From sequence record SRR22947727_1912: a DNA stretch of 37,902 nucleotides. One strand, given 5' to 3'. The notes below the pieces were generated by a model, which worked only from the letters and a program-made list of their open reading frames with translations, had not been told where the DNA came from and made no database searches. How positions within the stretch are numbered: the first letter of the stretch is position 1; the number at the start of each line of letters is the position of its first letter. Of this stretch, positions 1 to 37,902 are shown one piece after another. A program made the position numbers and the translations under genes.

Positions 1-1092
1 TCCGGCCTGGTGGGAACCGACGTCGGCACCCCCTGGTACACGGTCACCTCACTCATTCTCATCACCACCGCCACTCTCGCGGGAATTGTCCGGCTCGTCA
101 TTGCTGCACGTGAAAAACCACCCGCACGCACCGCTATCTCTCCCACAACACCCAAGGTTTCTGGCACACCCCGCTTCCGCGCTCGCGTCGTGGAGCGGGT
201 CACAGTGGGTGACAATCTCGTCGAACTGACCCTCACGCCCCTTGATCGCACCGTGGACCTTGACTGGGAATCCGGCGCCCATCTCACTCTCCATCTCGAA
301 AACGGCACGGAGCGGCAGTACTCCTTAGCGGGTGACCCTGCGGAGCAGGACACCCTGCGCCTAGGAGTACTCAATACCCACGGCGAAGGCGGCGGAAGCA
401 CCTGGATTCACGACAACCTCCAGGTCGGTACCGAGGTGGATTGTGACTTCCCGCGCAACCACTTCCCCCTCAAACCTGCCAAGAGATTCCAGTTCCTAGC
501 GTCTGGCGTGGGGATAACCCCCCTCCGGTCGATGATTTACTCTGTGCCAGCGGGACGCGAATGGTCACTCCTCTATCTCGGTCGAAACACCGACGACATG
601 CTCTTCGTCGATGAACTGACGCAGGAGTATGGCGACAGGGTCACCATTTGGGCGTCACAGGAACGAGGGTCACGGGCTCCCCTGGAGGAACTCCTCGACC
701 CCGTGGCCGACGTCTATGCCTGTGGCTCTGAAGAACTCTTGGCATCGCTGGAGCAACTGGTTGCCCCGAAGCGCCTGCACCTCGAGAGATTCGAACCCCA
801 AGTGAGAACCTCGAACGGACGAGTCGACTCCTTTACCTTGGTTGCCGCGGCCAGCGGCACGACAGTCACGGTCAACCCAGATCAGACAACGCTGGAAGCC
901 CTGGAGGTCGCAGGAATTGCGTTGCCTGCGTCGTGTCGGCGAGGAACGTGCGGAACGTGTGAAGCGACCGTGCTGGAGGGAACCCCGGAACACCTGGACT
1001 CCGTGATGTCCGATGCAGACAAAGAGGAGCTGGGCGTTATGTACCCGTGCGTGTCACGGTCACACACCCCACGCCTGACTCTGAACGTCTAG
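1..1092 (+). CDS. PDR/VanB-family flavin/NAD/[2Fe-2S] oxidoreductase with an N-terminal membrane segment (5'-truncated by window edge)
   Basis: Frame is open from base 1 (SGLVGTD...). It contains a hydrophobic helix, a Pro/Thr linker, FAD/FMN-binding RQYSL, NAD-binding SGVGITP, YACG, and a plant-type 2Fe-2S motif CRRGTCGTC...C. Confidence 0.85.
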   Translation, partial: SGLVGTDVGTPWYTVTSLILITTATLAGIVRLVIAAREKPPARTAISPTTPKVSGTPRFRARVVERVTVGDNLVELTLTPLDRTVDLDWESGAHLTLHLENGTERQYSLAGDPAEQDTLRLGVLNTHGEGGGSTWIHDNLQVGTEVDCDFPRNHFPLKPAKRFQFLASGVGITPLRSMIYSVPAGREWSLLYLGRNTDDMLFVDELTQEYGDRVTIWASQERGSRAPLEELLDPVADVYACGSEELLASLEQLVAPKRLHLERFEPQVRTSNGRVDSFTLVAAASGTTVTVNPDQTTLEALEVAGIALPASCRRGTCGTCEATVLEGTPEHLDSVMSDADKEELGVMYPCVSRSHTPRLTLNV

Positions 1093-2720
1093 CGCTCCCG
1101 CATCTCCGGCAGAGCATCAACGATCCTGTTTGCCGCCATCTTGAGTGGCTTGATCACGGTGACATTCTTGTTCTGGGCCAGCATCTTTGCGGTGGGTTCG
1201 TCCATAGCCGTAAGGCAGATCCGCCCGGTATAGCTGTAACGGGTCAGGGTCTCCAACAGCACAAGGTTGGTGCTGCGATCATGCACAGTGCAAATCACAG
1301 CGTCTGCCTCGTTGAGAGGAAGCGATGCGGCAAAATCAGGGTCACTGATATCGCCAAAGAGAGTCTCTACTCCTTCACCGCGCACGGCGCGCAGTGCGCG
1401 AGGGTCCTGGTCGACAACCAAGAGTCGTCCGCCTTTTTCTTGCATGCCCCGCACCACGGAGGACCCCAGCCTGCCCACACCAATCACGATGGCGTCGAAC
1501 GGGTGCGCTTGGGAACCCTCGCGGTCCTCATCATGAGAATCCACGCGATCGAAACGACGCAAGATAGGCGCCGCCAACGCGTAGAGCCTGTCGGAGTAGA
1601 GGATGAAGTAGGTGGATATCGTGATCGTGATGATGGCGACCAGGGTCACCAGGCTCAGTATTTCGCTATCCACCTGGCCCAAGGAATACCCCAAAGCAAT
1701 CAAAATCAGCGAGAACTCGCTGATTTGCGCGAGCGCAAAACCCGCTTTGAAGGACACCTGGCTGCGGTATCCGAGTGCCCCCATGATGACCATCACAATG
1801 AGGGGCTTAAGCACCAGAACAAAGACCGACAGGATTACCGCAAAGAGAATCTGTGACCCAGCATCCTCGAAGCTGAGCGACGTTCCCAACTCGATGAAGA
1901 AGAACAGAATCATGATGTCGCGAAGGCTCACCATTCGAGCACTCAAGCTCTCCCGGTAGGGAGTCGAGGCGAGCGCTACTCCCGCAACAAAGGCACCAAT
2001 CTCCATCGACAGTCCCAGAATCTGACTAGCTCCTGCCAAAGACATCGCCCACCCGACTCCAAAGAGCAGGGTTAGCTCTTGGCTTCTCACCAAGACCGAG
2101 AGAAGGCGAGGAATCGCATACCGGGCGAGAAGTGCCACGACACCGAGGAAGACAACGCTGCCCAACAGCGTGACCAACAGCGACGTCGGCTCGAGGGCGC
2201 CATCGGCGGAGCCCAGGGAGGCGATGACCACCATGGCGACGATGACGAGGATGTCCTGCACGATCAGAACTCCCACCGCAATCTGACCGTGCAACTGGTC
2301 CAGCTCACGCTTATCTGAGAGCACTTTGATGATGATGATGGTCGAGGAGAACGCGAGAGCCAGCGCTACATACAGGGCAGGAATCCACTCAAATCCCCAC
2401 GCCACCACGATAAGGAACCCAATTCCCATGGTGATGAACACCTGGGCGACACCGGTCGTCAGGGCAACAAGCCCGGTGGAGCGAATCAAACTGATGTCGA
2501 GCTTGAGGCCGACCAAAAACAGCAAAATAGCTATTCCAAACTTCGCAAGAAGCTCAATCTCTTCACCCGCGGAAACCAGGCCAAGGAAAGCCGGGCCCAA
2601 CAGAATGCCCACAAAGATGTAGGCCACGATGAGAGGTTGTCGCAACAAGTTCGCCAGGAACCCCACGACTGCTGCAACGAGGAGAATAAGTGCTATCTGA
2701 CTAAAAGCACTTTCCAACAT
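1089..2720 (-). CDS. Cation:proton antiporter-2 (Kef-like K+/H+ antiporter) with C-terminal TrkA_N/RCK domain
   Basis: About 12 hydrophobic helices, AFSSTIII and LIVQD motifs, LAQISEFS, and a C-terminal IVIGVGRLG Rossmann motif with FGD. Confidence 0.88.
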   Translation of the reverse strand: MLESAFSQIALILLVAAVVGFLANLLRQPLIVAYIFVGILLGPAFLGLVSAGEEIELLAKFGIAILLFLVGLKLDISLIRSTGLVALTTGVAQVFITMGIGFLIVVAWGFEWIPALYVALALAFSSTIIIIKVLSDKRELDQLHGQIAVGVLIVQDILVIVAMVVIASLGSADGALEPTSLLVTLLGSVVFLGVVALLARYAIPRLLSVLVRSQELTLLFGVGWAMSLAGASQILGLSMEIGAFVAGVALASTPYRESLSARMVSLRDIMILFFFIELGTSLSFEDAGSQILFAVILSVFVLVLKPLIVMVIMGALGYRSQVSFKAGFALAQISEFSLILIALGYSLGQVDSEILSLVTLVAIITITISTYFILYSDRLYALAAPILRRFDRVDSHDEDREGSQAHPFDAIVIGVGRLGSSVVRGMQEKGGRLLVVDQDPRALRAVRGEGVETLFGDISDPDFAASLPLNEADAVICTVHDRSTNLVLLETLTRYSYTGRICLTAMDEPTAKMLAQNKNVTVIKPLKMAANRIVDALPEMRER

Positions 2721-2772
2721 GTCTCTGACAGTAGCAAGGCCATGTCATAGGGACGTTAACGACCCAGTCTCC

Positions 2773-3939
2773 CTATTCGAATCGCAGGGCATCCACAGGC
2801 TGTAGCTTCGCTGCAGTCCGTGCTGGCCACACCCCAAACACGACTCCGACAAGGGCACTGAAGCCCAGAGCGACAAACACGGTGGTCGGGTCAATAAAGA
2901 ACTCCCACCCTCCGAGTATGGAGAAGCCATACGACGCCAATTGGCCAATCGTCAGACCAATGAGCCCACCGAGTGTCGAGAGAACCACCGCCTCCATCAG
3001 GAATTGGGTCAAAATCTGCGACTGCCTGGCTCCAATGGCCCGGCGGACACCAATCTCACGGGTTCGCTCACGCACCGACACCAACATGATGTTCATAATT
3101 CCGATTCCACCGACAACAAGTGAGATTCCCGCAATACCGGTAATCAGAATCCCAAGTGTTCCCGTCACCGTGCGAATGGTGTCCTGAAGCGCTGCCTGGT
3201 TGAAGATGGAGAAGGTCGCATCGTCATCATCCCGAACATCCTTGGAGTAGCGCAGGAAACTCTCCACCCGATACTCCACCGGGGAGACTGCCTCCTCAGA
3301 CTCCGCTTGGACACGAATAACGGAGATGTAGGGCGATTTGGAGAAAAGGCTTCGCGCTGCTTCCTGAGTAATGTACACATTGGCACCGGAACCAAAGCCA
3401 TCCGCGTCATCGAGGACGCCAACGACGGTGAAAGCTAGGCCATTCACCCGGACGCTATCTCCAATGGAATCAGTCGTGAACCCCAGCTGGTCAGCGCCTC
3501 TCGCAGACACGACGATCGTCCGTGAATTTTGCAAACCGGGTGCCGTCGGGAGAAAAGATCCCACGGCAACATCAGGGTTTCCGAGATCTTCATACGTCGG
3601 GGAAACACCAATAATGCTGGCGCGGATAGATTCGCTCCCATACGCGATGGTCCCCTGAGTGCGAACCTCTGTGCTGGTTTTGAGAACACCCTCGATGTCG
3701 GCGATAGCCGCTGCATCTTTCTCTTCCAAGCCGGTGGGAGTCGACGCAGAGACCGTAATTTGGTTTGCCCCGAGCGAGGCCAACGAGCTGTCAATTCCTT
3801 GCTCTGCGCCCTGACCGACAGCGGTGAGCGCCACCACAGCGCTGACACCAATGATGATGCCGAGCATCGTGAGGCCAGAGCGAACCTTCGCCGCCACAAT
3901 TCGGCTCAGGGACAAACGGAACGTCAACCAGAGATTCAC
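2773..3939 (-). CDS. MacB/FtsX-family ABC transporter permease
   Basis: RSGLTMLGIIIGVSAVV, ISLVVGGIGIMNIMLVSVRERTREIGVRRAIGA, and terminal PVDALRFE. Confidence 0.92.
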   Translation of the reverse strand: MNLWLTFRLSLSRIVAAKVRSGLTMLGIIIGVSAVVALTAVGQGAEQGIDSSLASLGANQITVSASTPTGLEEKDAAAIADIEGVLKTSTEVRTQGTIAYGSESIRASIIGVSPTYEDLGNPDVAVGSFLPTAPGLQNSRTIVVSARGADQLGFTTDSIGDSVRVNGLAFTVVGVLDDADGFGSGANVYITQEAARSLFSKSPYISVIRVQAESEEAVSPVEYRVESFLRYSKDVRDDDDATFSIFNQAALQDTIRTVTGTLGILITGIAGISLVVGGIGIMNIMLVSVRERTREIGVRRAIGARQSQILTQFLMEAVVLSTLGGLIGLTIGQLASYGFSILGGWEFFIDPTTVFVALGFSALVGVVFGVWPARTAAKLQPVDALRFE

Positions 3940-4640
3940 TGTGTACCCGCCATCACGTCTGCTTCATCGCGCTCAATAAGACCATCGCGAATGTAGATGC
4001 GTCGTTTCGCGGCCGCCGCAACTTCCAAATCGTGGGTAATCAAGACAATCGTGCGACCTTCAGCATTCATCTCTTTGAAAACCTCCATCACCGCAGCACC
4101 TGAGGAGGTGTCGAGCGCTCCCGTGGGTTCATCTGCGAGAACCAGGTCCGGGTTTGTCACCAAAGCGCGCGAGATGGCCACACGCTGTTGCTGACCACCG
4201 GAAAGGCGCCCACGGTCAAAGTCGAGTCGCTCGCCAAGTCCCAAGCGAGTCAACATGGCAGCAGCGCGCTTGTGAGCTTCTTTCGGGCGAAGGCCCTGGT
4301 AGAGCAGGGGTGCTGCGACATTTTCCACCGCCGAGGTCAGGGGCAACAGTTGGAACTGTTGAAAAACGAAACCAATCGCTCGTGAGCGCAAAGCGGTGAG
4401 CTCGTTGTCGTCCAAAGTCGAGATGTCTTTCCCCGAGATCTTGACGGTTCCTGCCGTAGGACGATCCAAACAACCAATCAGGTTCATCAATGTCGACTTA
4501 CCGGAACCCGAAGGTCCGACGATGGCGACAAACTCGCCCCGCTGAACTTTCAGGCTCACACCTGCGAGTGCCACCGTGGGCACTTCACCTGTTTGGTACT
4601 CCCGACGAACGTCAGAGAGCTCGACGACGTTGTCGCTCAA
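3936..4640 (-). CDS. ABC transporter ATP-binding subunit (MacB/LolD-like)
   Basis: Walker A GPSGSGKST, signature LSGGQQQRV, LADEPTGALD, ITHD. 4-nt overlaps with both neighbours. Confidence 0.93.
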   Translation of the reverse strand: MSDNVVELSDVRREYQTGEVPTVALAGVSLKVQRGEFVAIVGPSGSGKSTLMNLIGCLDRPTAGTVKISGKDISTLDDNELTALRSRAIGFVFQQFQLLPLTSAVENVAAPLLYQGLRPKEAHKRAAAMLTRLGLGERLDFDRGRLSGGQQQRVAISRALVTNPDLVLADEPTGALDTSSGAAVMEVFKEMNAEGRTIVLITHDLEVAAAAKRRIYIRDGLIERDEADVMAGTQ

Positions 4641-5881
4641 TTCAGATCAGGGTTCTCTTCGGCGCCCTCAGGCGGTCCACCACCGAAACCGGTGTCTGTG
4701 GCGGGGAGCTCACCGTCAGAGCCAGTGACGACCCGGTCACCTTCGCTCAATCCCGAGACGATTTCCACGTAGTAGCCGCCGCGAATCCCTACCTCAACGG
4801 GAACGTTGGAGATTGTTCCGTCTTCAGCCTGGACTCGCACCACAAAACCGTCCTCAGTGGGCACCAGTGCGGTGACCGGGGCTGCCACCACTCCGAGGCG
4901 CTCCTCGGTGGTGATACTCGCCTGCGCGGTCATTCCTGCGCGCAATCCTGCGGGGGCGTTCGGAACGCTCACTGTGACCTCGTAAGTCGTAAGAGATGCA
5001 CCGGAGGGGTCCACGGCACCAAACGGTGCTACGTGCGTCACTTCACCCTCCCGAGGCTCATCGGGTAGAGCATCGAACTCGAGGCTCACCTTTTGACCTG
5101 GTGCAATACCGACAACATCAGATTCGGCAAAGTCGGCGGTGACAACAAACTCATCGAGGCCCGCCAAGATGATGAATCCGCTCGTGCCGCTGGTGCCCAC
5201 ACTCGTGGTTCCAATCGGCTCTCCCACCGCAGACGCAATGGCGACGATTGTTCCTGCGCGGGGAGCACTCAGCGTTGCATTGGCAAGGTTCGCAAGCGCC
5301 GACTCCAATTGCGCTGATGCCGAAGTCTTGGCGGGGCCTGCAGCGGCCACCTGCTGTTGGGCGGCGGTAAGTTGCGCGGCAGCGGAGGCTTGCTGAGCCT
5401 GAGCGTTCTCTAGAGCGATGTGCTTGTTTGGCCCCGAATCAGAGGGATGATCGTCAAAAACGTTTTCATACGCGAGCCGAGCCGCGACGCCAGCCTGTTC
5501 GGCTGTTTCCAGGGCCTGCAGAGCCTGCAACTCGGCAGTTCTTGCGCTCGCAACACCAGAGCGAGCGCTGGCTACGGCTGCTTCCAAAGCTTCAGTTTTC
5601 AGGGTTGCCAGAACATCACCTTCGGCGACCACGTCCCCCACCTCGACCTCAAGGGTGGCGAGCTGAGCTGTGGCGGCACCGGGGAACTGAAGTCCCAACT
5701 CAAGTGCAGGGTCGACGGTTCCCGACGCTGCCACGGTGACGTCCACGTCTCGGACTTGGGCGCTCTCGGTCAGCACAGTGGCTTCTTCTGGTGCGGAAGC
5801 CGAGACGGCGATGCCGGCTGATGCTCCCACCACTGCCAGTGCCGCAACGACGCCGATGATGACTTTGGTTCGTGTTTTCAC
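4637..5881 (-). CDS. Efflux membrane-fusion/periplasmic adaptor subunit (MacA/YknX-like)
   Basis: N-terminal TM helix, lipoyl-like VEVGDVVAEGDVLA, Ala/Gln coiled coil, LSAPRAG, LRAGMTA, GLSEGDRVV. First gene of a 3-gene operon. Confidence 0.85.
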   Translation of the reverse strand: MKTRTKVIIGVVAALAVVGASAGIAVSASAPEEATVLTESAQVRDVDVTVAASGTVDPALELGLQFPGAATAQLATLEVEVGDVVAEGDVLATLKTEALEAAVASARSGVASARTAELQALQALETAEQAGVAARLAYENVFDDHPSDSGPNKHIALENAQAQQASAAAQLTAAQQQVAAAGPAKTSASAQLESALANLANATLSAPRAGTIVAIASAVGEPIGTTSVGTSGTSGFIILAGLDEFVVTADFAESDVVGIAPGQKVSLEFDALPDEPREGEVTHVAPFGAVDPSGASLTTYEVTVSVPNAPAGLRAGMTAQASITTEERLGVVAAPVTALVPTEDGFVVRVQAEDGTISNVPVEVGIRGGYYVEIVSGLSEGDRVVTGSDGELPATDTGFGGGPPEGAEENPDLN

Positions 5882-6054
5882 GCTCTACGTATCTCCTCTG
5901 ACGGAACCCTTGACGTTCCGGGCTTTCAGTCTGGCAGTAGCCCTCTAGCAATCGCCTGATAGTTGTCTATGAACTCCCTATATGCGGGCATGTCCAATCT
6001 AGGTGACGTCGACGCTCCCGTCACGCCCGTTCGCCGCTCGCGTAGAATTCCGGG

Positions 6055-6432
6055 GTGACCTTTCTTCGCTACACCTTGCGCGCTGGCGCCACGGTTTTCG
6101 GCCTGAGCGCGATTGCACTGATCCTTGCTCCCAGTTTCTTCCTGGAGCTTTTGGGCTTGGATACCAGCGCGCCACTGGTCTGGTCCATGGTCATGACCGG
6201 AGTGACGTTGATTGCTCTCACTGGCAACATGGCCGTCGTGTCCTTCACCGCCAGTGACAGGGGCGTTCAGGCGGCGTCGGTTGTCATGATGCTCGCAGCC
6301 GGAGGATTGGGTGTCACCACGTTGCTCATTCCCGTGCCCTTCACCTGGTTTAGCGTTCTGTATGCCCTCGTGGGTTTCGGTTTCTCTACCGCCTATGTGG
6401 TCGGCCTCACCCGCGCATCGCTCGCCCGATAG
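6055..6432 (+). CDS. Hypothetical 4-TM membrane protein
   Basis: 125 aa with four hydrophobic segments. TAGAAT -10 box 6 nt before the GTG start. Confidence 0.7.
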   Translation: MTFLRYTLRAGATVFGLSAIALILAPSFFLELLGLDTSAPLVWSMVMTGVTLIALTGNMAVVSFTASDRGVQAASVVMMLAAGGLGVTTLLIPVPFTWFSVLYALVGFGFSTAYVVGLTRASLAR

Positions 6433-6441
6433 ACTCCCCGG

Positions 6442-7065
6442 GTGGCAAGCGCATCGAATTCCCTCCTGGTCTGGGTGGATTGTGAAATGACGGGCCTTGA
6501 TCCCGCCGTCGATGAACTTGTCGAGGTCGCGGTGGTCATCACGGATTACGACCTCACCCCCGTGGATGAGGGTTTCCAGGTTGTGATCAAGCCTTCAGCA
6601 GCAGCTTTTGACCAAATGGGCGACTTTGTCCGCGAGATGCACGCCTCCAGTGGCCTATTGGACGAACTCGAGGGTGGCATGAGCCTCCCGGAAGCCCAGA
6701 AGCAGGTTCTCGAATACATCCAACGTTTCGTCCCCGACGCTCAGAGCGCACCGCTCGCAGGGAACACCATTGGCACTGACCGTATGTTCTTGCAGAAGTA
6801 CATGCCAGACGTTCACGAATACCTGCACTATCGAAACATTGACGTCTCCACGATCAAGGAGCTCTCCAAGCAGTGGTTCCCCAAGGCCTATTACCAGTCC
6901 CCCGATAAAAACGGCGGGCACCGGGCTCTCGCCGACATCCTGGAATCCATTCGTGAGCTCGCCTACTACCGCAGTGCCGTGTTTGTGGACCAACCGGGAC
7001 CCGAGACCAAAGAATTGAAAGCCATCAGCGAGAGCATCGCTGAAGCATGGGCGTCTCGCCTGTAA
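6442..7065 (+). CDS. orn: Oligoribonuclease
   Basis: VWVDCEMTGLD, PLAGNTIGTDR, LHYRNIDVSTIKEL, HRALADILESIREL. Followed by tRNA-His as in many actinobacteria. Confidence 0.96.
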   Translation: MASASNSLLVWVDCEMTGLDPAVDELVEVAVVITDYDLTPVDEGFQVVIKPSAAAFDQMGDFVREMHASSGLLDELEGGMSLPEAQKQVLEYIQRFVPDAQSAPLAGNTIGTDRMFLQKYMPDVHEYLHYRNIDVSTIKELSKQWFPKAYYQSPDKNGGHRALADILESIRELAYYRSAVFVDQPGPETKELKAISESIAEAWASRL

Positions 7066-7101
7066 TACACTTGTGGGGCTCGACTCGCAAGAGTCGCTCA
7101 T

Positions 7102-7178
7102 GGTGGGTATAGCTCAGTTGGTAGAGCGCCTGGTTGTGGTCCAGGAGGTCGCGGGTTCAAGCCCCGTTACTCACCCCA
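7102..7178 (+). tRNA. tRNA-His (GUG) with encoded G-1 and CCA
   Basis: Acceptor GTGGGTA/TACTCAC, D-arm GCTCAGTTGGTAGAGC, anticodon arm CCTGG-TT-GTG-GT-CCAGG, T-loop GGTTCAAG, C discriminator plus CCA. Confidence 0.96.
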
Positions 7179-7668
7179 AAGACTTAATCTCAGTCGCGAT
7201 ATCTCGCGAGTGATGACGCTCGAGGAATCTCTCTTCCTGGAGCGCCCACCTGGTCCAGTGCGGCGCATACATCTCGCCATCGCGCTCCAGAGCGCGAGCC
7301 CTGCGGATTTCGTCGTCTGTCTCGATCCAGATGCGCGTTGTCGACTCCAGGGGTGATTCACGACGAATTGCTCCGCACCCCTCCACGATCAGGGGTTTCC
7401 CCGGGGGAATCTCGACCCAGTCCCCTCGTCGACCCTCCTCCCACAGCCAGGGTCGGTAGCGACCGGCAAGCCCTGCCAGAAAGGGTGTCACGAGGTGCCA
7501 GTGGATATGCCAGCTCCCGGCATCCAGCCCATCCCACCCTGGATACACGTCATCAATACTGACCAGGACGGCACTGTGTTGCTCCGCCAGGTTCGTAGCA
7601 AAGACTGATTTTCCCGCCCCCGAGCGCCCATCAATGAGCGTGACTGAGGCATTACCCGAGGATGGCAT
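7171..7668 (-). CDS. Small P-loop kinase (nucleoside/nucleotide kinase-like), last gene of the TPP-riboswitch operon
   Basis: Walker A DGRSGAGKS, DDVYPGWDGL, LIVEGCG, lid-like RRARALERDG. GGGGAG SD lies inside the upstream gene, with a 17-nt overlap. Confidence 0.8.
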   Translation of the reverse strand: MPSSGNASVTLIDGRSGAGKSVFATNLAEQHSAVLVSIDDVYPGWDGLDAGSWHIHWHLVTPFLAGLAGRYRPWLWEEGRRGDWVEIPPGKPLIVEGCGAIRRESPLESTTRIWIETDDEIRRARALERDGEMYAPHWTRWALQEERFLERHHSRDIATEIKSLG

Positions 7669-9757
7669 TGAAACTCCCCGTCAGTAATGCCGCAGTGAGC
7701 GAGAGTGCGCCAATGGCCACTCCTCCTGCAAGCCAGAGATAATCCCTCGGCGGGAACACCGAGGTTCGGTAATGGGTTCTGCTGCGATGAAGCCCGAAAG
7801 CTCGGGCTTCCATCGCCATCGCCAAGGTGTGTGAGCGTCGAATCGCTAAGACAAAAATGGTGAACGCCGTGCTGATGACGCGTCTGGCCAGACCTGTGTC
7901 ACCCATGCCCCGAGCTCTCATCATCCACCCTCGGACTTCGCGGTCGCCTGCCACCACCTCCAGCAGTCGAAGACCTGCCAAACCTCCCACCACGAAGTTT
8001 TCGGGTAGTCGAACCTGCTGGCTCAGCGCATCCGCAAAGCGAGTGGCATCCACCTGGGAGAACAAAATGACGGCCGGGCCACCAATCGCCAGAATCCGAA
8101 GGGCAGTCGCAAGAGCCAGGGAGAGTGACCCTTCTGACACCACCACAAGTCCCCACTCGAAAAATACCTCGCCAGAGCTTTGGCCATAGAGCGCAATGGT
8201 CACGGCAGACAACACCGAGGCCAGTCCCACCGGAAGCATCCTGATGGCCAAACGCGGCACGCCCCGGGTAATCAGAGGCAGGCAGGCCAGCATGAGACCT
8301 AGCGCCGCGCTCGCAGACACCACGTCAATGGTGGAGAGCAATGCCACGGCCGGGGCGAGGGCTCCAGCGAACAGCGCTAGCGGGTTCGCTTGTGCCAGCG
8401 GGCCCACCGCGACAGGCTCCACGGGACCAGGCGGTGAGGCATCCAGTGTGATGACCGCGGCCCCTACTGCCTCGACCAGTGCGTCATCGTGGGTCGCCAT
8501 CACCACAGCCATGCCCCCCTCCGTTGCTTGTTGGAGAGATCTGAGCAGTTCAGCAAGGCCAGCACTATCGAGCGATTGGCTGGGCTCATCTAGAACCAAA
8601 AGCTTCTGGCCGGCCTGCATTGCCAGAGCGAGCGCCAGACGGCGTTGTTGCCCGCCGCTGAGGGACAACGGGTGATGCTCCAGAACGTGGCTCAGGCCCC
8701 ACTGGCGGGCAAGATCTTCGGCGCCCACTGCGCCAAGCTCAGCCCTGACGCTCGAGCGGAAGAAACTATGAGCCGGGTTTTGGGGCACCACCCCCACCAG
8801 GGACGAAAGCTCTCGGGAGCCAAGCAGATGAGGATTGATTCCCGCAATCGACACTCTCCCCTGGAGTGGGGGCAGAAGGCCGGCGAGTGTCATGGCAAGC
8901 GTGGTTTTCCCTGACCCGTTGGGTCCGCGAATCGCAAGAATTTCACCGGCCCTCACCGAAAAATTGAGAGAACCCGTCAGGCCGCTGGTGCCATCGCGTG
9001 ACACCACAAGATCGTGGGCGACCAGGACCTCGTCCCCCATCACGGCAGGCCCGGAGGCTTCCACCTGAGCAAGAGAGGGCTCTGGACCAGTAATGGGTGC
9101 ATCACTGACCACATGGCCGCCCTCCATCGTGATCACCCGGTCCACCAGTCCCCACCAGCGAGAAGGGTCGTGGTCAATCACCACGAGGGTGATATCTCGC
9201 GCAGAAAGCACCCGCTCTATCGCAGCAAGAACAGCAGTGACCCCGTCAGGGTCGAGTGAGCTGGTGGGCTCATCCAGGATGAGAAGCCCTGGCTCCATCG
9301 CGAGAGCTCCCGCTAGGGCGAGACGTTGTCGCTGGCCGCCGGAGAGCTCGCGGGTGGGGTGATCAGCATCCAGCTCCAGTCCCACATCTGCCAGAGCTTG
9401 ATCGATGCGGGATTGCATGTCTGAGGGTGCAACTAACGAGTTCTCTAAGCCAAAGACAACGTCGTCATGGACCCGGGCCATGACGGTTTGATTCTCGGGC
9501 TGCTGTAACACCAATCCTCGAGCGGTCCCTCCGGAAACAGAAATGTCGCCTCGGCCGGTGCCATCATCGGGGTCTCTCATTACGCCTGCGAGGAGCCCCG
9601 CGAGCGTGGATTTCCCGGAACCGGAGGGCCCTTGGAGCAGAACCCTCTCCCCCGGCTCGATAACAAAATCAATGTCGTGCAGGGCAGGCTGGTGCTGCCC
9701 GGGGAAGGTCCACGACAGCGTCGAGACCTCTACCCGGGCAGCACCCACGCTGGCCAC
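7652..9757 (-). CDS. ECF transporter fused ATPase-ATPase-T subunit (YkoD+YkoC-like)
   Basis: Two Walker A motifs (GPSGSGKST, GPNGSGKTT), two LSGGQ signatures, then an EcfT domain with ARG and EARAF motifs, with no stop between. Start reassigned to GTG 9757, overlapping the ykoE TAG (TAGTG). Confidence 0.85.
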   Translation of the reverse strand: MASVGAARVEVSTLSWTFPGQHQPALHDIDFVIEPGERVLLQGPSGSGKSTLAGLLAGVMRDPDDGTGRGDISVSGGTARGLVLQQPENQTVMARVHDDVVFGLENSLVAPSDMQSRIDQALADVGLELDADHPTRELSGGQRQRLALAGALAMEPGLLILDEPTSSLDPDGVTAVLAAIERVLSARDITLVVIDHDPSRWWGLVDRVITMEGGHVVSDAPITGPEPSLAQVEASGPAVMGDEVLVAHDLVVSRDGTSGLTGSLNFSVRAGEILAIRGPNGSGKTTLAMTLAGLLPPLQGRVSIAGINPHLLGSRELSSLVGVVPQNPAHSFFRSSVRAELGAVGAEDLARQWGLSHVLEHHPLSLSGGQQRRLALALAMQAGQKLLVLDEPSQSLDSAGLAELLRSLQQATEGGMAVVMATHDDALVEAVGAAVITLDASPPGPVEPVAVGPLAQANPLALFAGALAPAVALLSTIDVVSASAALGLMLACLPLITRGVPRLAIRMLPVGLASVLSAVTIALYGQSSGEVFFEWGLVVVSEGSLSLALATALRILAIGGPAVILFSQVDATRFADALSQQVRLPENFVVGGLAGLRLLEVVAGDREVRGWMMRARGMGDTGLARRVISTAFTIFVLAIRRSHTLAMAMEARAFGLHRSRTHYRTSVFPPRDYLWLAGGVAIGALSLTAALLTGSFNAILG

Positions 9758-10320
9758 TACTGACGTAGCGCACCCGCTTTCACAAGACCTCGGGTGATGG
9801 CCCAACTTCCCAGGCCCGCCAGGAGTGCGCCGGAGGCAATAGAGGAGATCGCATAGATCGTCATGAAGCTGGTTCCCGCACCCGCGTAGTACAGCGTGAG
9901 GTCGAGTGATGCCATTGCGACACCAGAGCCAGCACCGGCGACGAGGGCTGCAATCCAGCCCCACGCCCGGTAAGCGAAGAGGGCAAAGATCAGTTCAGCG
10001 CCAAGGCCCTGCACCGCACCATAAACCAGAGTGATAACGCCCCACTGGTTTCCCACCAGTGCGGACACTGTGGAGGCGAGAATCTCCCCATAGAGGGCGG
10101 CTCCAGGCTTTCTCACCACGAGTGCGGTGAGCAGACCTCCCATGAGCCAGACTCCGTGGCCGAGCGCCTGGAAACCGGGCAGGAGTGCACCCAGTGGCTC
10201 GAGAAGTGGAACATTGGCGATGTTCCAGAGGACAAAGAGCCCTCCGGCCACCACACCGACGACACTGGCGAGAACAATGTCTCGTGGTCGCCACGCAAAA
10301 CGGTTAACTGCAGTATCCAT
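9757..10320 (-). CDS. ykoE: ECF transporter S component, thiamine/HMP-related (YkoE-like)
   Basis: WRPRDIVLASV, VRKPGAALYGE, GAVQGLGAELIF, GLVKAGAL. ATG 10320 has SD AAAGG and lies downstream of a TPP riboswitch. Confidence 0.85.
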   Translation of the reverse strand: MDTAVNRFAWRPRDIVLASVVGVVAGGLFVLWNIANVPLLEPLGALLPGFQALGHGVWLMGGLLTALVVRKPGAALYGEILASTVSALVGNQWGVITLVYGAVQGLGAELIFALFAYRAWGWIAALVAGAGSGVAMASLDLTLYYAGAGTSFMTIYAISSIASGALLAGLGSWAITRGLVKAGALRQ

Positions 10321-10361
10321 ATCGTGCCTTTCATCAACTGTTGTTGGGTAGGGCACGGGAG

Positions 10362-10456
10362 CGAGATGTCCTCCCTTCGCTGGCATGACCCAGATCAGGT
10401 TCGACGGTCGAAACCTTGCGGTTTCCTCTCAGTCCCCTTCGGGACTCCCGTGTACG
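10362..10456 (-). promoter_or_regulatory. TPP (THI-box) riboswitch
   Basis: Minus strand reads GGGAGUCC...CUGAGAG...GACCGUCGAACCUGAUCUGGGUCAUGCCAGCGAAGGGA, matching the conserved TPP aptamer elements. It precedes ykoE. Confidence 0.95.
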
Positions 10457-10465
10457 GGGAAGAGT

Positions 10466-11293
10466 CTAGCGCTTGAGGGAATCGCGTAGCTTCATGCTCC
10501 AGCGCAAACTCTTCGCCAACGGATAAATACCGAGGTAGCCCCACTGCGGTATCCGCAATACTGCTTGGCGCAGGCCGTGGTGGTTATACGTGTTGTCAAA
10601 GCGTCGAACATAGGTCAAGAAATCACTGGGGGAATCATCTGCTCGGCGACTCGACATCCCTGCCACCATGGTCGGGGCATACACAATGCTGAAACCGTCA
10701 TCGAAAAGGTGCACCGATAAATCGATGTCCTCGTGCATCTCGCGGTCGGCATCGAGGCAAATCTCGTCCCGGACAGCTTCCCAGGCGGTCCTGCGCAAAG
10801 CCATATTGGTCCCAAAAAGAAAGTGGTACTGCTTAACTAGCTTTGACATTGCCCGGCGCGCAGTGTCGTCCGCTCGGGCCATGTAGCGACGCAGTGGCAT
10901 GTCGTAGTAGATGACAGGGCCGGTAGCGGCGTGAACACTCTCGTCGAGAAAGACTTTCTTGGTTTCTTCCACCCAGTTGGGTTCGAGAACAGAATCTGAA
11001 TCGATGCGTCCGATGATGTCCGACGTGACAGCGTCAAAGCCCATGTTGCGGGCTGGGGTAATCCCTTGCGCCTCATTTTGCTGCAACACAATGATGGGCG
11101 CGTCAGGAAACTCGTCCTGCAACTCTTTCAAGATGACGGGTGTCTGATCCGTGGACTTGTTATCGATGATGATGATTTCATCCGCAGGCACCGTCTGCCC
11201 GACCGCTGCCGTCACGCACGCGCGAATAGTGTCTTCCTCGTTGAATGCGGGAATGACAATGGACACACTGGGTGCTCTGTCCGCTAGCTGCAC
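10466..11293 (-). CDS. Glycosyltransferase family 2
   Basis: VSIVIPAFNEE, IIDNKSTD, ARNMG, DSD (DxD), GTNMALRR, HEDIDL. AGGAG SD. Confidence 0.9.
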   Translation of the reverse strand: MQLADRAPSVSIVIPAFNEEDTIRACVTAAVGQTVPADEIIIIDNKSTDQTPVILKELQDEFPDAPIIVLQQNEAQGITPARNMGFDAVTSDIIGRIDSDSVLEPNWVEETKKVFLDESVHAATGPVIYYDMPLRRYMARADDTARRAMSKLVKQYHFLFGTNMALRRTAWEAVRDEICLDADREMHEDIDLSVHLFDDGFSIVYAPTMVAGMSSRRADDSPSDFLTYVRRFDNTYNHHGLRQAVLRIPQWGYLGIYPLAKSLRWSMKLRDSLKR

Positions 11294-11302
11294 AAGAGTC
11301 TC

Positions 11303-11797
11303 CTAAGCAAGGGGCGCCTGGAGCAATTGCACCACAACTGCGCCACCTTTGGTGGCTTGAGTGTCGACATCTTCAAAACCGAAACGACGATGGAATCGTA
11401 GGCTGCCGGGATTCGGTGGCTCGAGGTTCACTTCGCAGGTCACAGCGGTGCGCCCCTGGGTTTTCGCAAAATCAAACAGGTGCTCGTAGAGCGCTGTTCC
11501 TAAGCCCAATCCCCGCGCAGAATCGGCAAACACGATCCGGTCAATGTAGAGGTGATTCTCAAACCGGCTCTCGAAAAAGACATAATTCTCGCTGTCATAG
11601 TCCGCACCAGGATCCATGGCCAGTGCGAAACCCACGAGATCTCCCTCGTCGTTGAGTGCCGCCATTCGGTAGCTCGAGAGTTCGTACAGACTGCGAATCT
11701 CCTCGAGCGTGGCGAGCGGAACGGCCGGGTACCCGGCGTTGTTGATGCCCACCACACTCTCGAGATCAGACTCGGTGAGTTCACGCAACGATGTCAT
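11303..11797 (-). CDS. GNAT-family N-acetyltransferase
   Basis: YIDRIV, acetyl-CoA motif RGLGLGTALY, CEVN..PPNPGSLRFH. Start reassigned to ATG 11797 (MTSLRELT). Confidence 0.85.
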   Translation of the reverse strand: MTSLRELTESDLESVVGINNAGYPAVPLATLEEIRSLYELSSYRMAALNDEGDLVGFALAMDPGADYDSENYVFFESRFENHLYIDRIVFADSARGLGLGTALYEHLFDFAKTQGRTAVTCEVNLEPPNPGSLRFHRRFGFEDVDTQATKGGAVVVQLLQAPLA

Positions 11798-11817
11798 AGA
11801 AGCATTCTGGCAGGTGC

Positions 11818-12291
11818 CTACCAGCCGAGCGTTCCGGGGGCTCCCTTGAAGGGTCCCACCACCCGGGAAGTGATCCACCCTCCGTAGAAGTCTCCCTCTT
11901 GGGCCTGGACAACTTCTCCGTCCACGGTCGCTTCGTCCACTCTGCCGGGGTAGAGCGCAAGGTAATCTTTCAGCGCTTCGAACCCCGGTGTGGGGGTTTC
12001 GTACCACCAGGCTGCGCGGGGAATCCGGTGGCCCTCCACAACGATGTCGGCATAGCTGGCAGCACCTTTGAACTCACACCAGGTGGCCCCCTCTACCCTC
12101 TCCAGAAAGTTCCAGTCCACATCAGCAAAAGGGATGTAGTAGGTCGGGGGGTGAGAAGTCTCCAGAACTCGGATGGCGGACGTAGTGTCGGCGAGGACAT
12201 GACCTCGATGTCTCACTACGACGCGCTCGCTCGAGGGGTCCAGGGCGGGCGGTCGGGGATAGTCCCACACGGACTCAACGTCGGCAGCCAT
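11818..12291 (-). CDS. DUF427-domain protein
   Basis: ESVWDYPRPP, VLETSHPPTYY, CEFKGAASY, GDFYGGWIT, GPFKG. Start ATG 12291 follows TAGCCT. Confidence 0.85.
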   Translation of the reverse strand: MAADVESVWDYPRPPALDPSSERVVVRHRGHVLADTTSAIRVLETSHPPTYYIPFADVDWNFLERVEGATWCEFKGAASYADIVVEGHRIPRAAWWYETPTPGFEALKDYLALYPGRVDEATVDGEVVQAQEGDFYGGWITSRVVGPFKGAPGTLGW

Positions 12292-12515
12292 GCGCACCAG
12301 GCTACCCACGCCACACCGGGGAAGCCTGAGTGCAGGGGGTAGTCCCCGCGGGGTATTCCCGCTACGCTGTGACAGTCGTTTGTTTTCCGACGACTCGTGA
12401 CCTGACAGTTTCTGGTGGGTGCGCTCCTTCGGGAGTGAGAGTTAGAGGTAGTTTCGACCGTTAGTTTCGAGCGTCGAAGCTACGCACCAAGGCACCACAG
12501 AAAAGAGAAACACGT

Positions 12516-12719
12516 ATGACAACCGGAATCGTTAAATGGTTCAACGGTGAAAAAGGTTATGGCTTCATCACTCCTGATGATGGCACCGCCGACGTATTCG
12601 CCCACTTCTCCGCCATCCAGTCCAGCGGTTACCGCTCACTGGAGGAGAACCAGCGCGTTGAGTTCGACGTAACCCAGGGCCAGAAGGGCCCTCAGGCGGA
12701 GAACATCCGTCCTCTCTAG
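12516..12719 (+). CDS. Cold-shock protein (CspA family)
   Basis: [15 protein letters not shown] (RNP1), VFAHFSAI (RNP2), KGPQAENI. Confidence 0.97.
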
Positions 12720-12740
12720 TCTTCATTTTTTAGACTCACC

Positions 12741-12776
12741 AGTGTGGGGCTGCCAGTTATCTGGTAGCCCCACACT
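12741..12776 (+). terminator. Hairpin downstream of csp gene (putative terminator, no U-tract)
   Basis: 16-bp stem AGTGTGGGGCTGCCAG / CTGGTAGCCCCACACT (one G-U) with loop TTAT. Confidence 0.65.
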
Positions 12777-12818
12777 CATGTCCAGGCATATCGGCGAGCC
12801 GATGTTTAGGATGGCTAA

Positions 12819-13316
12819 GTGCGCCCGGTAACCGTTGATGACATTCGTCGCTCCATGATCAACATGACCGAGGCGGACCTCGAGGCAATGTCGACACCCG
12901 GACTCCACGAGACCCTCTGGGATGAGCGCGAGTTTCTGGGATGGCGAGATGTCAACCACAACACCAAGGGTTACCTCGTGTTCTGGGTAGGCGACTCACC
13001 CCGCGGTTTTATGGTGCGCTCAGCAGAGAGCCACATGCCCGCGGGAAAGAGCGCCATCTGTGTTCTCTGTCACACCGCCCAACCCGCACCACAGGTCAGC
13101 CTGTTCACTGCGCCGAAGGCTGGCGAGGAGGGCAAACGCGGCAACACGGTGGGGACCTACCTCTGCGCTGACCTGGCCTGCTCGACCCTGATTCGGATCA
13201 CTCCCCCAGAGTCGGAGGACCACCCGGACCCCGAGAGAATAGTCCGCCACAAAGCGGTCGGGATGAGGCAACGCCTCGAGAACTTCTCGAACCGCGTGCT
13301 GTCAGTTGACGCCTAG
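12819..13316 (+). CDS. FBP_C-domain zinc-finger protein (related to the C-terminal domain of FusB/FusC EF-G-binding proteins)
   Basis: FLGWRD, CVLC, GNTVGTYLCADLAC four-Cys pattern. TAGGAT 6 nt before the GTG. Confidence 0.8.
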   Translation: MRPVTVDDIRRSMINMTEADLEAMSTPGLHETLWDEREFLGWRDVNHNTKGYLVFWVGDSPRGFMVRSAESHMPAGKSAICVLCHTAQPAPQVSLFTAPKAGEEGKRGNTVGTYLCADLACSTLIRITPPESEDHPDPERIVRHKAVGMRQRLENFSNRVLSVDA

Positions 13317-13486
13317 CGGCGTCGGCCCGCGAAGACGATCGGGATGGCAAAAGCCAGACACGCCGTCAGAACACCCGCGGCGAAGAGCCAGGGGGCAAAG
13401 ACCTCAGGGACAACAAACGAGTAGGTGAACATCGGAAACGATGCCAAGAAAATCGCTGAGGAAATGACGACCAAGAAAATGTTCAT
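13313..13486 (-). CDS. Small 2-TM membrane protein (57 aa)
   Basis: MNIFLVVISS...FAIPIVFAGRRR: two hydrophobic helices and a basic C-terminus. It fills the gap and overlaps the neighbour at CTAG. Confidence 0.65.
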   Translation of the reverse strand: MNIFLVVISSAIFLASFPMFTYSFVVPEVFAPWLFAAGVLTACLAFAIPIVFAGRRR

Positions 13487-13522
13487 GATTACCCCAGTAT
13501 TCCATACGAGAATGAGGGGAAC

Positions 13523-14284
13523 ATGACACCACACGAGCGCAGACGGAGGCTTCGGCTCCGGCGCATCCGCATCACCGGGTGGACCGCCCTCACCTCGCTT
13601 CTGGTCACGCTGGTCGGGTTCCTCACCTACTTCCACATTGTTTTCCCTGCCGATCGGGATGCCACGCTCGAGGTGTTTCGAGACGACCGCGTTGAGGTGC
13701 GAGCTTCCGATGCTCGTGTCGTGATGTCTCCGACTGATGAACTTCTCCCTCGCGGGATGCTCTATTTCCCTGGAGCTCGCGTCGACCCCTACAGCTACCT
13801 TTACCCGCTCGCCGACATCGCCGCCGCGGGGACGACTGTCGTGATCGTGGATCCCCTGTTCAACATGGCCCTGGCGGACTCAAGGGGTGTGGCAGAACTC
13901 ACCGCAGACTTTCCGGGCATCACCAGCTGGGTTCTCGCTGGACACTCTCTCGGTGGAGTGAAGGCCTGCATGGAAGCCTCCCATCCCGCGGTCACTCACC
14001 TCGTGTTGTTTGCGAGTTATTGCGCCAATGACATCTCTGGCCTGGACATCGAGGTTTTCCAGGTGGTGGGTGACCAAGATGGCCTTCTCGATGACGCTCT
14101 CCGCCGCGAGGCGGAGAGCTTGCTTCCTCCGGGCCAATACCGAACCTTCACCATTCGGGGGGCGAATCACGCTGACTTTGGGACGTATGGTACGCAGCCC
14201 GGCGATGGGGACTCCACCTACAGCTATCCGACCATGCGCGCGATGATCACCGGAGCGCTCACCACTCACGTCCTCCAGGACTAG
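13523..14284 (+). CDS. Membrane-anchored alpha/beta hydrolase
   Basis: Arg-rich N-terminus plus TM helix, YFPGARVD, nucleophile GHSLGG, GDQDG (Asp), [11 protein letters not shown] (His). Confidence 0.85.
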
Positions 14285-15798
14285 GAGGCCGCAGCGCGCT
14301 CAATCACGAGTTCGCGCACGCGCGCTGCGTCCGCTTGACCCTTCATGGCCTTCATAACAGCGCCAATGATGGCTCCCGCGGCTTGAACTTTGCCTTCCCG
14401 GATTTTCTCCAGGACATCGGGATCGGCGGCCAGCGCTTCGTCGATGGCGGCCATCAGGGCGCCGTCATCAGAGACGACTTCTAGCCCTCTGGCAGCGACA
14501 ATCTCGTCTGGCGTGCCTTCGCCCTCGATCATGCCCAAAAGCACCTCGCGGGCCAGCTTGTCGTTCAGGGTGCCCTGATCGATCAGCGACTGCAGGGCCT
14601 TGATGTCCTGAGGGGTCACCAGGCTCGCCGGCTCCACAGAGCGGTCGTTCGCAATGCGCGACACCTCGCCCATCCACCACTTCCTGGCAGCAACGGGCTC
14701 GACACCTGCCTCGATAGTGGCCTGCACCTCGGGAATCAGCCCTGCGTTGACGATGGCCTGGAAATCGACGTCACTGAATCCCCACTCAGCCCGCAGTCGA
14801 CGACGCATGTGGACGGGGCTTTCGGGAAGTGCCCCTTTGAGTGTTTGGACCCAGTCAGCGTTCGCTTCCACGGGAAGTAGGTCGGGCTCCGGGAAATACC
14901 GGTAGTCATCAGCGTCTGACTTGGGGCGTCCTGGTGAAGTGACCCCGGTGTCCTCGTGCCAGTGCCGGGTTTCTTGGGTGATACTGTCGCCTCCAGCCAG
15001 GATGGCTGCTTGTCGGCGGATTTCATACATCACCGCACGCTCAATCGACCGAAACGAGTTGACGTTCTTCGTCTCGGTCCGGGTCCCATAGGCGGCCTGG
15101 CCTCGAGGGCGCAGTGACACGTTCGCGTCACAGCGAAGGTTTCCCCGCTCCATACGTGCATTCGAAATACCGAGCGCCCGCACAATGTCGCGAATGGTGG
15201 AGACGTAGGCGCGACCTAACTCTCCGGCACGGTGTTCCATGCCTTCAATGGGCTTGGTCACAATCTCCACCAGCGGAACGCCTGCGCGGTTGTAGTCGAC
15301 GAGGGAGTATTCGGCTCCTTGAATACGCCCGGTGGCGCCTCCAACGTGGGTGAGCTTGCCAGCATCTTCTTCCATGTGGGCGCGCTCAATGGGCACGTCG
15401 ACCAGAGTTCCATCGTCCATCTCGACGGCCACAGACCCTTCAAACGCGATGGGTTCGTCGTATTGGCTGATCTGGTAGTTCTTCGCCAGGTCCGGGTAGA
15501 AGTAGTTCTTCCGAGCAAAGCGCGAGACCGGAGCAATCTGACAGCCCAGGGCGAGACCCAAGCTCACGCTGTACTCGACAGCCTTCGTGTTCACCACGGG
15601 CAAACTGCCCGGAAGCCCCAAACACAGGGGCGTAATGCAGGTATTGGGCTCGACGTTGGCATCATCCATCGCTGCGGGGTTGGGGGCAGCAGAGAACATT
15701 TTGGTCTGGGTGGAGAGCTCCACGTGGACTTCAAACCCCAAGACGGGTTCGAAAAGCTCGAGAGCCTTGTCCAAATCCATCAGCTGATCTTTCGCCAT
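14281..15798 (-). CDS. gatB: Asp-tRNA(Asn)/Glu-tRNA(Gln) amidotransferase subunit B
   Basis: [56 protein letters not shown]. Confidence 0.98.
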
Positions 15799-15800
15799 GG

Positions 15801-17306
15801 CTATGCCACCTCCGGGGTGCGATCAGCGACCAGGTAGCCATCACGCTCACCAAAAAGTCTCTCGAGTGTGGCGCCCGCCTGATAGAGCCTGGCGTCCTCA
15901 TAGGCCGGTGCCATCAGCTGTAATCCCACAGGAAGCCCATCATCAGGGTCGAGACCCATCGGAAGAGACATTCCGGGGATCCCTGCGAGGTTCACGGGGA
16001 TGGTCGTCAGATCTCCTGCCCACATTGCAAGCGGGTCATCGAGTTTCTCTCCGAGTGGGAACGCGGTGGTGGGGGCGGAGGGTGACACGAGAATGTCGAC
16101 CTTCACGAAAGCCTCGGCGAAGTCCCGCTGAATCAAAGTGCGAACCTTTTGCGCACTGCCGTAGTAGGCGTCGTAATATCCAGCACTCAGCGCATAGGTC
16201 CCCAGGATGATGCGTCGCTTGACCTCGTCGCCAAAGCCCTGGTCCCTGGTGGCCGACATGACGTCCTCGACGGTAGGACTTCCCTCCGGAGTGACCCGCA
16301 GGCCAAAGCGCACAGAATCAAACTTGGCCAAGTTGCTCGACGCTTCCGCCGGCAACACCAGGTAGTACGCGGCCACAGCGTATTCGCAGTGAGGAGCGTC
16401 AATCTCCACAATCTCAGCACCATTCGCCGCCATGAGCTCGAGAGCCTGGTCGAATCGCTCTTTGACTCCCGCTTGGATACCTTCGCCCACCAACTGCTTC
16501 ACCACGCCCACGCGAAGCCCGGACAAATCAACAGCAGCTGATCCACGATCTGCCGCCTCCGTCATGGAGGCCCAGGGAGTGGGGATGCTCGTCGAATCGT
16601 GCGGGTCATGCCCGCCGATCACGTCGTGAATCAGGGCAGAGTCTCGAACGGTCCGAGACACCGGGCCGACCTGGTCCAGTGAGGACGCCAAGGCAATAAC
16701 GCCATAGCGGCTCACACCGCCGTAGGTGGGCTTCACCCCGACAGTGCCGGTGAAGGCTGCCGGTTGGCGAATGGAGCCGCCCGTGTCGCTTCCAATGGCC
16801 ACCGGGGCCTGCCTGGCTGCCACAGCAGCTGCAGAGCCACCGCCGGAGCCTCCTGGGGCCCTCGAAGTGTCCCAGGGGTTTCTGGTGACGTGATAGCCCG
16901 AATGCTCCGTAGAGGAGCCCATCGCAAACTCGTCCATGTTGGTTTTACCCAGCGCCACAAGACCCGCTTCGCGGAGCTTCCGCACCACAGTGGCGTCATA
17001 GGGGGGTGTCCAACCCTCAAGAATGCGGGAACCAGCGGTGGTCACCATGTCTGTGGTGCAGAGCACATCCTTGATGGCAATCGGAATCCCATCCAGTGCT
17101 GAGAGGGCAGACCCGGCCTTTCGGCGTGCATCGCTCTCGGTTGCAACGTCGAGGGCATTCTCTGACCGAGCAAGAAACGACCCGAGTGTGCTCTCCGTCG
17201 CCTCAATGCGCTCCAGGTGGGCCGAGGTGATCTCTACGCTGGAGAGCTCCCCCGCCGCGAGGGCGTCGGCTAGAGCGCTCGCGGAGAGCGCTGTGATCTC
17301 GCTCAC
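15801..17306 (-). CDS. gatA: Amidotransferase subunit A
   Basis: [54 protein letters not shown]. Confidence 0.98.
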
Positions 17307-17602
17307 TGCTCTTCCCCGAGAATCGCGGTGACACGGAATCGTGAGCCATCGTGATCGGGAGCCCCGGCGAGAGCCTCTTCTGTCGTCAAGGTGTCCCCCA
17401 CCTGGTCGTCACGGAAAACATTGCCCAAAGGAATCGGGTGTGAGGTGGGTGGGACATCGGCGGTGGCGACACTCTGGACGCTCTCCACTGCCTGGACAAT
17501 AGCGCCCAGCTCTCCCGCCAAACGGGTGATCTCCTCGTCGCTCAGCGCAATGCGGGCAAGCCCCGCCAAATGGCGCACGGCATCGGGGGTCATTTCTGAC
17601 AT
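17303..17602 (-). CDS. gatC: Amidotransferase subunit C
   Basis: [32 protein letters not shown] and overlap with gatA. Confidence 0.95.
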
Positions 17603-17627
17603 GAATCTCCTTGGTCGAACTCTCAGT

Positions 17628-19853
<2,226 letters not shown>

Positions 19854-19882
19854 CTAGGCAGGAGGACCTGGGCAGACCCGGA

Positions 19883-20485
19883 CTACACAGGGTGGTTATC
19901 AGGTAACCCGGTGCGAAGTTCTGGAGGCAGATGGCCCAAATCGTTGTGAGTAAGAAGAACAGGTGGTTTCGCCGAGCGGACCCGAATAATCGTGAGACCG
20001 CAGTTGGCCTGGTTGATCCCCATCCACCGCCATGCACTCGCCCCAAACACCTCACGCACAAACCAGGCGATCACGAAGTTGTGGGTAATCAGGAGCTCGT
20101 GACGGTCTTCCCTCGACGGGGTAAACCACTCCCCTAGGGCATCCGTCATCTGTGCTTGGCCCGCGGCAACTTCCTCTTCGGTAACGCCGCCAAAGAACGA
20201 CTCGAAGGCCGCAGGCATATCGGGTTCGGGTCCCGAGGGGATGCAGTCCATCAGCAGCGCACTGGGTGTCGCCTCCTTCATACCCAAGCGCTGCGTGATT
20301 ACCGAGGCAGTGTCAATAGCTCGCTGCAACGGAGAGGTGAAGGCGGCATCAAAGTTAACGCTCGCGAGGCGGTCAGCCACCAACGCAGCCTGCTCCAGTC
20401 CACGCTCGCTCAGAGGACCCTCAGGGAGTCCAAATTCTGCGTCGACCTGTTCACCGTGACGGACGAGATAGAGATACCGGGACAT
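19883..20485 (-). CDS. Histidine phosphatase family protein
   Basis: YLVRHGE, SPLQRA..T, LITHNFVI, ANCGLT. Confidence 0.9.
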   Translation of the reverse strand: MSRYLYLVRHGEQVDAEFGLPEGPLSERGLEQAALVADRLASVNFDAAFTSPLQRAIDTASVITQRLGMKEATPSALLMDCIPSGPEPDMPAAFESFFGGVTEEEVAAGQAQMTDALGEWFTPSREDRHELLITHNFVIAWFVREVFGASAWRWMGINQANCGLTIIRVRSAKPPVLLTHNDLGHLPPELRTGLPDNHPV

Positions 20486-20568
20486 GAAAAACCTTTAGTG
20501 ATGTTGGTGTTACAGGCACTCAGTGTGGGCCTGTTGTATTGCCTCCACGTGTCGTGGAGGTTGAGAGG

Positions 20569-21930
20569 TCATGACGAGCGGATGGTGTCCTGCTCGATGA
20601 CCCCGTCCACTATGCCATCTTTCACGGCACCCACGACAACGGCCGAGAGGGGTGTGGATAAGAGCTCTTGGGCAAGTGATTGAACATCGCCAAGGTCCAC
20701 TCGCGAGAGGCGCTGAAGACCTTCATCGCGATCCACAAACTCGCCGGTGGACAGCTCTGAGCGCCCCAGTCTCATCATGCGTGCATCACTGCTCTCCAAA
20801 GCCAAAGCTGACGCTCCTGCGATGTTACCTCGGGTTCGACTGAGCTCCTCTGCCGTGATTCCCTGATGGGCGATGGAGCTCAACTCTGTGGTCATCAGCC
20901 CTGCCACCTCGGCGACATGAGCGGGAGAGGTCCCTGCCGCCATGCCAAACATGCCAGCATCGGCGTAGGCGCTGGCGAAGCTGTACACCGAATACGCCAA
21001 ACCACGTCGCTCACGGATCTCTTGAAAGAGCCGTGAGGACATTCCACCACCGAGCACCGAACTCAAGACCGACAGAGCCGGCCTGCGCTCATCGGTGGCT
21101 CGAATGCCGTGGGTGGCGAGAGCCACTACCGCTTGCTCAAGAGGTCGGGTGATGACGAGACTCTGGGGCGCACGGTCGATCTCAGCCTGAGCGACACCAC
21201 GTCTCGAGGCCGGAGCGCTGGAAACACCAAGGTCCCACCCTGCGTCGCTCAAAGCCTGTGTGACCCGCTTCACCAGGTCCTTGTGATCAACCGCACCCGC
21301 AGCGGTCACCACCAGCTCGTGGGGCCGGTAGTACCGTGCGTAGTGCTCGAGAACAGATTCTCGGGTGGAAGCACGAATGGTGTCGGGATTACCGCCAATG
21401 GGCCGCCCCAGGGGGTGAGCACGCAGGACAGTTTCGGTGATGCGCTCATGGGCCACATCGCTGGGATCATCATCGGCCATCGCGAGCTCTTCCAGAATGA
21501 CCTGGCGCTCGACTTCAAACTCCGAGGCATCGATAACCGAGGCCGCCACCATGTCCGCAAGAACTTCGATGGCCATCGGGAGATCCTGATCCTGGACTTT
21601 GGCGTAGTAGCAGGTGTGCTCTTTGGCAGTCAAAGCATTGTGCTCGCCACCCACCTGGTCAAAAGCGATGGCGATATCGAGAGCGCTCCGACGAGGCGTC
21701 CCTTTGAACAGCAGATGCTCCAGAAAGTGGGTGGAGCCATAGGCCACCGAGTCTTCGTCTCTCGATCCCACGGCAATCCAGAACCCAATGGAGGTGCTGA
21801 GGGCACCAGGGACCGATTCGCTCAGAATTCGAAGACCGCTGGGGTGGATAGTGCGCGACACCGTGGCGTCACCACTGGCCTGAAAGGACATCTCTGGGGT
21901 CTGAAGATCGAACTCAATTGCAGGCGACAT
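20569..21930 (-). CDS. M16-family (pitrilysin-like) zinc peptidase
   Basis: GSRDE, HFLEH (HxxEH), GGGMSSRLFQEIRE.RGLAYSV. This family usually lies directly downstream of pnp. Confidence 0.93.
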   Translation of the reverse strand: MSPAIEFDLQTPEMSFQASGDATVSRTIHPSGLRILSESVPGALSTSIGFWIAVGSRDEDSVAYGSTHFLEHLLFKGTPRRSALDIAIAFDQVGGEHNALTAKEHTCYYAKVQDQDLPMAIEVLADMVAASVIDASEFEVERQVILEELAMADDDPSDVAHERITETVLRAHPLGRPIGGNPDTIRASTRESVLEHYARYYRPHELVVTAAGAVDHKDLVKRVTQALSDAGWDLGVSSAPASRRGVAQAEIDRAPQSLVITRPLEQAVVALATHGIRATDERRPALSVLSSVLGGGMSSRLFQEIRERRGLAYSVYSFASAYADAGMFGMAAGTSPAHVAEVAGLMTTELSSIAHQGITAEELSRTRGNIAGASALALESSDARMMRLGRSELSTGEFVDRDEGLQRLSRVDLGDVQSLAQELLSTPLSAVVVGAVKDGIVDGVIEQDTIRSS

Positions 21931-21976
21931 AGCTTCCCCACACTACCCGGTCGGATTCCACGCTCCCTCGTTAACG

Positions 21977-22010
21977 ACTGTGGGGCCAGGCCGAAGCCTG
22001 ACCCCACAGT
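21977..22010 (-). terminator. Rhodopsin terminator hairpin with cUUCGg tetraloop
   Basis: Minus strand ACUGUGGGGUCAGGC-UUCG-GCCUGGCCCCACAGU, starting 14 nt after the rhodopsin stop. Confidence 0.75.
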
Positions 22011-22024
22011 GTTGCGTCGAAGGA

Positions 22025-22735
22025 CTAGGCCTTCTTCGCTGCGCTAACTGCGACCATACCAAAGCCGACCTTGTTGAGAACGTCAGCAATGACGTACACA
22101 ATGGCGGCGATGGCGACGGCCGAGGACACGTCAGCACCGGAGAGCTTCATGAACTCTTCGGTTGCAGTGCCGATGGGGTAAATTGCCCATCCGAGCATGA
22201 CGAAGTTACGCATGATCTTCACTGCGCGAGCAGCGTAGTCCGGCATACCATCCGTCTTGACCTGGAACACTGCGTAGACGATGTAGAACCACGCAAGGCT
22301 GGAGATGACGAACCACACGATGGTGGACATTTCACCTTCAGTTCCGACCTCACCGAGGTAACCGGTGATGATCATGATGATGTCGGCGATCACGATTCGG
22401 GTAACGAAACCCTTGGTGACAGCGCCGGCAATCGCCACAATCAAACCAAACTCCACCAGCAACAGAGGCGTGGTGAGGAGCCAGTCGATGTAACGGTAGG
22501 GCATGGTGCCCTGAACTGCATCAGCAGATCCTGCGGCCTGGTCAAAGAAGCCGACGATGTCGGTCATGATCCAGTACATGATTGCTGCGATGAATGTAAT
22601 CGCTCCTGCATAGGTTGCAGTGATGCGGTGCTCAGGCTTGAGGTCGCCTCTCTCCAGTACGAAGTAGAGGGTTCCCGCTGCCATAGCAACGAATCCGAGC
22701 ATGAAGAATGCTTGCGTAATGCTAAGCAGATCCAT
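22025..22735 (-). CDS. Type-1 microbial rhodopsin, DTE motif (predicted light-driven outward H+ pump)
   Basis: Seven TM helices. Helix C RYIDWLLTTPLLLVE, helix D ADIIMIITGY, helix F GWAIYP, helix G ADVLNKVGFG with the Schiff-base Lys. ATG 22735 has SD AAGGGAG, giving 236 aa. Confidence 0.95.
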   Translation of the reverse strand: MDLLSITQAFFMLGFVAMAAGTLYFVLERGDLKPEHRITATYAGAITFIAAIMYWIMTDIVGFFDQAAGSADAVQGTMPYRYIDWLLTTPLLLVEFGLIVAIAGAVTKGFVTRIVIADIIMIITGYLGEVGTEGEMSTIVWFVISSLAWFYIVYAVFQVKTDGMPDYAARAVKIMRNFVMLGWAIYPIGTATEEFMKLSGADVSSAVAIAAIVYVIADVLNKVGFGMVAVSAAKKA

Positions 22736-23059
22736 GATTCTCCCTTGACATGTTTCTGTAGTTATCACCGCCCGCCGCCGCGACGGACCCGTCGGCGGGT
22801 GGACGAGGAATATTCCTCTCGCGCGCTACGAATTCCTCACGGTATCCATAACTCGCGTGCGTAACGCTACTCCCGGGAGGTAATTCTTGCTAGACAAACA
22901 CTCAATTTAAGCTGGAAGTTTCCTGAATGCGGAACGAATTTCCGCGAAACTTCGCACGATGCGAAACGCTTCATTACCGATAAACCTATATTTATTCGGA
23001 TTTTATGATGAGGCGCGGTGTCGCGTTTATTGAATTCTCTTTATTTATTTCGACACGCA

Positions 23060-23092
23060 GAAGGCCGGCTCCCCGAGGGGAAGCCGGCCTTC
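23060..23092 (-). terminator. pnp terminator hairpin
   Basis: GAAGGCCGGCT...AGCCGGCCTTC stem, 12 nt after the pnp stop. Confidence 0.7.
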
Positions 23093-23104
23093 GCAGAATG
23101 ATCG

Positions 23105-25348
23105 TTACTCGTCGTCGGAGGAAGCCTCTGCTTCACCTTCGGCGAGGACCGGGGAGAGCGAAAGCTTGCCACGGTCATCAATCTTGGAGATTTCGACCAG
23201 GACCTTCTGTCCGACGGACAGGACATCCTCGACATCTTCCACTCGCTTGCCACCGGCAAGCTTGCGAACCTCAGAGATGTGCAGCAGTCCATCCTTACCG
23301 GGAACCAGTGAGATGAACGCACCAAAGGTGGCGATCTTCACGACGGTTCCGAGGTACTGCTCTCCTACCTCAGGGTTGACGGGGTTAGCAATCGCGTTCA
23401 CGCGAGCCCGTGCGGCCTCTGCGCTCTCGCCATCGACGGCGCCAATGTAGACGGTGCCGTCATCATCAATCGAGATGTCAGCTCCCGTCTCATCCTGGAT
23501 GGAGTTGATGGTCTTGCCCTTAGGGCCAATCAGCTCACCAATCTTGTCCGAGGGGATCTGAACCGTGATCACGCGAGGCGCGGTCGGTGCCATCTCATCC
23601 GGAGAGTCAATGGCCTGGTTCATCACACCGAGGATGTGAAGGCGGGCTTCCTTGGCCTGGGTCAGCGCACCGGCAAGAACGCTGGCAGGAATTCCATCGA
23701 GCTTGGTGTCCAGCTGAATAGCTGTCACAAACTCGCTGGTTCCAGCGACCTTGAAGTCCATGTCACCCAGTGCGTCTTCTGCTCCGAGGATGTCGGTGAG
23801 AGCGGCGTAGCGCATCTCTCCATCAACCTCGTCAGAGATAAGACCCATGGCGATACCGGCAACGGGTGCCTTCAGGGGCACACCGGCGTTCAGCATCGAC
23901 AGAGTCGAGGCACACACCGAGCCCATGGAGGTTGAACCGTTGGACCCGAGAGCCTCGGACACCTGACGGATGGCGTAGGGGAACTCCTCGCGACTGGGCA
24001 AGACGGGCACAAGTGCGCGCTCTGCCAAGAAACCGTGACCAATCTCACGACGCTTGGGGGTTCCCACACGACCGGTTTCACCGGTGGAGTAGGGCGGGAA
24101 GTTGTAGTGGTGCATGTAGCGCTTGGACTTCACCGGAGCGAGCGAGTCAATCTGCTGCTCCAACTTCAGCATGTTCAAGGTGGTAACACCCATGATCTGG
24201 GTTTCTCCACGCTGGAACAAAGCTGAACCGTGAACGCGGGGAATCACATCGACCTCAGCGTCAATGACGCGAAGGTCGGAGGTTCCACGGCCATCGATAC
24301 GAATGCCCTCGGCCAGAACACGGGTGCGCATAACGCGCTTCGTGACCGACTTGTAAGCAGCCGACACCATCGAGTTGGAGCCCTCTGCGAGTTCTCCAGC
24401 CTCAACCTTGGACGCAATGGCCTCCTTGACGCGAGCCTTCAGCTCGTCATCGGCAGCCTGACGCTCCTGCTTATCAGCGATCTGGTAAATCGAGGCGAGC
24501 TCCTTCGCGGCAATTCCCTCCACTGCGGCGAGAACCTCGTCGGAGTAGTCAGAGAAGACCGGGTAGTTCTCGATTTCCTTGGCGGACTGGTCAGCCATCT
24601 TTTGCTGAGCCTCGACCAGCTGCTTGAGGAAAGGCTTAGCGGCTTCCAGGCCGGCAGCGACCACGTCCTCGTTGGGCTTGGTGGCACCGCCCTGAATGAG
24701 CTCCCAGCTACCCTCGGTTGCTTCGGCCTCCACCATCATGATGGCGACGTCCTCATTGCCCTTCGCGTCCTTGACGACACGACCGGCAACAACGATGTCA
24801 AACACGGCCTCAGCAAGCTGAGAGTGCTTGGGGAAGGCGACCCACTGGTCGCCAATCAGCGCCAAGCGCACAGCGGCGATGGGGCCGCTGAAGGGCAAGC
24901 CAGAGATCTGAGTCGAGGCGCTCGCGGCGTTGATGGCCAGAGCGTCATAGAACTCGTCAGGGGCAATCGAGAGCACCGTAATAACGATCTGGACCTCGTT
25001 GCGCAAACCATCCACAAAGGAGGGGCGCAGCGGCCGGTCGATAAGTCGGCAGACCAGGATGGCCTCAGTGGAGGGGCGACCTTCACGACGGAAGAAGGAT
25101 CCGGGGATCTTTCCTGCTGCGTAGGCACGCTCTTCAACGTCAACAGTCAGGGGGAAGAAGTCAAAACCCTCACGGGCATTCTTCGAGGCACTCGTTGCCG
25201 AGAGCAACATGGTTTCTTCATCCAGGTACGCGGCAACCGCACCCTGGGCTTGTTGGGCCAAACGACCCGTTTCAAAGCGCACGGTGCGCTTTCCGAACTT
25301 GCCGTTATCCAATACGGCTTCAGCGAACTTGATTTCTGGACCTTCCAT
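23105..25348 (-). CDS. pnp: Polyribonucleotide nucleotidyltransferase (PNPase)
   Basis: [59 protein letters not shown] and S1 domains. ATG 25348 preferred on SD spacing. Confidence 0.98.
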
Positions 25349-25462
25349 TAAGGTCACATCTCCTTATTTCTCTTCGAACATGCCAAACCGACCGGTCGGG
25401 CATGGCGGCACGCCACGACGAGAGAGGGAAGGATGAGTCCACCACATACGTGGGGCCTGTTT

Positions 25463-25518
25463 CTGGCCAACAGTAGAAGTGCACTGTCCCTGGACAGTAG
25501 ACCACCACCGGTGACCAG
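25463..25518 (-). ncRNA. Probable Actino-pnp cis-regulatory RNA motif in the pnp 5' leader
   Basis: Minus strand CUGGUCACCGGUGGUGGUCU-ACUGUCC-AG-GGACAGU-GCACUUCUACUGUUGGCCAG: closing stem CUGGUC/GGCCAG with an internal hairpin. It lies where the Actino-pnp motif is described. Recognised from memory, not by covariance model. Confidence 0.6.
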
Positions 25519-25608
25519 CTCCTGACCCACCTACTCCCGTAGAGAGCCATATTCAGTTGTGTGCGGGTGAGATTCACCTACTGGTTTAGGGTACCGCGAT
25601 TGTCCCCC

Positions 25609-25644
25609 AAAAGCGATACCCCGCACCACTGGCGCGGGGTATCG
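25609..25644 (-). terminator. rpsO intrinsic terminator
   Basis: Stem CGATACCCCGC/GCGGGGTATCG followed by CUUUU on the minus strand. Confidence 0.75.
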
Positions 25645-25658
25645 ACAGAAAAACAGGA

Positions 25659-25928
25659 TTATCGGCGCAGACCGAGCTTCTCGATCAGGGCACGGTAGCG
25701 AGCAATGTCGATGCGCTGCAGGTAGCCCAACAGGCGACGACGACGACCGACCATGAGCAGGAGACCACGACGCGAGTGGTGGTCGTGCTTGTGCTCCTTG
25801 AGGTGTTCGGTCAGCTCGTTGATGCGATGAGACATCAGCGCAATCTGAACCTCGGGAGAGCCAGTGTCACCGGGGTGAGTGGCGTATGTCTCGATAATGC
25901 TTGCTTTGGTATCTGGCGCAATAGCCAT
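25659..25928 (-). CDS. rpsO: 30S ribosomal protein S15
   Basis: [31 protein letters not shown]. 89 aa from ATG 25928 with AAGGAG SD. Confidence 0.98.
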
Positions 25929-26012
25929 GTCAGCTCTCCTTCGTCTCGCTGCGCGGCGCCCCATCCGGTGATGAAGCTCTACTCTCCGCGGCCGTTACAC
26001 GGCACAAACGGA
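25929..26012 (-). promoter_or_regulatory. rpsO 5' leader, possible S15 autoregulatory RNA
   Basis: About 80 nt of GC-rich leader with pairing potential (CGCGG.../...CCGCG). S15 leaders are known in several phyla. Structure not verified. Confidence 0.4.
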
Positions 26013-26198
26013 AACTCTAGCCCATGCCAGAGATTCGCGAAAGCGCAGTCCGCCTGTAGCTCACACCTCTCCCAAGCCGTTATCAAGCTGTAATGAATGA
26101 GGGATTGACCAGCAGGCCCATTTCTTGCGACGCTAGGGACAAGTTACTCGCCGCTCAGACGTGCCGGAGGCCAAGCCCCGCCCTGGGCGGCGAGGTTC

Positions 26199-27740
26199 TT
26201 AACCGGCGTCTTCAGGTTCAATGGCTGCCGGAGGCAGAGTAATCAGGCCGGTCCCCAGTGTCAGGCCACTAAGTCTCTCGGGAGATAACACCCTCTCCAA
26301 CTCTGCTTCGTCCATCAGACCCTGGGCGATGACAAGTTCCCGAACTGTTCCGCCACCGGCAAGCGCCTCATAGGCGATTGCCGCAGCCTGTGAATAACCG
26401 ATGTAGGGGGTGAGGGCGGTCACCACCCCGACGCTCGCTTCCACTTGCTGATGCAGCCGCTCCTCATTGGCGGTGATCCCCTCCACACAGTTGACCCTCA
26501 GGGTCTTACAGGCGTTGGTGAGCCAGACCACGGATTGCAGAATGGAGGAGGCAATAATCGGCTCAAAAGCGTTGAGCTGCAGCTGCCCGCCTTCGGCCGC
26601 CGCTGTCACGGTAGCATCGGACCCAATGATGGCGAAGGCCACCTGGTTGACGACCTCGGGGATGACGGGGTTCACCTTCCCAGGCATAATCGAGGACCCC
26701 GCTTGACGGGCGGGAAGGTTGATCTCTCCCAAACCTGCTTGGGGACCACTGGAGAGCAGGCGCAGGTCGTTACAGATTTTGGAGAGCTTCACCGCGGCGC
26801 GCTTGAGTGTCCCGGAGAGGGTCATGAATACACCCGCGTCACTGGTCGCTTCAATGAGGTCAGGCGATGTCCTGATGTCGAGACCGGTGAGCTCGGCCAA
26901 GTGGGCGCGGACTGCTTCGGGGTAGCGGGGGTCTGCGGTGATGCCGGTGCCAATTGCAGTGGCACCGAGGTTGATTTCACACAGGAACGGGATGGTTTCT
27001 TTGATGCGATCGTGGTCTTCGCGCAGCGTTGTCGCGAATCCCCCAAATTCTTGACCGAGTGTCATAGGAACAGCGTCTTGGAGTTGGGTGCGCCCCACTT
27101 TCAAGATGGTCTGGAATTCCCGACCTTTCTCGGCAAAGGACTCTGCCAGGAGTTTGTGCTCAGCGAAGAGGCGCTGGACCCCCAAGACCATTCCCAACTT
27201 GATCGCGGTGGGATAGACGTCATTGGTGGACTGTGAACGGTTGACATCGTCAATGGGGTGGAGGTACTCGTACTCCCCCTTAGCGTGACCCATCAGTTCG
27301 AGCCCACGATTGGCGATGACCTCATTCGCACACATGTTGGTCGACGTCCCCGCGCCGCCCTGAACCGCGCCAAGCACAAACTGGTCGTGAAGCGCGCCCG
27401 ACCAGAGCTCTTCACACACCTGGTCGATGACGTCAGCTTTCTCAGCGGAGAGCACACCGATGTCTTTGTTTGCTCTGGCTGCGGCCTGCTTGACACGAGC
27501 AATGCCACGAATCAGGTCGGGATAGTTGGAGATGGCACGTCGAGTAATCGGAAAATTCACCAGAGCGCGGGCCGTATGGATACCCCAGTACGCGTCCTGA
27601 GGGACTTCTAGCTCCCCGAGCGAATCCTTCTCCACCCGCATGACGATGCCGGAGGCGTCCTCACCGGGGGCCAGTCGGTAGCGCGCTTCACCGTCGGGAC
27701 CTTCCTGGAGCGATGGACCAGGACCAGTGGTGTGGACCAC
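26199..27740 (-). CDS. aspA: Aspartate ammonia-lyase
   Basis: RVEKDSLG, QGGAGTSTNM, NRSQSTND, GRTQLQDAVP, GSSIMPGKVNP, QLQLNAFEP. GTG 27740 has an SD; alternative start ATG 27641. Confidence 0.92.
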   Translation of the reverse strand: MVHTTGPGPSLQEGPDGEARYRLAPGEDASGIVMRVEKDSLGELEVPQDAYWGIHTARALVNFPITRRAISNYPDLIRGIARVKQAAARANKDIGVLSAEKADVIDQVCEELWSGALHDQFVLGAVQGGAGTSTNMCANEVIANRGLELMGHAKGEYEYLHPIDDVNRSQSTNDVYPTAIKLGMVLGVQRLFAEHKLLAESFAEKGREFQTILKVGRTQLQDAVPMTLGQEFGGFATTLREDHDRIKETIPFLCEINLGATAIGTGITADPRYPEAVRAHLAELTGLDIRTSPDLIEATSDAGVFMTLSGTLKRAAVKLSKICNDLRLLSSGPQAGLGEINLPARQAGSSIMPGKVNPVIPEVVNQVAFAIIGSDATVTAAAEGGQLQLNAFEPIIASSILQSVVWLTNACKTLRVNCVEGITANEERLHQQVEASVGVVTALTPYIGYSQAAAIAYEALAGGGTVRELVIAQGLMDEAELERVLSPERLSGLTLGTGLITLPPAAIEPEDAG

Positions 27741-27860
27741 GGGTCACCCCCTTTGGTGTTGGAAGGAATATATCTCTTCGCCCCTGAGTTTAGGAGGTCA
27801 TAGGTTAGCGATGAGCGTCGTTACGCTTAACAATCTCACCCGCGATAGAAGAGGCAGAGC

Positions 27861-28121
27861 ATGTCAGCAGATAACAAGACAGTCGAGTTTTACGGAGCAT
27901 CCTGGTGCGGCGATTGTGTTCGCGCTCAGGCCCTGCTGGAGCACTACGGGGTCGACTTCACCTATCACGACGTGGACGCGAGCGAGCAGGACAAGGCGAA
28001 AGCCATTGAACTCAGTGGTCGCCCCAACATTCCAGTGCTCCTCTTTCCCGATGGTTCGGTTCTCACCGAGCCCAGCAACCCTCTGTTGAACAGCAAACTG
28101 ACCGAGCTGGAGATGATTTAG
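27861..28121 (+). CDS. Mycoredoxin/glutaredoxin-like protein
   Basis: YGASWCGDC (CxxC), cis-Pro NIP, FPDGSVLTEPS. Confidence 0.85.
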   Translation: MSADNKTVEFYGASWCGDCVRAQALLEHYGVDFTYHDVDASEQDKAKAIELSGRPNIPVLLFPDGSVLTEPSNPLLNSKLTELEMI

Positions 28122-28156
28122 GCGCCCTGTGGGTGGCCTGACCTAGGCTGTGCCCC

Positions 28157-29812
28157 ATGCAGCGCCTCGGAGATGGTTCATGGGTCATTTCGGCCAGTGA
28201 CCTGGCTGTGTTCGAATCCTGTCCCTGGAGACTTGCCCGGGTTGCGGATGAGAAGCTCGGCAAGGGTGTGAGCGTCCCCGACATCACTGATCCGATGATG
28301 GAGTTGGTGGCACGCCTGGGCTTGGAGCACGAAGCGAGGCAACTCGAGCATCTAAAGTCTCAGATGCAGGTCACAGAGTTGACGTATGACCCAGCCGACC
28401 CCGCTGATGCGGAAGCCTGGCGAGCAAATATTCAACGCGCGCGACACGACACGATGGACGCCCTGTCCTCTGATGTCGGCGCACTCTTCCAAGCCACCCT
28501 GTTTGAAGAAATTCTCCCGGGGGCTCCGCTCCCCATTGGTTTCCAGGGATTCGCCGACTTTATTGTCAGGACTGGAGATTCCTGGGAGGTGTGGGACTCC
28601 AAATTAGCCAGGCGCGCCAAAGACCACGCCCTCCTGCAGCTCGCCGCGTACCACGACCAGCTGGAGCGAGCCGGAGTAACCCTGGCGGACACTGTCCAGA
28701 TCATCCTGGGCGATGGAACCCACAGTGTTCATGCAGTCGCGGACCTGCTGGAGCCTTATCGCCAGATGCGCGATCGTGTCATGGCGCTCATTGCCCATCG
28801 AGTTATCGATCCGCTCCCCCTCCCGTGGGGGGATGAGAGCTTTGCCCCGTGTGGAAACAAGGGGTGCCCTGCATGCAGTGAGCAAATTGTGGTCAGGGAC
28901 GATCTCTTTCAGATTGCGGGGCTTCGTAAGACGCAGCGCGACAAAACCCTGACCGGGGGGTTTGGCACCCTGCTCGAGTTTGCAGACGCTTCACGAGAGG
29001 AGGTTCGGCGCGCTATCCCCGGTATTGGCCGTGACACCCTGGAGGGTTTGCACCTGCAGGCGACTTTGCAGGTCGCCACCAGGAACAACCCCGACGGCCG
29101 CCCAGCCTGGGAAGTGCTCTCGCGGGGGATAATCGAGAATCTTCCAGAGCCCAGCCCTGGCGATATTTTCTTCGATTTCGAGGGTGACCCGACGTATCAG
29201 GAGTTCGCCGCCGATGGCAGCCCACTCGGATCACTCTCCCAGGGCGATGACTCGGTCTGGTTTGGCATTGAGTACCTCTTTGGCATGTGGGGAGAGAACC
29301 TCAACCCCGGGAGCGCTGACTCGTCTTTTCTTCCCCTGTGGGTAGAAACATTCGACCAAGAGGGTGAGGCGTTCGATACCTTCTTGCGATTGCTGGAGGA
29401 CAGGACAGCCGTGTTCCCTGACCTTCACGTCTACCACTACGCACCCTATGAACGCACACGGCTCAAGCAGATGGCGAAGCGTCACCAGATCGACTCCCCT
29501 ATGCTTCGCGCGCTACTGGATCACCACCTCGTTGATCTCTATCCCGTGGTCATGAAAGGGCTGAAAGTGGGCCTGCCGAGCTATGGCCTGAAAGCCCTCG
29601 AGGCGTTGTACTTCGATCCACAGACGCGCACAGGAATCGCCGGTGGTGGTGAGTCAGTCGTGGCGTTTGCGGATTACTCACTCGCGCGCGCTCACGACAA
29701 TCAAGAGGCCGCTAGCGAGCTGAAAAACAGTATCCTGCACTACAACCGCATCGATTGCTTCTCCACACAGGCTCTGCGGGATTGGCTCATCACCACCGCA
29801 CTGGGTCGTTAG
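28157..29812 (+). CDS. TM0106-family RecB-like nuclease with C-terminal RNase H-like domain
   Basis: N-terminal ISASDL, G..HE, PD-(D/E)xK-like ADFIV...WDSKL, LQLAAY, FFDFEGDP, YHYAPYE, SYGLKALE, YNRIDC. Confidence 0.85.
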   Translation: MQRLGDGSWVISASDLAVFESCPWRLARVADEKLGKGVSVPDITDPMMELVARLGLEHEARQLEHLKSQMQVTELTYDPADPADAEAWRANIQRARHDTMDALSSDVGALFQATLFEEILPGAPLPIGFQGFADFIVRTGDSWEVWDSKLARRAKDHALLQLAAYHDQLERAGVTLADTVQIILGDGTHSVHAVADLLEPYRQMRDRVMALIAHRVIDPLPLPWGDESFAPCGNKGCPACSEQIVVRDDLFQIAGLRKTQRDKTLTGGFGTLLEFADASREEVRRAIPGIGRDTLEGLHLQATLQVATRNNPDGRPAWEVLSRGIIENLPEPSPGDIFFDFEGDPTYQEFAADGSPLGSLSQGDDSVWFGIEYLFGMWGENLNPGSADSSFLPLWVETFDQEGEAFDTFLRLLEDRTAVFPDLHVYHYAPYERTRLKQMAKRHQIDSPMLRALLDHHLVDLYPVVMKGLKVGLPSYGLKALEALYFDPQTRTGIAGGGESVVAFADYSLARAHDNQEAASELKNSILHYNRIDCFSTQALRDWLITTALGR

Positions 29813-30297
29813 CCCTCGCTTCGTGTCGACCATTGCATGGTCTGAGAGAGCACCTCATCCAGGGGCCCAATCTCGAACGTTGCCTCGACAAACTCTCCGG
29901 CCAGGGCTCTGGGTAACCAGAGAGCCGCATCTGACCACATACGGTGCACCGGAAGTTCGCTCAGGGGCCACCAGGTTGCGTCGATCTCAGGGCTAGCCCG
30001 CACTTCGCCTCTCCACACCCGGGTGACGAAAGCGTGGGAGCGCTGGGAGAGTTCCCCCCGCCCCACAAAGGGGTAGGTCACTCGCGCCAGGGGAAAAAGG
30101 GCCTCCGCCTCGAGCATGAGCCCGACCTCTTCGTGCACTTCGCGCAGCGCGGTCTCGACAGGAGACTCTCCAGGTTCTTGTTTTCCCCCGGGGCCGACAA
30201 TCTTGCCAATCCCGAGACCCGTGAGCTTCTCTCCCAAAAGGACCTCGTCTCCCCTAGCGCCCTCTCGCAGGATGTAGACGACGGAGACCTCAAACAT
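29809..30297 (-). CDS. NUDIX hydrolase (MutT/8-oxo-dGTPase-like)
   Basis: Nudix box GGKQEPGESPVETALREVHEEVG and MWSD..W. Start reassigned to ATG 30297 after TAGCCT. Confidence 0.88.
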   Translation of the reverse strand: MFEVSVVYILREGARGDEVLLGEKLTGLGIGKIVGPGGKQEPGESPVETALREVHEEVGLMLEAEALFPLARVTYPFVGRGELSQRSHAFVTRVWRGEVRASPEIDATWWPLSELPVHRMWSDAALWLPRALAGEFVEATFEIGPLDEVLSQTMQWSTRSEG

Positions 30298-30367
30298 GGC
30301 CCTCAGGCTATCCCGTGTCAGTGGTCGGTGGGATGGTCTCTGCAATCACGTCCGAGCCGGAGGACAC

Positions 30368-30565
30368 ATGCCACAACTCTTTGATGACACACCTCCAGTG
30401 TGTCCAGAGTGTCGAGAAAGAACCGCCACTCCCATCATCTATGGGGATCCAAGCTCCGAGATGGTCCAAGCCTCACGGCTCGGAGACATTGTTCTCGGTG
30501 GCGTGGCCGCGGAGGGCGACATGCCTGCGTGGCTGTGTTCCTGCGGCACCCGCTACGAAGACTGA
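30368..30565 (+). CDS. Small putative zinc-ribbon protein (65 aa)
   Basis: CPEC...PIIYG.P...LGG...WLCSCG. Strong GGAGG SD before ATG 30368. Confidence 0.65.
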   Translation: MPQLFDDTPPVCPECRERTATPIIYGDPSSEMVQASRLGDIVLGGVAAEGDMPAWLCSCGTRYED

Positions 30566-32694
30566 CGCTTCTCTAGCTCAGCTCTCAGCAAAGCGATGAG
30601 GGCTGCAACTTGCATGGTGCCCTCGACGCCGGCCTCAACCTCTTGGCCATCCAGGGCACGCGCGGAGAGCCCTGACTTCTGATCAATCAATTCGGCAATT
30701 CTCTGATCCACGGTCTGAGCCGCCACAATGCGCCACGCAGTGACCGGAAGTTCCTGACCAATGCGGTGAACGCGGTCGATTGCCTGGGTCTGCTCAGCAC
30801 TCGTCCACGAGAGCTCTGCCAACACGACGTTGGAGGCTGCCTGCAAGTTCACACCCACTCCAGCGGCGAGCAGCGAACAGACGATGACCTGAACGTCATC
30901 ATCGTTGGTGAAAGCATCAATCGCGGACTGTCGCGCAGTGGTGGATTGGTCACCCCTAATCGAGGTTGTCTTTATCCCGACTGACGCAAAGTGCTTTTCC
31001 GCCTGGTTGAGCACGTCGATGTGCTTCGCGAAGAACACCACCTTGCCGACGTTTCTGGCCAATTGGGCGGTGTAGTCGGCCGCCATGACAGCTTTCGCCG
31101 AACCAATCTTTCGCACCAGCGTGAAGACGTTATCTCCGGAATCATCCTGCTTGGTTTCCTCGATCTCTGAGGCACAGACCAGTCTGACCAAATCGTCGTC
31201 CAGCACGCTCGGGTCAGCATCGCCCCTGGCCGAGATGACTCGGTCATAGCGCTCCAGCAAACGCTGCACGAGGGCTCGCTCCGCATCCATAATCGAACGG
31301 GCGGCTTCGGTGTCGAGCTCGATCGGAATATCCGCAATGCGGCGCGCAGGAATGTCTTTGGCGACGTCTTGTTTACGCCTGCGCACAATTCCCATAGAAA
31401 TGACCGCTTTACGGGCCGCCGGGAAGAAACCGGGATCAGCTGGCGTGAGACCCGCCGCCTCGAGCTTCGCCATCAGCTGGCCCAGAGGTTTCTTGTCATC
31501 AATCCAGCCGAGGAACTGCCAAATCATGCGGAAGTCTTCAATTTGGTTGATCAAGGGTGTTCCCGTGAGGGCAATCAGGAGTGGGTGTTGCAAGCGCGCC
31601 CGAATGGTCCTCGCCACCGCCTGAACATGCTTGGAGCGCTGTGAATCCTTGTTCTTGATGAAGTGGGCTTCATCCACAACCATGCCCCGAAAATCAAACT
31701 TGGACAGCCATCCGACGTGACGATCGAGAATGTCGTAGTTCACAATGAACACGTCACTGAAGGCGTTGAGCTCTAAACCATCACCGTGAACGACCGTAGG
31801 GCGTCGTTTGGGCAGCCACTGATGAACTTCTCGAAGCCAGTTGGTCTTCACCACATTGGGAACAACCACCAAGAGAGGGAAAGCGCCTGCTGTTTCCGCA
31901 GCTATGAGGGCCTGAGCCGTCTTGCCAAGTCCAGGCTCATCCGCGAGCAAAAAGCTTCGGTGACCGCTGCGTACTGCCTCCACAAACTCAGATTGGTGCA
32001 CCATAAGGTCCAACCCACCTGGCGTGGACAAGTTTGCCGCTGCGGGCAGTTCCATGCTGGCCACGCCACCGCCCGACCCTTGCTCAAAGGATCGAAAAAG
32101 CGGCTCCATCAGCTCCCAGTTCAGAAGGCGCCCCTCCACCCCAGCTTGGGGCTTCTGATAGGCCGCAAAATCGGGGGCCATAAAAGGGTTGGCAAGCTGT
32201 GCTTGGCGCACCGAGGCAGGAACGACCTGTTTGGCCGTCTCAGGGCTCACCTCCGGCGCTTCATCCACGATGATGAGGTCATCGGGATCCAGTTCCTGAC
32301 CAGAGGCAACAAGGTAGTCACGACGCAGTTTCTTGGCGGCTTCGGACACTTTTGCGTCAGGCGCGAGCAACTGAATCAAGCTGGTGTCTCGTGCTGCTGT
32401 TTTCGCCAAGATGGAGGCAAGTCCATCCAGACGCTTCAGCGTTTCTTGACGCTCCGCGACCGAGAGCGATGCGTCTTCTTTGGCTTTTGCTCGTTCCTCG
32501 CGAACCAACAGCGCGGTGACCTGAAACTTGACCCGGTTTCCTGCCGTCACTTTTCCGCGACCCGCAGCAGACTCCACTTCCCGCACAGCTCGCGCCAGGA
32601 TCGGAATGATGCCCTCATCATCGATGGGCTTCTTCCGTCCCCGCTTAGCGCCCTGTGGGCGCGACCGGGTGCGCGAGGGGCCTGTCTGGGCCAT
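30553..32694 (-). CDS. SNF2-family (SF2) helicase/ATPase
   Basis: LLADEPGLGKT, VVDEAHFIKN, LTGTPLIN, AGVGVNLQ, QAIDRVHRIGQ. AAGGAG SD. Confidence 0.92.
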   Translation of the reverse strand: MAQTGPSRTRSRPQGAKRGRKKPIDDEGIIPILARAVREVESAAGRGKVTAGNRVKFQVTALLVREERAKAKEDASLSVAERQETLKRLDGLASILAKTAARDTSLIQLLAPDAKVSEAAKKLRRDYLVASGQELDPDDLIIVDEAPEVSPETAKQVVPASVRQAQLANPFMAPDFAAYQKPQAGVEGRLLNWELMEPLFRSFEQGSGGGVASMELPAAANLSTPGGLDLMVHQSEFVEAVRSGHRSFLLADEPGLGKTAQALIAAETAGAFPLLVVVPNVVKTNWLREVHQWLPKRRPTVVHGDGLELNAFSDVFIVNYDILDRHVGWLSKFDFRGMVVDEAHFIKNKDSQRSKHVQAVARTIRARLQHPLLIALTGTPLINQIEDFRMIWQFLGWIDDKKPLGQLMAKLEAAGLTPADPGFFPAARKAVISMGIVRRRKQDVAKDIPARRIADIPIELDTEAARSIMDAERALVQRLLERYDRVISARGDADPSVLDDDLVRLVCASEIEETKQDDSGDNVFTLVRKIGSAKAVMAADYTAQLARNVGKVVFFAKHIDVLNQAEKHFASVGIKTTSIRGDQSTTARQSAIDAFTNDDDVQVIVCSLLAAGVGVNLQAASNVVLAELSWTSAEQTQAIDRVHRIGQELPVTAWRIVAAQTVDQRIAELIDQKSGLSARALDGQEVEAGVEGTMQVAALIALLRAELEKRQSS

Positions 32695-32846
32695 TCTTCT
32701 CCTTGAGACAACCTAGGTATGTGTGAAAAACGAAGACCTTGTCACCGTGACCACACATTGCCTCGCCCGTGATGCGAGGCCGACACAAACAATCAGACCT
32801 GAACGTGAACCGTTTCAGTGATCGAGGTGCCCTTTCAGTGTAACGC

Positions 32847-34331
32847 CTATGAGGCCGTAACCGATACCCGGTCAGCGAATTGCTGTTCCGCAGCTTTGCC
32901 CATGGACCTGGCCATTCCTGCGAAGACAATTCCATGCAGTGGTGTCACGGCAAACCAATACAAACGGCCCCCGAGCCCCTGTGGGAAAAAGATTGCGCGC
33001 TGGCTCAATGTGCTGTGCTCTTCACCCACCGGTGTCACGGTGAACTCCAACCAGGCAAGTCCAGGAAGTTTCATTTCGGCTCGCAGACGCAAGAACGAGC
33101 CACGCTCAATCTTTTCGACCCGCCAGAAATCGAGAGCATCCCCGGTGAGGAGCTTGTCGGGGTCGCGTCGTCCCCGACGAAGGCCCACCCCTCCGACGAG
33201 TTTGTCGAGAAGGCCCCTCGCTGCCCAGGCCACCGGGAGGGAATACCACCCGTTGTCTCCACCGATACTTTCCACTACTTTCCAGAGCTCATCGGAGGGA
33301 GCAGCCACGGTCACCTCACGCGAGTCGGTGTAGACCGTGTGACCGGCCCACTCCGGGTCGCTCGGTAGGGGGTCTGAGGGCGCTCCGATGACTTCCGTGT
33401 TTCTCCACGAGGTTTCCACCTCTCCTGAGCGCATCCGCACCAGTGCAAGTTCAACGGATCGACGAAAGCCGGTTAAGCCTTCTGCAGGTGGGGGAATGAC
33501 ATCGTCGATGTCGTGGTTCTTCATCACCGCATCGTGCAACAGAGACTCAATAATCGGGACAGCAAGACTCCTGGGAATGGGAGTCACCAGATTGACCCAT
33601 TGAGACGCCAACCACGGAGTGAGCACAGGGAGCGCAAGAATCAGCCGCTCTTTGAGGCCTGCTTCCTTGGCGTAACCGTTCATGAGCTGGAAATAGCGGA
33701 AAACATCAGGTCCACCGATATCGAACGCTCGATTAATCTCGGGAGGAAGCTCTGCCGACTTCACCAGATAGTGCAGCACATCCCTGATAGCGATGGGTTG
33801 AATCTTGTTGCGCACCCATTTGGGGGCAGGCATGGCCGGGAGTATTTCCGTGAGATGCCGAATCATCTCAAAGCTTGCAGAGCCAGACCCAATGATGACT
33901 CCGGCTTGAAGCGCGATAGTGGGGACGCCCGAGGCGAGCAGAATTTCCCCAACTTCTTTTCTCGAACCGAGGTGCCGCGAGAGTTGCCCTTTCGGGTGGA
34001 GGCCTCCCAGGTAGACGATGCGCTTTACCTGAGCAGACTTAGCCTCTTCGGCAACCAGGGTCGCCACTCGGCGCTCAACCACTTCAAAGTCACCCGCACT
34101 CGACATTGAGTGAACGAGATAGTAAACGACGTCGACCGCGGAAACCGCCCGAGTAACGTCGGCTCGCACCTGAAGGTCACCCTGGATGATCTCAACATCG
34201 TCGTGCCACGGGACGCCATCAAGGCGGTGGGGCTCACGAGCGAGAACGCGAACTGAATACCCCTGTTCCAGGAGCTTTGGCACAAGGCGACCACCGACGT
34301 ACCCGGTGGCGCCCGTGACTAAGACCTTCAT
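32847..34331 (-). CDS. NAD(P)-binding SDR-like protein with C-terminal DUF2867 (YbjT-like)
   Basis: VLVTGATGYVG, YYLVHSM, IIGSGSASFEM, DFWRVE, LRAEMKLPG.AWLEF. Start reassigned to ATG 34331. Confidence 0.88.
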   Translation of the reverse strand: MKVLVTGATGYVGGRLVPKLLEQGYSVRVLAREPHRLDGVPWHDDVEIIQGDLQVRADVTRAVSAVDVVYYLVHSMSSAGDFEVVERRVATLVAEEAKSAQVKRIVYLGGLHPKGQLSRHLGSRKEVGEILLASGVPTIALQAGVIIGSGSASFEMIRHLTEILPAMPAPKWVRNKIQPIAIRDVLHYLVKSAELPPEINRAFDIGGPDVFRYFQLMNGYAKEAGLKERLILALPVLTPWLASQWVNLVTPIPRSLAVPIIESLLHDAVMKNHDIDDVIPPPAEGLTGFRRSVELALVRMRSGEVETSWRNTEVIGAPSDPLPSDPEWAGHTVYTDSREVTVAAPSDELWKVVESIGGDNGWYSLPVAWAARGLLDKLVGGVGLRRGRRDPDKLLTGDALDFWRVEKIERGSFLRLRAEMKLPGLAWLEFTVTPVGEEHSTLSQRAIFFPQGLGGRLYWFAVTPLHGIVFAGMARSMGKAAEQQFADRVSVTAS

Positions 34332-34389
34332 GCGGACAGAGTATGTCCCTCGTCTGGGAAACACCAGTTGATGGCTATACCGTGGCACC

Positions 34390-35256
34390 GTGGATATTGC
34401 GACTCTGAACCAATGGTTTGCGGTGCATCAGCGTCCGCTGCCCTGGCGTGAGCAGAGTTGTTCACCGTGGGGTGTCATGGTTTCAGAGGTCATGCTTCAA
34501 CAAACACCGGTGCCGCGGGTTGAGCCTGTATGGCATCAATGGATGGAGCGCTGGCCCGCCCCGACCGACCTCGCGAGTTCGTCCCGAGCGGACGCTGTCA
34601 TCGCCTGGGGACGTCTTGGCTACCCGCGGCGAGCGCTTCGTCTACACCAGGCAGCGACCCAGATAACGTCTGATCACAGTGGCGAGGTCCCGTCTGATCT
34701 CGATGTTTTGCTCGGCCTTCCGGGAATTGGTGATTACACCGCCCGAGCAATCAGAACCTTTGCCTTTGGGGTTCCCGAGCCCGTCGTTGATACCAACGTG
34801 CGACGGGTTATGGCTCGAGTTGTCGAGGGTCAGGGTGAGGCGGGACCACCTCGAGTAACCGCAGATCGGACAGCCCTCTGGGCCGTTCTGGAACCCGAGA
34901 AGCCGCAGGCTCAAGTGCAAGCCGCGAAAGCGATCATGGAGCTCGGCGCAGTGGTCTGTACTGCGAGGAGCCCCCGATGCGAGGAATGCCCTTTGCTGTC
35001 CTCCTGTGCGTGGCGAAGGGCTGGCTACCCGGAATATCTCGGTGCCACAGGGCCCAAACAAGGGAAGTTCGAAGGAAGTGACCGACAAGTGAGAGGAATA
35101 ATCCTTCGCGAGCTTCGCCATAGCGATATTCCTGTGCCGGAGGACTTCTTACTCACCCTCTGGCACGATGAGCTTCAGCTTCGGCGCGCGCTGGAGTCCC
35201 TCGTTGCCGATGGGCTCGCAACGCGAGACGAAGGTGCTCTTCGTCTCGCTACTTAG
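34390..35256 (+). CDS. mutY: A/G-specific adenine glycosylase (short actinobacterial MutY)
   Basis: RPLPWR, VSEVMLQQT, LGYPRRA, HhH LPGIGDYTA, VDTNVRRV, 4Fe-4S motif CTARSPRCEECPLLSSC. Confidence 0.9.
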   Translation: MDIATLNQWFAVHQRPLPWREQSCSPWGVMVSEVMLQQTPVPRVEPVWHQWMERWPAPTDLASSSRADAVIAWGRLGYPRRALRLHQAATQITSDHSGEVPSDLDVLLGLPGIGDYTARAIRTFAFGVPEPVVDTNVRRVMARVVEGQGEAGPPRVTADRTALWAVLEPEKPQAQVQAAKAIMELGAVVCTARSPRCEECPLLSSCAWRRAGYPEYLGATGPKQGKFEGSDRQVRGIILRELRHSDIPVPEDFLLTLWHDELQLRRALESLVADGLATRDEGALRLAT

Positions 35257-36028
35257 ACGCCTTGTCCCGGCGAATGATCTCGCGCATTCCCTCAATCGCC
35301 ACCGGAAGAAGGTGCTCAACCTTCGAGGCATCCCACTCTTCGGGGCTCATCGGAGACTGATCGGGGTGACCCATCACCATCATCAGTCCGCTCGCGCGAA
35401 CACGCAGCACTGACGCCACGATGTAGAGAGAAGCAGCTTCCATCTCGGAGCAAATCGCTCCTCCGCCCATCCACGCTGTCCAGCGCTCGGCGAGACGACC
35501 TGCGACGGGCATGCGCTCGGGTGAGTGCTGCCCATAGAACGAATCTTTGGACTGCGAAACACCAACATGCACGGTTTTGCCCATCCCCCGCGCAGCGTCG
35601 GAAAGGGCTTGGGTGAGCTCAACATCTGCCACCGCAGGGAACTCGATGGGGAGATAGTGCAGGCTCGTTCCCTCGTCGCGGATAGCCGCGGACACAATGG
35701 CAATATCGCCAGGCTTGATGTGCTCCTGCATGGAACCCGATGTCCCCACGCGGACAAACGTGTCAGAGCCAATAGCAACGAGCTCTTCAAGCGCGATGGC
35801 GGCGGAAGGGCCACCAATACCGGTGGAGGTCACCGAGACTTTTTCGCCCTCCAAATAGCCAGTCCAGGTCTCATATTCACGGTGAGATGCGACTTTCTGG
35901 GGGTCGTCAAAGTAGGAGGCAATCAGCTCGCACCTGCCCGGATCACCGGGGAGGAATACGTAACGACCCACATCGCCCTCAGCAAGGGCAATGTGGTACT
36001 GACGGGGATCGTCGCGCTCCATGGACAT
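35249..36028 (-). CDS. udp: Uridine phosphorylase
   Basis: QYHI, LPGDPGR, HREY, STGIGGPSAAIA.EEL, RVGTSG, RDEGTS, KDSFYGQH, EMEAA. AAGGAG SD. Confidence 0.88.
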   Translation of the reverse strand: MSMERDDPRQYHIALAEGDVGRYVFLPGDPGRCELIASYFDDPQKVASHREYETWTGYLEGEKVSVTSTGIGGPSAAIALEELVAIGSDTFVRVGTSGSMQEHIKPGDIAIVSAAIRDEGTSLHYLPIEFPAVADVELTQALSDAARGMGKTVHVGVSQSKDSFYGQHSPERMPVAGRLAERWTAWMGGGAICSEMEAASLYIVASVLRVRASGLMMVMGHPDQSPMSPEEWDASKVEHLLPVAIEGMREIIRRDKASK

Positions 36029-36052
36029 ACGGTGCTCCTTCGCGTCGTGTGA

Positions 36053-36484
36053 CTACTCGGCTGACTTGGGGACCTTATAGGGGTCCTCATCGCCAGCGTA
36101 TTGTGCTGTCGCCTTCTGGCGCTCAATCTCCGCGTCGCGCTCCCGCGCTTCCTGCAACAGACTTTCAATCGCCGCGGCGTTCTCCGGAATCCCATCGGGC
36201 ACAAACTCCAGAGAGGGGGTAAGCCTCGCCGTAATGTTCTTCCCGACTTCGGTGCGCAACATACCGGTCGCAGCTTTCAGAGCTGCGTGAGTGTCCGCGC
36301 GCTCGGTGTCATCCCCCAGCACCGTGTAGAACACGGAAGCGTGCTGCAGATCTCCGGTCACATGAACATCGGTGATCGTGACGTACCCCATTCGAGGGTC
36401 GCGCAAGCCCTTTTGGAGGCGCTCCGCCAGAATCTGACGGATCAAGTCCGCCATCTTCCTGGCGCGGGGCGAGTTACTACTCAC
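36053..36484 (-). CDS. rbfA: Ribosome-binding factor A
   Basis: [31 protein letters not shown]. Overlaps the infB stop. Confidence 0.96.
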
Positions 36485-37902
36485 GGATCTTTTCTTTCAT
36501 CTCGATGGTTTCAATCTCGTCACCGATCTGGATGTCCTTGAGCTTGCCCAGTCCGATACCACATTCGAAGTCAGTCTTGACCTCGGTGACATCGTCCTTG
36601 AAGCGTCGCAGGGACTCGATGGCCAAGTTGTCTGCGAGCACAACACCATCGCGAATAACGCGGGCTTTCGCGTTCCTCGTGATGGTTCCCGAGCGGACGA
36701 TACATCCGGCAATGGTTCCAGCCTTGGAAGACTTGAACACTTCGCGAACCTCGGCAACACCGGACTGAACCTCTTCGAACTCAGGCTTGAGCATGCCCTT
36801 CAGGGAGCTCTCGATCTCTTCCAGAGCGTTGTAGATGACGGAGTAGAACCGAACGTCGACACCTTCTCGCTGAGCACGCTCGCGTGCCTTGGAGTCGGGT
36901 CGGACGTTGAATCCCACGATGATGGCGTTGTCGATGGTGGCGAGGTTGACATCGCTCTCGGTAATCGCACCCACACCACGGTGAATGATGCGCAACTGAA
37001 CCGAATCGTCCACCTCAATCTTGAGCAGCGACTCCTCGAGGGCCTCAACAGCACCGGAGACGTCACCCTTGAGGATGAGGTTAAGGGCTTCGATCTTGCC
37101 ATCTTCGAGAGCCTTGGTGAAGTCCTCGAGGCTAATGCGCTTGCGTGCCTTCGCCAGCTGAGCGTTACGCTCTGCTGCTTCACGCTTCTCAGCGATCTGG
37201 CGGGCAGTGCGGTCATCGTCCGTAACGATGAACGTGTCACCAGCGCGCGGAACGCTCGAGAGACCTTGAACAGCAACGGGTCGCGAGGGGTAGGCCTCTT
37301 CGACCGATTCACCGTTCTCATCAATCATGGCGCGCACGCGACCGTACGCGGTTCCCGCCACAATGGCTTCTCCAACACGCAACGTTCCTGATTCGATCAA
37401 GACCGTAGCGACTGCACCGCGTCCCTTATCCAAACGAGCTTCAATCGCCACACCGCGAGCGGTGCGGTTCGGGTTGGCTCGAAGGTCCAAGCCAGCATCC
37501 GCGGTCAGCAGGACAGCATCGAGCAGCTCGGTGATTCCCTCGCCCTTCAGCGCTGAGACCTTGACCGCCTGGGTATCTCCGCCGTATTCCTCGGCAACAA
37601 GCCCAAACTCGGTGAGTTGTTGCAGGACCTTGTCCGCTTTGGCGCCTGGGGCATCCATCTTGTTGATGGCCACCACAATCGGAACGTTCGCTGCTTGAGC
37701 GTGGTTCAAGGCCTCAATGGTCTGAGGCATGATTCCATCATCCGCAGCGACAACCAGGATCGCGATGTCAGTGACCTGAGCACCACGGGCACGCATAGCG
37801 GTAAACGCCTCGTGACCAGGTGTATCGATGAAGGTGATAGCCCGCTCGATACCTTCGTGCTCAGTCCAGACTTGGTAAGCACCGATGTGCTGGGTGATTC
37901 CA
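36477..37902 (-). CDS. infB: Translation initiation factor IF-2 (5'-truncated by window edge)
   Basis: Open to the edge: GITQHIGAY...[47 protein letters not shown]. Confidence 0.98.

Follow-up and report, generated by a model that had tools for sequence, protein, structure and literature searches.

Most assumptions about bacterial light-driven proton pumps, among them the way they depend on pH and, for proteorhodopsin (PR), a counterion pKa near 7, rest on a His-Asp pair. The window analyzed here, the entire stretch of 37,902 nucleotides from sequence record SRR22947727_1912, carries a rhodopsin gene whose product has no His at the site of that pair, and this raises the questions of what such a protein does and to which lineage it belongs. 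We read it as a retinal-binding, green-absorbing, antenna-less rhodopsin of Pontimonas-like Microbacteriaceae that is predicted to act as a light-driven outward proton pump and to be made from a transcript of its own. Judging from the sequence comparisons and the analyses below, we put the probability of this whole reading at roughly 0.8.

A chromosomal rhodopsin gene in a Pontimonas-like actinobacterium

The gene lies on the minus strand, exactly where the original prediction had placed it, with its ATG at 22735-22733 and its TAG at 22027-22025, and encodes a protein of 236 amino acids (P0001; Table 1). The ribosome-binding site AGGGAG and the first codons do not vary across sets of 12 and of 22 aligned orthologous loci, while the sequence upstream of that site differs in length among orthologous loci, and not in multiples of three. 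We therefore place the start at the ATG at 22735 and not at the GTG at 22768. The product is a type-1 (microbial) rhodopsin: PF01036 was found in all 120 of the homologues listed, and the AF2 model built from a 50-sequence alignment (pLDDT 93.8) has seven long helices (residues 3-31, 34-60, 78-102, 110-130, 136-157, 166-198, and 204-235). A structure search retrieved at least 343 PDB rhodopsin chains at E <= 0.001. In a large protein collection, 638 homologues were found at E <= 1e-10; the 120 of them that were listed are 83%-95% identical to P0001, and the few of these 120 that carry an organism name come from Pontimonas, Microbacteriaceae BACL25, and unclassified Actinobacteria. Given the best homologue (E 1e-138), the match to ESR (Exiguobacterium sibiricum, 4hyj; E 8e-49), and the confidence and seven helices of the model, the assignment is far beyond chance. 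An NCBIfam search of the protein returned 0 matches, which is uninformative on novelty, since that library seems to have no rhodopsin model reaching this protein.

The host is a Pontimonas-like member of the Microbacteriaceae, a small aquatic actinobacterium. The protein is 100% identical to the rhodopsin of Pontimonas sp. MAG_172 (locus L014), whose pnp and M16 peptidase neighbors match those of the window at 100% and 99% identity. In 79 further named loci the rhodopsin is 51%-97% identical to P0001; named loci with a rhodopsin of this clade belong to Pontimonas, acMicro-4, BACL25, Microcella, Yonghaparkia, Alpinimonas, and some Rhodoluna and Aurantimicrobium. In a survey of 201 sampled genomes of the family, 42 gave some rhodopsin match. 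The clade rhodopsin was present in 4/4 genomes of the same genus (79%-100% identity) and in 11 genomes of other genera (55%-67%), and the remaining matches, at 34% identity or less, are other rhodopsin types. Genome-wide statements rest on the nearest genome, G001, which has 59% of sampled words in common with the window.

The content of the window is that of an ordinary core chromosome (infB, pnp, ligA, gatCAB, transporters). Among related loci with room to see the neighbor, pnp precedes the rhodopsin in 43 of 67 and the M16 gene follows it in 31 of 76, all of the latter of Pontimonas, acMicro-4, or BACL25 type. The order pnp-rhodopsin-M16 is preserved in all Pontimonas-type loci; many loci of Microcella and Yonghaparkia keep only pnp beside the rhodopsin, and those of Rhodoluna or Aurantimicrobium keep neither neighbor. 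This synteny agrees with the published account of the Pontimonas salivibrio locus, described as syntenic in acMicro-4 and Yonghaparkia (PMC6106888). The rhodopsin is thus not an orphan: it is chromosomal, vertically inherited, and conserved in Pontimonas and related Microbacteriaceae.

Table 1. Features at the rhodopsin locus (window coordinates)
Feature	Position	Strand	Description
M16-family zinc peptidase, downstream neighbor	20569..21930	-	weak family matches only
Strong hairpin just past the stop codon	21973..22013	-	MFE -43.5 kcal/mol, z -5.58, 0/200 shuffles as good
Metatranscriptome-contig coverage	22004..22848	- (strand inferred from the gene)	gene, leader of ~113 nt, trailer of ~20 nt
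Rhodopsin CDS (P0001)	22025..22735	-	seven TM helices; Schiff-base Lys222; DTE = D84/T88/E95; Met53; Phe142
Ribosome-binding site AGGGAG	22740..22745	-	4 nt 5' of the rhodopsin ATG; sequence read and alignment invariance
Conserved G+C-rich 5' leader block	22766..22820	-	short inverted repeat, then CCGCCGACGG...GGCGGCGGGCGG block
Candidate -10 hexamer TAGCGT	22864..22869	-	columns invariant or nearly so; inferred
pnp (polynucleotide phosphorylase), upstream neighbor	23105..25357	-	TIGR02696, 1353 bits

Limits of the putative transcript and the conserved leader

About half or more of the sampled words of the window occur in 13 RNA-labeled runs. Contigs assembled from RNA libraries (seven pieces from four runs of four studies) span the rhodopsin gene and cover neither flank, pnp or M16. 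Their outer ends fall at 22848, 22847, 22837, and 22828 on the leader side and at 22004 and 22015 on the trailer side, and in one run adapter sequence follows immediately past both ends. Contig depths over the rhodopsin range from 11.6 to 257.5 across the four runs, with the limits that such contigs are no proof of transcription, strand, ends, or level, that DNA contamination is possible, and that the gaps over 22852-23150 and 21950-21990 are not evidence of silence there. Despite the caveat of contamination, coverage sharply limited to the rhodopsin gene is what RNA would give.

The contig limits fit a monocistronic mRNA that starts near 22848-22858, slightly 3' of TAGCGT, which lies 16 nt upstream of the outermost contig end, and ends near the hairpin. 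The gene would then be transcribed alone, from a promoter ~115-125 nt upstream to the hairpin just after the stop codon; this hairpin, which has no clear U tract, is likely a terminator or a 3' stabilizer. A pattern scan for sigma-70 promoters and terminators gave nothing above shuffles and called neither TAGCGT nor the hairpin, and a search of 21800-23300 against Rfam gave sub-threshold chance matches only.

In 18 of the 22 Pontimonas-type loci the leader block shows almost no variation. We considered, and rejected, a covarying two-hairpin leader RNA: RNAalifold proposed a pair of short helices whose covariation term was weak (-0.31), and the structure drawn by hand was matched by 60 of 500 shuffles in paired percentage and by 171 of 500 in covariation score. 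With a structure no better than shuffles and an MFE z-score of -0.27, what stands for the leader is its sequence conservation.

Residues of the proton path, the counterion, and the antenna site

We counted residues in 82 distinct proteins, out of 92 rows, of the Microbacteriaceae clade. The counts omit two loci without a complete ORF with both motifs (L039 and L112), the blh locus L013, and the second copies L099 and L116 of the contigs L059 and L091. For comparison we used 64 rows of PR, actinorhodopsin (ActR), or xanthorhodopsin (XR) type and 13 ESR-type rows, the latter hand-picked for Thr90 and Asp115 and drawn from two clades of the tree.

All residues listed in the original prediction are present when the alignment is used: the equivalents of bacteriorhodopsin (BR) R82, D85, T89, T90, L93, E96, D115, D212, and K216 are R81, D84, T88, T89, L92, E95, D118, D218, and K222. 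In the clade, R81, D84, T88, D118, W183, Y186, P187, D218, and K222 are invariant (82/82), and K222, W85, W183, Y186, P187, and D218 have no exception in the clade, the ESR-type, and the comparison rows together. The donor position 95 is Glu in 76 proteins and Ser in 6. The Asp acceptor, Thr, and carboxylate donor at BR positions 85, 89, and 96 that define a DTE-type proton pump are found here as D84, T88, and E95, and the outward proton pumping that had been predicted fits this motif. A pump for another ion (Na+ or Cl-) or an inward proton pump has nothing specific in its favor; the motif is not NDQ, NTQ, TSA, or TSD, the acceptor and donor sites hold Asp84 and Glu95, and the nearest solved relatives are outward proton pumps, so that we give this alternative almost no credence.

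The most distinctive site is that of the counterion His. Helices B and C of P0001 align without gaps to those of ESR (4hyj), placing Met53 on His57, Asp84 on Asp85, and Glu95 on Lys96. Position 53 is Met in 64 and Leu in 18 of the 82 clade proteins, and His in none; the same column is His in 63 of the 64 comparison rows. P0001, with Met53, hence has no His hydrogen-bonded to the acceptor Asp in the manner of PR His75 or ESR His57. Nor does it have a substitute partner for Asp84, as its sole His, H36, lies where helix B begins on the cytoplasmic side. The Met that had been noted at this site in a single sequence is thereby confirmed, and the absence of the counterion His is a trait of the clade rather than a quirk of one protein.

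The Phe that had been reported in place of the antenna Gly is Phe142, and it occurs in 81/82 clade proteins; the column is Gly in 36 of the 64 comparison rows, including ActR-type, XR-type, and flavobacterial rows. The Gly of the ActR/XR fenestration (XR Gly156) is thus replaced by Phe in P0001. Three further sites set the clade apart. Positions 210-211, corresponding to Arg213-Glu214 of ESR, are Ala-Ala in 82/82 clade proteins and Arg-Glu in 13/13 ESR-type rows. Position 190 (BR Trp189) is Thr in 77 and Val in 5 clade proteins, and Tyr or Phe elsewhere. The end of helix F (positions 193-195) reads [Glu/Gln][Glu/Gln]Phe, specific to the clade, with other residues in the comparison rows.

Relationship to ESR, actinorhodopsins, and bacteriorhodopsin

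A tree of 78 rows was computed with IQ-TREE under LG+C20 with a careful search. Besides the window protein and Exiguobacterium mexicanum, its rows were 19 named Microbacteriaceae loci, one representative without a name, further named loci from bacteria and archaea, and representatives of 50% clusters, some labeled through a PDB search (P0126 and P0127 as ESR, P0154 as XR/GR, P0249 as BR). The 21 sampled Microbacteriaceae rows form one clade, which has support 100/100 and a long stem (0.92). A group of 12 rows containing Exiguobacterium is its sister, with moderate support (80/80), and the clade is not nested inside that group; the next branches outward are a set of planctomycete, verrucomicrobial, and marine-group-II rows, and then the proteorhodopsins. 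In the maximum likelihood (ML) tree the clade and the ESR group fall within a PR-side superclade, ActR/XR form a separate clade elsewhere, and BR is far away.

Within the 12-row ESR group, His occupies the counterion site only in Exiguobacterium, the other rows having Asn (5), Met (4), Gln (1), and Ser (1). The site is thus His in 1/12 rows of that group versus 0/21 in the Microbacteriaceae clade, and it is ESR that is the odd one out on its side of the tree. The donor site of the 12 rows reads K, K, K, T, N, N, M, V, I, I, I, I, with a carboxylate in 0/12. Among these tree neighbors, a hydrophobic residue at the His site and a Glu donor are combined only in the Microbacteriaceae clade.

ESR is the best match of P0001 both in sequence (169.5 bits, against at most 97.4 for other solved rhodopsins, with proteorhodopsins next best) and in structure (TM 0.84 at 40% identity for the model). 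The likeness extends to the signatures of helices A, C, D, F, and G, to Thr, Asp, and Asn at BR positions 90, 115, and 215, to Leu at the color-tuning site, and to an antenna site without Gly. The motifs of helices A and D that had been called bacteriorhodopsin-like, in a supposed BR/PR mosaic, are all common to ESR and mark the ESR neighborhood instead. As for differences, ESR has His57, the donor Lys96, and Arg213-Glu214, whereas P0001 has Met53, Glu95, and Ala210-Ala211, and Thr190 of P0001 stands against Phe or Tyr in ESR-type rows. In P0001 the B-C loop is also longer, and includes a short helix, and the F-G connection is extended by five residues. The nearest characterized relative, ESR, therefore does not have the same residues, its His and Lys standing where P0001 has Met and Glu.

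An actinobacterial host, and relatives that do carry ActR (many Microbacteriaceae matches at 25%-34% identity), might suggest a divergent member of the ActR/XR family that merely lacks the His and the antenna site. ActR/XR proteins do have in common with P0001 the DTE motif, actinobacterial hosts, and the seven-helix fold (TM 0.80-0.83), and a constrained tree joining the clade to ActR/XR, 13.2 log-likelihood units worse, is not rejected by the AU test (p-AU 0.085). The ML tree nevertheless groups the clade with ESR inside the PR-side superclade. The score to ESR is about twice that to XR (3ddl, 75.5 bits), to Gloeobacter rhodopsin (6nwd, 77.3), or to ActR of Rhodoluna lacicola (9hfk, 91.2), identities in the structural matches to ActR/XR are 23%-29%, and rows from Nanopelagicaceae, Planktophila, Clavibacter, and Ilumatobacteraceae are 27%-32% identical to P0001. 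ActR rows have Val, Ser/Ala, and Ala at BR positions 90, 115, and 215, where P0001 has Thr89, Asp118, and Asn221, and P0001 has neither the His-Asp pair of the ActR/XR family nor the Gly found at the fenestration of most of its members. We regard membership in that family as extremely unlikely, in keeping with the original claim that this is not a standard actinorhodopsin.

The similarity to BR of Halobacterium salinarum is one of single sites: Thr89-Thr90, Asp115, Asp85 without a His partner, and presumably BR Met56-Tyr57, which we take to place a Met ahead of the conserved helix B Tyr as in P0001. The PDB search gave only ~64 bits to BR. The donor is Glu rather than Asp, and Phe142 and Thr190 stand at BR Trp138 and Trp189; Ala210 we take, from an alignment counted by hand, to correspond to BR Glu204. 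P0001 does not show Asp96, Trp138/Trp189, Ala215, or the close similarity that characterize haloarchaeal BR, having E95, F142, T190, and N221.

The closest published protein is the rhodopsin of P. salivibrio CL-TW6 (C3B54_11643 / WP_104913209.1), of the same lineage at the genus level. G030, a complete same-genus genome of 1.8 Mb that is probably P. salivibrio, has an orthologue 79% identical to P0001 (a divergence of ~21%) with the same key residues and with Phe instead of Trp at position 141. The P. salivibrio rhodopsin was placed in 2018 in a green-absorbing Exiguobacterium subcluster apart from actinorhodopsins (PMC6106888). It was also expressed and described as binding retinal, with a DTE motif and an absorption maximum of 538 nm; in that work ion transport was assayed for four other proteins only, the P. 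salivibrio rhodopsin not among them (PMC7979833). Rhodopsins of Luna1 and Luna2 actinobacteria are listed in the ESR branch (bioRxiv 10.1101/2022.08.01.502354), and an "ESR Type-1" clade is mentioned in some Rhodoluna (PMC12422013). The lineage and its placement on the ESR side are therefore already in print, and P0001 is a further member of a clade that had been noticed. Of the original description of a divergent, possibly uncharacterized clade, the first part stands, given the full support and long stem; the second does not, the clade being family-wide and its ESR-branch placement and the 538-nm maximum published. The earlier interpretation was right in substance and overstated the novelty. 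A search of the main text of papers outside subscription journals found none that takes up the Met/Leu substitution, the Ala-Ala residues, or transport in this clade.

Retinal supply

The retinal-forming Brp/Blh family (TIGR03753) was not found in three of the four same-genus genomes (G001, the genome nearest the window, 91% complete; G124; and G195) and present in the fourth, G030. One might thus imagine a largely idle apoprotein in a host whose genome cannot make retinal, with the family detected in only 1/4 genomes. Against this, the genomes without TIGR03753 are drafts, 91%-97% complete, crtI and lycopene-cyclase domains occur in 4/4 same-genus genomes, and Aurantimicrobium minutum is described as making retinal and a working rhodopsin without known retinal genes (PMC7734400). 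The gene is, moreover, strongly conserved and present in RNA libraries. We consider an idle protein very unlikely.

Proposed mechanism and implications

P0001 keeps an intact fold, retinal lysine, pocket, and acceptor and donor residues, all strongly conserved, and a mechanism can be proposed by homology with ESR, proteorhodopsin, and bacteriorhodopsin. Retinal would be bound to Lys222, and its photoisomerization would transfer the Schiff-base proton to Asp84, an acceptor presumably held by Arg81, Thr88, Asp218, and Tyr54, without a His partner. The Schiff base would be reprotonated from Glu95 on the cytoplasmic side, and a proton would leave on the extracellular side, probably by way of Arg81 and Glu129 toward the Glu/Gln pair (193-194) with which helix F ends on that side. 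ESR is an experimentally shown proton pump, reported to release its proton through the chain Asp85-His57-water-Glu214 (PMC11155677). Since that chain, next to Arg213, is replaced here by Met/Leu 53 and Ala-Ala 210-211, release must take another route, and with the whole chain hydrophobic the pKa of Asp84 and the release path must be set differently from ESR. A carotenoid antenna requires Gly at the site that Phe142 occupies, so that the predicted pump would work with retinal alone.

In ESR, the H57M substitution is reported to raise the pKa of Asp85 from 2.3 to 6.3 (PMC11155677, citing Balashov 2012). Asp84 may behave as in BR, with a low acceptor pKa without a His, or as in ESR H57M, with a pKa of about 6. 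It is fair to expect a pH profile different from that of His-Asp pumps, as originally proposed, and without compensation for the missing His the pump could be weak below ~pH 6. Leu92, a "green" residue, and the 538 nm of the P. salivibrio protein argue for green absorption; we speculate that the polar Thr190, near the ring end of the pocket, may account for the 18 nm by which this maximum exceeds the proteorhodopsin base value.

Sensory rhodopsins typically have no carboxylate donor, and the retention of Glu at position 95 in 76 of 82 proteins speaks against a light sensor or slow-cycling regulatory rhodopsin in place of an energy-conserving pump. Such a role, which we judge improbable, could appeal to the loss of the His, which could slow or alter the photocycle, to the carboxylate donor missing from all 12 rows of the ESR group, and to an earlier picture, repeated in PMC6106888, of ESR as a sensor that pumps poorly. 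The same paper describes P. salivibrio as having no transducer or motility system, and elsewhere ESR is said to pump across a broad range of pH (PMC11155677). The neighbors of our gene are pnp and a peptidase, with no adjacent transducer or signaling gene; no transducer-like or other rhodopsin-linked gene was found within the window. The transcript also appears monocistronic and, at the contig depths given above, abundant.

If the protein is an outward proton pump, as we favor, a family-wide lineage is predicted to work without the His-Asp pair. The clade would be a natural counterpart of the engineered ESR H57M and an inexpensive way to test what sets the counterion pKa; the pH behavior of a predicted pump that naturally has neither the His nor the release chain is of modest, easily testable interest. 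Coastal, brackish, and fresh waters commonly harbor Pontimonas and "Luna"-type Microbacteriaceae, whose rhodopsin is present in metatranscriptome assemblies of several studies. In ecological surveys, sequences of this clade should be kept out of counts of actinorhodopsins and of antenna-bearing pumps.

More tentatively, the clade can be seen as a natural "triple mutant" of the ESR/PR design, with His57 changed to Met/Leu, Arg213-Glu214 to Ala-Ala, a carboxylate donor regained, and Thr at the BR Trp189 site; we rate this as possible, though doubtful. Were it true, the counterion pKa and pH range would be clearly unlike those of ESR (2.3) and PR (about 7), release would proceed by a route not described for any bacterial pump, via the Glu/Gln pair 193-194 that ends helix F, and the red-shift to ~538 nm would be due to Thr190.

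Variation at the His and proton-donor sites

The rhodopsin of Exiguobacterium sibiricum (ESR; PDB 4hyj) carries His57 and a Lys donor, and its group is, with moderate support, sister to the Microbacteriaceae clade. We compared its close relatives (proteins P0126, P0127, P0132, P0133, P0136, P0139 and P0140, and loci L095-L097 and L106), among which P0126 and P0127 score 249-257 bits against 4hyj. The His57 site is occupied in these relatives by Asn, Gln, Ser or Met, not His, and the donor site of the same proteins by Lys, Val, Ile, Met, Asn or Thr. Neither the His-Asp pair nor the Lys donor is general, even within ESR's own group.

The donor site also varies inside the Microbacteriaceae clade, one sub-clade of which is marked by a DTS motif, with Ser replacing Glu at this position, and retains Met at the His site. 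It comprises loci L059-L062, L064, L065 and L091 (L099 and L116 are copies of L059 and L091, respectively), from MAGs of Microcella type and MAGs labelled "Microbacterium". Contigs L059/L099, L065, L032, L041 and L044 bear record titles of Pseudomonas synxantha, Gulosibacter or Cellulomonadaceae; in all of them a Microbacteriaceae-type pnp (83-86% identical) lies beside the clade rhodopsin, and they are probably mis-binned or mislabelled MAGs.

The spacer between pnp and the rhodopsin gene

At 369 nt, this spacer is long by the standards of a streamlined genome, and most of it is not conserved (locus alignments A3 and A4). The two conserved blocks could be regulatory sites, perhaps responding to light. 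Statistical tests gave no support for RNA structure. The inverted repeat keeps its location but not its sequence among Pontimonas-type loci (A3), as expected of a candidate pnp terminator.

Features of the pnp-rhodopsin spacer
Feature	Position	Strand	Remarks
Inverted repeat	23060-23092	-	Immediately 3' of pnp stop codon
Conserved promoter-proximal block	22887-22927	-	Contains GGAA-N2-TTCC palindrome; kept across Pontimonas-type loci (A3, A4)
Conserved G+C-rich block	22766-22820	-	Directly 5' of RBS; kept across Pontimonas-type loci (A3, A4)

Retinal supply in the genus

All four same-genus genomes encode crtI and one lycopene-cyclase pair. A retinal-forming Brp/Blh gene is present in one, the complete genome G030 (locus L013), where it adjoins an additional pair of lycopene-cyclase-domain genes; the search found none in the other three (G001, G124 and G195). 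The window's lineage may need retinal from outside, or an unrecognised pathway to it. A similar situation is on record for Aurantimicrobium (PMC7734400).
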